This document shows, piece by piece, positions 1 through 64,000 of a stretch of 64,000 nucleotides of DNA (positions are counted from its first letter, which is position 1; the number at the start of each line of letters is the position of its first letter). The translations under genes and the position numbers were made by a program. Origin of the DNA: an uncultured Bacilli bacterium (lineage in GTDB: Bacteria; Bacillota_I; Bacilli_A; RF39; UBA660); assembly GCA_934096645.1 (NCBI GenBank), contig CAKOMK010000002.1, forward strand, positions 185,645-249,644, read 5' to 3'. The notes beneath the pieces are model-generated. The model was not told where the DNA came from, did no database searches, and saw only the letters and a program-made list of their open reading frames with translations.

Positions 1-93
1 ATAACTATGTTTTTAGTCTTAACACTAAGTAAAAAACTTATAACTATATATAATATAAATAATGTTATTATAAATGTAATAAATCTTAAAAAA

Positions 94-1200
94 TTAAATC
101 TTCTTTTTACCTTTTTTTTCATTTTTACCCTTTATCATCTTTTTTACTTCTTCTAATATTATAGTACTTGAACTCATATCTTTTATTTCTGATAAGTTCT
201 TTTTTACTTCTTTAAATGTTTTTTCATCAAACATTTCATCTATAGCTTCAATTAAAGTATTTTTATCTAAATCTTTTTCTTCAATTAATAAACTTATATT
301 TTTTTGTACTAAATCAAGAGCATTATAATATTGATGATTGTTTGCTACATAAGGGCTTGGTATTAATATAGATGGAGTTTTAGTTGCCATTATTTCAGCA
401 ATAGTAGAAGCTCCAGCTCTTGATATTATCAAGTCAGCACTCTTCATTAAACTTGGTAAATTGTCAAAGAATGGTACTATTTTTGTACTCTTTGGAACAA
501 TTAAATTATTGTTTAATGTTGCATAACTAGATTTACCAGTAATAAATAATATTTCAGTGTCTTCTCTTTCATATGTTCTTAAAAAATCTAAAAGTCTTTC
601 ATTAACTGAAGTACTTCCAAGAGATCCCATAACTATTATTATTAATTTTTTATTCTTATCAAATCCTAATTCAGTTTTATTGAACTTTTTGCATTCAATA
701 GCTCTTTGACTAACTGGGTTACCTGTATAAATAATATTTTTACATTTTAGTTTTCTAGTTCCTTCTTTAAATGATACAAATACTGCATCAACTTTTTTAG
801 ATAAATAAATATTTGTTTTACCTGGTAACATATTTTGTTCATGTAAAAATACTTTAACACCACGTTTCTTAGCAGCTAAACAAACAGGCAATGTAACATA
901 ACCACCAAAAGCAATTACAGCATCAGGTTTAAAAGCATCCATTATAGCAAGACACTTCTTATAAGAATTAGAAATACACTTAACATTCTTTAAGTTTCTT
1001 ATCATATCAGTTTTAGATAGTCCATAAATCTCTATACCTTCATAAGGAATTCCCATACTAGGTATAAGTTCATTTTCCATTCTATTTTTAGTACCAATAT
1101 ATAAGTATTCATTACTCTTATCTTTCTTTATTTCATCAAGTACTGCTAACGCAGGATATATATGTCCCCCTGTTCCACCTGCAGTTAAAATAAATTTCAT
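94..1200 (-). CDS. murG: UDP-GlcNAc:lipid I N-acetylglucosaminyltransferase MurG
   Basis: N-terminal AGGTGGHIYPALAV motif and overall GT28 layout; SD GAGGTG upstream of the ATG; Lys-rich C-terminal tail. Confidence 0.9.
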   Translation of the reverse strand: MKFILTAGGTGGHIYPALAVLDEIKKDKSNEYLYIGTKNRMENELIPSMGIPYEGIEIYGLSKTDMIRNLKNVKCISNSYKKCLAIMDAFKPDAVIAFGGYVTLPVCLAAKKRGVKVFLHEQNMLPGKTNIYLSKKVDAVFVSFKEGTRKLKCKNIIYTGNPVSQRAIECKKFNKTELGFDKNKKLIIIVMGSLGSTSVNERLLDFLRTYEREDTEILFITGKSSYATLNNNLIVPKSTKIVPFFDNLPSLMKSADLIISRAGASTIAEIMATKTPSILIPSPYVANNHQYYNALDLVQKNISLLIEEKDLDKNTLIEAIDEMFDEKTFKEVKKNLSEIKDMSSSTIILEEVKKMIKGKNEKKGKKKI

Positions 1201-1234
1201 AGAGTTTCACCTCACATTTGTATATTATATACTA

Positions 1235-1834
1235 TTATTCACTTTTTTGCATTAATTTAAGTATTTTTTTTCTTAAAAGTTTATTAGCATCTTCCAAAGA
1301 CATATCATTTACACTAAATGGTTTCCCTATTCTAGTAGTTAAATTTCCATCTCTAGTATACTTACCACTTATACCAAAAGGTACAATTAAAGCATTAGTT
1401 TTTTGAGCTAAACTAACTGCTCCAAACTTAAATGGTAACATAACAACTTCATCTTTAGTACCAAAAGTCTTATTTCTAGTTCCCTCAGGAAATATTCCTA
1501 AAGCTCCACCACTTCTTAAAACATCTAAAGCCTCACTTTTAGCATTCTCATCATGGATTCTTCTATCAACCTTAATACAACCTACAAATTTATAAAACCA
1601 TGCCATATTACCTTCAAAATACTCTTCCTTAGCCATATAATGTATAACTCTATTAGTTACAATCATAACATTATATTGATCATCTTTATGTATATGATTA
1701 CCACAAAATATAACAGGACCACTCTTAGGAATATTCTCTTTTCCTATAACAGTTGGTCTATATTTTAACTTAAACCTAATCAATATAAATGGTTTAAGCA
1801 ATCTATAACCAAACTCACTTTTATAACTTTTCAC
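1235..1834 (-). CDS. PlsC/LPLAT-family acyltransferase (1-acylglycerol-3-phosphate acyltransferase-like)
   Basis: HX4D motif (NHIHKDD) and FPEGTRN motif; GTG start overlaps the stop of the upstream ligase gene by 1 nt. Confidence 0.75.
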   Translation of the reverse strand: MKSYKSEFGYRLLKPFILIRFKLKYRPTVIGKENIPKSGPVIFCGNHIHKDDQYNVMIVTNRVIHYMAKEEYFEGNMAWFYKFVGCIKVDRRIHDENAKSEALDVLRSGGALGIFPEGTRNKTFGTKDEVVMLPFKFGAVSLAQKTNALIVPFGISGKYTRDGNLTTRIGKPFSVNDMSLEDANKLLRKKILKLMQKSE

Positions 1835-3543
1835 TATTCTTCACCATCATCACTTACAGTAAGTTCTTTATATGCAACTTTACCAATCTTAGTTTTAGGC
1901 AATTCCTTTCTATAACCATATGCATATGGAAGAGCATAAGCAGCAATATTCTTTTCACAATACTCTCTTATACTTTTCTTTATTTCACTATTAAGCACTA
2001 GTCCATCTTTTAATACTATATATGCTTTAGCAACTTCTTTTTTATATGGATGTGGAACACCAACTACAGCACAAGCTTTAACATAAGGATGTTCACATAT
2101 AATTGCTTCTAATTGTCCAGGATAGATATTGTATCCACTAGATACAATCATTCTCTTAATTCTAGTTTCAAAATATACAAAACCATCTTTATCCATATGA
2201 CCAGCATCTCCACTATGAAGCCATATTTTTCCATCTTTATGTTTTTTTAGAACCATTTCTGTTTCTTTTTTATTATTTACATATTCTTTCATAACAGTAG
2301 GTCCATTTATACAAATTTCACCTATCTCACCATAATTACATTCTTCAGTAGTACCTTGCTTACAAATTTTTACGTAACAATCAGGCCATGGTATTCCTAT
2401 AGAATTTTCACGTGATTCTTCTATAGGCATCATAGTAGCCCCAGCAGTACATTCAGTCATTCCAAATGCAGTTCTAACAAAAGTATCACTACCATGATCA
2501 TATAAAAATTCATCTATCTTTTTAGCAAGTTTAGGACTTAAAGCATCTCCTCCACAAACAACACATTTTAAGAAAGATAAATCTTCATCTACTAGTTTTT
2601 TACTATTAGTAAGTCCTTCTAATATACTTGGAACACAAGCTATAATATTAGGTTTATATTTAAGTAATATACTATCAAATTTACGTGGATTAACACTAGG
2701 AAGTATTATAGCAGTTCCACCACTAACAAAATTAGCATGAAAAGTACAACCTAAACCAAATCCATGAAATATAGGCATTATAGCAAGAATACTAACTCCA
2801 CTAGTTAATACTTTATTTATTTCAAGTCCACTTAAAGCAAGTGCATTAAAATTCATATTAGTAAGAACTATTCCCTTAGGAGAACCAGTAGTACCTCCAC
2901 TATGTAAAATAACAGCAGTATCACTACCTACTCCTTCATCTATAATAGTTTCTTTATGAAATTTAGCTCTTGCTATAAATCTATAATATGGAATAACATC
3001 TTCTCCTATAGGAGCACTAGCCTTTCTTCCTGTAGTTAATCTATATCCTAATCTAGTTAATGGATCCATAGATTCACATATAGGTAAATATATTATTTTA
3101 TTAACTGAAATATCTTTTCTAATATTTTTTATCTTAGAAAAAACTATATCAGCAACAATTAAATAATTAGAATTAACTAAATTTATTCCTTGTTTTAATT
3201 CTTCTTCACTAGAAAGAGGATGCATCATATTACATATAGCACCTAATTTATTTAAAGCATAAACACTTATTATAGCTTCAGGAGTATTAGGCATACATAT
3301 AGTAACTACATCTTTCTTTTTAACTCCAAGTCTTACAAAAGCACATGCTGAATCGTCTATTCTTCTAAGTAAGGATCTATATGTCACTTCATTCCCATAA
3401 TATTTATATGCAATATTACTAGGATACTTTTTAGCAGTCCTTTTAACCATTTCATACATAGAAACATCTGGGTAATCAATATGAGCTCTCATACCTTTAT
3501 AATATTTAAACCACGGATAATCTTTATCACTTTCTTTTTTCAT
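1834..3543 (-). CDS. AMP-dependent acyl-CoA/acyl-ACP synthetase (FadD/Aas-like ligase)
   Basis: AMP-binding signature LHSGGTTGSPKGIVLTN and C-terminal GDAGHMDKDGF/...LPKTKIGKV motifs; SD GGAGGG. Confidence 0.8.
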   Translation of the reverse strand: MKKESDKDYPWFKYYKGMRAHIDYPDVSMYEMVKRTAKKYPSNIAYKYYGNEVTYRSLLRRIDDSACAFVRLGVKKKDVVTICMPNTPEAIISVYALNKLGAICNMMHPLSSEEELKQGINLVNSNYLIVADIVFSKIKNIRKDISVNKIIYLPICESMDPLTRLGYRLTTGRKASAPIGEDVIPYYRFIARAKFHKETIIDEGVGSDTAVILHSGGTTGSPKGIVLTNMNFNALALSGLEINKVLTSGVSILAIMPIFHGFGLGCTFHANFVSGGTAIILPSVNPRKFDSILLKYKPNIIACVPSILEGLTNSKKLVDEDLSFLKCVVCGGDALSPKLAKKIDEFLYDHGSDTFVRTAFGMTECTAGATMMPIEESRENSIGIPWPDCYVKICKQGTTEECNYGEIGEICINGPTVMKEYVNNKKETEMVLKKHKDGKIWLHSGDAGHMDKDGFVYFETRIKRMIVSSGYNIYPGQLEAIICEHPYVKACAVVGVPHPYKKEVAKAYIVLKDGLVLNSEIKKSIREYCEKNIAAYALPYAYGYRKELPKTKIGKVAYKELTVSDDGEE

Positions 3544-4159
3544 TTCTTCCCTCCAATATCATTTTACTAACAATATTCATTAACTTCTCATTTTCACTTT
3601 CTAAATCACCTGTAACTTTATATGGTTTACCAAAAGTTATTTTTAAGTCTTTACTAAATATTTTATACTTTCCATTTATAGCAAAAGGAACTATATATGC
3701 ATTAGTCTTTTTAGCAAAAGATACTGCCCCATATTTAAATGGTAACAACAACTGTTCATTATCTTTATATAGTGTTTTATTAACTGTTCCTTCAGGAAAT
3801 ATTCCAAGAACTTCATTATTTTTTAAAACATCTATTGCTTCACTTTTAGCATTCTCATCATGTATACTTCTATTTACACTAATGCAACCCATACTTCTAA
3901 AAAAGTAATTGGATATTTTACTACTAAATAATTCTTTTTTTGCCATCATATGCACTATTCTTTTAGGCGCTCCTATCATCATAGCAGCATCTAAATTATT
4001 AGTATGATTCCCAGCAAGTATAACAGCTCCTTCACTAGGAATATTATCTACACCATAATATTTAGGTCTAAAAACAATTTTATAAATTGGTCTCCCAATA
4101 AATCTAACAACTTTATAAATAAAATAATTCATATTCGACTCCATATTATAGTATATCAT
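3527..4159 (-). CDS. PlsC/LPLAT-family acyltransferase, paralogue of 1235..1834
   Basis: HX4D (NHTNNLD) and FPEGTVNK; shares HDENAKSEA(L/I)DVL and LPFK(F/Y)GAVS blocks with 1235..1834. Start uncertain: an internal ATG at 4132 has a GGAG SD. Confidence 0.7.
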   Translation of the reverse strand: MIYYNMESNMNYFIYKVVRFIGRPIYKIVFRPKYYGVDNIPSEGAVILAGNHTNNLDAAMMIGAPKRIVHMMAKKELFSSKISNYFFRSMGCISVNRSIHDENAKSEAIDVLKNNEVLGIFPEGTVNKTLYKDNEQLLLPFKYGAVSFAKKTNAYIVPFAINGKYKIFSKDLKITFGKPYKVTGDLESENEKLMNIVSKMILEGRNEKRK

Positions 4160-4166
4160 AATTCCA

Positions 4167-5048
4167 TTAATTTTTTAATAGATTTATAATCACTACTTCT
4201 CCAGGATTAAGTATTCTCATTTTTATTCTTTTACTATAACCTAGTCCACAAGAGACTATACTAGTCATATCTCCAACTTTATATTTACCTTTAGTATATT
4301 TAGGAAAGAATTTATAATCTGGTGATAATATTCCACCTATAAAAGGAAATCTAAACATCCCACCATGTACATGACCACTCAAACACAAATCATAATTAAA
4401 TTCTTTATAATATTCATTCCATAATGGATTATGAGCTACTAATATATTATATTTATCTATTTCACATTTATTTAAATATTCACTCATATCTTTTTTAGTT
4501 ATTTTCTTTCCCATAAATTTATAAAAATCATATGGAATATCAATACCACTTAATATAATATTATTACTCAATTTAACACTTTTATTATTAAGTAAATTAA
4601 TTTTATATTTTTTTAGTATTTTATAATATTCTTCTTTATCAGGTTCACTTAATTCATCTTCATGATTACCAAATGTATAATAAATTTTATCACTATCTAT
4701 TTTATCTAATAATTTTATAAAGTTTTTAGTATATTTTATACTTTCATTAATCATATCACCACTCATGATAATATAATCAGGTTCTTCTTCACTAATAGCT
4801 TTAACTATTCTTTCAGATATCTCTCTATTATGCATATCAGACATTAGCATTATTTTAATATTTTTATCGATTTTAGAACTAACTATATCAAATCTATTAA
4901 TCTCAAATTTAACATGACTCATTAATAATAAAATTAAAAATATAATAGTTAGAATAATTATAATCACACAAAAAATAGTATTTAAAGTACATAAATACAC
5001 AAGTAAACTAATCATAATTAACATAAACAAATATACAATAATTATCAT
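4167..5048 (-). CDS. Membrane-anchored calcineurin-like metallophosphoesterase
   Basis: Two N-terminal hydrophobic helices, then the metallophosphoesterase motifs SDMHN, GDMIN, GNHE and GHVHGG. Confidence 0.7.
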   Translation of the reverse strand: MIIIVYLFMLIMISLLVYLCTLNTIFCVIIIILTIIFLILLLMSHVKFEINRFDIVSSKIDKNIKIMLMSDMHNREISERIVKAISEEEPDYIIMSGDMINESIKYTKNFIKLLDKIDSDKIYYTFGNHEDELSEPDKEEYYKILKKYKINLLNNKSVKLSNNIILSGIDIPYDFYKFMGKKITKKDMSEYLNKCEIDKYNILVAHNPLWNEYYKEFNYDLCLSGHVHGGMFRFPFIGGILSPDYKFFPKYTKGKYKVGDMTSIVSCGLGYSKRIKMRILNPGEVVIINLLKN

Positions 5049-5067
5049 AAAAATATTATAGCATAAT

Positions 5068-5092
5068 AAAAGTGACTATAAAAGTCACTTTT
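5068..5092 (-). terminator. Intrinsic terminator after the pseudopilin-like gene
   Basis: AAAAGTGACT / AGTCACTTTT 10-bp stem flanked by A/T runs; overlaps the stop codon. Confidence 0.7.
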
Positions 5093-6965
5093 ATTTAACT
5101 ATATAAGGGTTATTCTTTGTTCCACTCCCACTTTGTACATTAACTGTAGATTTAAGTGAAATAACAGGAGCAACACTATAATGACCACGTCCTTGAGCAG
5201 AAATACTACTAGCAGATGCTGCTGAAGCTTCTCCCCAACTAACAGTCATAATAGCACTCTTATTATATTTATTAACTAAATAAGGTGACATAGTCCAATA
5301 AGCATTACCTTTTATATATAAATAAGAATATACATAACTCCTATAATTATCATAATTACTAAGTGCACCAGCAAGAACAATATCATTTGCTTCAATAAGA
5401 GCAATCGGATATTTAAGTTTTCCATTTCCAATAGCTGAATCAACAGTAAATTTATCTTCATTTCTACTACAGCCTAAATTCAAATTCACACCCATTGAAT
5501 CATTTCTAATTTTTCCATATCCATTATAATATGAATCTTCATTTTTTTTGCCACTTCCATAAATAAGACTTCTGTCATTGCAATATACAGTATCTTGAAT
5601 ATTGTTAGCTGTATCACCTAAAGTTAATATATTTTCTTTATACCATTCCTCTACAACTTTTTTAATATTACTATCATTTATATTTTGATGACAATTTTCA
5701 TAAGTATCGCAAGAGTCACCATACATATATCCAATATACCTATTATCAGAATTATTATCATTATACTTAACACCGGTTTTGATAAATCCACCCACTCCAT
5801 TATCAGGACAACTACCATTAGTATAATCACCAAAATAAATCATTCTTATACTTTCATCTTCATTAGTTCTAATAATTCTCCAACAATGATTAGCAAAAAC
5901 TACATAATTATTACTTACATTTCCTCTATAAAAATATATTCTCTTACTAGTAACGTTTTTATCGGTAGTATAATACAAACCAGTACCATTCTTATCAGGA
6001 TCATCTCTTTCTATATAATATATATCAGCTTTTGTAATTATTCCATCTTTAACTTCAAGAACTCTAATTGCATTATTACACATAGTAGAATTACTGTAAG
6101 CATAACCTGTTTTATCAGTACTTCCTATGCATAAATATCCACCAACTGATTTTTCACCATAAGATTTTTTAGTATTGCAATTATAATTTGATAAATTATA
6201 TGATCCGTCTTTAAAATCTAGTTTTGCATATACTCCTTCAAACAAAGAATCCCCACTACAAGTTTCTTGTTCGCTAGAACCACTTATCCTAGTTATTTTT
6301 TTAATAGGATATTTATTTTCTTTATCAATTTTAGCACCATCAATAGAGACATTAGTAGAATCATAATATTCAAAGCTAACATCCTGATTATATAATACTT
6401 TACTCAATTTTTTTCCTAAAACTGAATCAGAACTTCTCTTAAAATCTATACCTGTGCTTAATGTAACATTTTCACTAGTTTTATTATCAGCCTCGGCAAT
6501 ATTATCACTAATGATTTTGCAATTTAATTTTTTACTACCACTAGAACAATTATCATACCATTCATCTGATACATCAAAATCACATTCGCCATCAGTAATA
6601 TCATTAGATGTCAATTCTGTCGCATTAGATTTATTTGTATTTATACAATAATTACCATTTGAAACAATTAACCTTACAATTTCTCCAGAACTGTTAACTT
6701 TAATATAATACTTTAAATTATTACCAGATAATTCAAGAGCACTGTCGTCTTCTGAACTTATTACAGATACTTTATTACCCTTCATAGTTTCTTGTATATA
6801 TTTATTAGTTGCTTCCTTATATAAAGACTGTGCTTCTGTCATAAATGTACTTTTTTTAGCATTATTAAACATTCCAACAACATTCGGTAATGCTATCAAA
6901 ACCAATATTGCAAGTATAGCAATAACAGCTAATAATTCCACTAAAGTAAAGCCTCTTTTTTTCAT
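5091..6965 (-). CDS. Large protein with a prepilin-type N-terminal cleavage/methylation signal (pseudopilin-like, 624 aa)
   Basis: MKKRG|FTLVELLAVIAILAILVLIALP is a class III signal (G-F junction, Glu at +5). SD GAGGTG precedes the ATG at 6965, so the track ORF start at 6992 is probably too long. The rest is a Cys/Asn/Tyr-rich extracellular region. Confidence 0.7.
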   Translation of the reverse strand: MKKRGFTLVELLAVIAILAILVLIALPNVVGMFNNAKKSTFMTEAQSLYKEATNKYIQETMKGNKVSVISSEDDSALELSGNNLKYYIKVNSSGEIVRLIVSNGNYCINTNKSNATELTSNDITDGECDFDVSDEWYDNCSSGSKKLNCKIISDNIAEADNKTSENVTLSTGIDFKRSSDSVLGKKLSKVLYNQDVSFEYYDSTNVSIDGAKIDKENKYPIKKITRISGSSEQETCSGDSLFEGVYAKLDFKDGSYNLSNYNCNTKKSYGEKSVGGYLCIGSTDKTGYAYSNSTMCNNAIRVLEVKDGIITKADIYYIERDDPDKNGTGLYYTTDKNVTSKRIYFYRGNVSNNYVVFANHCWRIIRTNEDESIRMIYFGDYTNGSCPDNGVGGFIKTGVKYNDNNSDNRYIGYMYGDSCDTYENCHQNINDSNIKKVVEEWYKENILTLGDTANNIQDTVYCNDRSLIYGSGKKNEDSYYNGYGKIRNDSMGVNLNLGCSRNEDKFTVDSAIGNGKLKYPIALIEANDIVLAGALSNYDNYRSYVYSYLYIKGNAYWTMSPYLVNKYNKSAIMTVSWGEASAASASSISAQGRGHYSVAPVISLKSTVNVQSGSGTKNNPYIVK

Positions 6966-7025
6966 GTATTGCACCTCATCTATCATATACAAGTATATAT
7001 CAATAACATGAAAATTTCAATCAAT

Positions 7026-7048
7026 AAAAAAGAACATATTTATGTTCT
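7026..7048 (-). terminator. Intrinsic terminator after yqeY
   Basis: AGAACAT / ATGTTCT stem with a T-run on the minus strand. Confidence 0.6.
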
Positions 7049-7505
7049 AATTTAATTTTTCTCTAATAATAGCATTAACTTGACTCATATCAGCTTTACC
7101 TTTAAGTATAGGTGTTAACTCTTTCATTAAAGCACCCATATCTTTCATAGAAGTAGGTTTTATTTTATCAAATGCTTTATCAATTTCTTTTCTTACTTCT
7201 TCTTCTGATAATTGTTCAGGTAAATATTTACTTAATAATTTGATTTCTTTTAATAATCCATCTACTAAATCTTGTCTATTACCTTTCTTAAATTCTTCAA
7301 TGCTTTCTTTATGAGTTTTAACTTGTTTACTTACTACATCTATAACAACTTCATCACTACAGGTATTTCTATCCATTTTATTATTAACTAAATATAAATC
7401 AATAGCTGACTTTAATAATCTAATTGTATTTAATGAATCTTTATCATGAGCTTTCATAGCTTCTTTCATATCATTTGATATAGTTTCATATAACATAGCA
7501 TTCAC
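7047..7505 (-). CDS. yqeY: GatB/YqeY-domain protein
   Basis: MKEAMKAHDKDSLNTIRLLKSAI... matches the YqeY family; lies directly downstream of rpsU as in B. subtilis. Confidence 0.8.
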   Translation of the reverse strand: MNAMLYETISNDMKEAMKAHDKDSLNTIRLLKSAIDLYLVNNKMDRNTCSDEVVIDVVSKQVKTHKESIEEFKKGNRQDLVDGLLKEIKLLSKYLPEQLSEEEVRKEIDKAFDKIKPTSMKDMGALMKELTPILKGKADMSQVNAIIREKLN

Positions 7506-7521
7506 TCCTTATTCAATATTA

Positions 7522-7713
7522 TTAATATCTTTGTTTATTATGTTTTTTAGCGTTTCTGATAGCTTCTTTTTTAGCTTCTCTTCTAACAACTCCAGCTTTC
7601 AAGTATTCTCTTCTTTTTTTCATTTCAGTAGGGACTCCGCTTCTTTGTACTTTCATCTTAAAACGTTTTAATGCACCCTCAACATTACCATCTTTTACTT
7701 CAACGTGTGTCAT
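7522..7713 (-). CDS. rpsU: 30S ribosomal protein S21
   Basis: VEVKDGNVEGALKRFKMKVQRSG...KKHNKQRY. Start reset to MTHVEV (ATG 7713), which is preceded by the GGGAGGGAAG SD. Confidence 0.9.
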   Translation of the reverse strand: MTHVEVKDGNVEGALKRFKMKVQRSGVPTEMKKRREYLKAGVVRREAKKEAIRNAKKHNKQRY

Positions 7714-7890
7714 TATTTCTTCCCTCCCTTCATGACTATATTTGATTATAGTACAAAAAGTGCCAAATTTCAAGCAAATTCTACAATAAATTTAAACACT
7801 TTTATACTTTTTTATCATTTTTGATATACAAAATTGACTAATAAAAACTATCATGATATTATAATACACAATTTAAAAGGAGAAATTATT

Positions 7891-8520
7891 ATGGTAGCAA
7901 AGGTATCAAACATTTTTCTAGGCAATACTTATATAGCTAAATTAGGCCCTTTATCATTATCACAATCTCAAGAACAAATAGAAAATGATAAAATTTTCTA
8001 TAGACCTATTAAAAAAGCATTAGATGAAAGAGGCTTTACAGCTTACATTGATTTAATAACAAACAAAAAATATTCAACAGCAACAGAAGACTACATAATA
8101 CTTGAATTAATTCCAATTGAAAAATTTTATAATTCTGACAAAGACCTTATATCAGTAATAGAATTAAAAGATTTAATTGATAGTTTAAATTCAACAAGTG
8201 AAACAATTAACAATGAAATATTAAAAAGAATTCTATCTATCAAATCAAACTTAGATGAATATAAATTAGATATGAGTATAAAAGATAAAATAATCCAAAG
8301 TTTATTAAACTGTTCAAATAACTACGTAAATGAACTATTATATGGATATAAAGAAGAATCAATAAGTGACTATAAATCATTTATACACGCTATAAATAAA
8401 AAATATAATAGTAACTTAGATGATATAGAATCACAAATAAAAGAAGAAATATCAAAAATATATCCAAAGCCAAAACAGTTATTAAGAGAATTACAAATAG
8501 TAAAAGAAAATTTTGAGTAA
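7891..8520 (+). CDS. Hypothetical protein (209 aa)
   Basis: Open frame with SD AAAGGAG 8 nt before the ATG at 7891 (the track TTG start at 7834 has no SD). No recognisable motifs. Confidence 0.4.
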   Translation: MVAKVSNIFLGNTYIAKLGPLSLSQSQEQIENDKIFYRPIKKALDERGFTAYIDLITNKKYSTATEDYIILELIPIEKFYNSDKDLISVIELKDLIDSLNSTSETINNEILKRILSIKSNLDEYKLDMSIKDKIIQSLLNCSNNYVNELLYGYKEESISDYKSFIHAINKKYNSNLDDIESQIKEEISKIYPKPKQLLRELQIVKENFE

Positions 8521-8522
8521 AC

Positions 8523-8551
8523 AAAAACCTTTCAATTAAGAAAGGTTTTTT
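8523..8551. terminator. Bidirectional terminator between 7891..8520 (+) and tsf (-)
   Basis: AAAAACCTTTC-AATTAA-GAAAGGTTTTT. Confidence 0.75.
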
Positions 8552-8554
8552 AAA

Positions 8555-9427
8555 TTACTTTATTTGACTCATTACTTCTTCAGCAAAGTTATCATTTCTC
8601 TTTTCCATACCTTCGCCTACTTCATATTTAACTAATTTAACTAATTTAGAATTATTATTTTTTAAATAAGCTTTAACAGTTAAACCAGAATCTTTAATGA
8701 ATGCTTGTTCTTCTAAAACTGTTTCTTCATAGAATTTTCTAATTCTACCTTCAACAATTTTATCAGCAAATTCAGGTTTCTTACCTTCATTGATTACTTG
8801 TTCTTTAATTACAGATTTTTCATGTTCTAAATCTTCAGCTGGAACACTATCAATATTTGTATATAATGGTCTCATAGCTGCTGCTTGCATTGCTACATCA
8901 CGAGCTACTTCTTCATTTTCACCTTCAACTACAGTTAATGATGAAATCTTACCACCCATATGTAAATATGAACCAAATACCTCATTATCAGCTTTTTCTA
9001 CAACTTCAAATCTTCTTAAACTAATCTTTTCACCAATTTTAGCAGTAGCATTAACAATTAAATCATTAATTGTTTCATCACCACATTTACTATTTAAAGC
9101 ATCTTCCATAGTAGTAACATTATTATCTAAAATAGTATTTCCAATTTTGTCTAATAATTCTTTGAATTCTTCATTCTTAGCAACAAAATCTGTTTCTGAG
9201 TTTAATTCAACTACTACAGCTTTGTTTCCTTTAATATAAATATTAGATAATCCTTCAGCAGCAATTCTCTCAGCTTTCTTAGCTGCTTTAGAAATTCCTT
9301 TTTCTCTTAAATAATCAACTGCTTTATCCATGTCTCCATTACTTTCAACTAAGGCTTTTTTACAGTCCATCATTCCAGCACCAGTTTTTTCTCTTAATTC
9401 TTTAACCATGCTTGCACTAATATCCAT
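8555..9427 (-). CDS. tsf: Translation elongation factor Ts
   Basis: N-terminal UBA-like MVKELREKTGAGMMDCKKAL motif; follows rpsB. Confidence 0.95.
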   Translation of the reverse strand: MDISASMVKELREKTGAGMMDCKKALVESNGDMDKAVDYLREKGISKAAKKAERIAAEGLSNIYIKGNKAVVVELNSETDFVAKNEEFKELLDKIGNTILDNNVTTMEDALNSKCGDETINDLIVNATAKIGEKISLRRFEVVEKADNEVFGSYLHMGGKISSLTVVEGENEEVARDVAMQAAAMRPLYTNIDSVPAEDLEHEKSVIKEQVINEGKKPEFADKIVEGRIRKFYEETVLEEQAFIKDSGLTVKAYLKNNNSKLVKLVKYEVGEGMEKRNDNFAEEVMSQIK

Positions 9428-9436
9428 AATTTCCTC

Positions 9437-10339
9437 CTACTTTAATGCTTCGATTAATTCATCTTTTTTCATAGTTGAATAACCAGCAATACCTTTTTCT
9501 TTAGCAATCTTCTTTAAATCAGAAACTGTCATTCCATCATAATCAGATTCACTGTTTTTTTCTTCTTCGAAATTATCAAGTTCAACTACTTTAGTTTCAA
9601 CTTTAATTTCTTTGGTATTTTTAGCTGTTTCATCTTCAGTTACATAATCAACTAATTCAAGACCATTAGCTTCACATACAGCGTTAGCTAATACACCTAA
9701 AACAACTTTAACACTTCTAACAGCATCATCATTTGCTGGAATTGGGAAATCTACATCATCTGGATCACAGTTAGTATCAACAATTCCAAATACAGGAATA
9801 TGTAATTTTCTAGCTTCACGAATAGCATTAATTTCTACTCTAGGATCAACAACAATGATAGCTTTTGGTAATTTATCCATTTCTCTAATTCCACCAAGAA
9901 GTTTATTTAATCTTTCATATTCTTTTTGAATTTTAGCAACTTCTTTTTTAGGAAGTAATTCAAACTTACCATCACTTTCCATTTTTTCGATTTCGATTAG
10001 TCTTTTAACTCTATCTCTAATTGTTCTAAAATTAGTTAAAGTTCCTCCTAACCATCTTTCAGTTACATAAAAACTTTTACATCTTGTTGCTTCTTCGATA
10101 CTAGCTTCTTTAGCTTGTTTCTTAGTACCAACAAATAGAACCTTACCACCATTTTCACATGCTTTAAGAAGTTCAGCGTAAGCTTCTTCTATTTTTTCAA
10201 CAGTTTTTTGTAAATCAATAATATGAATGTCATCTCTTGTTGTAAAAATGTATTCCTTCATTTTAGGATTCCATCTTTTAGCTTGATGTCCAAAATGTAC
10301 ACCAGCTTCTAATAAATAACTTTTTGCAATTACTGCCAT
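9437..10339 (-). CDS. rpsB: 30S ribosomal protein S2 with a ~70-aa C-terminal extension
   Basis: [19 protein letters not shown]..., [11 protein letters not shown]. Start reset to MAVIAKS (ATG 10339) after the AAAGGAGAG SD. C-terminus carries [31 protein letters not shown]. Confidence 0.95.
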
Positions 10340-10455
10340 ATTTCTTCTCTCCTTTCGTTTTTTGCTTCTATTTGTCTTAAAATTAATATTCACTTAAATA
10401 ATTAAGCACTAGAATATTAAATCAACAAATATGTCTTTTTTCTTAAAGCGAAATT

Positions 10456-10484
10456 ATTTTAACACACATAATCACTTTTTTCAA
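10456..10484 (-). promoter_or_regulatory. rpsB-tsf promoter with a ~110-nt leader
   Basis: Minus strand: TTGAAA, 17-nt spacer, TAAAAT preceded by TGT (extended -10). Confidence 0.5.
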
Positions 10485-10511
10485 TAAAAAACATGCAATT
10501 TCTTGCATGTT
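10485..10511 (-). terminator. Intrinsic terminator after 10510..11817
   Basis: AACATGCAA-TTTC-TTGCATGTT plus a T-run on the minus strand. Confidence 0.7.
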
Positions 10512-11817
10512 ACATTAAACAACTTAAATCAAAATCAAATATATTGCCTATTATTTTAACAAGTGATGGAAGTAATATAATTAGTATAAGTATTATACCC
10601 ATCTTTATTGCTTTTGAATTAGCTTTTTTAAGTAGTTCTGGATTATCTCCACTAACAGCTGGTATATAAGCAGTTATTCCAAAGATTATCATAGCAAGTG
10701 CTCCAACTACTCTAATAATAGTAATTCCAACATTTACTACCTTAGTCAAATTGCTACCTAATAACTCTTCACAAGTCATATCTTCATCGGATATTTGCCA
10801 TCCATCTGGAGTACTAGGACTATCACCATTATTCTTAAATTCCAAGTTACTTTGAATATCATTCATTGTAGAATCAATTTGATCGCTTACAGCTCCTGTA
10901 GTATCTTCAATTTCTTGTTTAGTATCTTCAGAATTAACTACTTTAAGAGCACACGCAATTTGATCATCAGTAAATCCAGCGTTTCTCATTAAATTTTCAG
11001 TACTATATGCACCATTAGATGAACTGAAATAATTAGCAATACTTGTAGTACTAACACCACACTCTTTAAATTTACATGTATAAATAGAATCTTGAATATA
11101 TTTATTATTAAACGCCGTTTTCAATTCATTAATCAAAGAGTTATATACTTCGCTGTCTTTTTCATAGGCTAGTCCTTGTTGTTTCATACAATTATCAATT
11201 GCATCAGTAACAAATTTCTTTTTGTTAGAAGAACTACAAAAACTACTTGAACTAAGTTTTTTTGAAACACATGTTTTAATTTTGCCACCTGATTCAGTAT
11301 CATCAGTTGTGAATTCTAGATTCTCATCAGGAAACCACTCATATTTATCCATTTTTGTATATGAAAACACAGCTTTAGATATAGAATCATCATAAAAGAA
11401 ATATGGGGCACAACCAACATTTTTCGAAGTGACACCTTCTTCTCCTAGCACACTGGTTGATTCTGCAAGATCTTTGCTTAATACAATACGATTTTTACTA
11501 TTAATTGCAACATGTGCTTTTCCATTTCTTGTGCATCCACCATAGCCGTCTAAAACTATCTCATAAAAATATTTTCCATCTCCCGCATTATAACAAAATC
11601 CATATATTTCTCTATTTCTTTTTTTAACATCTGTATAATGTCCTTTATATGCCTTTGAATAAGATAAACCACTACACTTATGTCCTATTCCAACACTAAA
11701 ATCACATTTTCTGCCTTTAAAGTCATCAATACAAGAAGTTGCTTCAGCAAATAAAGTTGAACTGAATAACATAAATGTCATCAAAAATAAAAATACGCCT
11801 TTAAAATACTTTTTCAT
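10510..11817 (-). CDS. Secreted Cys-rich protein with a C-terminal two-helix membrane module
   Basis: Signal peptide MKKYFKGVFLFLMTFMLFSSTLFAEA and a ~330-aa extracellular part. The C-terminal ~100 aa are shared with 11892..12284 and end in GNIFDFDLSCLM. Confidence 0.5.
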   Translation of the reverse strand: MKKYFKGVFLFLMTFMLFSSTLFAEATSCIDDFKGRKCDFSVGIGHKCSGLSYSKAYKGHYTDVKKRNREIYGFCYNAGDGKYFYEIVLDGYGGCTRNGKAHVAINSKNRIVLSKDLAESTSVLGEEGVTSKNVGCAPYFFYDDSISKAVFSYTKMDKYEWFPDENLEFTTDDTESGGKIKTCVSKKLSSSSFCSSSNKKKFVTDAIDNCMKQQGLAYEKDSEVYNSLINELKTAFNNKYIQDSIYTCKFKECGVSTTSIANYFSSSNGAYSTENLMRNAGFTDDQIACALKVVNSEDTKQEIEDTTGAVSDQIDSTMNDIQSNLEFKNNGDSPSTPDGWQISDEDMTCEELLGSNLTKVVNVGITIIRVVGALAMIIFGITAYIPAVSGDNPELLKKANSKAIKMGIILILIILLPSLVKIIGNIFDFDLSCLM

Positions 11818-11871
11818 ATAATCACCTACACTACTAAAACAATTTTATCATTACAAAAAATATATTTCAAT

Positions 11872-11893
11872 AAAAAAGACACAAAAAGTGTCT
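11872..11893 (-). terminator. Intrinsic terminator after 11892..12284
   Basis: AGACAC-AAAAA-GTGTCT plus a T-run on the minus strand. Confidence 0.55.
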
Positions 11894-12284
11894 ACATCAA
11901 GCAAGATAAATCAAAATCAAATATATTACCTATTACTTTAACTAAAGTTGGTAATAGTAAAATTAAAATTAAAATTATTATCATTTTAACTGCTTTACTC
12001 AATGCTTTATTTAATTCTTTTGGATCATCATTCATAACCACAGGTAAAAACATAATAATTCCATATAAGATAGTAGCAATCGCAGCTACAACTTTAACTA
12101 TAGTTACACCTAAATGAACTATTTTAGTTAAATTACTACCAAGTATTTCTTCACAAGTCATATCATTATCAGATATTTTCCATCCATCAGGTGTCTCTAT
12201 TCCAGTATCACTAGCAGCACTTAAACTTGTGATATTTATAAATAATAAACTTATTAATAATAAATAATAAATAACTTTCTTCAT
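11892..12284 (-). CDS. Small secreted/membrane protein; minimal paralogue of the C-terminal module of 10510..11817
   Basis: Start reset to MKKVIYYLLL after the AAAGGGGGA SD. Signal peptide ...SLSAA, then TPDGWKISDNDMTCEEILGSNLTKIV, two hydrophobic helices and GNIFDFDLSCLM. Confidence 0.5.
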   Translation of the reverse strand: MKKVIYYLLLISLLFINITSLSAASDTGIETPDGWKISDNDMTCEEILGSNLTKIVHLGVTIVKVVAAIATILYGIIMFLPVVMNDDPKELNKALSKAVKMIIILILILLLPTLVKVIGNIFDFDLSCLM

Positions 12285-12376
12285 ATTATCCCCCTTTAAA
12301 AGGTAAGTATTATTATAACATACAAACAATGAAAAATGAATATTTAATTAGTTTACACTATCAAATAATACTTTTT

Positions 12377-12405
12377 TTGAAAAAATAGTACAAATATAGT
12401 ATAAT
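12377..12405 (+). promoter_or_regulatory. recU-ponA promoter
   Basis: TTGAAA (12377-12382), 17-nt spacer, TATAAT (12400-12405). Confidence 0.6.
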
Positions 12406-12421
12406 TATATTGGTGATTTTG

Positions 12422-12949
12422 ATGAAGAACCCTTCATTTAAAAATAGAGGTATGTTTTTAGAAAATATATTAAATGATACGAATACATATTATAACAGTA
12501 TAGAAAAATGTTTAATATATAAAAAACCTACACCTATCAAAGTATTAAATGTAAGTTATCCTTCAAATTCATCACATTTAATAGATAAAGCCGTTTATTC
12601 AAATATATCTACATTAGATTATAATGGTATTTATAGAGAAAAGTATATTGAATTTGATGCTAAAGAATGTCACTCTAAAACATCATTTCCACTTGCTAAT
12701 ATAAAAGACCATCAATTAGAACATATTAAAAGAGTTTTAAAACAAAAAGGAATAGTATTTCTAATTATATTTATGAATGACAAGTTTTATTTATTAAAGG
12801 GAGAAGATTTAATAGACTTTATAAATAATAATGAAAGAAAATCTATTGAATATGATTATATTGAGAAAAAAGGATATCAAATAAAAGAAAGCTATACACC
12901 TAGATTAAAATATTTAGATTGTGTAGATGAAGCTTACTTTAAGGAGTAA
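12422..12949 (+). CDS. recU: Holliday-junction resolvase RecU
   Basis: NRGMFLENILNDTN...DYNGIY...FDAKEC pattern; immediately precedes ponA as in B. subtilis. Confidence 0.85.
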   Translation: MKNPSFKNRGMFLENILNDTNTYYNSIEKCLIYKKPTPIKVLNVSYPSNSSHLIDKAVYSNISTLDYNGIYREKYIEFDAKECHSKTSFPLANIKDHQLEHIKRVLKQKGIVFLIIFMNDKFYLLKGEDLIDFINNNERKSIEYDYIEKKGYQIKESYTPRLKYLDCVDEAYFKE

Positions 12950-12950
12950 T

Positions 12951-15761
12951 ATGAAAAAGAAAATATTATCGAAAACTAAAAAAGAAAAACCAGTAGAAAA
13001 AACACCTAAGGTTAAAACTGGTAAAAAGAAAATAAGAATTTGGTATTGGATTATGGTAGCCATAGTTTCACTAGCAATACTTTGCATTCTAGCTGGAATT
13101 GGATTTTGCTATTATATAGTTAAGAGTGCTCCAGAATATGACATTAACCAAATGTTTGAGAAAGAAGCATCAAGAGTATTTAGTTCTGAAGGTGACTTAA
13201 TTGCGACATTAGGTACTGAACAAAGACAAAAAGTTAGTTATTATGAACTTCCACAAGTATTAATTGATGCAATTATTGCTACAGAAGACTCAAGATTTTT
13301 CCAACACAACGGATTTGATGCACCAAGATTCTTAAAAGCATCATTTAGTCAAGTACTTGGAAGAGGTGGTGGTGGTGCCTCTACTCTAACAATGCAACTT
13401 TCAAAATTAGCATTTACTGATTTTGTTAGTGAAGGATTTGATGGTATAGTAAGAAAATTTACAGATATATATATGGCTGTATTCAAAATGGAAAAAAATC
13501 TTACTAAAGAAGAAATCATTGAATATTATGTAAATACACCTTGTATGGGTGGAAATATATATGGTGTACAACAAGCAAGTCAATATTATTTTGGAAAAGA
13601 TGTTAAAGATTTGAACTTAGTAGAAGCTGCTCAAATAGCTGGTATGTTCCAATCACCTAACGGATATAATCCATACGTTAATCCAAACGATGCAAATGAT
13701 AGAAAAAATACTGTATTATATCTTATGAAAAGACATGGTTATATTAGTGAAGAACAATATAATGCTGGTAAAGCTGTTAAGATTGCAGATATGTTATCTC
13801 ACTCTACTACAGCAACAAATGAATATCAAGGATTTATTGATACAGTAGTTCAAGAAATAATAGATAAAACTGGAAATAATCCATATAATGTTCCAATGGA
13901 TATATATACAACAATGATTACTTCTAAACAAAATGCTATAAATGATTTTTATAAAAATTATAAATTTAGAAAAGATAAACAAGATGCAGGAATTGCAGTA
14001 GTTGATGTAAATACTGGTGCTTTAGTAGCAGTTGGTGCTGGTAAAAATAAAACTGGTGCTATGACATTAAACTTAGCTACATTCCATGGTCAAACAAAAA
14101 GAATGCCTGGTTCAACAGCAAAACCAATAATTGATTATGGACCAGCTATTGAATATGAAAATTTAAGTACATATGGACCATTCATAGATGAAAAAACTCC
14201 ATATGGAAGTGGATACATGAGAAACTTTAATGGAAGCAATAAAGGATTCATGACAACAAGAGATTGCTTAAAAAATTCAGTTAACACATGTGCACTACAA
14301 GCATTCAGACTTACTACAAATGAACAAAAATATGAATTTGCTACAAGCTTAGGAATTGATTTTGGAGATACAACTAAACTTCCAGACTCATATTCAATTG
14401 GTACATTTAATAGTGCTACCCCAGTAGTTCTTGCTGGTGCCTACTCTGCTTTCGCAAATGGAGGTTACTACACAGAACCTTATTCATTCACTAAAATAAT
14501 TTATAGAGAATCAGAAGAAACATATGAGCCAAAACATGAAAGAAATAGAGTTATGAAAGAAACTACTGCTTACATGATCACAAGTATATTAACTAGTGCA
14601 ACAAGTGGTTCAGTTAAAGTTTCAGGAACTCAAATAGCTACTAAAACTGGTACAACATCTTATGATACAGACTTCTTAAAGAAATTTAAATTATCAAGTT
14701 CAGTAATCCCAGATTCATGGACATCAAGTTATACAAAAGATTATGCTATGGCAATTTGGCTAGGATTCCCAGAAGGATTAACAGAACAAAATGCTAAAGA
14801 TAAACAATATATGTTGATGAGTCAAGCAAACACAGATAGAGTTAAAATACAAGCAAAACTTGCCAAAGGAATATATGAAACAAACGCTAAATTCACAAGA
14901 CCTAAAGGTTTAACAAACTCAAGCGTTGAATTAGAAACTATCCCAGCAGCTTCACCAAGTGATTACACACCAAAGAGTTTAAAAGGAGAATTCATGTTTA
15001 TAAGTGGAACTGAACCAAGTGAAACTTCTACAAGATTCTCAAAATTATCTTCACCAATCAATGTAAATTATAGTATCAATGGAAAACAAGTTACTCTATC
15101 ATGGGTATCACCTGGTACACCAAATGCTGTAGATCAAACATACTTAACCAATTACTTTAATGAAGGATATTCAATTTGGGCAGAAGATTATTTAAATAAA
15201 AGAATTACATATAACAAAAATAATATTGGAGACTTTGGATTTGATGTTTACCTAACACAAGGTACTACAGAAAAATATATCGCATGGATTAGTGATACAA
15301 CTTATACAATTGATTTAAGTGCTTATCCTGGATATGATGGAGCAATAATTAGAAGCTCATATTCAAAATTCAAATCTAATGCAAGTGAAGGAGTAAAATT
15401 ATTATTTACAAACAATACTCCAGTTACTCCAGATAATCCAGTCACACCGAGTGATGAAATTAAAGATAGTGATATTGAAGTAAAAATGAATGGATTAAAT
15501 CAAGTAATAAAAGTTGGAGATAAATTAAGTGAACTTACAAGTTCTGCAATAGATTCAATAAAATATAAATCAACTGATATTAAAACAGATGTTACAGGAT
15601 TAAATGTTTCAGTAACAAATGTTACAAAAGATAATAATAAAACAGAATTTAGTAAAATAAATACATCAGCTGGAACATATAAAATAACATATTCAGTAAC
15701 ATTTACTTATAAATCAAAATCTATATCAAGAACATTTACTCAATCAATATTAGTTAAATAA
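12951..15761 (+). CDS. ponA: Bifunctional class A penicillin-binding protein (PBP1A: glycosyltransferase + transpeptidase)
   Basis: GT51 motifs EDSRFFQHNGFD and GASTLTMQL; transpeptidase SxxK (STAKP). ATG at 12951 follows the AAGGAG SD. Long C-terminal extension. Confidence 0.9.
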   Translation: MKKKILSKTKKEKPVEKTPKVKTGKKKIRIWYWIMVAIVSLAILCILAGIGFCYYIVKSAPEYDINQMFEKEASRVFSSEGDLIATLGTEQRQKVSYYELPQVLIDAIIATEDSRFFQHNGFDAPRFLKASFSQVLGRGGGGASTLTMQLSKLAFTDFVSEGFDGIVRKFTDIYMAVFKMEKNLTKEEIIEYYVNTPCMGGNIYGVQQASQYYFGKDVKDLNLVEAAQIAGMFQSPNGYNPYVNPNDANDRKNTVLYLMKRHGYISEEQYNAGKAVKIADMLSHSTTATNEYQGFIDTVVQEIIDKTGNNPYNVPMDIYTTMITSKQNAINDFYKNYKFRKDKQDAGIAVVDVNTGALVAVGAGKNKTGAMTLNLATFHGQTKRMPGSTAKPIIDYGPAIEYENLSTYGPFIDEKTPYGSGYMRNFNGSNKGFMTTRDCLKNSVNTCALQAFRLTTNEQKYEFATSLGIDFGDTTKLPDSYSIGTFNSATPVVLAGAYSAFANGGYYTEPYSFTKIIYRESEETYEPKHERNRVMKETTAYMITSILTSATSGSVKVSGTQIATKTGTTSYDTDFLKKFKLSSSVIPDSWTSSYTKDYAMAIWLGFPEGLTEQNAKDKQYMLMSQANTDRVKIQAKLAKGIYETNAKFTRPKGLTNSSVELETIPAASPSDYTPKSLKGEFMFISGTEPSETSTRFSKLSSPINVNYSINGKQVTLSWVSPGTPNAVDQTYLTNYFNEGYSIWAEDYLNKRITYNKNNIGDFGFDVYLTQGTTEKYIAWISDTTYTIDLSAYPGYDGAIIRSSYSKFKSNASEGVKLLFTNNTPVTPDNPVTPSDEIKDSDIEVKMNGLNQVIKVGDKLSELTSSAIDSIKYKSTDIKTDVTGLNVSVTNVTKDNNKTEFSKINTSAGTYKITYSVTFTYKSKSISRTFTQSILVK

Positions 15762-15764
15762 AAT

Positions 15765-15793
15765 AAAAGCCATTAGAAATTCTAATGGCTTTT
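15765..15793. terminator. Bidirectional terminator between ponA (+) and nth (-)
   Basis: AAAAGCCATTAGA-AAT-TCTAATGGCTTTT, a 13-bp stem. Confidence 0.8.
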
Positions 15794-16405
15794 ATAATAC
15801 TTACAAATACTTTTTAAATTACATGATTCACAACTAGGATTTTTACTCTTACAAACATATCTTCCAAATAAAACCATTTGTGAATTAATTCTATTCCACT
15901 TCTCTTTTTCAAAATATTTTTTTAGTTTCACTTCAGTACTAATAACATCATCAGAATCTTTAGTGATACATAATCTATTTGAAACTCTAAATACATGAGT
16001 ATCAACTGCAAAAGAAGGTTCATTAAATAACAATCCAAGTACTACACTAGCTGTTTTTCTACCAACACCTGGTAAACTTTCTAAATATTCTCTATCATTA
16101 GGTACATATCCTATTTTAAGTAATTCAGAAACAATAACTTTAAAATTTTTAGACTTAGTGTTATGAAAACCAAGTCTTCTAATATAATTATCTATTTCAC
16201 TTACACTTAAAGTATTTAATTTTTCTAAACTATCATATTTACTATACAAAGGACCAGTAACTATATTAACACTTTTATCAGTAGTTTGAGCAGATAACAT
16301 AACAGATAATAATAATTCATAATCATGAGTATAATTTAGTTCACATCTAGCATCATAAAATAATCTATCTAATTCATTTTCTATTACTTCTCTATTCATT
16401 ATCAT
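15782..16405 (-). CDS. nth: Endonuclease III
   Basis: HhH-GPD motif LPGVGRKTASVVL and C-terminal 4Fe-4S cluster CX6CX2CX5C (CKSKNPSCESCNLKSIC). Confidence 0.9.
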   Translation of the reverse strand: MIMNREVIENELDRLFYDARCELNYTHDYELLLSVMLSAQTTDKSVNIVTGPLYSKYDSLEKLNTLSVSEIDNYIRRLGFHNTKSKNFKVIVSELLKIGYVPNDREYLESLPGVGRKTASVVLGLLFNEPSFAVDTHVFRVSNRLCITKDSDDVISTEVKLKKYFEKEKWNRINSQMVLFGRYVCKSKNPSCESCNLKSICKYYKSH

Positions 16406-16988
16406 CTAACCAATCATAATCAAACATTTCCTCATTCTCTTTTTCTTCTTTAACACGCTTTTTAACACCATTCTTAGTCCATTCATAAATAATTTTATCA
16501 ATATACTTAAAATTCCTAACATCGTTTAAAATAGCTTCTTTTAATGCATTTTTAATAGTTTCCTCACTAACCCCTTGTTGTAACCATTTATTAATAAGTT
16601 CATACTCATAAGAAGACAAAGTTCTAGCAAGTTCACTCTCAAATAAACTATAAATATCACTACTCTTATCCTCAGACTTCTTATTCAAAAGTAATCTATC
16701 ATAAAAAGGATCTAATTTAATTTGTTCAATAACTTCCCCATTCTTATTAGTAACAACCATCTCAATATATTTTTTATTTAATAGACTACTAAAAGTATTA
16801 AAAATCTTATCATCATCAAAGCCAAGCTTATCTTTAATATCATCATTATTTAAATAATTAGATACATTTATAAAGTATAAAACAAGTAAAAACTCATCTA
16901 ATGTAATATCAAGATTACTAATACACTTAATAACATTAGAATTAATAACAAAATCTTTACTAGTAAATACACTTCTTAAATCACTCAT
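16392..16988 (-). CDS. dnaD: DnaD-domain replication initiation protein
   Basis: Winged-helix-like N-terminus, C-terminal DnaD-like region (…LINKWLQQG…IIYEWTKNGV), acidic tail; dnaD-nth adjacency as in B. subtilis. Confidence 0.6.
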   Translation of the reverse strand: MSDLRSVFTSKDFVINSNVIKCISNLDITLDEFLLVLYFINVSNYLNNDDIKDKLGFDDDKIFNTFSSLLNKKYIEMVVTNKNGEVIEQIKLDPFYDRLLLNKKSEDKSSDIYSLFESELARTLSSYEYELINKWLQQGVSEETIKNALKEAILNDVRNFKYIDKIIYEWTKNGVKKRVKEEKENEEMFDYDWLDDNE

Positions 16989-18042
16989 AATTTCTCTTTC
17001 TCAAAAATTTCTCAATAGAATAACTATTATTATCAAGTTTACCTTCAATAATATTTCTCTCTATTATTTTATAAATCTTTCTGATATTATTAACACTTAC
17101 ATAGTTTAACATTGTATTTATAGAAATATCTATATCAATAATACTATGCAAATCTTCAAGCCCTTTCATAGCTTCTACTTCTTTATCCATATTAAGAATT
17201 CTTGCTGCATTCATAATAATATCACTATCATACTCTTTTAAATCAGAAAAATCTATATAATATTTACTCAAAATAGTTTTTATTTTATTTATTTTATTTT
17301 TTTCTACTCTAGTAAAAGGTAAATCACTCACTATTTGAGCCCAAACTCCATATCTATCATAAACATTAGATATCTTTTTTAATTTAATATTTAAATATTC
17401 TTCTAGTTTAAAATATGTAACTAAAGAATAAAATTTATTATATCCTCCCTCATCAAATATTTTATCTAATTCTTTTTTTATATATTCTCTAGGAATATCT
17501 TTTAAATAACTTCCATGTTTAGATAAGAAAGACATTATTTCCATATTTAAATTAAAGTCTAAGGTACAACAAAGTCTTATAGCTCTAATTATTCTAGTCT
17601 TATCTTCAGTAAGTCTCTTTTCAGTATCACCAACTACTTTAATAGTTTTAGAATTTAAGTCATTCTTACTATTCAATATATCAACTAATTTACCTCCACT
17701 ATCTATAGCTAAAGTATTAATAGTAAAATCTCTTCTTTCTAAATCTTCTTTTAAAGTTCTAGCATATTCTAATTTAGTTGGTTTATTATTTTTATATTTT
17801 AGTTCTTTTCTATAAGATGTAATATCATAAGAATATCCATCTCTATCTAAATGATAACTAAAATATTTATCATAAGACTTACCAGCATCTTTAAATATTT
17901 CCTTTATTTCATCAATACTTGCATTAGTACAAATATCAATATCACGAGAGTCTATTCCAAGCAAATAATCTCTAACATAACCACCTACTATATAGGCTTC
18001 ATAACCATTATTTTTTAATTTTTCTACTATACTATTATTCAT
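16981..18042 (-). CDS. cca: tRNA nucleotidyltransferase (CCA-adding enzyme family)
   Basis: Class II nucleotidyltransferase head motif YIVGGYVRDYLLGIDSRDIDICT and RDFTINTLA. Confidence 0.7.
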   Translation of the reverse strand: MNNSIVEKLKNNGYEAYIVGGYVRDYLLGIDSRDIDICTNASIDEIKEIFKDAGKSYDKYFSYHLDRDGYSYDITSYRKELKYKNNKPTKLEYARTLKEDLERRDFTINTLAIDSGGKLVDILNSKNDLNSKTIKVVGDTEKRLTEDKTRIIRAIRLCCTLDFNLNMEIMSFLSKHGSYLKDIPREYIKKELDKIFDEGGYNKFYSLVTYFKLEEYLNIKLKKISNVYDRYGVWAQIVSDLPFTRVEKNKINKIKTILSKYYIDFSDLKEYDSDIIMNAARILNMDKEVEAMKGLEDLHSIIDIDISINTMLNYVSVNNIRKIYKIIERNIIEGKLDNNSYSIEKFLRKRNYE

Positions 18043-18080
18043 ATACTAATAATATCACAATGAGTAAAAAAAGTCATTAA

Positions 18081-18102
18081 AAAAAGCCCTCATGGGCCTT
18101 TT
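18081..18102 (-). terminator. Intrinsic terminator after hup
   Basis: Minus strand: AAGGCCC-ATGA-GGGCTTTTTTT. Confidence 0.6.
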
Positions 18103-18105
18103 AAA

Positions 18106-18378
18106 TTAATTTAAAGCGTCTTTTAATTTACTTCCAGCTTTAAATCCAGCAACAACTTTTGCAGGAATCTTAATTGACTTCTTAGTTAAAGGATTAATTC
18201 CTTCTCTAGCAGCTCTTTTTTTAGCTGTGAAAGTTCCAAATCCAACTAGTGCAACTTTTCCTTCTTTTTTAAGACCAGTTGTGATTCCTTCAATTGTAGC
18301 ATCTAATGCTCTAGTAGCATCAGCTTTAGTTAATCCAGCTTTTGCAGCAATGAATTCTACTAATTCAGTTTTACTCAT
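18106..18378 (-). CDS. hup: DNA-binding protein HU
   Basis: 90 aa with MSKTELVEFIA...GFGTF...RAAREGINPLTKKSIKIPA; typical HU/IHF fold signature. Confidence 0.9.
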   Translation of the reverse strand: MSKTELVEFIAAKAGLTKADATRALDATIEGITTGLKKEGKVALVGFGTFTAKKRAAREGINPLTKKSIKIPAKVVAGFKAGSKLKDALN

Positions 18379-18505
18379 CGTAAATTACCTCCCATATTAT
18401 TAAGCATCGCCTACATATACAATGCTTATACATCAATTGTAGCATAACTACCTAAAATTGCAAGTAATTATGAACTTTTTTTACAAATTATTCATATTTT
18501 ACAAA

Positions 18506-18530
18506 CAAAAAGATGTATCAAAACATCTCT
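18506..18530 (-). terminator. Intrinsic terminator after topA
   Basis: Minus strand: AGATGT-TTTGAT-ACATCT followed by TTTTTG. Confidence 0.55.
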
Positions 18531-20600
18531 TTATTCACTTTTGTCTTTCTTTTTTATATATTTACATTTTGGATAATTAGAACAAGCTGTAAATTTTCCA
18601 TATCTTCCATGTCTTATAGATAATTTATTTCCACACTCTGGACACTCTTCATCTAATAAAGCAGGTTCTTCTTCTTTAATATATTTACATTTTGGATAAT
18701 TTGAGCACGCAGTAAATTCTCCAAACTTACCCTTTCTAATTACTAAAGGACTATTACATTTAGGACACATTTCTCCAGTTTCACGAGGTTCTTCTTTTTC
18801 TTCTTTTTGAATGTATTTGCACTCTGGATAATTTGAGCACGCAGTAAATTCTCCAAACTTACCCTTTCTAATTACTAAAGGACTATTACAATTTGGACAC
18901 ATTTCTCCAGTCTCAACAGGAGAATCCTTTTCCATTTCTTTGAACGCAGTATTTAAAAGTGGTTCAAAATCTTTATAAAATTTATCTATTATTTCATACC
19001 AAACCATTTTACCTAAAGCAACCTCATCAAGTTCTTCTTCCATATTAGCAGTATAATTAACATTAATTATAGATGAAAAGAATTCTTGCAGTTTATCAGT
19101 TACTTTAGTACCAGTTTCAGTTGGATAAAATTTTTTGTCCTTAATAGTAACATATTTTCTTTCTTTTAAAACACTTATTATTTTAGCATACGTACTTGGT
19201 CTTCCAATTCCTAACTTCTCCATTTCAGCTATTAATTTAGCTTCTGTAAATCTAGGTTTAGGTTCAGTAAAATGTTGTATCTTTTTAATATCACTACATA
19301 CTATTACTTTAGATTTATAATTTTTAAAATCAGGTAATATTACATCTTCACTATCTTCAAAGTCTTTATATACTTTTAAATAACCATCAAAAACACATAT
19401 TTGTCCATTAACTCTAAACATATATTCATGATTTTCTAAATCAACACTAGTAGCTTCAACTTTAGCATCAGCCATTAAAGAACTAAGTGTTCTAATATAT
19501 ATTAAGTTATATAACTTAAACTCTTCTGGAGTTAAATACTTTTTAATAGATTCAGGAGTTCTATTAATACTAGTAGGTCTAATAGCTTCATGAGCATCTT
19601 GAACATTTTCTGTCTTTTTACTACTCTTAGCATATCCTACATAATCTTCTCCATAATTAGCTTTAATATATTTTTTAGTATCACTAACAAATAAATCAGA
19701 TAATCTAATAGAATCTGTTCTCATATAAGAAATTAAACCAACAGTTTCACTTCCAATATTAACTCCTTCATATAATTTTTGAGCAATCATCATAGTTTTA
19801 GAAGCAGGATACCCAAGTCTGTTAGATGCCATTTGTGTCAATGTACTAGTAGTAAATGGTAATTTACTAGGTTTATTCTTAAGTTTAGTTTCAACCGCAT
19901 CAATATTAAATGCATTAGATAATTTAGATAAGATTTCATCAGCCTCAACAGAAGTTTTAATTTCAATATCTTTTCCTCTATATTTTTTAAGTTCAGCTTT
20001 AAAATCTTTAAAATCAGCTTCAATAGTATAATATTCTTCAGGTACAAAAGCTTCAATTTCTCTTTCTCTATCTACAATTAATTTTAATGCTACACTTTGT
20101 ACTCTACCAGCACTTTTACCATCAGTTTTAGTTTGCATTAATCTACTAAGTCTAAAACCAATTATTCTATCTAATATTCTTCTAGATTCTTGACTATGAA
20201 CAAGTTCCATATCAATATCTCTAGGTTTCTTAAATGCTTCTTTAATTGCTGGTTCGGTAATTTCATTAAAAACTACTCTACCATAATTATCTTTTAAATT
20301 TAATGCTTCCTTTAAATGCCAACTTATAGCTTCCCCTTCACGATCAGGGTCGGTTGCTAAAATAACATTATCAGCTGCTAAAGCTTCTTTTTTTAATTCA
20401 TTAACAAGTTTGCTTTTACCCTTCATTAAAATATAATTAGGTTTAAAATGATCTTCTAAATCAACTCCAAGACCAAACTTCCCAGTAGTTGCTAAATCAC
20501 GAATATGACCTTTAGAAGACAATACTTTATAATCTTTACCTAAATATTTTTCAATAGTTTTACTTTTACTAGGGCTTTCTACAATAACAAGATTTTTCAT
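18531..20600 (-). CDS. topA: DNA topoisomerase I with three C-terminal C4 zinc ribbons
   Basis: TOPRIM start LVIVESPSKSKTIEKYLG, DPDREGEAI and active-site region SYMRTDS; three CPxC...CSNYPxCKY modules. Confidence 0.95.
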   Translation of the reverse strand: MKNLVIVESPSKSKTIEKYLGKDYKVLSSKGHIRDLATTGKFGLGVDLEDHFKPNYILMKGKSKLVNELKKEALAADNVILATDPDREGEAISWHLKEALNLKDNYGRVVFNEITEPAIKEAFKKPRDIDMELVHSQESRRILDRIIGFRLSRLMQTKTDGKSAGRVQSVALKLIVDREREIEAFVPEEYYTIEADFKDFKAELKKYRGKDIEIKTSVEADEILSKLSNAFNIDAVETKLKNKPSKLPFTTSTLTQMASNRLGYPASKTMMIAQKLYEGVNIGSETVGLISYMRTDSIRLSDLFVSDTKKYIKANYGEDYVGYAKSSKKTENVQDAHEAIRPTSINRTPESIKKYLTPEEFKLYNLIYIRTLSSLMADAKVEATSVDLENHEYMFRVNGQICVFDGYLKVYKDFEDSEDVILPDFKNYKSKVIVCSDIKKIQHFTEPKPRFTEAKLIAEMEKLGIGRPSTYAKIISVLKERKYVTIKDKKFYPTETGTKVTDKLQEFFSSIINVNYTANMEEELDEVALGKMVWYEIIDKFYKDFEPLLNTAFKEMEKDSPVETGEMCPNCNSPLVIRKGKFGEFTACSNYPECKYIQKEEKEEPRETGEMCPKCNSPLVIRKGKFGEFTACSNYPKCKYIKEEEPALLDEECPECGNKLSIRHGRYGKFTACSNYPKCKYIKKKDKSE

Positions 20601-20673
20601 ATTTCTCCTTTTATTAATATTATCTTTCCCTCTAAATAATATTATACATTAAAAAAAAATTTGTCAAGAAATT

Positions 20674-20702
20674 AAAAAACAAGATGCACAAAAGCATCTT
20701 GT
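20674..20702 (-). terminator. Intrinsic terminator after clpB
   Basis: ACAAGATGC-ACAAAA-GCATCTTGT, a 9-bp stem plus a T-run on the minus strand. Confidence 0.75.
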
Positions 20703-20707
20703 TTATA

Positions 20708-22804
20708 CTAATCAATATTTAGTTTTCCATCAACGTAATCAACTTTAATATGAGTATTTTGTTTAATTTCATTATTAATAAGTTTACGAGCAATTAAAGT
20801 TTCAAGTTTATTATTTACAAGTCTTTTAAGAGGTCTTGCTCCATAATATGGATCATATCCATTATCAATAAAGTAATCTTTAGCGGAATCACTTAATTCG
20901 ATTTTGACATTTATATCACTTAATCTCTCTTCTATCTCACTAATAATTTTATCTAAAATCTCTCTTAAATCATCTTTAGAAAGTTTATCAAACACAATTA
21001 TCTCATCAAGTCTATTTAAAAATTCTGGTCTAAAATATTTATTTAATTCACCCTTAACTTTATCTTCTTCATTATCTATAACATATTCACTTCCAACATT
21101 AGAAGTCATAATAATAATTGTATTTTTAAAGTTAACAGTTCTACCATTTGAATCAGTAAGTCTTCCTTCATCAAGTATTTGTAAAAGTAAGTTAAGTACA
21201 TCAGGATGTGCTTTCTCGATTTCATCAAAAAGTACTATTGAATAAGGATTTCTTCTAACTTTTTCAGTTAATTGTCCACCCTCTTCATATCCAACATATC
21301 CAGGAGCAGCACCTATTAATCTTGATACAGAATATTTTTCCATATATTCACTCATATCAATTCTAACCATATGATGCTCATCATCAAATAACTCATAAGC
21401 AAGACTTCTAGCAACCTCTGTTTTACCTACACCAGTAGGACCTAAAAACATGAATGAACCAATTGGTCTATTAGGATCTTTAATTCCACTTCTAGATCTT
21501 AAAATCGCATCACTAACAAGTTTTAAAGCTTTATCTTGACCTTTAACACGTTTTCTTAAATTCTCTTCAAGATGTAATATTTTATCCTTCTCACTACTCA
21601 TAAGTTTAGTAATTGGAATATTAGTCCATTTACTAATTACATTGGCTATATCTTCACTAGTTACAGTATCAGATAAAATACCTTCTTTTCCTTTTTGAGA
21701 TAATTCTTGAAGCTTTTGTTGCAATTTAGGAAGAACTCCATTCTTAATTCTAGCAGCAGTTTCTAAATCATAATTATTTTTAGCCTCTTCAAACTCAAAA
21801 GTATATTTAGAAATATCAGATTTTATTTTCTTAATATCTTCATTAATAGATTTTTCTTCTTTCCATTTAGCACTTAGTTCTTGTTCTTCTCCTTTTAATG
21901 TATAAAGTTCATTATCAATCTTTTCAAGTCTTTTAATAGATAACTCATCTTTTTCTTTCTTTAAAGCTTCTTTTTCAACTTGTAAAGTTAATATTTTTCT
22001 AGTTATTTCATCAAGAGAAGTTGGGACACTATCCATTTGAACTCTAATAGTTGCACATGCTTCATCAACTAAATCAATTGCTTTATCAGGTAAAAATCTA
22101 TCAGTAATATATCTATTTGATAATGTAGCAGCACTAACTAATGCTTTATCTTGTATAGTAACTCCATGATAAATTTCAAATCTTTCTTTAAGTCCACGAA
22201 GTATTGTTATAGTATCTTCAACAGTTGGTTCACTAATAGTTACTTTTTGAAATCTACGTTCTAAAGCTCCATCTTTTTCAATATACATTCTATATTCATT
22301 TAAAGTAGTAGCACCTATTACATGAATTTCACCACGAGCCAACATTGGTTTTAAAATATTACCAGTATCCATAGCTCCATCTACAGCACCAGTACCAACT
22401 ATTAAGTGAATTTCATCAATAAACATTATTAAATTTCCTTCACTCTTTTTAACTTCATCAAGAACTTTTTTAAGTCTTTCTTCAAATTCACCACGATATT
22501 TAGCACCAGCTATTAAAGAAGCCATATTAAGTTCCCATACAGTTTTATTTTTTAAACTCTCTGGTACATCACCTTTAACAATTCTTTGAGCAAGTCCTTC
22601 AACAATAGCTGTTTTACCAACACCTGGTTCACCAATAAGAACTGGATTATTTTTAGTCTTTCTAGACAAAATTCTAGTTATACTACGAATCTCATCATCA
22701 CGACCAATAATAGGATCAATCTTATGATTCTTAACATCTTCATTTATATTACGGCCATATTTTTCTAATACGTTTTCATTTTCTTCATTATTCATATTAA
22801 ACAT
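20708..22804 (-). CDS. clpB: AAA+ disaggregase ClpB lacking the N-terminal domain
   Basis: Two Walker A sites ([18 protein letters not shown]) and a long coiled-coil middle domain between the NBDs. The protein starts ~14 aa before the NBD1 lead-in LEKYGRNI...IDPIIGRD. Confidence 0.85.
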
Positions 22805-22831
22805 ATTTATCCCTCCTTATCTACATACTAT

Positions 22832-22859
22832 ATTATACTCAAAAATTAGCACTTGTCAA
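22832..22859 (-). promoter_or_regulatory. clpB sigma-A-type promoter
   Basis: On the minus strand, TTGACA (22854-22859, inside the CIRCE spacer), a 16-nt spacer, then TATAAT (22832-22837). AAGGAGGG SD lies before ATG 22804. Confidence 0.75.
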
Positions 22860-22872
22860 TAGAGAGTGCTAA
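22846..22872. promoter_or_regulatory. CIRCE operator (HrcA binding site) in the clpB promoter
   Basis: TTAGCACTT-N9-GAGTGCTAA versus consensus TTAGCACTC-N9-GAGTGCTAA. The inverted repeat extends to CTCAAAAATTAGCACT/AGTGCTAATTTTTGAG (22839..22880). Confidence 0.85.
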
Positions 22873-23948
22873 TTTTTGAGAGGGATTTTATTAATTATTT
22901 TCGTTCTAACATTATCAAAAAACATGAACAATCCAACAGGTACTAAAGTTCCCAATATTACATAAACTAATGACAATTTACTAAACGCATATGGAAAGGC
23001 ACCATATATATTTGATTCACTTATTCCATTTATTTTAGCAAATACAAAATCTATTATTTTAAATATTAGAAAGTGCATTCCCATAATTTCATAAGAATAA
23101 TTGCCAATCTTATCAAAAAAGACATTTGCAAATTTTAATTTAGAAATTAAACCGCTTAAATATAAACAAATATATATACCAGCAAAAGAAATAGGATAAA
23201 ACAAATATAAATTTGTTATTTTATTAAAAGATAAATCAACAAAAAAATCAATTTTAAAATAAATATAAATCAAAGTAATCATAGAAATCACAAATAAAAA
23301 TATGTTTATTTTATTTTTAATATTTTCAGCAAAATTTTTAAAAAAATAACCAAAAGTAAAAAAAGGAATAACCAAAAAACATATTTGAAAATGATATAAT
23401 AAACTAACCTGTCTAGTAACTAAATAAATTCCAATCAAACCACAAAAAACAGTTGAAATCAGAATAAAGTAATTTTTAATTTTTTTATTATATTTTAAAT
23501 AAACAAATATTTTATTACTAAAATATATAATCATTCCAAATATTGTAGAAGATAATATAAATGTTGGTACAAACCATAATGCTCCAGCCATTAATTCATC
23601 GCATATAAAAATAAATGAATAGACACATGAAGTAACAATTTCTTTAATACCAAATAATTGTGTACCAACTATCATACCATTTTTTAACAAAAAGTTATGT
23701 ATTAATGAAAAGAAGAAAGAAAACATTACAAACTTTAACCAGTTATTTTTAATTTTAGAGCTAAAATTAAGATAAGGATCATTACCGTACTTTGATTCAT
23801 TATATAATGCACCTCCAACAAAGAAAAAAAGAGCCAAATGATAAAAATAAACAAATTTAACCAACCTTGCACAACAATGACCAGCAACAATAGAAATAAT
23901 TCCTAGTGCTTTTACAATATTCCAATATATTTTCTTTTTATTCATCAA
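22869..23948 (-). CDS. Acyltransferase-3 family integral membrane O-acyltransferase
   Basis: About 10 hydrophobic helices and an N-terminal ...IVKALGIISIVAGH motif typical of the family. Confidence 0.6.
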   Translation of the reverse strand: MMNKKKIYWNIVKALGIISIVAGHCCARLVKFVYFYHLALFFFVGGALYNESKYGNDPYLNFSSKIKNNWLKFVMFSFFFSLIHNFLLKNGMIVGTQLFGIKEIVTSCVYSFIFICDELMAGALWFVPTFILSSTIFGMIIYFSNKIFVYLKYNKKIKNYFILISTVFCGLIGIYLVTRQVSLLYHFQICFLVIPFFTFGYFFKNFAENIKNKINIFLFVISMITLIYIYFKIDFFVDLSFNKITNLYLFYPISFAGIYICLYLSGLISKLKFANVFFDKIGNYSYEIMGMHFLIFKIIDFVFAKINGISESNIYGAFPYAFSKLSLVYVILGTLVPVGLFMFFDNVRTKIINKIPLKN

Positions 23949-24008
23949 ATCACCACCTACACTACTACATATTTTACACTAAAGATTATATAATTAAAAG
24001 TATAATCT

Positions 24009-24536
24009 TTAACGATTATACTCTTCTTTTGCAAGTCTTATCACATCAACAATAAAATCATTCTTTCCCTTAGTATACTTAGATCTTTCATCTGAATATT
24101 TCGAAGCTAATTCTTGTTTTAAATCACAATATTTTTTTATGTATTCTGGATGTTCTAGTAAATATCTTTTAAAATATATTTGATTATAATAAGTATTACT
24201 ATTTGGTTCTACAAAATGAATATAATGACTTCTAGCATCTTCTGGACCTTTTGCAAAAAAATATCTATCAGATACTCCTTGTTGCCCTCTATTTTCATAA
24301 TCATAAGGCTTTAACATTTTTTCAATTTCAGGTATTTCTTCCAAACTTTCAATAACAACCAAAATATCAATTACAGGTTTAGCTTTCAAACCTTCAATTG
24401 ATGTACTACCGATATGATGAATTTCTTTAATTCTATCACCTAAAACTTTTTTTAATAGTTCTTCTTCTTTTTTATATTCTATATTCCAATTTAGATCATA
24501 ATCACTAAGTTCAACTATTCCTCTTTTTAATGCCAT
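24009..24536 (-). CDS. GrpB-family (nucleotidyltransferase-fold) protein
   Basis: HHIGSTSIEGLKAKPVIDILV core motif and ~175 aa length. Confidence 0.75.
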   Translation of the reverse strand: MALKRGIVELSDYDLNWNIEYKKEEELLKKVLGDRIKEIHHIGSTSIEGLKAKPVIDILVVIESLEEIPEIEKMLKPYDYENRGQQGVSDRYFFAKGPEDARSHYIHFVEPNSNTYYNQIYFKRYLLEHPEYIKKYCDLKQELASKYSDERSKYTKGKNDFIVDVIRLAKEEYNR

Positions 24537-24563
24537 ATATTTTTCTCCTTTTTCACTTATTAT

Positions 24564-25670
24564 TTAAAGTATCTTTTCAAATTCAGAAGATTTTATTCTA
24601 AAAAAATCCATATCTGTATAAAATTGCATTGTAGCATCATGACTATCAGAACCTTTTATTTCTATTAATTTATTTTTATTAAGAATTTTATAAAAATTAT
24701 TTATATCATAATATTTATTTCTAATATTCATTTCCAATCCTTTGATATTTTTGTTATTTTTAACTATTTTATCAACTACTTCTAAGCTAGTTTCAGTTGG
24801 ATGAGCAAAATATATATTATATTGATTTTTTATTTCTTCTACTTTTAACTGGCCATATGAATTTACAGAAAGGCTGCCACTTGAAGGACTTGGCCACCAA
24901 TCATCATCTACTTCTTTTACTGCAAGCATTGACAAAAGAAATCTAGAATTATAATTATTAGATTCTTCTATTTGATATTTTTCTCTTAATTTTTTATATC
25001 TTTTTTCTTTATAATTTTTTCTATCTTCATAACAATCATCTTTATTATATTTTTCTAGTAAATTTAATATATCAAATGTTGTTACACTTTTACTTTTAAA
25101 TTTATCCATTAAATAAAAACATAATGTATCATATTCAGGAACATAATTATTTTTAGAAAGATATTCCTTATACTCTTCATAAGAAATATAAATGTTATGT
25201 TTTTTTAATATTTCTTGAATTGTTAAATTAAAATTTAATCTTTCAAATTGAATTTTGCTTCTATTAAACATTGCTCTATAATTTTTTAAAACATCTTTCA
25301 TCATAATTGGATCTTTAGGATTAATAAAAAGTTCTAACAAATGACATTGATTTCCATATTCTCTATTATCAATAGTAAGCTCAATACCTGGTATAATTAT
25401 CGGACTAGTAAAGCCTTTCGAAACTATTTCATATAGCTCATCATATACTTTTAAAGTATCATGATCTGTAATTGAAATAATATCAAATCCTTTTTCTTTT
25501 GTAGTTTCTAATATTTGTTTTAAGCTTTGCTTTCCATCAGCACTACAATTAGAATGCATATGTAAATCAATATACAACTCTTTCTTATCATGACATAATT
25601 TTTTTATTTTATCTTTTATTGTTTTATTATAATTTTCCCAAAATTCGTAATTATTCATAATATACTCCAT
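24564..25670 (-). CDS. PHP-domain metal-dependent phosphoesterase
   Basis: PHP motifs DLHMHSNCSADG, ISITDHD, GIELT and C-terminal GSDSHD, with a large Lys/Tyr-rich insertion. Confidence 0.6.
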   Translation of the reverse strand: MEYIMNNYEFWENYNKTIKDKIKKLCHDKKELYIDLHMHSNCSADGKQSLKQILETTKEKGFDIISITDHDTLKVYDELYEIVSKGFTSPIIIPGIELTIDNREYGNQCHLLELFINPKDPIMMKDVLKNYRAMFNRSKIQFERLNFNLTIQEILKKHNIYISYEEYKEYLSKNNYVPEYDTLCFYLMDKFKSKSVTTFDILNLLEKYNKDDCYEDRKNYKEKRYKKLREKYQIEESNNYNSRFLLSMLAVKEVDDDWWPSPSSGSLSVNSYGQLKVEEIKNQYNIYFAHPTETSLEVVDKIVKNNKNIKGLEMNIRNKYYDINNFYKILNKNKLIEIKGSDSHDATMQFYTDMDFFRIKSSEFEKIL

Positions 25671-25721
25671 TTAATTGTAAAATCTCTTCACAAATATTCT
25701 ATCATATATTTGCAAAATATA

Positions 25722-26795
25722 CTATTTACTTTCACCAACATTAAGTATAATACCAATACTTATCATTGAAATAACCAAACTACTACCACCATAACTTATA
25801 AATGGAAGAGTTACTCCTGTAACTGGAACAAGTCCAACTACAACACATAAATTTAATATTGTTTGAAACATCAATAAAAATAATAATCCAAATATCAAAT
25901 ATTTTCCAAACAAATCAGTTTCTTTTATAGCCTTACGAGCAATATTATAAAAAAGTAATACAAATAGTCCAATCAAAACAGCACAACCAATAAAACCAAA
26001 TTCTTCGCTTATAATTGAAAATATAAAATCTGTCTGTGGTTCTGGAAGATAAAAATGTTTCTGTCTTGAATTAAAAAGTCCAAATCCAAGTAATCCACCA
26101 GGTCCAATCGCATATAAACTTTGTATCATTTGAAAACCACTTCCAAGAGGATCACTCCATGGATTTAAAAATGACATTATTCTATCTAATCTATAAGGAG
26201 CAATTAAAACTAAAATAACTATACCAACTACCCCTACTATTCCAATCTTAATAAAAATTGATACATCTGTTCCACTAATAAATATAAGACCTATTAAAGA
26301 ACAAACTATAACCATTCCAGTACCAAAATCAGGTTCTAACATTATTACACCAAAAAACATCATAATAACTATTAATATAGGCAATATAAATTTAATAGTA
26401 TTTCTTTTTAAATTATCATTATTTGATAAGTATTTAGAAGTAAAAATAATAAGTGCTAATTTAGAAACTTCGCTTGGTTGAAAACCAAATCCAAATAACC
26501 CAAACCAACTTCTACTACCATTTCTAACACTACCTATCCCAGGTATAAGAACAATAACAAGCAACAAAAAACTAATTCCAAGAAAAATATTAGAATATTT
26601 TTTATATATTTTATAATCTATTTTAGAAAATACTCTCATCATAACAATACCAATTATAAAAAATATACTTTGATTTAATAAATATTTAAATGAATATCCA
26701 TATTTATATAAACTCCATATATAACTACTAGAATATATAGATAAAAGTCCTATTAAAGATAATATAATTGTAAATATTATTATTTTCTTATTCAT
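25722..26795 (-). CDS. ftsW: SEDS-family peptidoglycan polymerase (FtsW/RodA/SpoVE)
   Basis: 10-TM profile with QPSE(V/F)SKLALI, GPGGLLGFG and LPFISYGGSS motifs; directly downstream of mraY. Confidence 0.8.
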   Translation of the reverse strand: MNKKIIIFTIILSLIGLLSIYSSSYIWSLYKYGYSFKYLLNQSIFFIIGIVMMRVFSKIDYKIYKKYSNIFLGISFLLLVIVLIPGIGSVRNGSRSWFGLFGFGFQPSEVSKLALIIFTSKYLSNNDNLKRNTIKFILPILIVIMMFFGVIMLEPDFGTGMVIVCSLIGLIFISGTDVSIFIKIGIVGVVGIVILVLIAPYRLDRIMSFLNPWSDPLGSGFQMIQSLYAIGPGGLLGFGLFNSRQKHFYLPEPQTDFIFSIISEEFGFIGCAVLIGLFVLLFYNIARKAIKETDLFGKYLIFGLLFLLMFQTILNLCVVVGLVPVTGVTLPFISYGGSSLVISMISIGIILNVGESK

Positions 26796-26818
26796 ACTTA
26801 ATTTTATTTTTTATAAAT

Positions 26819-26842
26819 AAAAAAAGAACACTTAAGTTCTTT
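26819..26842 (-). terminator. Hairpin between mraY and ftsW
   Basis: AAAGAAC-ACTTAA-GTTCTTT with a T-run on the minus strand. Confidence 0.55.
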
Positions 26843-26843
26843 A

Positions 26844-27836
26844 TTACATCCATACTCCATAATATATAGCTATCATACCAAGCATAAATCCAATTATTAA
26901 GAATCCTTTAACTATATCTGTTTCTTCATAACCAAGTTTTTCAAAATGATGATGAAGCGGAGCCATTAAAAATACTTTTTTATTAAATTTCTTTATACTA
27001 ATTAATTGTATTATTGAAGATAATGCTTCAATTACAAATACACCACCTATTAACGCTAATGATAATTCATGTTTAGTCAATATAGCAATAGCAGCTAATG
27101 TAGCACCTAAAGATAAAGATCCAGTATCTCCCATAAATACTTTAGCTGGGTGTGTATTATAAACAAGAAATCCTAATAATGCCCCTACTAGTATAAAGCA
27201 AAATATTGCAATTTCTTGATATCCTTCTACCCAAGTAGTTCCCCAAGTAATAATACCAAAACTCAAGAAAGCAATTAATGAAAGTCCTCCAGCTAGACCA
27301 TCTAATCCATCAGACAAATTAACTGCATTAGAAGAACCAACTAATAAGAATAAAATAAATAATCCATACATCCATCCAAGATTAATATTTATTCCAAGAG
27401 AAGTAATAACTAAATAAGTATTTCCTCCACCCTGCATATAAATATAAAAGAATATTAATGCTATCACTACTTGAACAAATAGTTTTTGAGAAATACTAAG
27501 CCCATCATTATTCTTAAACTTAACTTTTAATAAATCATCTGTAAGACCAAGTAATGCATAAGAAATAAATACAAATATTATAATCAACAAACTATGTGTT
27601 ATTTCTAAACTACCTCTTAAATACAAAAATATCATTGTAAGTAGTGTTGGTATAATAAATATTAATCCTCCAATAGTAGGAGTTCCATTCTTATATGCAT
27701 GCCTAAATGCTGTAAACACACTTATATTTTGTTTAAAATTTAATCTTCTAAGTAAAGGTATTAATATTAATCCAAGTATCACAGATACAAAGAAACCAAT
27801 CATTAATCCTAATATACTTTTAGCAAGAATCAACAT
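26844..27836 (-). CDS. mraY: Phospho-N-acetylmuramoyl-pentapeptide transferase
   Basis: GTPTIGG, NAVNLSDGLDGLA, FMGDTGSLSLG and APLHHHFE motifs. Confidence 0.95.
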   Translation of the reverse strand: MLILAKSILGLMIGFFVSVILGLILIPLLRRLNFKQNISVFTAFRHAYKNGTPTIGGLIFIIPTLLTMIFLYLRGSLEITHSLLIIIFVFISYALLGLTDDLLKVKFKNNDGLSISQKLFVQVVIALIFFYIYMQGGGNTYLVITSLGININLGWMYGLFILFLLVGSSNAVNLSDGLDGLAGGLSLIAFLSFGIITWGTTWVEGYQEIAIFCFILVGALLGFLVYNTHPAKVFMGDTGSLSLGATLAAIAILTKHELSLALIGGVFVIEALSSIIQLISIKKFNKKVFLMAPLHHHFEKLGYEETDIVKGFLIIGFMLGMIAIYYGVWM

Positions 27837-27919
27837 ATATATTCACCCTCTTTTTATAATTATACTTTAATAAATATATTCTTCATAATTATTTTGCTAA
27901 ATAATGTAAAGTTTATGTC

Positions 27920-28846
27920 CTATAAAGCTATTAAAAACATTTCAAGAACTTTATCTTTATCATATCCATTAGCTTTAATATCATAGTCCATATCACTTAA
28001 TTTCATTAATCTATCAATTATTTCTTCTTCCTCATACATATTAACAAAAGGAATCATTTTTTTAATTACAAAAGAATTAATTCCTAAACTACGAGCCATA
28101 TCATCATAACTCATTTCTTCATGTAAAACTTTCATTTGATATAACAGTCTATATTGTCTAGCTAAACTATCTATTATAATTATACTATCTATATTATTAT
28201 TTAGAAGTATTTTTAATGAATCAAATGCTTCACCTATTTTTCTATTTAAAACACACTCATTAAAACTATATAATTCTTTATCAGTACTTCTAACCACTAC
28301 ATCATCTATATCAGAATCACTTATACTCTTACTATCCATTTTATATAATAGTAATTTTTCTACTTCACTCATAGTCTTATCAGTATCATATTCACATAGA
28401 TCTAATATTTTTTTAATTTGATTAAAAGTTATTTCTTTTTTATTTTCTTTAAATACATTTTGTACATAAGCATGCAAACTCTTATAATCTAACTTTTCAC
28501 ACACTATAACTTTACACTTTTCTCTTAAAGATTTAATAACTTTCTTACGTTCATCTAACTTTTCATCAACACATTTAAATATAATAACATTATCATTCAT
28601 ATTATCTATATATTTAATTAGTATATTTTCATCTTTTTCTTTTAACTTTTTAAATGAAAAATTATTTACTATTATTAATTTCTTTTCATTAAATAAATCA
28701 ACATAATTTACTTCATTAATAATATCGATCATACTAGAATCACTAAAGTCATAATTAATAATATTATTTATTTTTAAAGAAGATATTGTTTCATCTATTT
28801 TCTTCTTTAAAACACTTATTTCACTTCCTAAAAATACATATATCAT
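27920..28846 (-). CDS. holA: DNA polymerase III delta subunit
   Basis: Length, N-terminal IYVFLGSE...L motif and helical C-terminal domain pattern typical of HolA. The motif match is weak, so confidence is moderate. Confidence 0.6.
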   Translation of the reverse strand: MIYVFLGSEISVLKKKIDETISSLKINNIINYDFSDSSMIDIINEVNYVDLFNEKKLIIVNNFSFKKLKEKDENILIKYIDNMNDNVIIFKCVDEKLDERKKVIKSLREKCKVIVCEKLDYKSLHAYVQNVFKENKKEITFNQIKKILDLCEYDTDKTMSEVEKLLLYKMDSKSISDSDIDDVVVRSTDKELYSFNECVLNRKIGEAFDSLKILLNNNIDSIIIIDSLARQYRLLYQMKVLHEEMSYDDMARSLGINSFVIKKMIPFVNMYEEEEIIDRLMKLSDMDYDIKANGYDKDKVLEMFLIAL

Positions 28847-29709
28847 ACACGTTTACCCTTTATTGTTACACTTCTTACAGTAGAATCAATAACAAAATTT
28901 AATATATTTTCTTGCTTTTTTCCATTAACAAATATCTCTGAATCTCTAATATTCATTTTAAGTGCTCTTAATAGTTCACATAATGGAGTATATAATTTAA
29001 CTTTAACTATAGTAGGACTTCCATTATTAATAGTTATAATTGTATTGTCATACATATAATCTAAATGTATAGCTTTATATATAGCAAGTATTTCTTCTAC
29101 ACTATAAAAAACACAAGTACTATCTTTAAACTTCCTATTTGAATGAACTAAACAAATATTTAAAAATGCATTAATATATTTTTCATATGCACTAATAGAT
29201 ATTAAGTCATCTCTATCAACACATATATAGCAAGTTTTCATATTAAAAATATCCATAAATTCATCAATAGCTTCTAATATTTCTTCATATGATTCATAAT
29301 TAATAACCATATCTTTCAAATCATTATTTTTGTCATATAAAGAATTAACTACTAATGTAGTCTTACTATTAATTTTTTTATTTAATCCATACTTTTCTAA
29401 TGATTCAACTATCTCACTTCTTTTAAGTTTACTCATATTTCTAGTAGGATTTAATTTTTCACGTCTATCTATAAAATCATTTTCAATAACTAATGCTTTA
29501 GAATTCTTATTATTATAAATCATATCCTTAACACCAATTATTTTACCACTAACTGGACTAAATATTTTACTTCCATCATTAGTAGTACCTAAAAATGTAT
29601 TATTGTAAACTAATTTACTCTTTTTTATATGTAATAATTCTATGTTATCAAAAGGAACATAAATAAATTCTGGTGATAAATAAGTTATATATTCTTGTAC
29701 TTTCTTCAT
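28843..29709 (-). CDS. Hypothetical protein with an RnfC-N-like barrel-sandwich motif
   Basis: SPVSGKIIGV...ALVIENDF...RSEIVESLEKYGL resembles the RnfC/PduS N-terminus, but no nucleotide-binding or Fe-S Cys motifs follow. Overlaps the holA start by 4 nt. Confidence 0.35.
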   Translation of the reverse strand: MKKVQEYITYLSPEFIYVPFDNIELLHIKKSKLVYNNTFLGTTNDGSKIFSPVSGKIIGVKDMIYNNKNSKALVIENDFIDRREKLNPTRNMSKLKRSEIVESLEKYGLNKKINSKTTLVVNSLYDKNNDLKDMVINYESYEEILEAIDEFMDIFNMKTCYICVDRDDLISISAYEKYINAFLNICLVHSNRKFKDSTCVFYSVEEILAIYKAIHLDYMYDNTIITINNGSPTIVKVKLYTPLCELLRALKMNIRDSEIFVNGKKQENILNFVIDSTVRSVTIKGKRV

Positions 29710-29795
29710 ATTTCATTTCCTCTTATTTAATTATATATTAATTTAGTGTTTTTTAAAAGAAAAAATGATATAATTTAAATATAAAAGATAAAGAG

Positions 29796-31358
29796 GTGTC
29801 TATGTCAAAAAAGAATAAAATTATAAGAATATCACTCATAGTATTTTTCTCACTATTATTAATTGTTGGTCTAATAATATTTATTATTCATAAAAAGAAT
29901 GAGAATAATAAACCTACAGTTATTCCAAGTGATGAACCTAAAATTCCTGAAATAAAAGAAGACTTTAATACAGCATCATTTAAACTTATAAAGAAATATA
30001 GTGAATATATAAATTTTGATAATATCAATAATGAAATTTACTATCATGATAACGATAATTATAAATATATAGTTGGTTCATTTGGAAAAATATATGATTC
30101 TCCAATCCTTGATAATACAGAAAATAATTATACTTATAATAAGTATGGTAATTATAAAATTGAATATGATGAAAATGAAGAAAAATATCTATTTATAAAT
30201 ACTAAAAATGAAACTATTTCTGATTTATATTTATATATCACTCCAATATGTCATAAAGAAGATGATAAAGATTGTGAATATTTTATTCTTCAAACAGATG
30301 AATATAGTTATTTTATTTATGATTTATATACTGAAGAAATAACAGCTGAATTAACTAATATGAGTAAAATAGATGGAGATTTAATCAAAAATAAAGATTA
30401 TATCCCAGCATGTAAATATACTGATGATAAGCATAAAAATGAAGCATGTGGACTAATAGATTATAAAGGAAATATTATTATAGATTACACATATGATTAT
30501 ATAAAAGAAATAACTAGTAATACATACATAGTTTACAAAAATAAAAAAGTTGGATTAATAAATTCTAAAAATGAAATACTTGTTCAGGTAGATAATGACA
30601 ACTATAATGACTCAGATAATTATATTATGTTTACTAAAAATAAAACATTAAGTGTATTTACTAAAACAGGTAAAAAAATAGTAGACTACACTATTCCAAT
30701 CGAACCTAATGGTAGTTGTGATACTTACGAAGATGAAGCTGGCTACTCTTTTGAAGAAACTAATAATCAATTATATATTACTACTTTCCCAGAGTGTAGC
30801 TTTGAAGACACACTTTCAACATATAATGAATCACAAGCAAATAAATATTTAAAAACATATTTAATAACTAATAAAAAATTAGAAAAGATAGTCAATAATA
30901 GACTTCATCCACTATTTGAATATGATAGTAAAACAAACAAATATAATTTAAAATACTTCTATACAGAAAATATAAAAGATAAAAAAATAACATTTACAAT
31001 ATATGATTTAGATTTATATGAATATTATAAATTTACTCCAAAATACAATGATAGTATTAGTAATTACTATATAAATAGTACAGAAACAAATAAGAACTAT
31101 TATAGAATCCAAATAAATAACAGTGGTGATATACCAACATATTTCTATATAGACTTATTAAATTCTAGAGAAATAACTGAAAAAGATGCTTTATATAAAT
31201 ATCTTGATAATGGATATGGATTTATAGATGATTATAAATCTATAAGAATTTATAAAAATGATGAATTAATTAAAGAATTTGAAGATTCATATACATATGT
31301 AGGAGGATATTATTTTATAAAAAGTAAATCTATTTATGAATTATCATTTGAAAAATGA
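29796..31358 (+). CDS. Membrane-anchored protein with degenerate WG-like beta repeats
   Basis: N-terminal TM helix; CGLIDYKGNIIIDYTYDYI and KKVGLINSKNEILV resemble WG/KWG repeats. Confidence 0.4.
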   Translation: MSMSKKNKIIRISLIVFFSLLLIVGLIIFIIHKKNENNKPTVIPSDEPKIPEIKEDFNTASFKLIKKYSEYINFDNINNEIYYHDNDNYKYIVGSFGKIYDSPILDNTENNYTYNKYGNYKIEYDENEEKYLFINTKNETISDLYLYITPICHKEDDKDCEYFILQTDEYSYFIYDLYTEEITAELTNMSKIDGDLIKNKDYIPACKYTDDKHKNEACGLIDYKGNIIIDYTYDYIKEITSNTYIVYKNKKVGLINSKNEILVQVDNDNYNDSDNYIMFTKNKTLSVFTKTGKKIVDYTIPIEPNGSCDTYEDEAGYSFEETNNQLYITTFPECSFEDTLSTYNESQANKYLKTYLITNKKLEKIVNNRLHPLFEYDSKTNKYNLKYFYTENIKDKKITFTIYDLDLYEYYKFTPKYNDSISNYYINSTETNKNYYRIQINNSGDIPTYFYIDLLNSREITEKDALYKYLDNGYGFIDDYKSIRIYKNDELIKEFEDSYTYVGGYYFIKSKSIYELSFEK

Positions 31359-31380
31359 CACTTTAATTAGTGTCATTTTT
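31351..31380. terminator. Bidirectional terminator between 29796..31358 (+) and 31363..31905 (-)
   Basis: AAAAATGACACT-TTAATT-AGTGTCATTTTT; overlaps both stop codons. Confidence 0.75.
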
Positions 31381-31905
31381 AGTATACTCATCATATAATT
31401 GTTTTAGATATTTTTTATTTAAAACTACTTCACCCTTCTTAGATAATTCAGTAAATACACGTTCTAAATAATCAATTAAACATTTATTCATACACATTTT
31501 ATCTTTAGTTTTAAGTAAATATTTTAATGAATCAGAATCTTTATATTCTTTTTTATTATATGTTTTAGAAGCAGCTACTCTATCACATATCATTTCAAGC
31601 ATATATTTAAATGGAATAATTGGTGTTGGATTTAAAGCAGCATCATCATACCAATACTCAAAATGATGCTTATTTCTTCCTTTATGATGTAACCATGCTT
31701 TAGAGTACCCTTTATCTCTTTTAGCATTTATAATCGGACTATAATTTCCATCTGTGTAATATTTAACAGATTCAAAAAACTCTTCAAAAGAATACTTAGA
31801 TAAATCATGAACAAGTCCCCTAAAAGGAATACCAACCTTATAACATAACTTAAATACAGTAAACCTATGTTTATTAACAGTATGCAAATGTCTAAAAAAC
31901 TTCAT
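31363..31905 (-). CDS. DUF5662-like protein (family sometimes mislabelled 'catalase')
   Basis: GLVHDLSKYSFEEF ... AWLHHKGRNKHHFEYW signature recalled from that family. Confidence 0.45.
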   Translation of the reverse strand: MKFFRHLHTVNKHRFTVFKLCYKVGIPFRGLVHDLSKYSFEEFFESVKYYTDGNYSPIINAKRDKGYSKAWLHHKGRNKHHFEYWYDDAALNPTPIIPFKYMLEMICDRVAASKTYNKKEYKDSDSLKYLLKTKDKMCMNKCLIDYLERVFTELSKKGEVVLNKKYLKQLYDEYTKNDTN

Positions 31906-31948
31906 TTAACTTCACCCTAAACATTATACAAAAAAAATACCAATATTT

Positions 31949-32158
31949 CTATTGATATTTTTGCATTTGTTTCATTAATTGATTAACTTGTTTTTGACTT
32001 GGATTTCTACCCATACCTCTCATTAAAGTTTTTATCATTTCTTCATTGATTGGTGGATTTTCTTTTAATTGCTTTTGAAATATTTTCTTAGCTATAAAAA
32101 ATCCAACTACAATTCCAACTATTAAACCAATTGTTACATATAATATATCCCACCACAT
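31949..32158 (-). CDS. UPF0154/YneF-family small membrane protein
   Basis: One N-terminal TM helix followed by ENPPINEEMIKTLMRGMGRNPSQKQVNQLM. Confidence 0.6.
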   Translation of the reverse strand: MWWDILYVTIGLIVGIVVGFFIAKKIFQKQLKENPPINEEMIKTLMRGMGRNPSQKQVNQLMKQMQKYQ

Positions 32159-32209
32159 AATAATTCCTCCTTAAATAATTTTAACACATAATTATTATTA
32201 GTTGCAATA

Positions 32210-34393
32210 TTAACTACCCTTTTTAGTAGTTGTTTTATCTTCTTCTTTTTCTTCATACTTCTTTTCTAAAGTTACTGATAAAGATTTACTCAAATCAATT
32301 TTAGAATTCTTTTCAAAATTATATTTAGTTACATAACCATAACCATCAAACATTACATCTAATTTTATAAGTTTAGCAAATGTTTCTACTTCACTTCTAG
32401 ACCAATTAGTTATATCAGGCATAGTATAATTAGTTCCATTAGTTAATATAAATACTTTAGAACCAATATTTAATTTAGTTCCATCTAAAGGATATTGATT
32501 AATTATTTTAGTACCATCTCCAATGATTATAGGAGTCATTTTAGAGTCTTCTAGAGTCTTTTTAACAGAATCAACATCTTTATTAATATATGAAGAAACA
32601 TCAAAAACAACATTCTCAGATTGATTATTATCACTATATATATTCAAATATGTGCCAACATTCTTAACTAAATCCTTAACAGCAGTTTTTAAAGCACTAG
32701 CTTTTTGTAACTTAGAAGCAGCCACATAAACAACAACCTCTGGATCATTACCCGGAAATATACCAGCAAAACTCTTAACATAGTTAGTAGAACCAGTCAA
32801 ATATCCACTACCACCAGCTATTTCAGCAGTACCAGTCTTACCAACTAAATCATATCCTTTAATATAATACCCTGTACCTGTAGACATTTTAGCACTTCCA
32901 TCAACTACACCCCTCATTAATTCAATAAGTTTACTAGCAGACTCTTCACTACATACTTGTCTAACCTCAGTTTTATTATTCTCAAGAACAACATTTCCAT
33001 CACTATCAACAATCTTAGAAACTAAATATGGTTTTAACATAACACCTTTATTAGCAACACTACTCAAAGCCTGTAACATTTGAACAGCAGTAACAGTCAT
33101 ACCTTGTCCATAAGAAGCAGAAGCAATCTCAGTATTATATTTAAAATTAACAATACCATTTCCCTCATTAGGAAGAGATATTCCAGTCTTTTCACCAAAT
33201 CCTAGTTTAGTATAAAAATCTTTCATTTTAGCTCTACCAAGACTTAAAGCTAATTTAGAAGCAGCTACATTTGATGAACCCATAAATCCTTCATCATATG
33301 TAATTTCTCCCCATCCATATCTATTCCAATCTTTAATCTTAGCATCATCAACTACTAAAACACCACTTTTATATTTTTCACTTCCATTATATATTCCATT
33401 TTCCATCGTAGCCATAAAACTAAATATTTTCATAGTTGAACCAGGTTCATATGTATAAGCACTAAATGGATCATAATAAGATTTAATTTCTAAAGTATTA
33501 TTATTAAAACTTGGACTAGATGCAACTGCTAATATTTCACCAGTTTTAGCATTCATAACAGACACAGTAGCCCATTCTACTCCAGCTTCTTCTAATGTTG
33601 TAAGTGACTGTTCAGCAAATATTTGAACATTAGTATCTATCGTAAGATATATATCATCTCCAGCTTTAGCATCTTGACTTACATTAGGTACACTACCTAT
33701 TTGATAACCTTGTACATCAGCTTGATATTCAACATATCCATCTTTTCCAGTTAACTCATCATTATAATATTGTTCTAATCCCATTTCACCTTGATAACTA
33801 CCAGAATCATTCTTTCTAGCATATCCAAGTGTATAAGATAAAAAGTCTCCATTAGGATAATATCTCTTAGTACTAGAAATAAAATCTATCCCAGGTAAAT
33901 CTAAATCATCTATTTGATCTTTAACAAGTTGAGTAATCCCTCTTCCTCCAGGACCTAGTTCAACTTGATATGGAGTTACTTCTTTACAATCATTTCCATC
34001 ACAACTTTTAATCTTAGTATTTAAAAGTTCCATAATTTTTTCTACACTCATATTAATTAATGGACTTAACTTTTCAGCAGTAGTTTTTTTATCTACTACA
34101 TGATATGGATGTTTCTCATCTTTAGTTCTAGAAGGATCTAAATATGCAATAACAGTATAACTATTTACATCTTTAGCAAGTACTTCTTTACTACTAGAAT
34201 ATATTGTTCCTCTACTAGCTTTAATAGTTTTTTTAACAGTATCTCTACTACTAGCAAACTGACTTAAAGATTGAGTTCCTACCTTAACATTTCCTGTTCC
34301 AACATAAAATAATTTAAAAATTAGACATAAAAAAATAAAAACAACCATTATTATAAATACTGTATTTATATTAATTGTTCTTATTTTCTTCAT
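32210..34393 (-). CDS. Class B penicillin-binding protein (PBP2B/SpoVD-type) with C-terminal PASTA domains
   Basis: TM anchor, transpeptidase SxxK (STMK), SSN and KTGT motifs, and two PASTA-like repeats; dcw position after ftsL. Confidence 0.85.
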   Translation of the reverse strand: MKKIRTININTVFIIMVVFIFLCLIFKLFYVGTGNVKVGTQSLSQFASSRDTVKKTIKASRGTIYSSSKEVLAKDVNSYTVIAYLDPSRTKDEKHPYHVVDKKTTAEKLSPLINMSVEKIMELLNTKIKSCDGNDCKEVTPYQVELGPGGRGITQLVKDQIDDLDLPGIDFISSTKRYYPNGDFLSYTLGYARKNDSGSYQGEMGLEQYYNDELTGKDGYVEYQADVQGYQIGSVPNVSQDAKAGDDIYLTIDTNVQIFAEQSLTTLEEAGVEWATVSVMNAKTGEILAVASSPSFNNNTLEIKSYYDPFSAYTYEPGSTMKIFSFMATMENGIYNGSEKYKSGVLVVDDAKIKDWNRYGWGEITYDEGFMGSSNVAASKLALSLGRAKMKDFYTKLGFGEKTGISLPNEGNGIVNFKYNTEIASASYGQGMTVTAVQMLQALSSVANKGVMLKPYLVSKIVDSDGNVVLENNKTEVRQVCSEESASKLIELMRGVVDGSAKMSTGTGYYIKGYDLVGKTGTAEIAGGSGYLTGSTNYVKSFAGIFPGNDPEVVVYVAASKLQKASALKTAVKDLVKNVGTYLNIYSDNNQSENVVFDVSSYINKDVDSVKKTLEDSKMTPIIIGDGTKIINQYPLDGTKLNIGSKVFILTNGTNYTMPDITNWSRSEVETFAKLIKLDVMFDGYGYVTKYNFEKNSKIDLSKSLSVTLEKKYEEKEEDKTTTKKGS

Positions 34394-34403
34394 TTATACA
34401 CCT

Positions 34404-34691
34404 CTACTCTGAAATTATTCTAATATTATTATTATTATACTCCAAACCAAAGGTATCTGCAACTTCTAATGCATTATCTAAAGAAGCTAGCTCATTTATT
34501 TTCATTTGTATACTAGCATTCAATTCTTCTTGTTTATTAATTTTAGTTTTTAATCTTTGAAGTTCAGAATTATAAGATTGTAACTTAGCTGGTAATATAA
34601 AACTAGTAAGTAAAATACCAATTACAGATACAACTATAATTGTTAACATCAAATTTTCACCTCTAAATTTTAAATATTTTTTCTTTTTCAT
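34404..34691 (-). CDS. ftsL: Cell division protein FtsL-like
   Basis: 95 aa; single TM helix plus coiled coil; located between rsmH and the class B PBP. Confidence 0.55.
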   Translation of the reverse strand: MKKKKYLKFRGENLMLTIIVVSVIGILLTSFILPAKLQSYNSELQRLKTKINKQEELNASIQMKINELASLDNALEVADTFGLEYNNNNIRIISE

Positions 34692-35590
34692 AAAACCCTT
34701 TCTATTACTCTTAATTTTGAACTTCTACTTCTATTATTATCTTCAAGTTCTGTATCACTTGGAGTTAATTTAACTATCTTTTTTGCTTTTGCCTTTAAGT
34801 GATCTGGTACAATTGGTAATTTATTAGCACTTTCATCATCACTACATAAATCTTTAAATACATTAGCAACTATCTTATCTTCTAATGAATGAAAAGATAT
34901 TACTGCAAGTCTTCCTCCTACTTTCAATAAGCTAAAAGCATCTCTAAGTGAACTTTCTAATATATCAAGTTCATGATTAACTTCTATTCTTATTGCTTGA
35001 AATACTTTTCTAGCAGGATGACTTTTATTTCTATAACTAATTGGTACATTATTTTTAATAATTTCAGCTAATTCTAATGTAGTCTTTATTGGTCTATTTT
35101 GAATAATAGCTTTAGCTATAGGTTTAGCATATTTTTCTTCACCAAATCTATAAAATATATCAACTAGTTTCTCATAACTATATTCGTTAACTACTATTTC
35201 TGCAGTCAAAGGATTACTTTGATCCATTCTCATATCAAGCGGAGCATCTTTATGAAAACTAAATCCACGATCAGCCTCATCTAATTGAGGACTAGACACA
35301 CCTAAATCAAATAAAATACCATCAACTTCTTCATTAATATATTTTTTCATATTAACAAAATTACTTTTAAATATTGTAAAGTTACTTCCTATTTCAGATA
35401 ATCTAGAATTAGAAAATTCTATAGCATTATCATCTTGATCAAAGGCGAAAAGAACCCCTTCTTTTCCTATTTTTTTTAGTATTTCACTAGAATGACCACC
35501 ATATCCAACAGTAGCATCTATATATTTACCACCTGTTTTAACATCTAAATATTTTATTACCTCTTCCAATAATACACTTTTATGCTTCAT
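34688..35590 (-). CDS. rsmH: 16S rRNA (cytosine1402-N4)-methyltransferase
   Basis: HKSVLLEEV...IDATVGYGGHS, DLGVSS and SFHSLEDK motifs; start set to MKHKSV. Confidence 0.9.
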   Translation of the reverse strand: MKHKSVLLEEVIKYLDVKTGGKYIDATVGYGGHSSEILKKIGKEGVLFAFDQDDNAIEFSNSRLSEIGSNFTIFKSNFVNMKKYINEEVDGILFDLGVSSPQLDEADRGFSFHKDAPLDMRMDQSNPLTAEIVVNEYSYEKLVDIFYRFGEEKYAKPIAKAIIQNRPIKTTLELAEIIKNNVPISYRNKSHPARKVFQAIRIEVNHELDILESSLRDAFSLLKVGGRLAVISFHSLEDKIVANVFKDLCSDDESANKLPIVPDHLKAKAKKIVKLTPSDTELEDNNRSRSSKLRVIERVL

Positions 35591-36017
35591 AATTAAAATC
35601 AAATAAATCTTCTAGTTTATCACCTAAAGATTCTTCACTTTCCATCATATATTTATCAAATTCTTCAAGTCCCCAAATTTCAAGTCGCTCATTTACGCCA
35701 ATAATCACACATTCTTTTTGAATATTGGCGTAATGAACTAACGGTGAGGTAATATTAATTCGACCTTGTTTATCGAATTCAATTATGGAAGCTCCACCAA
35801 TGAAAGTTCTTTCAAAAGCCCTAACATTCTTTTTAGTAAATTGAAGGCTACCTACTTTTTGCATTACTTTATTCCATTCTGTTTCAGAATAAACAAACAA
35901 GCATTTATCAAGTCCTTTGGTAATAATTAATCTTTCACCAAGTTCACTTCTAAATTTAGAAGGAATGATTAGTCGACCTTTTTCATCAATATTATGATGA
36001 AATTCACCCATCAACAT
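35580..36017 (-). CDS. mraZ: Transcriptional regulator MraZ
   Basis: MLMGEFHHNIDEKGRLIIPSKFR and a second DxxGR repeat (FDKQGRINI). The canonical N-terminus argues for ATG 36017 rather than the track GTG 36053. Confidence 0.9.
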   Translation of the reverse strand: MLMGEFHHNIDEKGRLIIPSKFRSELGERLIITKGLDKCLFVYSETEWNKVMQKVGSLQFTKKNVRAFERTFIGGASIIEFDKQGRINITSPLVHYANIQKECVIIGVNERLEIWGLEEFDKYMMESEESLGDKLEDLFDFNYEA

Positions 36018-36026
36018 GATTGTAGC

Positions 36027-36064
36027 ACCCCACTTTCTACCACTTTGTTTCACTTCCTACCACT
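36027..36064 (-). promoter_or_regulatory. MraZ-box array: four direct repeats at exact 10-bp phasing
   Basis: Minus strand: AGTGGTAGGA AGTGAAACAA AGTGGTAGAA AGTGGGGTGC. On the plus strand, CACT occurs at 36031, 36041, 36051 and 36061. The array lies between the -10 box and the mraZ ATG. Confidence 0.7.
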
Positions 36065-36093
36065 ATATTACTATTTTTGTACTTAAAAGTAAA
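36065..36093 (-). promoter_or_regulatory. mraZ (dcw) promoter
   Basis: Minus strand: TTTACT (36088-36093), 17-nt spacer, TAATAT (36065-36070). Confidence 0.55.
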
Positions 36094-36186
36094 TAGTTTT
36101 TATTAAGTTTTTTGTAAATCTAGTGTAAACAAAAGAGAAAAAAGTATTTACTTTTTTCTCTAAATAGATTATAAATAGGTACTTTA

Positions 36187-36621
36187 TTATTTACTCATTT
36201 GACCAAGAGAATATTCAAGTACAAATTCAGGTTTTCCTATATTCATTTCAACACTATAATAGTTCTTATTAGCATAATCAAATCCCAAACTTGTTTGATT
36301 AGATTTATCAATAAAGATATCCTTAATCACATAACTAATTCCTTTATCTAACAATACATTTATAATAGTTATAACATTCTTTTCATGAGTATTAGGTCCT
36401 TTAAATATTTCAACAACCTCAGTATTATCACCAAGAACACCATTAAGTACTTCTAAAGAAGGAATGTTCCCATCTTCAAAAGCAGCTAAATGATACATTA
36501 TTGTCGCATTGTCTTTATGTATTAAAAGACCAATACAACTATTAATATCCCTAATATATCCAAGTGGATACTCCTCATTTAATATTTTAAATTCATCAAG
36601 TTTAACCAAAAATTCATCCAT
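36187..36621 (-). CDS. Hypothetical 144-aa protein (possible CheD-like fold)
   Basis: NSCIGLLIHKD...IMYHL spacing resembles the CheD GSC(V)AV...AH(V)ML catalytic core. This is a weak by-eye match only. Confidence 0.3.
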   Translation of the reverse strand: MDEFLVKLDEFKILNEEYPLGYIRDINSCIGLLIHKDNATIMYHLAAFEDGNIPSLEVLNGVLGDNTEVVEIFKGPNTHEKNVITIINVLLDKGISYVIKDIFIDKSNQTSLGFDYANKNYYSVEMNIGKPEFVLEYSLGQMSK

Positions 36622-36624
36622 AAT

Positions 36625-38397
36625 TTATTCCTCGTCATTTAAATCAAACTGGCTGTTATATAATTCATAATAATAACCTTTATTCTTTAATAATTCTTTA
36701 TGTGTGCCCTCTTCTATTATTTCTCCACGTTTAATTACTATTATTTTATCAGAATTCAAAATAGTAGACAACCTATGTGCAATAACAATTGATGTTTTAT
36801 TCTTCATTAATTCTTTCATAGAATTATTAATCAAATACTCAGTTCTAGTATCAACATTACTTGTTGCTTCATCAAGAATTAATATTTCACATTCAGTTAC
36901 TAAAGCACGTGCTATTGTCAATAATTGTTTTTCTCCATTAGATAAATTATTAGTTTCTTCATTAATTTCAAAATTCAAACTACCAGGTAAACTCTTTATC
37001 ATATGTAACATTTTAGAGTTATCAAATATACGTTCTAATTTATCATTAGCTATTCTTTTATCAAAAACAATGTTTTCTTTTATAGTTCCTTCAAATAACC
37101 AAGTATCTTGAAGAACCATTCCAACTAATTTTCTATATGAAGTTTTATCTAAATCTCTAACACTAATACCATCAATTAATATATCACCATCATACGTATT
37201 ATAAAATCCCATCAATAAATTAACTATAGTTGTTTTTCCAGCACCAGTTTTACCTACAATAGCTACCTTTTCACCTTTATTAATTTTTAAATTAAAGTTT
37301 TTAAGAACAGGTTTACCTAGAGTATAACTAAAATTAACATTTTTAAATTCAATACATGAATTAAATGCAAAATGTTCTAATTCACCATTCTTCTCTTCTT
37401 CAAGTTCAAGTATCTCATAAACTCTATCTACAGAAGCAATAGCCATTTGCAAATTAGATACAACTTGAGCAATAGTATTAATAGGTTTATTAAAGTCTTT
37501 CATATATTGTATAAAAGATTGAATAGCTCCAAGCCTCAAATTACCTCTAATTACAGAAACACTTCCAACTCCTACAACAGCAATGTAACTCAAATTACAT
37601 ATTAGCTTATTAAATGGAACAGCTAAACTACTATAAAAACTACTTTTAAATCCATATTTAGATAGTTCAGCACTAACTTTATTAAATCTCTTATTAAAAA
37701 ACTTTTCTTTATTAAATGACTTAATAACATCACTATTCGTAACACTTTCTTCAACAAACGCATTAACATTTCCAATAGCTTTTTGATTAAGTTCAAAATA
37801 TTTTTGAGTCTTTCTAATCACTATACTAAGTAATAAATAAGTAAGAGGTATTACTGTTATAGCTATACATGCAAGTAACGGATCAATAACAAACATCATA
37901 ATAACTATACCAATAATCAAAGAAACATTATAAACCAAATCAGGTATTATTTGAGTAATATTATCAGTTAATCTTTCAACATCATTAGTTATTTTACTAA
38001 TAATATCACCCTTTTTAATCTTATCAAGCCTTGAAACCTTAACTCTAAATATTTTAGACATCAATTTACGTCTTAAATCATAACCTATTCTTTGACCTAA
38101 ATCACTTGCCAAATAACTCTTAAAATATGTACAAATAGCATTAATAATATAACAACATAATACTAAAAATAATATTTTACTCAAATAAGTATAATTAAAG
38201 TCTATTCCTTTACTAATAGAGTCATATAAACTATCAGTCGCATAACCTAAAAAGTAAGGAGCAATTGATCCAAATAACGCAGCTAATATGCAAAATATAA
38301 CAATCAAAATATAAGATTTTTTATATTCTTTTATTATTTTAAATGTTTTAGAAATAACCTCTCTCAAAGTAGGTGCATTATTTTCTTTTCTTTTCAT
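36625..38397 (-). CDS. ABC exporter permease/ATPase half-transporter (consensus Walker B, degenerate signature)
   Basis: 6-TM domain; Walker A GKTGAGKTT, signature LSNGEKQ (degenerate), Walker B ILILDEATS. Confidence 0.85.
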   Translation of the reverse strand: MKRKENNAPTLREVISKTFKIIKEYKKSYILIVIFCILAALFGSIAPYFLGYATDSLYDSISKGIDFNYTYLSKILFLVLCCYIINAICTYFKSYLASDLGQRIGYDLRRKLMSKIFRVKVSRLDKIKKGDIISKITNDVERLTDNITQIIPDLVYNVSLIIGIVIMMFVIDPLLACIAITVIPLTYLLLSIVIRKTQKYFELNQKAIGNVNAFVEESVTNSDVIKSFNKEKFFNKRFNKVSAELSKYGFKSSFYSSLAVPFNKLICNLSYIAVVGVGSVSVIRGNLRLGAIQSFIQYMKDFNKPINTIAQVVSNLQMAIASVDRVYEILELEEEKNGELEHFAFNSCIEFKNVNFSYTLGKPVLKNFNLKINKGEKVAIVGKTGAGKTTIVNLLMGFYNTYDGDILIDGISVRDLDKTSYRKLVGMVLQDTWLFEGTIKENIVFDKRIANDKLERIFDNSKMLHMIKSLPGSLNFEINEETNNLSNGEKQLLTIARALVTECEILILDEATSNVDTRTEYLINNSMKELMKNKTSIVIAHRLSTILNSDKIIVIKRGEIIEEGTHKELLKNKGYYYELYNSQFDLNDEE

Positions 38398-40106
38398 TTT
38401 GACACCTCCCTCTTTTGAGATTCAATAAATTCATTAAATACTTTACTTGTATTAACTACATCAAGATAATTACCGACCATCTCAACCTTACCTGATTCAA
38501 TGACTATTATCTTATCAAAACCAGTTAAATTATTAACTCTTTGAGTAATCAATATTATCATCTTATCTTTATATAATTTATATATAGACTCTCTTATTCT
38601 TTTATCAGTAATATAATCAACTGAAGATAATGAATCATCTAAAAGTAAACATTCTCCTCCACTTAACAATGCTCTAGCAATAGACATTCTTTGTCTTTGC
38701 CCACCACTTAAATTAACTCCAGATTGAAATAACTCATAATCATATCCTTCTTCATTCTTTTCTATGAAATCCATAATCTGAGCATTACTTAATGCTTCAT
38801 CTAAATTATCAGCATTAATTCTTTTATCAAAAGACAAATTTTCTTTAATTGTTCCTTTAAACAATGCATTATTTTGTGGAGTATATGCAAATATATTTCT
38901 TAAAGACTTAATATCATATTCATGAATATCTATTCCATTAATAAATATTTGTCCACTAGTAGGTTCAATATGTCTTAAAAGTAAATTAACTATTGTAGTC
39001 TTACCACATCCACTAGATCCAATGATACCTACTTTTTCACCCTTAACTATTTTAAAACTAATATTCTTTAACATATCATCATGTGCATTTTCATACTTAA
39101 AATAAACATTTTTAAATTCAATACTTTCTAAAGAATTAAGTTTTATTTTTCCTTCATTAACAACAGCTACTTCAACATTTAATACTTCATTTATTCTCTT
39201 AAAAGAAACCATAACTCTAGGTATATTTAATATAATAACAAGTAACATCAAGAAACTAGTTAAAACTGTAGCTAAATATTGAATAAATGCCATCATTGAC
39301 CCAATTTCTAATGTTCCAGCACTCAAATATCTTGTAGATATATATACTATTATTATAGTAGCTACATTAATTATTAATATCATCATAGGTTGTATTAAAT
39401 AAAGTATTTTATTAAGAAAAACATTCATCTTTCTATTATCACTATTTACTTTATCAAATCTCTTTTTAAAATAATCTTTTTTATTAAAAGCTTTAATAAC
39501 TCTAATACCACTAAGTGCTTCACGAGAAGTAGCATTTAATTTATCTAAATATTTTTGTAATATTTCAAACTTAGGTGAAATACAAGCAAATATAACTACA
39601 ACAAGAAGCATTAAAACACTAACAGATACAATTACTATAGGTGCTAAAGTTGGTGCTTTAGAATATGCCATAATAGCTGCACCTATTCCCATAATAGGAG
39701 CAAATATTATAAGTCTTAATCCAAAAGAAAAAGTAGAAGTTATATTACTAACATTATTAGTACTTCGAGTTATAAGTGTAGATGCACCAAACTCATCAAT
39801 CTCTTTCTTACTAAATCCACTTATCTTTTTATATAAAGCTTCTCTTATATTATATCCATATTGATTAGAAAACTTAGATGTAGAATATATAACTAAAATA
39901 TTAGATATTAAACATATAACAGTTATAACTAACATCTTCATAACTAAACTACTAATATATACTGTATCATTATTAGCAATACCAATATCAACTATATTAC
40001 TCATAACATTTGGAAGTTCAAGTTCACAATATACTTGAATAACACAAAATATTGCCATAAGAACAATATATTTAATTAACCCCTTCATTAATCTTATTAC
40101 TTTCAT
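38394..40106 (-). CDS. ABC exporter permease/ATPase half-transporter (degenerate Walker B, consensus signature)
   Basis: 6-TM domain; Walker A GSSGCGKTT, signature LSGGQRQR, Walker B LLLDDSLS (Asp in place of the catalytic Glu). Overlaps its partner by 4 nt. Confidence 0.85.
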   Translation of the reverse strand: MKVIRLMKGLIKYIVLMAIFCVIQVYCELELPNVMSNIVDIGIANNDTVYISSLVMKMLVITVICLISNILVIYSTSKFSNQYGYNIREALYKKISGFSKKEIDEFGASTLITRSTNNVSNITSTFSFGLRLIIFAPIMGIGAAIMAYSKAPTLAPIVIVSVSVLMLLVVVIFACISPKFEILQKYLDKLNATSREALSGIRVIKAFNKKDYFKKRFDKVNSDNRKMNVFLNKILYLIQPMMILIINVATIIIVYISTRYLSAGTLEIGSMMAFIQYLATVLTSFLMLLVIILNIPRVMVSFKRINEVLNVEVAVVNEGKIKLNSLESIEFKNVYFKYENAHDDMLKNISFKIVKGEKVGIIGSSGCGKTTIVNLLLRHIEPTSGQIFINGIDIHEYDIKSLRNIFAYTPQNNALFKGTIKENLSFDKRINADNLDEALSNAQIMDFIEKNEEGYDYELFQSGVNLSGGQRQRMSIARALLSGGECLLLDDSLSSVDYITDKRIRESIYKLYKDKMIILITQRVNNLTGFDKIIVIESGKVEMVGNYLDVVNTSKVFNEFIESQKREVSK

Positions 40107-40112
40107 ATTTCC

Positions 40113-41195
40113 TCACATTATCATATTAATTATTTCATTCATAACATATATCTTACTTGGATTAATAAATAAATAATCATCTTTAATAATTAAATATTTC
40201 TTTTTAATAGCCTCATCTAATTTAAAAGCTTCATTTATCTTTCTATCATATTTTTTTTCAAATTCACTAATAGATACACCTTTTAACTTTCTAAGACCAA
40301 GAATAAGTTCATTCTCCATCTCTTCTTGATTAGAAACAAGTAATTCATTAAATCTATATTCTTTATTTAAATATTTATTGAAACTTCTAGTATTCTCATA
40401 TCTCATACCATTCACATATCCAGTAGCTCCAAGTCCAAAACCATAATATTCTTGATTATTCCAATATGTCAAATTATGTTTACTCATTTTACCATTTCTA
40501 GCAAAATTACTTACTTCATAATGTTCATATCCTTTTTTCCTTAACTTCTTACATATATATTTATACATCTTAAAATCAAGATTCTCATCTATAGGTTTAA
40601 TTCCTTTATTATATAACGCAGTATGCTCTTCTATAATTAATGAATAAGTACTAACATGATCAACATTAAGTTTTAAAATATTACTTATATCACTTTTTAA
40701 AACAAACATACTCTCTATTGGAAGAGCATATATTATATCCACATTAATATTATCAAAACCATATGATTTAGCTAATTTTATTTTATCAAATATATCTTTC
40801 TTATTATGTTTTCTATTTAAGAATTTTAAATTATTTTTATTAAAACTCTCTACTCCAATACTAATTCTATTAACTCCATGACTCTTTAATATATATAAAA
40901 GTTCTTCATCGATATCATTAATATTACATTCAAAAGTAAATTCATAATCATCACTTAATTTAAAAAGTCTTAAAACATTAAATAATTTTCTTAAAAGATC
41001 ACTATTCAAACTAGAAGGTGTTCCTCCTCCAACATATAGCGTTTTAATAGTTTCACCTTCATAATATTCTAATATTTCACTTCTTAAAGTCTCAATATAT
41101 TTTTCTGCCCAAGGATTACTATATAAAAACTTACAAAAGTCACAATAAGAACATATACTATTACAAAATGGAATATGAACATAAACACTTCTCAT
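40113..41195 (-). CDS. hemW: Radical SAM HemW-like protein (oxygen-independent coproporphyrinogen oxidase family)
   Basis: VYVHIPFCNSICSYCDFC CX3CX2C motif, GGGTPS, and a HemN_C-like tail. Confidence 0.8.
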   Translation of the reverse strand: MRSVYVHIPFCNSICSYCDFCKFLYSNPWAEKYIETLRSEILEYYEGETIKTLYVGGGTPSSLNSDLLRKLFNVLRLFKLSDDYEFTFECNINDIDEELLYILKSHGVNRISIGVESFNKNNLKFLNRKHNKKDIFDKIKLAKSYGFDNINVDIIYALPIESMFVLKSDISNILKLNVDHVSTYSLIIEEHTALYNKGIKPIDENLDFKMYKYICKKLRKKGYEHYEVSNFARNGKMSKHNLTYWNNQEYYGFGLGATGYVNGMRYENTRSFNKYLNKEYRFNELLVSNQEEMENELILGLRKLKGVSISEFEKKYDRKINEAFKLDEAIKKKYLIIKDDYLFINPSKIYVMNEIINMIM

Positions 41196-41242
41196 ATAAT
41201 TACCTCATTATAATTATATCATCTTATATATTTTTTTCAATG

Positions 41243-41269
41243 AAAAAAGGTTTCTCAAAAAACCTTTTT
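41243..41269 (-). terminator. Intrinsic terminator after sigma paralogue 1
   Basis: Minus strand: AAAAGGTTT-TTTGAG-AAACCTTTTTT. Confidence 0.7.
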
Positions 41270-42467
41270 AATATCTAAATGAACTAACATTTTCATCATG
41301 TCTTAACTTCCCTAAAGCTCTAATTTCAATTTGTCTTACTCTTTCACGAGTAACGCCTATTTCTTTTCCAATATCTTCAAGAGTCATTTCATGATCATTA
41401 AAGAATCCAGCTCTTGCCTTAACAACATATAATTCTCTTTCTTTTAAATTAGAAGCATTATTAACAGCAATCATAAATTTATCTAAGTAATCTCTTAACA
41501 TAACATCTTCATATTGACTCTCTTCATCAACTAAAACTTCATGTAAGCTTAAATGATTTTCATTATCATTCATACCATCTTTATTATTATAATTTTCAGT
41601 ATTAACTGGAGTTTCTAAAGAAATAGCATCATTCATTACACATAAACAAAGCCTAATTCTCTCTTCACTCACACCAGTTAACTCAGCTAATTCACTAGGA
41701 GTTATATCAGAAGAATGTGTTTTTTTCCATACACTTGTCGTTTTTTTTATCTTAATCATAACATCATTTAAATAATATGGAATTCTAATAATTCTAGATT
41801 TATCAGCAATAAATTTTAAAATATATTGTCTAATCAATATTGAAGCATATGTACTAAATTTATAACCCTTATTTATATCGAATTTTTCAATTGCTTCCAT
41901 TAATCCCATGTTACCTTCTTGAATAAGATCTTCCAAAGGTAAACCCCAACCAATATATCTTTTAGCAACACTTACAACTAAACGTAAATTATAAAAAAGA
42001 ATATCTTTTTTAGCTTGCTCTTCACCATTTGTTATTCTAGTAAATAATTCATATTCTTTTTCAGGAGTTAAAATTTCACCAGGTAACTCACTCAAATATA
42101 TTTTAATTATATCTAAATCAGGAGAACTTTTAAAAAATATATCAGAGTCTCTTCTATCACTATTAGAATTAATATCTAAATCATTATCCTTCTCATTTTC
42201 ATCAATATTAACTAGCATCAAACATCTAATATTTCTATTATTACATATTCTTTTAGTCTTTTCACTAGACATTAAAGTATCAACCATAGTTCTTAATTTA
42301 TCATTTGAAAAATATAAATTGACAGCATTATCTTCATCTATTACAATACCATTTTTAACCAATAATTTAACAAGACCTTTAAAGTTAGATAATTGAACAG
42401 ACAATTCACCTTCTTGAAAATTATTATCAACATAATTTATAACTAAATCAAAAACTTTTTCTTTCAT
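41268..42467 (-). CDS. Sigma-70 family factor, divergent paralogue (399 aa)
   Basis: Regions 2-4 are recognisable (LIQEGNMGLMEAIEKFD, GYKFSTYASILIRQ, RIIRIPYY, GVTRERVRQIE). Start set to MKEKVFDL (ATG 42467), which follows a GGGG SD. Confidence 0.8.
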   Translation of the reverse strand: MKEKVFDLVINYVDNNFQEGELSVQLSNFKGLVKLLVKNGIVIDEDNAVNLYFSNDKLRTMVDTLMSSEKTKRICNNRNIRCLMLVNIDENEKDNDLDINSNSDRRDSDIFFKSSPDLDIIKIYLSELPGEILTPEKEYELFTRITNGEEQAKKDILFYNLRLVVSVAKRYIGWGLPLEDLIQEGNMGLMEAIEKFDINKGYKFSTYASILIRQYILKFIADKSRIIRIPYYLNDVMIKIKKTTSVWKKTHSSDITPSELAELTGVSEERIRLCLCVMNDAISLETPVNTENYNNKDGMNDNENHLSLHEVLVDEESQYEDVMLRDYLDKFMIAVNNASNLKERELYVVKARAGFFNDHEMTLEDIGKEIGVTRERVRQIEIRALGKLRHDENVSSFRY

Positions 42468-42471
42468 AATA

Positions 42472-42492
42472 TTTGAAAACCCCTTTTTCAAA
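42472..42492 (-). promoter_or_regulatory. Leader hairpin presenting the SD in its loop (sigma paralogue 1)
   Basis: Minus strand: TTTGAAAA-AGGGG-TTTTCAAA, an 8-bp perfect stem that ends 4 nt before the ATG. Confidence 0.5.
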
Positions 42493-42500
42493 GTGAATAT

Positions 42501-42528
42501 ATTATACCACAAATCATAAAAAAATCAA
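42501..42528 (-). promoter_or_regulatory. Promoter of the sigma paralogue at 41268..42467
   Basis: Minus strand: TTGATT, 16-nt spacer, TGGTATAAT (extended -10). Confidence 0.6.
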
Positions 42529-42546
42529 TGTAAGAAAATTATTCCA

Positions 42547-42573
42547 AAGAAAAAAGGGTTTCAAAACCCTTTT
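42547..42573 (-). terminator. Intrinsic terminator after sigma paralogue 2, separating the two sigma genes
   Basis: Minus strand: AAGGGTT-TTGA-AACCCTT followed by TTTTTC. Confidence 0.7.
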
Positions 42574-44038
42574 ATTTATTATGTTTTAATGTTCTTTGAG
42601 AAGCAAAATACTCTTGTAATTGTTGATTATATTTATCACAATTCTTTAACCATGGATAAGCTGGAGTTTCTTCTACTGGCTTAACTTCTGGTTTTCTTCC
42701 ATTAACTGAAAATGTATCAGGATATGTAAAATAGCTTTTTGTATCCGGAGTTTCTTTCTTTACAAGAACAAAATCTCCATTAGAATTTAATACATATTGT
42801 TGACGAGGTTCATCATAGCTATGACTAGCTGGATTAAATGTTCTAACCTTTTTATCAGCTCTTAATTTTCTTATAGCTTTAGCTTCAATTTGTCTTACTC
42901 TTTCACGAGTAACACCCATTTCTTTTCCAACTTCTTCAAGAGTCATTTCACGACCATTCCAAAGTCCCATTCTAGCTTTAATAACAAATAATTCTCTTTG
43001 AGTTAATTTAGGAGCATTTTCAACAGCTTTCATAAATTCATTTAAATAATCTTTAGAAATATAATCATCAAATTGTTCTTTATCATCAGCAATAAAGTCA
43101 CCTAAGAAAGAATCTTCTTCTTCGGCATTAATGGGTGTTTCTAAAGAAACAATATTATCCATTTTACTTAAACAAAATCTAACTTGTTCTTCTTTCAAAC
43201 CAGTCATTTCAGCTAAATCAGTAGGTGTAGCTTCATAAGGATGATTTTTCATCCATTCACCATTTGCTCTTCTGATTTTTAACATACTTTCATGTAAATG
43301 AACAGGAATTCTAATAGTTCTAGATTGATCAGCTATAGATCTTGTAATAGATTGTCTAATCCATGATGTAGCATAAGTACTAAATTTATATCCTTTTGTT
43401 ACATCAAACTTTTCAATGGCTTTCATTAATCCTAAATTACCTTCTTGAACTATATCTTCTAAAGATAATCCACGACCTGTATACTTTCTAGCAACACTTA
43501 CAACTAAACGTAAATTATAGTAAGCAGCATCTTGTCTAGCTTGTTCATCACCTTTAGCTACTCTAGTAAATAACTCACACTCTTGTTCTGGAGTTAAAAC
43601 TACTGGAGGTAACTCACTTAAATATAAATTAAATAGATCTATATCATGAGAACCTTTATGAGCATGTTTACCAACAGAATATCCAGTAGGACTATATCTA
43701 TTTTCTTCTTGAACTTCTAAATTATCCTCAGACTCTATTTTTTCTTCCTCATCATCTTCTTTATCAAGATCATCAGCATTAATTTGCATTAAGCATTTAA
43801 CATTATCATTGTTACATACTCTCTTAGTTTTCTTACTAGACATTAATGCATCAACCATATTTTTTAATTTATCATTAGAATAATATAAATCAAAAGCATT
43901 ATCAATATCTATAGTAAGCTTTTTATCACCTAATAGTTTAACAAGTCCTCTATAGTTAGATAGTTGAACTGCTAAACCACCTTCTTGAAAATTACTATTG
44001 GCATAATTTGTAACCAAATCAAAAACTTTTTCTTTCAT
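42572..44038 (-). CDS. Sigma-70 family factor, SigA-like (488 aa) with extra N- and C-terminal regions
   Basis: IVQEGNLGLMKAIEKFD, GYKFSTYATSWIRQSITRSIADQSRTIRIPVH and GVTRERVRQIEAKAIRKLR. Start set to MKEKVFDL (ATG 44038) after a GGGGG SD. Confidence 0.85.
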   Translation of the reverse strand: MKEKVFDLVTNYANSNFQEGGLAVQLSNYRGLVKLLGDKKLTIDIDNAFDLYYSNDKLKNMVDALMSSKKTKRVCNNDNVKCLMQINADDLDKEDDEEEKIESEDNLEVQEENRYSPTGYSVGKHAHKGSHDIDLFNLYLSELPPVVLTPEQECELFTRVAKGDEQARQDAAYYNLRLVVSVARKYTGRGLSLEDIVQEGNLGLMKAIEKFDVTKGYKFSTYATSWIRQSITRSIADQSRTIRIPVHLHESMLKIRRANGEWMKNHPYEATPTDLAEMTGLKEEQVRFCLSKMDNIVSLETPINAEEEDSFLGDFIADDKEQFDDYISKDYLNEFMKAVENAPKLTQRELFVIKARMGLWNGREMTLEEVGKEMGVTRERVRQIEAKAIRKLRADKKVRTFNPASHSYDEPRQQYVLNSNGDFVLVKKETPDTKSYFTYPDTFSVNGRKPEVKPVEETPAYPWLKNCDKYNQQLQEYFASQRTLKHNK

Positions 44039-44042
44039 AATA

Positions 44043-44063
44043 TTTGAAAACCCCCTTTTCAAA
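44043..44063 (-). promoter_or_regulatory. Leader hairpin presenting the SD in its loop (sigma paralogue 2)
   Basis: Minus strand: TTTGAAAA-GGGGG-TTTTCAAA, the same stem as the copy at 42472..42492. Confidence 0.5.
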
Positions 44064-44071
44064 GTGATTAG

Positions 44072-44100
44072 ATTATAACACACTTTGCTAAAAAAGTCAA
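44072..44100 (-). promoter_or_regulatory. Promoter of the sigma paralogue at 42572..44038
   Basis: Minus strand: TTGACT, 17-nt spacer, TATAAT with an upstream TGT (extended -10). Confidence 0.7.
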
Positions 44101-44106
44101 CACAAT

Positions 44107-44128
44107 AAAAAAAGGCATAAGCCTTTTT
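44107..44128 (-). terminator. Short hairpin/T-run after tRNA-Arg
   Basis: Minus strand: AAAGGC-TTAT-GCCTTTTTTT; the stem is weak. Confidence 0.45.
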
Positions 44129-44139
44129 ATAATTCAAAG

Positions 44140-44216
44140 TGGTGTCCTCGAGGCGATTCGAACGCCTGACCGTACGCTTAGAAGGCGTATGCTCTATCCA
44201 ACTGAGCTACGAGGAC
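44140..44216 (-). tRNA. tRNA-Arg (anticodon UCU), CCA encoded
   Basis: GTCCTCG/CGAGGAC acceptor stem, TACGC-CTTCTAA-GCGTA anticodon arm, AGGCG-TTCGAAT-CGCCT T arm; 77 nt. Confidence 0.9.
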
Positions 44217-44235
44217 GTCTTGAAATTACTAATCA

Positions 44236-44264
44236 AGTATACAACATAATTTTGTAATTTTCAA
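44236..44264 (-). promoter_or_regulatory. tRNA-Arg promoter
   Basis: Minus strand: TTGAAA (44259-44264), 17-nt spacer, TATACT (44236-44241). Confidence 0.5.
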
Positions 44265-44273
44265 GACATTTTT

Positions 44274-45233
44274 TCATTTTTTTAAAATATCAGCAATATT
44301 TTCTTCACTTTCAGTATTAAAAACGACTTCATTTACATTATAATTCTCAAAAACCGAACTAGCAATTATATATTTCACCTCTTCAAGTACATTCTTACTA
44401 TCAAAATCATTAAATATATAATTGTTAAATACAAGTGACATTTTAGACTCATCATGAGTATAATTAACTAACTCTAAATTATCACTAATATAACTCTTAA
44501 AATTATTTTGAGAATTAACAGAACTCTTAAGTTCCTCAATAATAATGTCAATCTTCTCAGATTCACTATTCATTACTTTAGTAACTGGTACATAATAGGA
44601 AATATCATCGTATTTCTTACTAAAATACACAGTAGTTTTATTAATATTATTAAAATTATTTAAATTATACTCTTTATTAATACCAATATTTCTAGTAAGA
44701 GGATAATTTAATTCTTTTTTAGAATTTGGTAAATATTTTAACTCTTCACCTTCTACACTAATATAGATATTATTTATTCCATTAATTTCGGTTAATGTAA
44801 ATACTATTCCTTCAATCATTTCTTCTTCAAAATAAGCATTAATATTGAGTAGATCTTTGCTGAAATCTAAATAAACACTATCTTTATCAACCTTTACATC
44901 TTTTAAAACAGTACCTTTAGGTATAATAGTATAAAATCCATCTAAATCATAATTAGTTATTAAATCAATTTTTTTCTTTATATCTTCAACAATACTTAAT
45001 TTATCATAATAGCAAATAACTCTAGATACATAATTGTCATTATCAATCAAATAAACAACATTCTCATAATTAGATTTATTTTCTTTTATAACTTCAGGTT
45101 TTATATTCTCAGTAGTTGGAAAAAAATAAAATATCATAAATAAAACTAAACATAATGTAGCAATAACAAATTTATTAATGGCATATTTCTTTATCATAGT
45201 AAATTTTATGTTACTGAAATTAAAAAATGACAA
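44274..45233 (-). CDS. gerM: GerM-like protein with two GerMN domains
   Basis: TM/signal anchor, then two repeats of the GerMN pattern (IPKGTVLKDVKVDKDSVYLDFSKDL...IVFTLTEINGINNIYISVEGE, and a second copy). Confidence 0.55.
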   Translation of the reverse strand: MSFFNFSNIKFTMIKKYAINKFVIATLCLVLFMIFYFFPTTENIKPEVIKENKSNYENVVYLIDNDNYVSRVICYYDKLSIVEDIKKKIDLITNYDLDGFYTIIPKGTVLKDVKVDKDSVYLDFSKDLLNINAYFEEEMIEGIVFTLTEINGINNIYISVEGEELKYLPNSKKELNYPLTRNIGINKEYNLNNFNNINKTTVYFSKKYDDISYYVPVTKVMNSESEKIDIIIEELKSSVNSQNNFKSYISDNLELVNYTHDESKMSLVFNNYIFNDFDSKNVLEEVKYIIASSVFENYNVNEVVFNTESEENIADILKK

Positions 45234-45243
45234 TTAAGTCATT

Positions 45244-45456
45244 TTATATAGAAATTTCTCCTAATTTTATAAGTTCTATAACAGCTCCTGCTCTTCCCTT
45301 ACAACCAAGCTTCTGCATTGCATTAGATATATGATTTCTTACAGTCTTTTCACTAATACCAAGTTCATCTGCTATTTCTTTAGTACTTCTATTCTGTATT
45401 AATAAAACAAACACATCTTTTTCTCTTTTAGTTAAAATATTACCTGTCATATTCAC
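45244..45456 (-). CDS. gerE: Stand-alone LuxR/GerE-type HTH regulator (70 aa)
   Basis: LTKREKDVFVLLIQNRSTKEIADELGISEKTVRNHISNAMQKLGCKGRAGAVIELIKLGE is closely similar to B. subtilis GerE as I recall it. Confidence 0.65.
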   Translation of the reverse strand: MNMTGNILTKREKDVFVLLIQNRSTKEIADELGISEKTVRNHISNAMQKLGCKGRAGAVIELIKLGEISI

Positions 45457-45510
45457 CTCTATCTCCTAAAGTAATCTATGAAATAAAGAAACAAAGGTTA
45501 CTAGATACGC

Positions 45511-46005
45511 CTAGTTACTCTCAAATTTAACAGTTATATTCTTTTTAGTTTCAAATTCAGCTTGAACACTTCTCATAATATCATTAGCTAATGTATTACT
45601 ATGATCTTTAGAAGATATTGTTATATATATATTATCATTATTAATCTCAACATAAGAATTAACATTATAATCTTTTAATATTTTTTCTTCTAAATAATTT
45701 TCCTTTCCTTTAGCTAAATTTAATACTTGAAGTTCACTAAAAGCAGAACTTTTTTCTTCTGAAGTAGATGATGGTGAAACTATTTTTTCTTGTAATTTAC
45801 TCATTAAATCAGCAACTTTCTCATCTCTTTCAACTCTTAAAGCAACAAGTTTATTATTTTCACTAACATTAATATCAATATTTTTATTTACTTTATCTGT
45901 ATTATACTTATCACTAAATATTTCACTAGGTAAAGTTATATAATAAACACCTAATATCAGTATTAATGAAAACAATGTCAAAAACCATAAATTTTTTTTA
46001 TTCAT
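45511..46005 (-). CDS. SpoIIIAH-like protein
   Basis: N-terminal TM helix; the C-terminal ...EEKSSAFSELQVL...IYITISSKDHSNTLANDIMRSV...ITVKFE parallels the SpoIIIAH C-terminal domain. Confidence 0.45.
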   Translation of the reverse strand: MNKKNLWFLTLFSLILILGVYYITLPSEIFSDKYNTDKVNKNIDINVSENNKLVALRVERDEKVADLMSKLQEKIVSPSSTSEEKSSAFSELQVLNLAKGKENYLEEKILKDYNVNSYVEINNDNIYITISSKDHSNTLANDIMRSVQAEFETKKNITVKFESN

Positions 46006-46038
46006 TTTTTCACCTCATTAAATTATATTAAATGCAAT

Positions 46039-46062
46039 AAAAAAAAGAACCTAAGTTCTTTT
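46039..46062 (-). terminator. Intrinsic terminator after the receiver-domain frame
   Basis: AAAAGAAC-CTAA-GTTCTTTT with a long T-run on the minus strand; overlaps the stop at 46051. Confidence 0.7.
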
Positions 46063-46419
46063 AATTGATTTTTCAATAACTCTACCAATATCTTTTTCAT
46101 TAAATGGTTTGCAAAGCATTTCTACAATTGGATAAGGTTTCAATATTTCTAATGGAAAATTAGCTCCACTTATTACAGATACAGGAAATCTATCAAATAT
46201 ATTGTTTTTATCAAAATACTCTAATACTTCAAAACCATTCACATTTGGCATATTTAAATCAAGTAAACAACATATTATGTTATTAGAAATATCACTATTA
46301 ACAATTTCTATAGCTTTGGCACCATCATTAGCAATTACTACATCATATTTATCATCAAATAATTTTTGTATAAAAGTAGATACTAAATTAGAATCATCTG
46401 CTACTAATATAGTGCCACG
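46051..46419 (-). CDS. Complete CheY-like receiver domain with no start codon of its own, in the +1 frame relative to the Hpt gene
   Basis: My translation: RGTILVADDSNLV...IICCLLDLNMPNVNGFEVL...VSVISGA...LCKPF...KRT*. The acidic pair, phospho-Asp, Ser and Lys-Pro are all present. There is no in-frame ATG/GTG/TTG before 46251. Confidence 0.6.
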   Translation of the reverse strand, partial: RGTILVADDSNLVSTFIQKLFDDKYDVVIANDGAKAIEIVNSDISNNIICCLLDLNMPNVNGFEVLEYFDKNNIFDRFPVSVISGANFPLEILKPYPIVEMLCKPFNEKDIGRVIEKSIKRT

Positions 46420-46420
46420 A

Positions 46421-47230
46421 CTAGGGAGTAGTAATGTTTTGTGTAACTGGTTGTACTGGAGTCACAGGAGCAACGGGTTGTACTGGAGTTGCAGGTGTTA
46501 CTGGTTGTACTGGAGCAGCAGGCGCCACAGGTTGTACTGGAGTTGCAGGTGCTACTGGTTGTACTGGAGTTGCAGGCGTTACTGGTTGTACTGGAGTTGC
46601 AGGTGCTACTGGTTGTACTGGAGTAACAGGTGCTACTGGTTGTACTGGAGTTGCAGGCGCTACTGGTTGTACTGGAGCAACAGGAGCAACTGGTTGTACT
46701 GGAGCAACAGGAGCAACTGGTTGTACTGGAGTTGCAGGAGCAACGGGTTGTACTGGAGCAGCAGGAGCCACAGGTTGTACTGGAGTTGCAGGAGCCACAG
46801 GTTGAGCTGGTGCAACAGGTGCAGTAGCAGGTGCTGGTGCTGGAGCAGCACTCTCAAGAGGTCCAACAGGTTCCATTCCTAAATACATTTTACTTAATTT
46901 AATCATTTTTCTTGCTTCATTCATTACATTATCATGATTATCATTAACAAAAACAGTATCATTAGCTTTACTCTTTAATTCTGATTGATAAGATAAATCA
47001 GCTAAAGTAACAAATCCTAAATATTTAGCATCGCTTTTTAATGAATGAACCTCAATAGCATAGTTTGGCATATCACCAGATTGCTTATATTGGTCAAGTT
47101 TAGCTAATTTGTCTTCAACTTCCCCCAAAAAGTCATTCATCGTTTCATTATACATTTCAATATCACCAAGTAATTCTAAACTTTGGTCAACATTTACTCC
47201 ATTATTTTTTAAAAAGTTAACATCATTCAT
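46421..47230 (-). CDS. Hpt (histidine phosphotransfer) domain protein with a Pro/Val/Ala/Gln-rich repeat tail
   Basis: Hpt signature [16 protein letters not shown] in a ~115-aa helical domain, followed by PVQPVAPAT repeats; SD GGAG before the ATG at 47230. Confidence 0.8.
46440..46850 (-). repeat. Tandem 27-bp coding repeat (14 phased copies, unit GGTTGTACTGGAGTTGCAGGTGCTACT on the + strand)
   Basis: The GGTTGTACTGG core recurs at 46449 and every 27 nt up to 46773, with a degenerate copy at 46800. The region is visibly GC-rich against the AT-rich background and generates several spurious ORFs in other frames. Confidence 0.9.
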
Positions 47231-47274
47231 ATTATTATCTCCATTCTTATAAGTTAATTATAACACTAAACAAA

Positions 47275-49113
47275 TTATTTATTCAAAAATTTCTTTAAAA
47301 CTCTTTCTAATTCTGGTTTTTCAATTGGTTTACTTAAATAATCATCAAAACCTTTCTTTAAATATTCTTCTTTCATACCAGAAATAGCATTAGCAGTTAA
47401 TATAACAACTGGTGTTTTAAATCCATCAATTTTTCTTAACTCTTCCATTGTCTCAACACCAGTCATTCTAGGCATCAAGTCATCTACTAAAATAAGTTCA
47501 AATTGTTCACCAGCTTTAATTTTTTCAATAGCTTGAACACCAGAATTAATCATATCCAAATCTAATTGGAATGGCCTTAAAAGTCTTTCAGCAACTTTTA
47601 AGTTCATATTATTATCATCAACTAAAAGTACTCTCTTTCCTTTTAAGTTAATAGTCTTAATTTCACCCTTCTTAGCTTCTTCTTCTCTAAGCTTTAATAT
47701 AACATCAGGTTTAACATAATCTTGATCAATAGATATAGTGAATGTACTTCCTTGTCCGTAAACACTCTTTACATTTATTTTTCCATTCATTAATTCTACT
47801 AGCTTTTTAGTAATTGCAAGACCTAAACCAGTACCTTCGATACCAGCATTTTTTTCTTCATCAATTCTATCAAATTTACTAAACAACTTATCATAGTTTT
47901 CTTCTTTAACACCAATACCAGAATCTTCAACTTCTATTATTATTCTTACATTATTATCTTTAGTTATACAATTAACTCTAAATTCAACATAACCTTGTTG
48001 AGTATATTTAACAGCATTTGTTAATAAGTTAATAGTAACTTGTTTAACTCTTTGTTTGTCACCAAATAAGTATTCAGGAATATTTCTATCATATTCATAT
48101 CTAAATTCTAAAGGTTTATCTCCCATTCTAGCTTTAGTTAACGCTACTAATTCATCAAATAAATCAACAAATTTATAAGGGCCATTAATAAGTTCTAATT
48201 TATTAGCTTCAATCTTAGAAATATCAAGTATTCCGTTAACTATTTCTAAAAGTGTTTGACTGGCTAAAATAATATTTTCAACATCATCATGAGCTTCATC
48301 AGGCATTCCATCTAATTCATTTAATGCATTACTGAAACCAACAACTGCATTTAATGGTGTTCTAATTTCATGTGACATATTACTTAAGAAATCACTCTTT
48401 GCTGTATTAGCTTTATCAGCAGCAATTTTAGCTTCATTTAAATTAGCAATTAATTTAATATTTGAGTCATCAATTGTATAGAACATAAAGAATGTTAACA
48501 ACACAGTACATGGGTTTACTATAAGAATATCTATATAATTATCATCAACTAATAACACAATTAAATAGAAAAGAACCATAAATAATAAAGCCCAATATTT
48601 TTTATTTTTAAAGTTATGTCTGTTCAATATAATTAGTATTCCACTAGCCATAGAACATAAAATAACTAAAATATAAATAAAGTTAGAAGATACACCAACT
48701 GGTGAGAACAAACTATCTTTATAAACAATTTGAACAGGTAATAAGACAAATATTATTGCAAGTAATACAATAAGTATTGATGAGTACATAAGTACCATTT
48801 TACCTTTTCTTTCTCTTCTCTCTTCAGGAATAGAAACAATTAAATAATAAATTATAAAAAACAACATCCATGAAGCAAAACTAAAGAATAGTATTTTCGA
48901 AACAACCGAATATATTGGCAAATCACTAGCATCTCCATTAAGCATAATAAAAAAGCTTATGATTTCCGTAACTAAACTTACAAATGCAGTTCCAAGTAAA
49001 AATATAAATGTAACATTTTCAATTGAATCAGCTTTCTTCTTCATCAAAGGTAAAATTAATATCAGAATTAATGATGAAACAATAATAATGATATAATAGA
49101 TCAAATTACTCAT
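47275..49113 (-). CDS. Hybrid sensor histidine kinase (multi-TM sensor, HisKA, HATPase_c, receiver)
   Basis: About 6-7 N-terminal TM helices; H-box SHEIRTPLNAV, N-box LLTNAVKYT, G-boxes DSGIGV and GTGLGLAI; C-terminal REC (LLVDDNNMN...LVDDLMPRMTG...ILTANA...SKP). Confidence 0.9.
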   Translation of the reverse strand: MSNLIYYIIIIVSSLILILILPLMKKKADSIENVTFIFLLGTAFVSLVTEIISFFIMLNGDASDLPIYSVVSKILFFSFASWMLFFIIYYLIVSIPEERRERKGKMVLMYSSILIVLLAIIFVLLPVQIVYKDSLFSPVGVSSNFIYILVILCSMASGILIILNRHNFKNKKYWALLFMVLFYLIVLLVDDNYIDILIVNPCTVLLTFFMFYTIDDSNIKLIANLNEAKIAADKANTAKSDFLSNMSHEIRTPLNAVVGFSNALNELDGMPDEAHDDVENIILASQTLLEIVNGILDISKIEANKLELINGPYKFVDLFDELVALTKARMGDKPLEFRYEYDRNIPEYLFGDKQRVKQVTINLLTNAVKYTQQGYVEFRVNCITKDNNVRIIIEVEDSGIGVKEENYDKLFSKFDRIDEEKNAGIEGTGLGLAITKKLVELMNGKINVKSVYGQGSTFTISIDQDYVKPDVILKLREEEAKKGEIKTINLKGKRVLLVDDNNMNLKVAERLLRPFQLDLDMINSGVQAIEKIKAGEQFELILVDDLMPRMTGVETMEELRKIDGFKTPVVILTANAISGMKEEYLKKGFDDYLSKPIEKPELERVLKKFLNK

Positions 49114-49217
49114 TACAAATACAACTCCTCTTTATCTATTCTATACATTATCACAATTATATCACATTAAAAATTGAATGTAAATTTTAAATAGTAAAAA
49201 ATAATACTATTTTTATA

Positions 49218-49245
49218 TTGATTTATGTATCATATATGATACAAT
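49218..49245 (+). promoter_or_regulatory. Promoter of the XRE gene with an embedded 16-bp perfect palindrome
   Basis: TTGATT (49218-49223), 16-nt spacer, TGATACAAT (extended -10, hexamer 49240-49245). The palindrome GTATCATATATGATAC (49227-49242) fills the spacer. The ATG is only 9 nt after the -10. Confidence 0.6.
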
Positions 49246-49254
49246 ATATTTATT

Positions 49255-49530
49255 ATGAAAAAGATGACTGAATACATAAATTATATTGAAGTTGATAAAA
49301 GTATTGAAGAACTAGAAGAAGATTTTATAAATGACTTTATTTCTTTTAGAAAAGAAAACAATTTAACACAAGAAATGCTTGCTGAATATTCTAAAGTTAG
49401 TAGAACTAAAATAGCTAGAATTGAAAGTGGAATGCATTCTCCTAGTGTAAAAGCTTTATTAGATATTTTAGGTCCTTTAGGATATACAATCAAAATTGAT
49501 AAAGTAAAAAGAAATCACTATTTTAAATGA
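49255..49530 (+). CDS. XRE-family helix-turn-helix regulator (91 aa)
   Basis: NNLTQEMLAEYSKVSRTKIARIESGMHSPSVKALLDIL is a classic Cro/C1 HTH, preceded by an acidic 30-aa N-terminus. Confidence 0.75.
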   Translation: MKKMTEYINYIEVDKSIEELEEDFINDFISFRKENNLTQEMLAEYSKVSRTKIARIESGMHSPSVKALLDILGPLGYTIKIDKVKRNHYFK

Positions 49531-50495
49531 TTTCTTTTTGTTTGTTTATAATAATTAATTTTATCTTTTTGAATTTTTCTTTTATTATCTCTATTATCTT
49601 TTAATTTGAGTTTTTTATATCTATTTAATTCTTCTAATGTTATTATTCCATTATTTATAGCTTCTATTACAGCACATCCATTACTATTTTCATGAGTACA
49701 TGTTGTATACTTACACTCTGTTTCTAATTCTGATATCTTTGAAAATATTTGATTTAAATCGTAATCATCATTTAAGGCTACACTTCTAATACCAGGTTCA
49801 TCTATTACTACTCTATTATCTTTTAATATATATAAATTTCTACTAGTAGTTGTATGTCTTCCCCTATCGTCTTTGCATCTTATACTTTTAGTCTTAATTT
49901 TATCTTCACCAATTAAATGATTAATAAGTGTACTTTTACCCACACCACTGCTTCCAATAAACACAGCCGTTTCATTTACTTTCCAAATACTTTTTATTTC
50001 TTCTATTCCTTCATTTAAATAAGAACTAACTATAAATACAGGATAATTAAATCTATTAAGCATCATATTTTTATACTTTTCTTTTTCTTCATAACTGCAT
50101 AAATCAGACTTAGTTAATATAAAAGCTATTTTAGTTTTTCCATCTAATCCGACTAATACCATTCTTTCTAATCTAGCTATATTAAAATCATTATTTAAAC
50201 TAGTAACAATAAATACTATATCAATATTAGACGCAAGTATTTGTTCTTTTCCTTTTCTATATTTTTCTTGTGATTTATCAACTGATAATTTAGATATATA
50301 ATTCTTTCTTTCATAAATAGATTTGATAATACAATTTAAATAGTCATCTATATCAATTACTACATAATCTCCAACTACAGGATACATTTCACTCTGATAA
50401 CTATTATTAATAATTCCAACATATATATCATTATTATATATTAGATTCCAATTAGTTTTATTAACACTAATTATTCTACCTATTTTATTTTCCAT
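49518..50495 (-). CDS. rsgA: Ribosome small-subunit-dependent GTPase RsgA (YjeQ)
   Basis: Circularly permuted GTPase: G4 TKSDL before G1 GSSGVGKSTLIN; GRHTTT; C-terminal zinc knuckle CKYTTCTHENSNGC. Confidence 0.85.
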   Translation of the reverse strand: MENKIGRIISVNKTNWNLIYNNDIYVGIINNSYQSEMYPVVGDYVVIDIDDYLNCIIKSIYERKNYISKLSVDKSQEKYRKGKEQILASNIDIVFIVTSLNNDFNIARLERMVLVGLDGKTKIAFILTKSDLCSYEEKEKYKNMMLNRFNYPVFIVSSYLNEGIEEIKSIWKVNETAVFIGSSGVGKSTLINHLIGEDKIKTKSIRCKDDRGRHTTTSRNLYILKDNRVVIDEPGIRSVALNDDYDLNQIFSKISELETECKYTTCTHENSNGCAVIEAINNGIITLEELNRYKKLKLKDNRDNKRKIQKDKINYYKQTKRNHLK

Positions 50496-50615
50496 AATTC
50501 CTTTCCGTTATTATGAAAAATATCATAATAACTTTTTATATTTTATTTTCTTCCTTAACTACTTCAATCATCCCACAACACCTCTTTCTTTTAAAAAATA
50601 TTATACTACAAAATA

Positions 50616-50639
50616 AAAATAGTTCAATTGAACTATTTT
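50616..50639 (-). terminator. Intrinsic terminator after gltX
   Basis: AAAATAGTTC-AATT-GAACTATTTT perfect palindrome. Confidence 0.7.
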
Positions 50640-52278
50640 ATAAATTATTATATCTTTTCTCTATTCTATCTTTTCCAAATAACTTCATAATTTCATATAA
50701 ATCTGGAGTCATTGATTTAGAAGTTAAAGCAACTCTTAATACAGTTGAAATATCTGCAACATTTCCTTTATAATTTTCTGGATTTTTCTTATATTCTTTT
50801 ATATTAGAAGCATATCCAAGTTCATCACACATATCTTTAACTTTATTAAACCATGTTTCTTTATCATCAGTTTCACTATAATATTTACTCATATATGTAT
50901 TTAAAATATTCTTTATTTCATTCATATCAGTAATATTTTTCCATTCATATACTTTATCTTTAGACTCAAATATATCATCATACATATACCAAATTAAATC
51001 TTCAATCATAGAATAATGAGCAATATCTTTACGAGGTTTTTCTTGTTCTCTTTCTATATTTAAAATACTTGTATAATAATCTTTATCTCTAAGAATTAAA
51101 TTATGTAATGATTCACTATATTTGATAGACCAATTAAGTGTTTCCTCACATAAGTCTTTAGCACTCATTTTAGAAATAACTGTTTTAGAAATATTATCTA
51201 GTTTTTCTAAATCATAATAAGCTCCATTAGAAGACATTTTACTAGGATTATACTCAAAATCTAAAAATGTTTTATCAGGATTCATAGTATGCCACTCTTC
51301 ATAATTAGAATTAATAATTGTCATTAATGACTCAATCATAGCTTCTTTTGGATAACCAAGTTCAGAATAATATGACATAGTTGCTTCTGGATCTTTTCTC
51401 TTACTTATTTTTCTAATACTATTTCCTTCTTTTTTAATAATTAAAGGAGTATGTACATATTTAGGTAATTCAAATCCAAATGTTTGAAATAATTCAACAT
51501 GTTTAGGAGCACTACTTAACCATTCTTCTCCTCTTACAACATATGTTGTTCTCATTAAACGATCATCTACTAAATGAGCAAAATGATATGTTGGAAGTAA
51601 ATTATCACTCTTCATAATAACAAAATCTTCATCATTCTCACTTAATTCTAAATCACCTTTAACTTCATCGTGAAATTTAAATTTACGTTCAAAATCACCC
51701 ATAGATTTAAATCTTATAACATAAGGTTCTCCAGCTTTAATTCTATTAATTGCTTCTTCTGGTGTAATATTTCTACATTTAGCATATTTACCATAATATC
51801 CAGTTCTTTGTTTCTTATGATCTTGCATCACTCTTAATTCTTCTAAAGTTTCTTTAGTACAAAAGCATGGATAAGCACGCCCTATTTCAATTAAATGTTT
51901 AATAAAAGCATGATATATTTCTTTTCTTTCGCTTTGAACATAAGGTCCATAATTTCCAACTGTCTTACCATCTAATTCATATTCATCTGGTACAAGATCA
52001 TAATAATATAAAGCATCTCTAATTAAATTAACAGCTTCACTCATCTCTCTTTTTTGATCAGTATCTTCTATTCTTAAATAAAATACTCCATTATTATTTT
52101 TAGCTAATAATACATCAATTATAGCTTGAAAAATACCACCAATATGAACATATCCAGTAGGACTAGGAGCAAATCTAGTAACAACTTGTCCATTTCTAGA
52201 AGGATACATTTTTTCATAATCTTCTATAGTTTTATTGATATTAGGAAATATCAAATCAGCTAAATCTTTATTTGTCAT
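50638..52278 (-). CDS. gltX: Glutamate--tRNA ligase
   Basis: RFAPSPTGYVHIGG (HIGH), RIEDTDQKR, KISKRK (KMSKS). Confidence 0.9.
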   Translation of the reverse strand: MTNKDLADLIFPNINKTIEDYEKMYPSRNGQVVTRFAPSPTGYVHIGGIFQAIIDVLLAKNNNGVFYLRIEDTDQKREMSEAVNLIRDALYYYDLVPDEYELDGKTVGNYGPYVQSERKEIYHAFIKHLIEIGRAYPCFCTKETLEELRVMQDHKKQRTGYYGKYAKCRNITPEEAINRIKAGEPYVIRFKSMGDFERKFKFHDEVKGDLELSENDEDFVIMKSDNLLPTYHFAHLVDDRLMRTTYVVRGEEWLSSAPKHVELFQTFGFELPKYVHTPLIIKKEGNSIRKISKRKDPEATMSYYSELGYPKEAMIESLMTIINSNYEEWHTMNPDKTFLDFEYNPSKMSSNGAYYDLEKLDNISKTVISKMSAKDLCEETLNWSIKYSESLHNLILRDKDYYTSILNIEREQEKPRKDIAHYSMIEDLIWYMYDDIFESKDKVYEWKNITDMNEIKNILNTYMSKYYSETDDKETWFNKVKDMCDELGYASNIKEYKKNPENYKGNVADISTVLRVALTSKSMTPDLYEIMKLFGKDRIEKRYNNL

Positions 52279-52322
52279 AAAACACCTCTTAACATTTACA
52301 AATTATATAATATTTTATAAAT

Positions 52323-52346
52323 AAAAACAAGACAAATTGTCTTGTT
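52323..52346 (-). terminator. Intrinsic terminator after 52345..52590
   Basis: AACAAGAC-AAATT-GTCTTGTT plus a T-run on the minus strand. Confidence 0.7.
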
Positions 52347-52590
52347 AACAAACTTTAATTACGACCATCACAAATACAACACTTACTACTGCAATTAAAG
52401 ACATCAAAAAGTAATCAGTCATTCTCATTTTCTTTTTCTTTTTTACTACTTCAGGTTCTTCATCAATAATAGTTTTCTCTAATATTGGCTCCATCTTAAT
52501 TGTATTTAATAATTCTTCTTGTTTTCTAATTTGTTCATCTATATCAATAATTGCTGTTGTTTCAAATAAAGCATCTTCGTTCATGTTCAT
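52345..52590 (-). CDS. Hypothetical tail-anchored small protein (81 aa)
   Basis: Acidic N-terminus, KKKKK, and a single C-terminal TM helix (FLMSLIAVVSVVFVMVVI); has its own terminator. Confidence 0.35.
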   Translation of the reverse strand: MNMNEDALFETTAIIDIDEQIRKQEELLNTIKMEPILEKTIIDEEPEVVKKKKKMRMTDYFLMSLIAVVSVVFVMVVIKVC

Positions 52591-52694
52591 ATTGTCACTT
52601 CCTTATTTTGTTATATATCTATCATAGCAAAAATAAATAAAGAATACAATAATTTACATAAAAAAACTCAAGATTTCTTGAGTTAATTTCTATA

Positions 52695-52785
52695 TGGCGG
52701 AGACAGAGAGATTTGAACTCTCGCACCAGTTTCCCGATCTACACCCTTAGCAGGGGCGCCTCTTCAGCCTCTTGAGTATGTCTCC
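52695..52785 (-). tRNA. tRNA-Ser (anticodon GCU), long variable arm, CCA encoded
   Basis: GGAGACA/TGTCTCC acceptor stem, CGCCC-CTGCTAA-GGGTG anticodon arm, GAGAG-TTCAAAT-CTCTC T arm; 91 nt. Confidence 0.9.
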
Positions 52786-52798
52786 AAAGCACAAATTA

Positions 52799-52827
52799 AT
52801 ATTACATTATTATTTATAATAAGTCAA
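52799..52827 (-). promoter_or_regulatory. tRNA-Ser promoter
   Basis: Minus strand: TTGACT (52822-52827), 17-nt spacer, TAATAT (52799-52804), ~13 nt before the tRNA 5' end. Confidence 0.6.
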
Positions 52828-52910
52828 GTTTTTTCTGTAAATAAAATGTTTTATATATATAAGAATATCAAAATATTTGATACAATTATAAAGAACGTTA
52901 TGGAGGATTT

Positions 52911-55055
52911 ATGAACGAAAATATTATTAATGAAGTTAGTAATGATATGGGTATAAAAAGTACACAAGTAGAAAGTGTATTAAAACTACTTAGTGAAGGT
53001 AATACTATTCCATTCATTGCTAGATATAGAAAAGAAGCAACAGGTGCTTTAGATGAAGAACAAATAAGAAAAATAAATGAATATTATGAATATGAAGTTA
53101 ATTTATTAAAAAGAAAAGAAGATGTAATTAGATTAATAGATGAAAAAGGTCTTTTAACAGATGAAATCAAAACAAATATAATGAATGCTAAAAAACTAGT
53201 AGAAGTTGAAGACATCTATGCACCATTCAAAGAAAAGAAAAAAACTAAAGCAACTGAAGCTATCAAAAATGGTCTTGAACCATTAGCAAAAATTATCATG
53301 AGTTTCCCTACTACATTTAATATGGACAAAGTAAAAGAATTTTTAAATGATAATGTTAAAACAGAAGAAGATGCTATCACCGGAGCTAAATATATAATTG
53401 CCGAATGGATAAGTGATAATGCATACTATAGAAAATGGATAAGAAGTTATTTTTATAAAAATGGTATTATTACATCAAAATTAAAAAAGAATGCAACAGA
53501 TGAAAATAAAGTATATGAAATGTATTATGACTATAGCGAAAATGTAAAATATATTAAACCTCATAGAGTACTTGCAATTAACAGAGGTGAAAATGAAAAA
53601 ATATTATCAGTTAATATAGAAGTAAATACAGAAGAGATCTTAACTTATTTAGAAACTAAAATAATCAAAAAAGATTCACCAGTTAAAGAATATGTTATTG
53701 ACGCTATAAAAGATAGTTATAAACGTCTTATTGCCCCATCAATTGAAAGAGAAGTAAGAAGTGAATTGACACTTAATAGCGAAGATAAATCAATAGAAGT
53801 ATTTAAAGAAAACTTAGAAAATTTATTATTGATTGCTCCTATGAAAGAAAAAATAGTATTAGGATTTGACCCAGCATTTAGAACAGGATGTAAATTAGCA
53901 GTAGTAGATTCTACATCAAAAGTATTAAATATTTCTGTTATTTACCCACATGAACCACATAATAAATGGGAAGAATCTAAAAAAATATTAAAAGATTTAA
54001 TAGATAAATATAAAGTAGATATAATAGCTATTGGAAATGGAACAGCATCAAGAGAAAGTGAAAAATTAGTAAGTGAAACAATTAAAGAATTAGGTCATTG
54101 TAAATACGCAATTGTATCAGAAGCCGGAGCAAGTGTTTATAGTGCAAGCCCTCTTGCAATAAGTGAATTCCCTGATTTAACAGTAGAAAAAAGAAGTGCT
54201 ATATCAATTGCTAGAAGATTACAAGATCCACTAAATGAATTAGTAAAAATTGATCCTAAATCAATTGGTGTTGGTCAATACCAGCATGATGTATCACAAA
54301 AGAAACTATCTGAATCATTAGATTTCACAGTAAGTAAATGTGTTAACAATGTTGGAGTAAATATTAATACAGCTTCCCCTTCTATACTTAAATATATTTC
54401 TGGATTAACTAAATCAGCAATAGATAAAATAATTAAATATAGAGAAGAACATGGAAAAATAACATCACGTGAAGAAGTTAAAAAGAAAAAATTATTAAAT
54501 GACAAAGTATTTGAACAATCAATCGGATTCATGAGAGTAATAAATGGTGATAATCCTTTAGATAAAACAAATATTCATATGGAAAGCTATGACAAAACAT
54601 TAAAATTATTAGAACATCTAAACTTCACTACTAATGATTTAGGTTCTAAAGAATTAATTGAATCATTAAATAACTTAAATATAAATGAAACATCTAAATT
54701 ATTAGATATAGATTTATATACATTAGAAGATATTATAGAATCTTTAAAACAACCTAATAGAGATTATAGAGATGATTATGAAACTCCACTATTAAAGAGT
54801 GATATATTATCAATTGATAATTTAAAAGTTGGTATGAAATTAGAAGGAACTGTAAGAAATGTAGTAGACTTTGGAGCATTCATAGATATTGGTCTTCATG
54901 GAGATGGATTAGTTCACATATCTAAAATAACTAACAAATATATTAAACACCCAAGTGAAGTATTAAGTGTTGGAGATATAGTTAGTTGTTATGTAATTGA
55001 TATAAACAAAGAAAAAGAGAAAGTTTCACTCTCTCTTATAGATCCAAACAATTAA
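52911..55055 (+). CDS. tex: Tex-like transcription accessory protein (YqgF-like + HhH + S1 domains)
   Basis: N-terminal VLKLLSEGNTIPFIARYRKEATG motif, IAIGNGTASRE, and a C-terminal S1 domain (GTVRNVVDFGAFIDIG). Confidence 0.9.
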   Translation: MNENIINEVSNDMGIKSTQVESVLKLLSEGNTIPFIARYRKEATGALDEEQIRKINEYYEYEVNLLKRKEDVIRLIDEKGLLTDEIKTNIMNAKKLVEVEDIYAPFKEKKKTKATEAIKNGLEPLAKIIMSFPTTFNMDKVKEFLNDNVKTEEDAITGAKYIIAEWISDNAYYRKWIRSYFYKNGIITSKLKKNATDENKVYEMYYDYSENVKYIKPHRVLAINRGENEKILSVNIEVNTEEILTYLETKIIKKDSPVKEYVIDAIKDSYKRLIAPSIEREVRSELTLNSEDKSIEVFKENLENLLLIAPMKEKIVLGFDPAFRTGCKLAVVDSTSKVLNISVIYPHEPHNKWEESKKILKDLIDKYKVDIIAIGNGTASRESEKLVSETIKELGHCKYAIVSEAGASVYSASPLAISEFPDLTVEKRSAISIARRLQDPLNELVKIDPKSIGVGQYQHDVSQKKLSESLDFTVSKCVNNVGVNINTASPSILKYISGLTKSAIDKIIKYREEHGKITSREEVKKKKLLNDKVFEQSIGFMRVINGDNPLDKTNIHMESYDKTLKLLEHLNFTTNDLGSKELIESLNNLNINETSKLLDIDLYTLEDIIESLKQPNRDYRDDYETPLLKSDILSIDNLKVGMKLEGTVRNVVDFGAFIDIGLHGDGLVHISKITNKYIKHPSEVLSVGDIVSCYVIDINKEKEKVSLSLIDPNN

Positions 55056-55079
55056 AAAACCTGAAATTCAGGTTTTTTT
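55054..55079. terminator. Bidirectional terminator between tex (+) and tig (-)
   Basis: AAAAAACCTG-AAATT-CAGGTTTTTTT. Confidence 0.8.
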
Positions 55080-55080
55080 A

Positions 55081-56325
55081 TTATTCTGTAATAACGCTCA
55101 TAGCTTTCTTCATTAACATATCATACTTAAATAATTCTTTAGTACCGATTTCTTTAATGAAGTCTTCTTTAGTCATTTGATATTCTTTAGCTTGTGCTTC
55201 TAATGCTGTTTCAACTTCTTCATCACTTACTTCAAGTTTTTCTTTTTCAACAACAGCATCCATCATTAATCTATAACCAATTCTCTTATTAGCTTCATCT
55301 TTTAAAGTAGCCTTAAAGTCATTTAAATTAGTATTACAATATTTTAAATAATCTTCTAATTTTAATCCTTGATAAGATAATTTTTCACTAAATTCACGAG
55401 TTAATCTATTAACTTCATCTTCAGTCATTTCCTCAGGAATTTCAAATTTAGCATCACTAACTACTTTATCTAAACATTTAAATAAATATTCATCTTCTTC
55501 TCTTTTAACTTTTTCAGCTAATAAATTTTCTTTAATATATTTCTTTAAATCATCTAGTGATTCAACTCCACCAACATTTAAATCTTCAAAGAATTCTTTA
55601 TTAAATTCAGGGAATACTCTTTCTTTAACTTCTTTGATTTCAACTTTAAATACAACTGGTTTTCCTTTTAATTCTTCACTATGATAATTTTCTGGGAATG
55701 TTACTCTTACATCTTTTTTATCTCCAGCTTTTAATCCTACTAAAGCTTCTTCAAAACCAGGAATAAATGTATGTGAACCTATTTCTAAACTATAGTTTTC
55801 ACCTTTTCCACCTTTAAATGGAGTACCATTTAAGAAACCTTCAAAATCAATTACAGCAACCATACCTTCTTTGATTTTAGTTTTAGCATCTAAAGATTTA
55901 ACTTCAACGAATTGTTCTTTTAAATGACCTAATTCATGTTCAATTTCTTCATCAGTTACTTCAGCTAATTCTTTCTTGATACCTAATTTTTTATATTTTC
56001 CTAATTTAACTTCTGGAGTTGGTATTAAAGTAAATTCAATTTCAATTAAATCATTATTAATATTTTTAATATCAATTCCTGGAGTTGCAGCAGGAGTAAT
56101 AGTTTTAGGATCACTTAATAATTTAGCGTATAGAATATCTATAGCCATATTAATAGCATCCATATATAAAGTTTCTACTCCATGTTTTTTAACATATACA
56201 TCATATGGAGCTTGACCTTTTCTAAAACCATCAATCTTTACATCTTTCTTTTTCTTATTGTATGCTTCCTTTAAGCAATCTTTCCATTCTTTTCCCTCTA
56301 ATTTTAAAGTATAACTTTCTTTCAT
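55081..56325 (-). CDS. tig: Trigger factor
   Basis: GFRKGQAP ribosome-binding motif and a central FKBP-type PPIase (DFEGFLNG.PF.GG). Start set to MKESY after the GGGAGGAA SD. Confidence 0.9.
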   Translation of the reverse strand: MKESYTLKLEGKEWKDCLKEAYNKKKKDVKIDGFRKGQAPYDVYVKKHGVETLYMDAINMAIDILYAKLLSDPKTITPAATPGIDIKNINNDLIEIEFTLIPTPEVKLGKYKKLGIKKELAEVTDEEIEHELGHLKEQFVEVKSLDAKTKIKEGMVAVIDFEGFLNGTPFKGGKGENYSLEIGSHTFIPGFEEALVGLKAGDKKDVRVTFPENYHSEELKGKPVVFKVEIKEVKERVFPEFNKEFFEDLNVGGVESLDDLKKYIKENLLAEKVKREEDEYLFKCLDKVVSDAKFEIPEEMTEDEVNRLTREFSEKLSYQGLKLEDYLKYCNTNLNDFKATLKDEANKRIGYRLMMDAVVEKEKLEVSDEEVETALEAQAKEYQMTKEDFIKEIGTKELFKYDMLMKKAMSVITE

Positions 56326-56349
56326 AATTCCTCCCAATTTTTAAGTTAT

Positions 56350-56370
56350 AAAAAAGGATATTTCTATCCT
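56350..56370 (-). terminator. Hairpin/T-run after greA
   Basis: AGGATA-TTTC-TATCCT with a T-run on the minus strand. Confidence 0.5.
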
Positions 56371-56843
56371 ATTGCTACGATTTTTACAGAATAAACACCA
56401 TCAGGTGAAGATACTTCAACTGTGTCTCCAACTTTTTTACCCATTATAGCAGCAGCTATTGGACTTTCGTTAGATATTTTATTATTAAATGGATCAGCTT
56501 CTTGGCTACCTACAATTTTATAACTTTCAGTATCATCATCATCTTCATATTTTAATTGTACTTCACAACCAATACCTACTTTTCCATCGCTTTCAGCTTT
56601 ATCTATAACAGTTGCATGCTCTAAAGCATATTCAACTTCAACAATTCTCTTTTCTAAATTAGCTTGATCTTCTCTAGCTTGTTCATATTCTGAATTTTCA
56701 GATAAGTCACCTAAAGCTCTAGCTTCCTTTAAAGTTTGAGTTACTTCTTTTCTTTTTTCAGTCTTTAGATAATGTAATTCATTTTCTAATTCTAAATAAC
56801 CTTCACTTGTTAAAAATATCTCCTTCTTTTTCATTTTTGCCAC
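56364..56843 (-). CDS. greA: Transcription elongation factor GreA
   Basis: N-terminal coiled coil with GDLSENSEYEQARE, plus the C-terminal globular domain. Confidence 0.9.
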   Translation of the reverse strand: MAKMKKKEIFLTSEGYLELENELHYLKTEKRKEVTQTLKEARALGDLSENSEYEQAREDQANLEKRIVEVEYALEHATVIDKAESDGKVGIGCEVQLKYEDDDDTESYKIVGSQEADPFNNKISNESPIAAAIMGKKVGDTVEVSSPDGVYSVKIVAIG

Positions 56844-56888
56844 CTCTTTCGCGTACTCATAAGATAATACTATAAAATGCTCATTTTG

Positions 56889-58064
56889 TCAAGATATTAT
56901 AACCCTTAAGATGTCATTTGGATACACTTTAAAAGGCACTTTTATTCTAACAATTTCTTGAGCATGACTAGCAGAATCAACTCTTTCTTGATCCTTATTT
57001 ATAATATATTCAACTTTAAATTTTTTAGTGCTTGTATTAGGCCCAAATACCTCAATATAGTCTCCTACACTAAACTTATTTCTTTGTTCAACTACAGCTT
57101 CACCAGTTTCATTATCATAAGATAACACAAGACCTAAAAAGTCTTGGTTACTTATTTCTTGTCTACCATTAAAATATTGGCCCTCAACTCCAACTTCACC
57201 ATCATAAAACTGAGCAATATTTTCACGATTAGATACTCTATTTAATACTTTCTTATAATATATAATATCTTCTTCCGTTAAACTTCCATCAATCTTTTTA
57301 TCCATAATAGTTCTATAAGCATTAGCAACAGTTGCTATATAATATAAACTCTTCATTCTACCTTCTATTTTATATGATTCAATTCCTAAATCCATCATAT
57401 CAGATAAACAATCAATCATATTTAAATCCTTAGAAGAAAAAGCATAATCATAAGAAGTATCATTATCAAATGTAAATCTACATACTTGACTACATCCACC
57501 TCTATTAGAATCTCTTAAAGTTACATAATTACTCATAACACATCTTCCACTATATGATGTACACATCGCACCATGAATAAATACTTCAACCTCAGTATCA
57601 ATATTTTCTTTAATACGTTTAATATCTTCACGAGAACATTCACGAGCCAAAACAACTCTATATGCTCCTAAACTTTTATAAAACTTTACTGCCTCTAAAT
57701 TAGTAATAGACTTTTGAGTAGAAATAAAAAACTTAGTCTTTAATTTAAGACGTTTAATAGCCTCTATAACAGCCATATCACTAATAATAAACGAATCAAT
57801 CCCAATAGAATCTAAATCAATTAAATACTTATCTAAACCATTCAAATCCTCATTATGAAATATCATATTTACAGTAACATATACTTTCTTACCTCTCTCA
57901 TGAGCAAACTCTACACCTTCTCTAATCTCATCAAGAGAAAAATTATTAGCATTAGCTCTCAAACTATAATTTTGACCACCAATATATACAGCATCAGCAC
58001 CATACATAATAGCAAACTTAAGCCTATTCAAATCCCCAGCAGGCAATAACAACTCATAACTCAT
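56889..58064 (-). CDS. Peptidase U32 family protein (YrrO/TrhP2-like)
   Basis: LLLPAGDL...AIMYGADAVYIGG start and E..VFIHGAMC..YSGRC U32 signature; position after the yrrN-like gene as in B. subtilis. Confidence 0.75.
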   Translation of the reverse strand: MSYELLLPAGDLNRLKFAIMYGADAVYIGGQNYSLRANANNFSLDEIREGVEFAHERGKKVYVTVNMIFHNEDLNGLDKYLIDLDSIGIDSFIISDMAVIEAIKRLKLKTKFFISTQKSITNLEAVKFYKSLGAYRVVLARECSREDIKRIKENIDTEVEVFIHGAMCTSYSGRCVMSNYVTLRDSNRGGCSQVCRFTFDNDTSYDYAFSSKDLNMIDCLSDMMDLGIESYKIEGRMKSLYYIATVANAYRTIMDKKIDGSLTEEDIIYYKKVLNRVSNRENIAQFYDGEVGVEGQYFNGRQEISNQDFLGLVLSYDNETGEAVVEQRNKFSVGDYIEVFGPNTSTKKFKVEYIINKDQERVDSASHAQEIVRIKVPFKVYPNDILRVIIS

Positions 58065-58870
58065 TTTATATCACCTATCTTATACTTAATATCATTTTCT
58101 AAAAAATAATAATCACAATCAATCAAATCACATAACTTATTATTATCAATATTTTCTAAAATCATTCTTTCATTTAATTCATCAATATAACTAAAATCAA
58201 TAATTTTATTTATCTTACTTAAATCACTCAAATACTTAGAAGCACAAAATATCTTATCATACTTAACAATACTTCCATCCTCTTCATAAATATCAAGTTT
58301 CTTTTTAGATATATTTTCATACAATAAATAATGATTATCTTTATGATTATTAATACTATAATTCTTATCAAAATTACTAACTAATTTTCTTCTAGAATAC
58401 ATAATATTATTTTTAGCTATATAGTAATAATATAAGTTAGATTCACTCTTATCAATAATTTCTTTAATTTCTTTAATAGTTAAATCATTATTAATAACTA
58501 CATCTTTAATACCAATATCATATAAATAATTAATAGCTTTATAATTAGATAAAATATGATTTTCATATAAAACTAATCTTTTCATATCAATAATATCAGT
58601 AAGACCTATATCTTCAACTATAAATTTAATCTTATCATTAAATTTTTTATATAAATCTCTAAATTTAACTATATTATTATGTAAAAATTTATTCATAAGT
58701 ACATATACTTCATGACTATTAGATAAGTCATTTATTTCATCTATATCAAAATAAACTTCACATCCAATACTATAATCTTTTAAAGGTAAAACAAAAGAAT
58801 TTAAGTTATATTTTTCATAATAACTTAAATCTTTTTTATTTGGTAAAATTATATATTTTTCTTTCTGCAT
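58061..58870 (-). CDS. U32-related protein (YrrN/TrhP1-like); assignment mainly by synteny
   Basis: Lies between the YrrM-like methyltransferase and the YrrO-like U32 gene, with 4-nt and 22-nt overlaps. The sequence is divergent and lacks the U32 Cys signature. Confidence 0.5.
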   Translation of the reverse strand: MQKEKYIILPNKKDLSYYEKYNLNSFVLPLKDYSIGCEVYFDIDEINDLSNSHEVYVLMNKFLHNNIVKFRDLYKKFNDKIKFIVEDIGLTDIIDMKRLVLYENHILSNYKAINYLYDIGIKDVVINNDLTIKEIKEIIDKSESNLYYYYIAKNNIMYSRRKLVSNFDKNYSINNHKDNHYLLYENISKKKLDIYEEDGSIVKYDKIFCASKYLSDLSKINKIIDFSYIDELNERMILENIDNNKLCDLIDCDYYFLENDIKYKIGDIK

Positions 58871-59439
58871 ATACCTAATCTATCACCTACTTCTATATAT
58901 TCTACATCATACTCAGTATTATTATCTAAAAAATCTAAGAATTTTTCGATTTTACGAACCATTTGTCTTAAATTTCTACTTTTAATTTCACTACTTCTTC
59001 CAACATAACCATGAAATTCTAAATTATCAATAATAATTATTCCATTTTCATTTAAATTATTTTTATATTTATTAAAGAATCTCATATTTTGACTTTTAGC
59101 AGCATCTATTATAAGTAAATCATATTTACCTTCTATAATAGCATCAGTAGCATCTCCAAATATTAATTCAATATTTTTAAGTCCACTTTTTTTTACATTA
59201 GAAGAAGCTATTTTATATCTTTCTTCATCTCTTTCAATACTAGTTATCTTTTCCACTCCAGGAGTAGAAGCAAAACAAATTGTTGAATATGCAATAGCTG
59301 TACCTATTTCAAGTATAGATTTAATATTATTTTCTTTTATAATATTTTGTATTGTTTCAATACTATCTTCACTCATAATAGGTACATTATTTTCTTTTCC
59401 ATATTCTTCTATTTCTAGTATTAATTGTACTCTATCCAT
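58849..59439 (-). CDS. SAM-dependent O-methyltransferase, family 3 (YrrM/TrmR-like)
   Basis: ILEIGTAIAYSTICFA (motif I) and DLLIIDAAKSQN; position after mltG as in B. subtilis. Confidence 0.75.
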   Translation of the reverse strand: MDRVQLILEIEEYGKENNVPIMSEDSIETIQNIIKENNIKSILEIGTAIAYSTICFASTPGVEKITSIERDEERYKIASSNVKKSGLKNIELIFGDATDAIIEGKYDLLIIDAAKSQNMRFFNKYKNNLNENGIIIIDNLEFHGYVGRSSEIKSRNLRQMVRKIEKFLDFLDNNTEYDVEYIEVGDRLGICRKKNI

Positions 59440-60509
59440 AATCCTTCTCTTTTCAATCTATTAACAGTACTAACATGACCACTATCCGTTTCATTAAAAT
59501 ATGTTTTTCCTGTTTTATCAGCTACAAAATAATAATATTTATGTTTAGTAGGATTAATAGTCGCAGTTATAGATTCAATACCTGGATTACATATAGGTCC
59601 AACAGGTAATTTACCAGCCATACATGTACTTCTAGTATTATAACTATTACAAGCACTTAATTCACTTTGCTTTAAATCTCTACTAAAATTATCTATCTTT
59701 TCAGCATAATAAGTAGTAACATCACTACCTAAACTCCATCCATCATTAAGTCTATTATAAAATACTCCAGCAACACCACTTCTATCACCAGCATTACCAG
59801 CTTCTTGTTCAATAATTGAAGCAAGTGTTAGCATTTCATGAAATGAATACTTACTACTTTCAATATCATTTTTATATTTATCAATTTTGTTTTCCATATT
59901 ATCAAGCATTTTTCTAAATATATCATCTACATCAGCAGAAGCATAAAATTCATATGTATCTGGAAATAAATATCCTTCTAATGAATAATAAATATTTTTA
60001 TTTTTAATCTCATCAGTTAAAAACCAATATTCACTAATTAATTCATCTAAATATTTTTCATTGCTAAGTTTCTTTGATATTTCTTCTTCACTAATTTCAA
60101 AATTATCAGTTATAGTTTTAATAACATACCTCATATTTTTTCCTTCAGTAAATGTTACTCTTTTAGTTGCAGCTAAAGACACACTTCCTTTTTCTAAAGT
60201 AGTTATTAATTCTTCTAGATCATAATTAGTTTTAAGAATATAATCTCCAAACTCTAAATCTTTAGGTGGATTTAACTTAATATATATTTTATAAGCTAGT
60301 TCAGATCTAATTAAATTATTATCTTTTAACATACCACCTATACTACTATAAGTGCTACCCTCACTAACATTTATATTAACGCTTTCACTCTTACTACTAG
60401 GTGCACCTATCAAATAAAAATAAGCTCCTACCATACATCCAGCTACTATAATAATTAACACTATTATAAATAATAAAAATTTTTTAAAATTAAATACTTT
60501 CTTTTTCAT
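59421..60509 (-). CDS. mltG: Endolytic murein transglycosylase MltG (YceG-like)
   Basis: N-terminal TM helix, LysM-like segment, ASIIEQEA catalytic-region motif and GLPP/GPICNPG tail. Confidence 0.85.
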   Translation of the reverse strand: MKKKVFNFKKFLLFIIVLIIIVAGCMVGAYFYLIGAPSSKSESVNINVSEGSTYSSIGGMLKDNNLIRSELAYKIYIKLNPPKDLEFGDYILKTNYDLEELITTLEKGSVSLAATKRVTFTEGKNMRYVIKTITDNFEISEEEISKKLSNEKYLDELISEYWFLTDEIKNKNIYYSLEGYLFPDTYEFYASADVDDIFRKMLDNMENKIDKYKNDIESSKYSFHEMLTLASIIEQEAGNAGDRSGVAGVFYNRLNDGWSLGSDVTTYYAEKIDNFSRDLKQSELSACNSYNTRSTCMAGKLPVGPICNPGIESITATINPTKHKYYYFVADKTGKTYFNETDSGHVSTVNRLKREGLWIEYN

Positions 60510-60774
60510 CCTTTTTTCCTTCTAATGAATTTAATATTTTTTCTATAAATTCAAATTCTTCCTTCATTTCTACAGGTTTAAACTTAGTCATATTTCCTTT
60601 ATCACTCAAAATATATGTAGAAGCATAACATTTAACACTTCCATCGCTATTCTTACGTTCATCAGTATATACAACATAATTAACATCATTTGTAGTATCT
60701 TCTATATTTAAAAGAATTCTATATTCTTTTTTATTACCCTTCTTATCTTTTAAAGTTAGATAATTATCTTTCAT
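60490..60774 (-). CDS. DUF1292 (YrzB-like) protein
   Basis: LKDKKGNKKEYRILLNIE...YVVYTD... followed by an acidic C-terminus; conserved position between ruvX and mltG. Confidence 0.6.
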   Translation of the reverse strand: MKDNYLTLKDKKGNKKEYRILLNIEDTTNDVNYVVYTDERKNSDGSVKCYASTYILSDKGNMTKFKPVEMKEEFEFIEKILNSLEGKKDEKESI

Positions 60775-61183
60775 TCTTACTCCTGTCTAAATAACCTTGT
60801 AATATAATAGTTGCAGCTACTTTATCAATAACTTTTTTTCTATTTTTTCTCTTTTCATCATTACTAATAAGCATTCTTTCAGCTTCTACAGTAGATAATC
60901 TTTCATCTTGCGTAATAACTTCTTTTCCAAATTTCTCTTCTAATAATTTTTTAAATTCAAATGTAATTTCACTTCTTTTAGAAATACTACCATCTAAATT
61001 AAGTGGATTACCCAAGACAAAAGAATCAACTTTTCTTGATTCCACTATTTTACTTAACTTATCTAATAACTCATCATAATTATTATATCTAAGCACTTCA
61101 AGAGAAGTAGCTATAGTTGAAGTTCTATCACTAATTGCTAATCCTAAAGTTTTACTTCCTAAATCTAATCCTAAATATATCAT
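60764..61183 (-). CDS. ruvX: Putative pre-16S rRNA nuclease / Holliday junction resolvase-like YqgF
   Basis: IYLGLDLGSKTLGLAISD start, DERLST and AATIILQGYL motifs. Confidence 0.85.
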   Translation of the reverse strand: MIYLGLDLGSKTLGLAISDRTSTIATSLEVLRYNNYDELLDKLSKIVESRKVDSFVLGNPLNLDGSISKRSEITFEFKKLLEEKFGKEVITQDERLSTVEAERMLISNDEKRKNRKKVIDKVAATIILQGYLDRSKNER

Positions 61184-61437
61184 TTATTTATAAAATCCAC
61201 TAGCATTACTTCTAGTATATCTTCCCTTTTAAATTCAAGAATTCTATTTCTACATTCTTTATAACTAGAAATATATCCAGGATCTCCACTAATTAAATAA
61301 GCCACTATTTGTTTAATAGCTTCATATCCTCTTTCTTCCAAATCTTCAATTATAGAAATTAAAGCACTTTTAGTTTTTTCATCAACAATTCTTTTAGTAT
61401 CAACAACAACAGTTTCATCATTCATAAAATCATCCAC
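61180..61437 (-). CDS. UPF0297 protein (IreB/YrzL-like)
   Basis: LEERGYEAIKQIVAYLISGDPGYISSYKECRNRI signature. Confidence 0.7.
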   Translation of the reverse strand: MDDFMNDETVVVDTKRIVDEKTKSALISIIEDLEERGYEAIKQIVAYLISGDPGYISSYKECRNRILEFKREDILEVMLVDFINK

Positions 61438-61505
61438 TTCCTTACAACATATTTTATCAAATTATTTAATATTTCACAATAATATTATAGTTTTATTTTT
61501 ATAAG

Positions 61506-61535
61506 AAAAAAGTATTGATTATTGCAATACTTTTT
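61506..61535 (-). terminator. Intrinsic terminator after the Flg_new-repeat surface protein gene
   Basis: AAGTATTG-ATTATTG-CAATACTT flanked by A/T runs. Confidence 0.65.
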
Positions 61536-61551
61536 ATATTTAATACAAACA

Positions 61552-63507
61552 CTAAAAATATCCATTACAAGATCTATTCTCTTCAATACCTACACCATCA
61601 ATAACACCAAAACTCCTATACTCTGAATATCCATTTTTACTTGTACTATCATTACAAGAAGGTAATATAGACCAAGATTTACTATAAAGAATATAAACTA
61701 TATCACAATTAGCAATACATTCTAAAGTCCTTGCTCCATCAATAGCATTACAATATTTGCTATATAATGAACCATATGATGAGTTCCTTAAATACTCTAA
61801 TTGTTTTCTTGCATTTTTACTTCTACCTTTTCCAAATATAGTAACACAACTATTTTGATTCATTGTAATATTTATTCTAAGATCACATGATGGTTGTACT
61901 GTAGGATTTTGTGAAAAAGAAACATTAGAATACATAATATCATACCAATTATAAGTAGTTCCACCTAAATTTAATCTATCAGGTAAATATTGTTTAGAAT
62001 AAATCTTACTAGCTATAGTAGCTTTAGTTGGATAATTAATTCTTGCTCCAGTAGTATAGACAGTTGAAGATATTAATGTTGAACCGACATAAAATTCTGT
62101 CTTGTGTGAATTCTCCGTCCAATGAGCATACAATGTATGATTACTTGCTGTAGTCATTATTGTATCACTCGTTATTTTTGTTCCACCAGTTACTGAAGTA
62201 TACCATCCATCAAATATATATCCAGTTCTACTAACAGAAGCTAAGTTACCATATTTACTGTTATATGTAACACTAACTGTCCCAGCACTATTAGATGTTC
62301 CATCATTTTTAAGAAGAGTCACTACATACGTATTAGCCGTCCAACGAGCATATAATGTTTGAGTACTATTAATTTTAACAGTAGTATTATTTGTTACTTG
62401 TGTCCCACCACTGGCTGTTGTATACCAGCCTAGGAATGAGTATCCAGTTCTACTTGCTGTTGGCAAAGTCCCATAATTTGTATCATAAACAACTGTCTTA
62501 TTGGAATAACTTGGTGTACCATTATTTCCATCAAATATAACTGTATAGCTTTTTGGATTCCAATGTGCATATAATGTTTTAGCTTCTGGTGTATCTAAAA
62601 TGCTAGAACTATCAATTCTATTACCATTTACTTGTTCAGTATACCAACCAGCAAATCCATATCCTTCTCTTGTTGGTTCTGGTAATGTTCCATATGATTT
62701 AGTATAAGTTACTTTTTTACTATTTTTTCCAGTTAATGTTCCACCATTAGCATTAAATGTAATTTCATATTCTTTCTCTTTAACTTTGAAAAAACATTCT
62801 ACATCATTCACAACATTTGAAATAACCAATTTTTTTAAAGTAGGACTATAACCAGCAGCATTACATAAATTAGCTCCTTCTTCTGATGTATCATATTCAT
62901 ATCCATCTTTAAAGTTTATATAAAAGACTGCATCTCTATTCATAATTATATTAGTTTCACATCTATCTTCTCCACACTTATTATTATTTATATAGATAGA
63001 ATTAATTAATTTTTCTCTATTAGCTTTTATAATTACTTGATATGATTTATCTATTACCCATGGATTAGAATATGTTCCTTTTCCAGTAACTCTTGTTTTA
63101 TTTCTAACATATTCTACAATTCTATTATTATATATATCTGTCTTTGGATATGCACTCTTACCTATAACATATGCATTATTATTATCTCCAGTTAAAGACC
63201 AATATCCATTCACGTCATAAAGCCAAGATGAATCATCACTATTAGTTTTTGAAATATCAAACTCATATTTATTGATAAGTCCACCTTTTCTAAATCCAGA
63301 AACGCTGAATATTCCATCTTCACTAAATCCATATTTAGTATCTTCTGAAATAATATACTTAGAGTAATCTTCTTCAAAATTATTTTCCATATATTTATTA
63401 GCTATATTCTTTCCATCTTCAAATGTTCCAGCACTAATAAATATAGGTATAAAACATAATGTAAATACTAAAGGTGTTAATTTTAAAAGTTTTTTCATCT
63501 TTATCAC
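61552..63507 (-). CDS. Secreted Cys-containing surface protein with three Listeria-Bacteroides (Flg_new-type) repeats
   Basis: Signal peptide; three ~73-aa repeats of Y.(I/V).F..NGG......V.Y...YG.LP...R.GY.F.GWYT.....I......TLYA(H/R)W. Confidence 0.7.
   Translation of the reverse strand: MIKMKKLLKLTPLVFTLCFIPIFISAGTFEDGKNIANKYMENNFEEDYSKYIISEDTKYGFSEDGIFSVSGFRKGGLINKYEFDISKTNSDDSSWLYDVNGYWSLTGDNNNAYVIGKSAYPKTDIYNNRIVEYVRNKTRVTGKGTYSNPWVIDKSYQVIIKANREKLINSIYINNNKCGEDRCETNIIMNRDAVFYINFKDGYEYDTSEEGANLCNAAGYSPTLKKLVISNVVNDVECFFKVKEKEYEITFNANGGTLTGKNSKKVTYTKSYGTLPEPTREGYGFAGWYTEQVNGNRIDSSSILDTPEAKTLYAHWNPKSYTVIFDGNNGTPSYSNKTVVYDTNYGTLPTASRTGYSFLGWYTTASGGTQVTNNTTVKINSTQTLYARWTANTYVVTLLKNDGTSNSAGTVSVTYNSKYGNLASVSRTGYIFDGWYTSVTGGTKITSDTIMTTASNHTLYAHWTENSHKTEFYVGSTLISSTVYTTGARINYPTKATIASKIYSKQYLPDRLNLGGTTYNWYDIMYSNVSFSQNPTVQPSCDLRINITMNQNSCVTIFGKGRSKNARKQLEYLRNSSYGSLYSKYCNAIDGARTLECIANCDIVYILYSKSWSILPSCNDSTSKNGYSEYRSFGVIDGVGIEENRSCNGYF
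62110..62772 (-). repeat. Three tandem ~220-bp coding repeats (Flg_new-type modules)
   Basis: Protein repeats YEITFNANGG...LYAHWNPKS / YTVIFDGNNG...LYARWTANT / YVVTLLKNDG...LYAHWTENS. Confidence 0.7.
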
Positions 63508-63549
63508 CTATTTATTATACAATTATTCTATCATATATATTTCAAAATT

Positions 63550-63574
63550 AAAAGCAACTTTAAAAGTCGCTTTT
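63550..63574 (-). terminator. Intrinsic terminator after the partial Cys-rich protein gene
   Basis: Minus-strand RNA AAAGCGACU-UUUAA-AGUUGCUUU. The stem has one G-U pair on the minus strand but an A-C mismatch on the plus strand, which fits the minus orientation. Confidence 0.6.
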
Positions 63575-64000
63575 ATTGATAAATCGTTGTTGATTCACAT
63601 TGTACTGATGATGAACCAGCACAACTACTTAAATTATAATCAGACCAACCACCCCATGAACCACATCCACATGTTCCACAGTCATTAGGATAATTATAAT
63701 AGCCACCATTGGCAACAGCGCTTTCAGAACATGTATAATAACTTACTTTTGCTTTTGAATCCCAATGATCTAAAGTACAGTTAGGGCAATTCCTACAACT
63801 TTTAGTAACAGTCCAAACACAATTACGGTTTATTAAAGTGCCTCTTGAACATGAATATCGACTTACCCATCCACAACTTTTACATGATGAACAAGTTCTC
63901 TTTCTATAAACAGTAGCTTTTGTAACTGTTGCTGTAGCACATGTTGTTACATTTCCTGCATTATCTTTAACTTGATAAGTTTGACTTGTAGTAACATTAT
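63573..64000 (-). CDS. 3' end of a Cys-rich secreted protein (5' part lies outside the window)
   Basis: My translation: ...QVKDNAGNVTTCATATVTKATVYRKRTCSSCKSCGW...CPNCTLDHW...NDCGTCGCGSWGGWSDYNLSSCAGSSSVQCESTTIYQ*. The frame is open to the window edge and is followed by a terminator. Confidence 0.5.
   Translation of the reverse strand, partial: NVTTSQTYQVKDNAGNVTTCATATVTKATVYRKRTCSSCKSCGWVSRYSCSRGTLINRNCVWTVTKSCRNCPNCTLDHWDSKAKVSYYTCSESAVANGGYYNYPNDCGTCGCGSWGGWSDYNLSSCAGSSSVQCESTTIYQ

Follow-up and report, generated by a model that had tools for sequence, protein, structure and literature searches.

Here, we identify a two-component phosphorelay gene in which a complete CheY-like receiver domain (REC) lies in the +1 frame behind an open reading frame (ORF) for an Hpt domain and a Pro-rich linker, the two frames meeting at CCC_UAG_U. 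We propose, with a probability of roughly 55%, that a corrective or programmed +1 frameshift at this junction would give a 392-residue Hpt-linker-REC protein. The gene lies on the minus strand of the 64-kb stretch of DNA analyzed here (the window), as do all features described below. The receiver frame is intact and under purifying selection, also between lineages in which it has no start codon, and the junction is conserved in all related versions compared.

The zero-frame ORF of 269 residues (46421..47230) encodes the Hpt domain (residues 1 to 125; 46856..47230) followed by the Pro-rich linker, and ends in QNITTP and a TAG stop codon. The Hpt assignment is marginal, although above threshold (PF01627, E = 1.2e-5, 25.9 bits vs a cut-off of 24.6), and the Hpt sequence gave no match to solved structures. 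The phospho-acceptor His62 lies within VHSLKSD, an HxxK motif, and the His motif is kept in the relatives displayed in the alignment. In 104 fused relatives, the N-terminal half shares 41 to 65% identity with this Hpt domain. A hybrid sensor histidine kinase of 612 residues (47275..49113), with a transmembrane region and HisKA, HATPase_c and receiver domains (Pfam E values for HisKA, HATPase_c and Response_reg of 1.6e-16, 1.5e-27 and 6.9e-21, respectively), is the upstream partner in the phosphorelay; the same kinase gene is found 5' of Hpt in contigs L001, L007 and L161. Much of the linker is encoded by a 27-nt tandem repeat (46446..46804; 13.3 copies, TRF score 473, 87% matches) that specifies (PVAPATPVQ)n. 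The identical 269-residue protein is present on at least four other contigs, and strain variants of the Hpt-linker ORF have 170, 188, 216 or 414 residues and all end in QNITTP*. Thus, the repeat copy number differs by strain while the frame is preserved in every case, and in every strain a linker of 50 to 290 residues is open in frame 0 up to REC.

Translation of 46425..46051 in the +1 frame gives 124 stop-free codons, starting from Pro, that run through LLDLNMPNVNGF, VISG and CKPF and end in KRT* with a TAG at 46053-46051. This translation matches the Pfam Response_reg profile (PF00072) over positions 1 to 107 of 111 (E = 3.1e-12, 47.1 bits vs a cut-off of 30.2), matches receivers in the PDB at 2e-7 to 9e-6 and retains all residues that are invariant in an alignment of 24 family members, including D10, D11, D56, G87, K106 and P107. 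The catalytic set is complete, with the acidic pair, the phospho-Asp and the Lys-Pro pair, and S86 lies in the I-[ST]-G motif of the family. Joined at the Pro, the Hpt ORF and REC make up the 392 residues of Hpt-linker-REC. The peptide across this joint that the sequence-only reading named for proteomics has no tryptic N-terminal end, the nearest preceding Lys or Arg being ∼155 residues away; on the REC side, trypsin would cleave after TTPSR. A sequence-only reading of this DNA had described a complete receiver in the +1 frame behind the Hpt ORF, and translation, the Pfam match and the family invariants bear this out. That reading was also correct in that the REC frame is closed upstream by a TGA (46462..46464) and, from there on, lacks ATG, GTG and TTG codons up to the ATG at 46251, which encodes Met59 and lies past Asp56. 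The codons of the REC frame that precede and include the Pro are AAA ACA TTA CTA CTC CCT, in which the ACA (46435..46437) stands where relatives have ATG or ATA. Because of this lack of start codons, the 66-residue ORF reported by gene callers (Met59 to the end; 46051..46251) is only a fragment. We rejected it as a gene in its own right, given that D10, D11 and D56 are missing from it and that constraint is just as strong over the 58 codons preceding it. The "response regulators" of 66 or 96 residues called at this locus, including those in the NCBI MAG assemblies L007 and L008, are mis-annotations of the full receiver. We also rejected a separate promoter for REC: 29 promoter-like matches were counted where 27 ± 5 were expected, with none of them in the part of the linker adjoining REC. 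REC, therefore, depends on the Hpt transcript.

The 3' end of the Hpt ORF reads ACT ACT CCC TAG T, in which CCC occupies 46426-46424, TAG 46423-46421 and the final T 46420, making CCC_UAG_U (46420..46426) a candidate +1 shift site with a rare codon in the P site and a stop codon in the A site. On this sequence, CCC can re-pair one base forward to the common CCU. In the window, which has a GC content of 26%, only 4 of 446 Pro codons are CCC (0.9%) vs 49.6% for CCT, and three of these four CCC codons sit in the Hpt-linker ORF; similarly, CTC makes up 0.4% of the Leu codons. Among the 36 long ORFs of the window, the Hpt-linker ORF alone has CCC as its last codon. No tRNA-Pro gene was found in the 64 kb. 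Transcriptional slippage was discarded as an explanation, the junction having no homopolymer run beyond the CCC itself. So was an alternative genetic code, which is irrelevant to a change of frame; TGA, TAG and TAA each terminate long ORFs in the window.

The same junction with REC in +1 is present on 18 further contigs from 18 independent assemblies, which goes beyond coincidence; these assemblies come from ENA, NCBI MAGs, Logan and a metagenome collection and were produced by different pipelines. They represent eight sequence-distinct versions and form two subclades that are separated by a dS of 0.44 to 0.81. In subclade A, which comprises the window, L163, L164 and L165 (ACA type) together with L161 and L007 to L009 (ATA type), no ATG, GTG or TTG precedes Met59; the ACA type was found in at least nine other assemblies. 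In subclade B (three sequence versions: L002, L003 to L005 and L006), the REC frame contains an ATG three to four codons ahead of the Pro, in the sequence ATG TTA (CTA) CTC CCT AA, that overlaps the end of Hpt by 14 to 17 nt. The CCC-TAR-T junction is invariant in nine of nine compared sequences, i.e., the window and the eight distinct versions, so that conservation among orthologs, for which the sequence-only reading had called, was found. ACTCCCTA is constant across versions while the preceding 30 nt diverge freely, and the stop codon is UAG in the window and L161 and UAA in L007, L002, L003 and L006.

In distant relatives (43 to 63% identity), Hpt and REC are encoded in one ORF and in one frame in 104 of 104 cases. 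Judged from this comparison, the Hpt-REC fusion is the ancestral arrangement and the insertion of one C split it. The junction of the fused relatives follows the pattern P-K-x-G-T-I-L-V-V-D-D, and its Pro aligns to the CCC codon; the product of the shift would thus restore the junction pattern of the family. No in-frame revertants were found among REC homologs with at least 87% identity in a search of 5.8 billion proteins or among Hpt homologs.

Several lines of evidence indicate that REC is a translated sequence. First, between the window and L161, REC has 20 synonymous and 3 non-synonymous changes (omega = 0.03, p = 1.5e-11), and between L161 and L007, 23 and 5 (omega = 0.04), values comparable to those of the neighboring gene for SpoIIIAH (omega = 0.04 to 0.07). 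Second, across pairs REC omega is 0.03 to 0.22 (p = 1e-11 to 3e-3), except for the near-identical window and L007 (omega = 0.29, p = 0.05), for which the ambiguity is settled by L161, L163 and L164. The REC dS between the window and L007, 0.07, is unusually low compared with 0.24 to 0.44 in flanking genes, which suggests recombination that would blur lineage-specific inference for this pair. Third, the 58 codons 5' of Met59 are themselves constrained (6 synonymous and 1 non-synonymous change, p = 5e-4; 9 and 3, p = 9e-5). Fourth, in a frame control, the REC frame had 2 amino acid differences and no stops, compared with 17 to 20 differences and 12 to 29 stops in the other frames, and no stops or indels were found in the 124 REC codons of any lineage. 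Within the ACA type, in which strains differ by 1 to 8 nt, a hand count gave 5 synonymous and 3 non-synonymous changes in REC. The selection analysis and the frame control rule out a pseudogene for the clade as a whole. Altogether, REC is under strong purifying selection, also between lineages without a start codon, and is therefore translated. Selection on a downstream frame that has no start of its own was found in subclade A; in subclade B, the overlapping ATG is present.

How REC is translated can be explained in more than one way. Gene fission with translational coupling, whereby Hpt-linker and REC would be separate proteins, ribosomes terminating at UAA/UAG would re-initiate within a few codons in the REC frame and REC would act in trans, as it does in relatives with two genes, deserves serious consideration but is in our estimation unlikely. 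The overlapping ATG in the REC frame of L002, L003 to L005 and L006 fits this scenario, in which the shared junction would be a matter of simple inheritance. The family also tolerates separate genes for Hpt (119 residues) and REC (127 residues), as in L158 to L160, and the absence of a promoter-like site immediately upstream of REC is equally in line with coupling. However, the ATG of subclade B is not preceded by a Shine-Dalgarno (SD) sequence, whereas in L158, where the genes are split naturally, GGGAG stands 8 nt ahead of the ATG, and GGAG or GAGGTG is found at other genes in the window. Moreover, the window, L163, L164 and L165 have ACA and no canonical start, and yet REC is intact in them with synonymous changes exceeding non-synonymous ones; similarly, L161 and L007 have ATA only and a REC omega of 0.03 to 0.04. 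Re-initiation would have to use AUG in subclade B and near-cognate codons in subclade A, namely an AUA at the position of that AUG in L161 and L007 to L009 and, as the one candidate in the window, the AUA that encodes Ile6. AUA initiates translation very poorly. In addition, codons 1 to 5, which lie 5' of this AUA in the window, are conserved with a synonymous change in the +1 frame (CGT/CGC), arguing against initiation at Ile6, and the window has no canonical start near the upstream stop of the kind that marks coupled overlapping genes. The overlapping ATG as a competing route was absent from the sequence-only reading; in the window and the relatives closest to it, this ATG has been lost.

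It would also be conceivable, but is improbable, that REC has recently fallen silent in the ACA-type lineage of the window, in which case the start codon would have decayed from ATG through ATA to ACA and the gene would be an incipient pseudogene. The former start codon has indeed been hit by two substitutions, the 1 to 8 nt that separate ACA-type strains in REC give low power to see decay, and the comparison between the window and L007 (omega = 0.29) reaches only p = 0.05. Against this, neutrality would predict that ∼80% of changes are non-synonymous, compared with the 5 synonymous and 3 non-synonymous changes within the ACA type (binomial estimate, p ∼ 0.01), and the ATA-type sisters, which are startless as well, have an omega of 0.03 to 0.04 over a dS of ∼0.35. 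Furthermore, the family-invariant residues are all intact, and the ACA type recurs across assemblies. The sequence-only reading had held a sequencing error or a recent mutation to be at least as likely as a programmed shift. This is refuted by the 18 assemblies, their diverged lineages and the purifying selection on REC. The only point in favor of a spurious extra C in an in-frame fusion is that the frame is restored by a single base, and this reading can be dismissed almost entirely: the same CCC appears in diverged lineages and through different pipelines, three C in a row are not a source of frequent errors, and the remaining ORFs of the window are long and intact.

We infer that frameshifting, and not re-initiation, is the route by which REC is translated, and our model extends to the efficiency of the shift and to a regulatory use of the ratio between its products. 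We suggest that in the common ancestor of the clade, a small group of low-GC gut Bacilli, the Pro codon where the linker meets the receiver gained a single C. This insertion would have changed ACT CCT AAT CGT to ACT CCC TAA TCG, in one step moving REC to +1 and creating CCC_UAA_U (with UAG in the window). CCC_UAR_U would act as an intrinsically "shifty stop", at which the ribosome stalls with peptidyl-tRNA-Pro on the very rare CCC and a stop codon in the A site, termination after Pro being slow. The tRNA would then re-pair one base forward on CCU, and decoding would proceed through AGU-CGU-GGC to give the 392-residue Hpt-linker-REC of the ancestral type, while ribosomes that terminate at the stop would release the 269-residue Hpt-linker protein. 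The hybrid kinase is predicted to phosphorylate His62 of Hpt, from which the phosphoryl group would pass to Asp56 of REC, a transfer in cis where the two are fused. How often the shift occurs would in this way determine the proportions of free Hpt and of Hpt tethered to REC.

Stimulatory elements of the kind that accompany many recoding sites were not found. No SD-like sequence was seen upstream of the junction in the window or the compared versions, the sequence upstream of CCC being CAAAACATTACTACT, in agreement with the sequence-only reading, which had noted this difference from prfB. Downstream of the junction, there was no evidence of RNA structure (minimum free energy of −12.2 kcal/mol vs a shuffle mean of −12.75, z = 0.19), and none of the 29 pairs predicted in the alignment fold showed a compensatory change. 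Stimulators are common in this class of sites but not strictly required. Their absence nevertheless speaks against frameshifting, as does the U that follows the stop codon, a base that favors termination in E. coli.

The prfB gene resembles the junction in that a P-site tRNA slips +1 with a stop codon in the A site (CUU_UGA_C), and in that the downstream frame is startless and needed for the full-length product. In prfB, an SD-like stimulator 3 nt before the slippery codon, the weak UGA-C context and autoregulation by RF2 contribute to the system. By contrast, the junction described here has a CCC codon followed by UAG-U or UAA-U, and neither an SD-like element nor a weak context.

A closer likeness is found in gene 17.1/17.1* of the Bacillus subtilis phage SPP1, in which ribosomes slip +1 at CCCUAA, from the rare CCC to the frequent CCU, and yield product amounts compatible with 3:1 (PMC6316719). 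The SPP1 site is GCT CCC TAA TGC, compared with ACT CCC TAA TCG in L007, L002, L003 and L006, so that these four versions have the 9-mer CUCCCUAAU / CTCCCTAAT in common with SPP1; the window has UAG in place of UAA. This departure from the validated site counts against the frameshift reading for the window. In both systems, the setting is translation in low-GC Bacilli and the logic an exchange of rare CCC for common CCU; in SPP1, the shift takes place where the shorter product normally terminates and adds a further folded domain (PMC6316719), as it would at the Hpt/REC junction. They differ in that 17.1 is a tail-tube gene of a phage, for which the product ratio has been measured (∼3:1), whereas the gene described here is a chromosomal signaling gene known from its sequence; moreover, the phage shift adds an accessory domain, whereas here it would restore an ancestral fusion broken by an indel. 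The proposal of the sequence-only reading, a programmed +1 shift at CCC-UAG-U, is accordingly strengthened by the rare, invariant CCC and the SPP1 match, and stands as a proposal short of proof.

Other documented sites include CCC_UAA in Lactobacillus phage Q54 and CCC_UGA in Listeria phages, and CCC_UGA is a general shifty stop (PMC3082878, PMC5009743). [quoted passage not shown] The E. coli sites and those in the tsh/cps genes of Listeria phages share with the junction a peptidyl-tRNA-Pro on CCC with a stop codon in the A site (PMC3082878, PMC5009743). However, the +1 product of the E. coli sites is not conserved, whereas here it is a conserved domain under purifying selection.

Within the family, the fused Hpt-REC proteins of gut Bacilli MAGs (∼259 residues) are orthologous, with 41 to 65% identity in Hpt, 43 to 63% in REC and the same domain order, and the fused relatives L031, L036, L042 and L068 have long low-complexity linkers (P/Q/V-rich) as well. 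All of them are in one frame; REC is displaced to +1 in the clade of the window alone. The split pairs of L158 to L160 have the same two domains in adjacent frames 3' of a hybrid kinase. Their Hpt ORF, however, stops where the domain does and lacks a linker, and their REC has its own ATG 2 nt past the stop with a GGGAG SD sequence; the window shares none of these features. That the linker is kept in the clade of the window but missing from the split pairs favors frameshifting. We found no published account of frameshifting in genes for Hpt or receiver domains.

Very few cases of utilized +1 frameshifting in bacterial chromosomal genes are known, prfB being the classic one, and shifting at CCC-stop sites mostly concerns structural genes of phages or is incidental. 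If correct, the frameshift proposed here would add a cellular case outside mobile elements to the short list headed by prfB. It would represent a "corrective" frameshift fixed across species-level divergence, in which an indel that landed on a shifty stop was tolerated and then long maintained. The locus is a clean natural experiment, in which a fusion was the ancestral state, a single base was inserted, and an overlapping ATG is present in one subclade and absent from the other; its 9-mer site is identical to one validated in a Bacillus host, and it offers a simple read-out, a 42-kDa fusion vs a 14-kDa receiver. From the sequence, we rate at even odds that this is a maintained chromosomal +1 frameshift in a two-component phosphorelay gene, by which one mRNA would supply free as well as REC-tethered Hpt and the supply of tRNA-Pro or RF1 could tune the slip at CCC_UAR_U. 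In that case, the stoichiometry of phosphorelay components could be set at the level of decoding.

Comparative sequence evidence indicates that the split between the histidine phosphotransfer (Hpt) gene and the CheY-like receiver domain (REC) behind it is a genuine feature, both conserved and functional. We consider +1 ribosomal frameshifting at CCC_UAG_U the likeliest explanation (probability about 0.55): ribosomes terminating at UAG would produce a 269-aa Hpt-linker protein, and ribosomes shifting +1 would restore a 392-aa Hpt-linker-REC protein beside it.

All genes of the locus lie on the minus strand. A hybrid histidine kinase (49113..47275), with HisKA, HATPase_c and REC domains by Pfam, lies upstream of the 269-aa Hpt and linker ORF (47230..46421), which ends ...ACT ACT CCC TAG T; with such a kinase upstream, the locus codes for a phosphorelay that runs from kinase through Hpt to REC. 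From 46425 to 46051, the +1 frame contains 124 stop-free codons reading ...LLDLNMPNVNGF...VISG...CKPF...KRT*. This REC matches Pfam Response_reg at 3.1e-12 (profile positions 1-107 of 111) and solved receiver domains at 2e-7 in sequence comparison, and keeps all invariant columns of a 24-member family alignment, including D10, D11, D56, G87, K106 and P107. A TGA at 46464-46462 closes the REC frame upstream, and the open frame of the window holds no ATG, GTG or TTG ahead of Met59 (ATG at 46251), which falls past the phospho-acceptor Asp. The sequence-only reading had described the split, the closing TGA and the missing start codon, and every detail of its description is right.

The linker, (PVAPATPVQ)n, follows the Hpt domain and consists of 13.3 copies of a 27-nt (nine-codon) tandem repeat (46446-46804). 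Copy number differs among strains (L007:1677-2921; L161:3001-3651; L163:407-973; L164:556-1068), with Hpt ORFs of 170, 188, 216, 269 or 414 aa, all of which keep the frame and the QNITTP* terminus. The short-read contigs of relatives frequently break within this repeat. Long ORFs of 226, 123, 65, 45 and 68 aa across it, on the opposite strand or in other frames (46202-46882, 46434-46805 and 46489-46827, plus; 46660-46866, minus), are not genes but by-products of its stop-poor composition; the remaining window has long intact ORFs. Directly downstream of the phosphorelay genes (42572-46005, minus, and 44140-44216) are a SpoIIIAH-like gene, an HTH gene of the GerE/LuxR type (70 aa), a GerM-like gene called Germane in the homologous contig L001, a tRNA-Arg(TCT) and a sigma-70 family ORF, an order conserved in all close relatives.

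The 269-aa protein was found identical on at least four other contigs. Retrieving DNA for near homologues of REC and of Hpt added 18 contigs from 18 assemblies (sources: ENA, two NCBI MAGs, Logan and a metagenome collection), and the orthologue alignment for which the sequence-only reading had called finds CCC-TAA-T or CCC-TAG-T with REC in +1 in every one (18/18). Its concern that the junction reflects a sequencing error or a recent mutation is thereby answered; by this comparison the split is neither, and a spurious extra base has a negligible probability. Pairwise distances define two subclades, separated by a dS of 0.44-0.81. In subclade A, the former start position is ACA with TAG as stop (window, L001, L090-93, L163, L164, L165/166), ATA with TAG (L161) or ATA with TAA (L007-9); in subclade B (L002, L003-5, L006), it is ATG with TAA. 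In some window-type strains (L165:1-130; Logan SRR32508923), GTG ACT at window 46462-46470 is GTT ACT, which removes the +1-frame TGA and gives REC a 140-aa ORF (P0001) that starts at a TTG 20 codons upstream; this open stretch is absent from the window, L161 and L007. Gene callers report REC as fragments of 96 aa from a GTG (L007:3001-3291; L008:157-447) or 66 aa (window 46051-46251), also in two NCBI MAG assemblies, and the full receiver is therefore absent from protein catalogues for the window's clade.

Several lines of evidence indicate that REC is translated even without a start codon. By Nei-Gojobori counts in the REC frame, synonymous to non-synonymous changes are 20:3 between the window and L161 (omega 0.03, p = 1.5e-11) and 23:5 between L161 and L007 (omega 0.04, p = 4e-12); omega alone was tabulated for pairs across the subclades (0.08-0.13), and the SpoIIIAH-like neighbour, compared over the same set of pairs, has 0.04-0.07. 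Translated in the REC frame, the window and L161 show 2 residue differences, versus 17-20 in the two other, stop-rich frames. Constraint extends to the 58 codons preceding Met59 (6:1, p = 5e-4; 9:3, p = 9e-5), and no ATG, GTG or TTG precedes REC in the open +1 frame of the compared subclade A sequences. Recent silencing of REC in the ACA lineage is improbable, because the eight differences among ACA-type strains, counted by hand, are five synonymous and three non-synonymous, against ~80% non-synonymous expected under neutrality (binomial estimate, p ~0.01). Between the window (46051-46425) and L007 (2917-3291), REC dS is 0.07, and the flanking kinase, Hpt, SpoIIIAH-like, GerE-like and GerM-like genes have 0.24-0.44, 3-6 times as much; the TAG/TAA state is also out of step with flank-gene distances. 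This pattern suggests recombination within the locus, probably making it a mosaic, and this pair alone is therefore uninformative on selection.

The Hpt-REC fusion is, judging from relatives, the ancestral state. Hpt and REC share one ORF and one frame in 104/104 loci, 80 from different species in a genome scan (REC identity 47-63%) and 24 more from a metagenome scan (43-53%). The typical fused protein has ~259 aa, long P/Q/V-rich linkers occur in some (L031, L036, L042, L068), and the Pro of their boundary, ..P-K-x-G-T-I-L-V-V-D-D, aligns with the window's CCC codon. The simplest history would be insertion of one C that turned CCT AAT into CCC TAA T; a +1 shift on this CCC would then produce the boundary pattern of the fused family. 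The more distant, naturally split L158-160 differ in having a 119-aa Hpt without linker and a REC ATG 2 nt past the stop with GGGAG ahead; between their hybrid kinase and separate Hpt/REC genes (positions 1482-2553) lie three small ORFs (141, 127 and 86 aa) without Pfam match. P0111 (78 aa), from a 1.5-Mb contig labelled "MAG: Clostridium sp." at NCBI, is a receiver homologue of 68% identity; it starts with a Met of its own, stops at residue 78 although the contig is very long, and may be another disrupted or recoded family member. Nine contigs with the Bacilli-type Hpt-REC locus (L011, L021, L047, L049, L051, L054, L061, L080, L084) carry record titles of Bacteroides helcogenes, Muribaculaceae or Ignavibacteriales MAGs; they are probably mis-binned contigs or belong to mislabelled bins.

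The junction itself resembles a recoding site. GC content in the window is 26%, and in 36 long ORFs CCC accounts for 4/446 Pro codons (0.9%), CCT for 49.6%, and CTC for 0.4% of Leu codons; three of the four CCC codons lie within the Hpt-linker ORF, the only one with a terminal CCC. ACTCCCTA is unchanged in 9/9 compared sequences, whereas most positions of the preceding 30 nt vary. Within REC codons 1-5, just two changes occur: AGT/AAT, coupled to TAG/TAA in frame 0, and CGT/CGC, synonymous in +1 and present in two separate sequences (L163, L002). CCC_UGA is a recognised "shifty stop", usually ≤2% efficient in E. coli without stimulators, with 15% for pheL (PMC3082878), and Listeria phages, Lactobacillus phage Q54 and Bacillus phage SPP1 use CCC_UGA or CCC_UAA (PMC3082878, PMC5009743). 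In SPP1 gene 17.1/17.1*, ribosomes are described as pausing on the rare CCC and moving to the frequent CCU within CCCUAA, with product amounts fitting the 3:1 ratio seen in tails (PMC6316719). The SPP1 site, read from sequence as GCT CCC TAA TGC, shares the 9-mer CTCCCTAAT with L007, L002, L003 and L006; in the window and L161 the sole difference is UAG for UAA.

The programmed +1 shift proposed by the sequence-only reading is supported in part: the conserved rare-CCC site and the constraint on a REC without start codon favour it, and the lack of stimulators and the ATG in subclade B count against it. As that reading had observed, no SD-like element precedes CCC_UAG_U; moreover, folding of the junction region is no better than that of shuffled sequence (z = 0.19) and has no covarying pairs. 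In E. coli, a U directly after the stop codon makes for strong termination. Coupled re-initiation yielding a separate REC is a possible but clearly weaker alternative. In subclade B, a REC-frame ATG sits inside the end of the Hpt ORF (14-17 nt of overlap) and could give a separate REC there; for the window, the absence of a start codon makes this route weak. With the root between A and B, both an ancestral ATG later lost in A and an ATG derived in B fit. No separate promoter-like site lies just upstream of REC, so that frameshift and re-initiation both need ribosomes translating the Hpt ORF. If a frameshift operates, the CCC-stop class would gain a new member, unusual in that it sits in a chromosomal signalling gene; it would best be termed a corrective frameshift that compensates for an indel now fixed.
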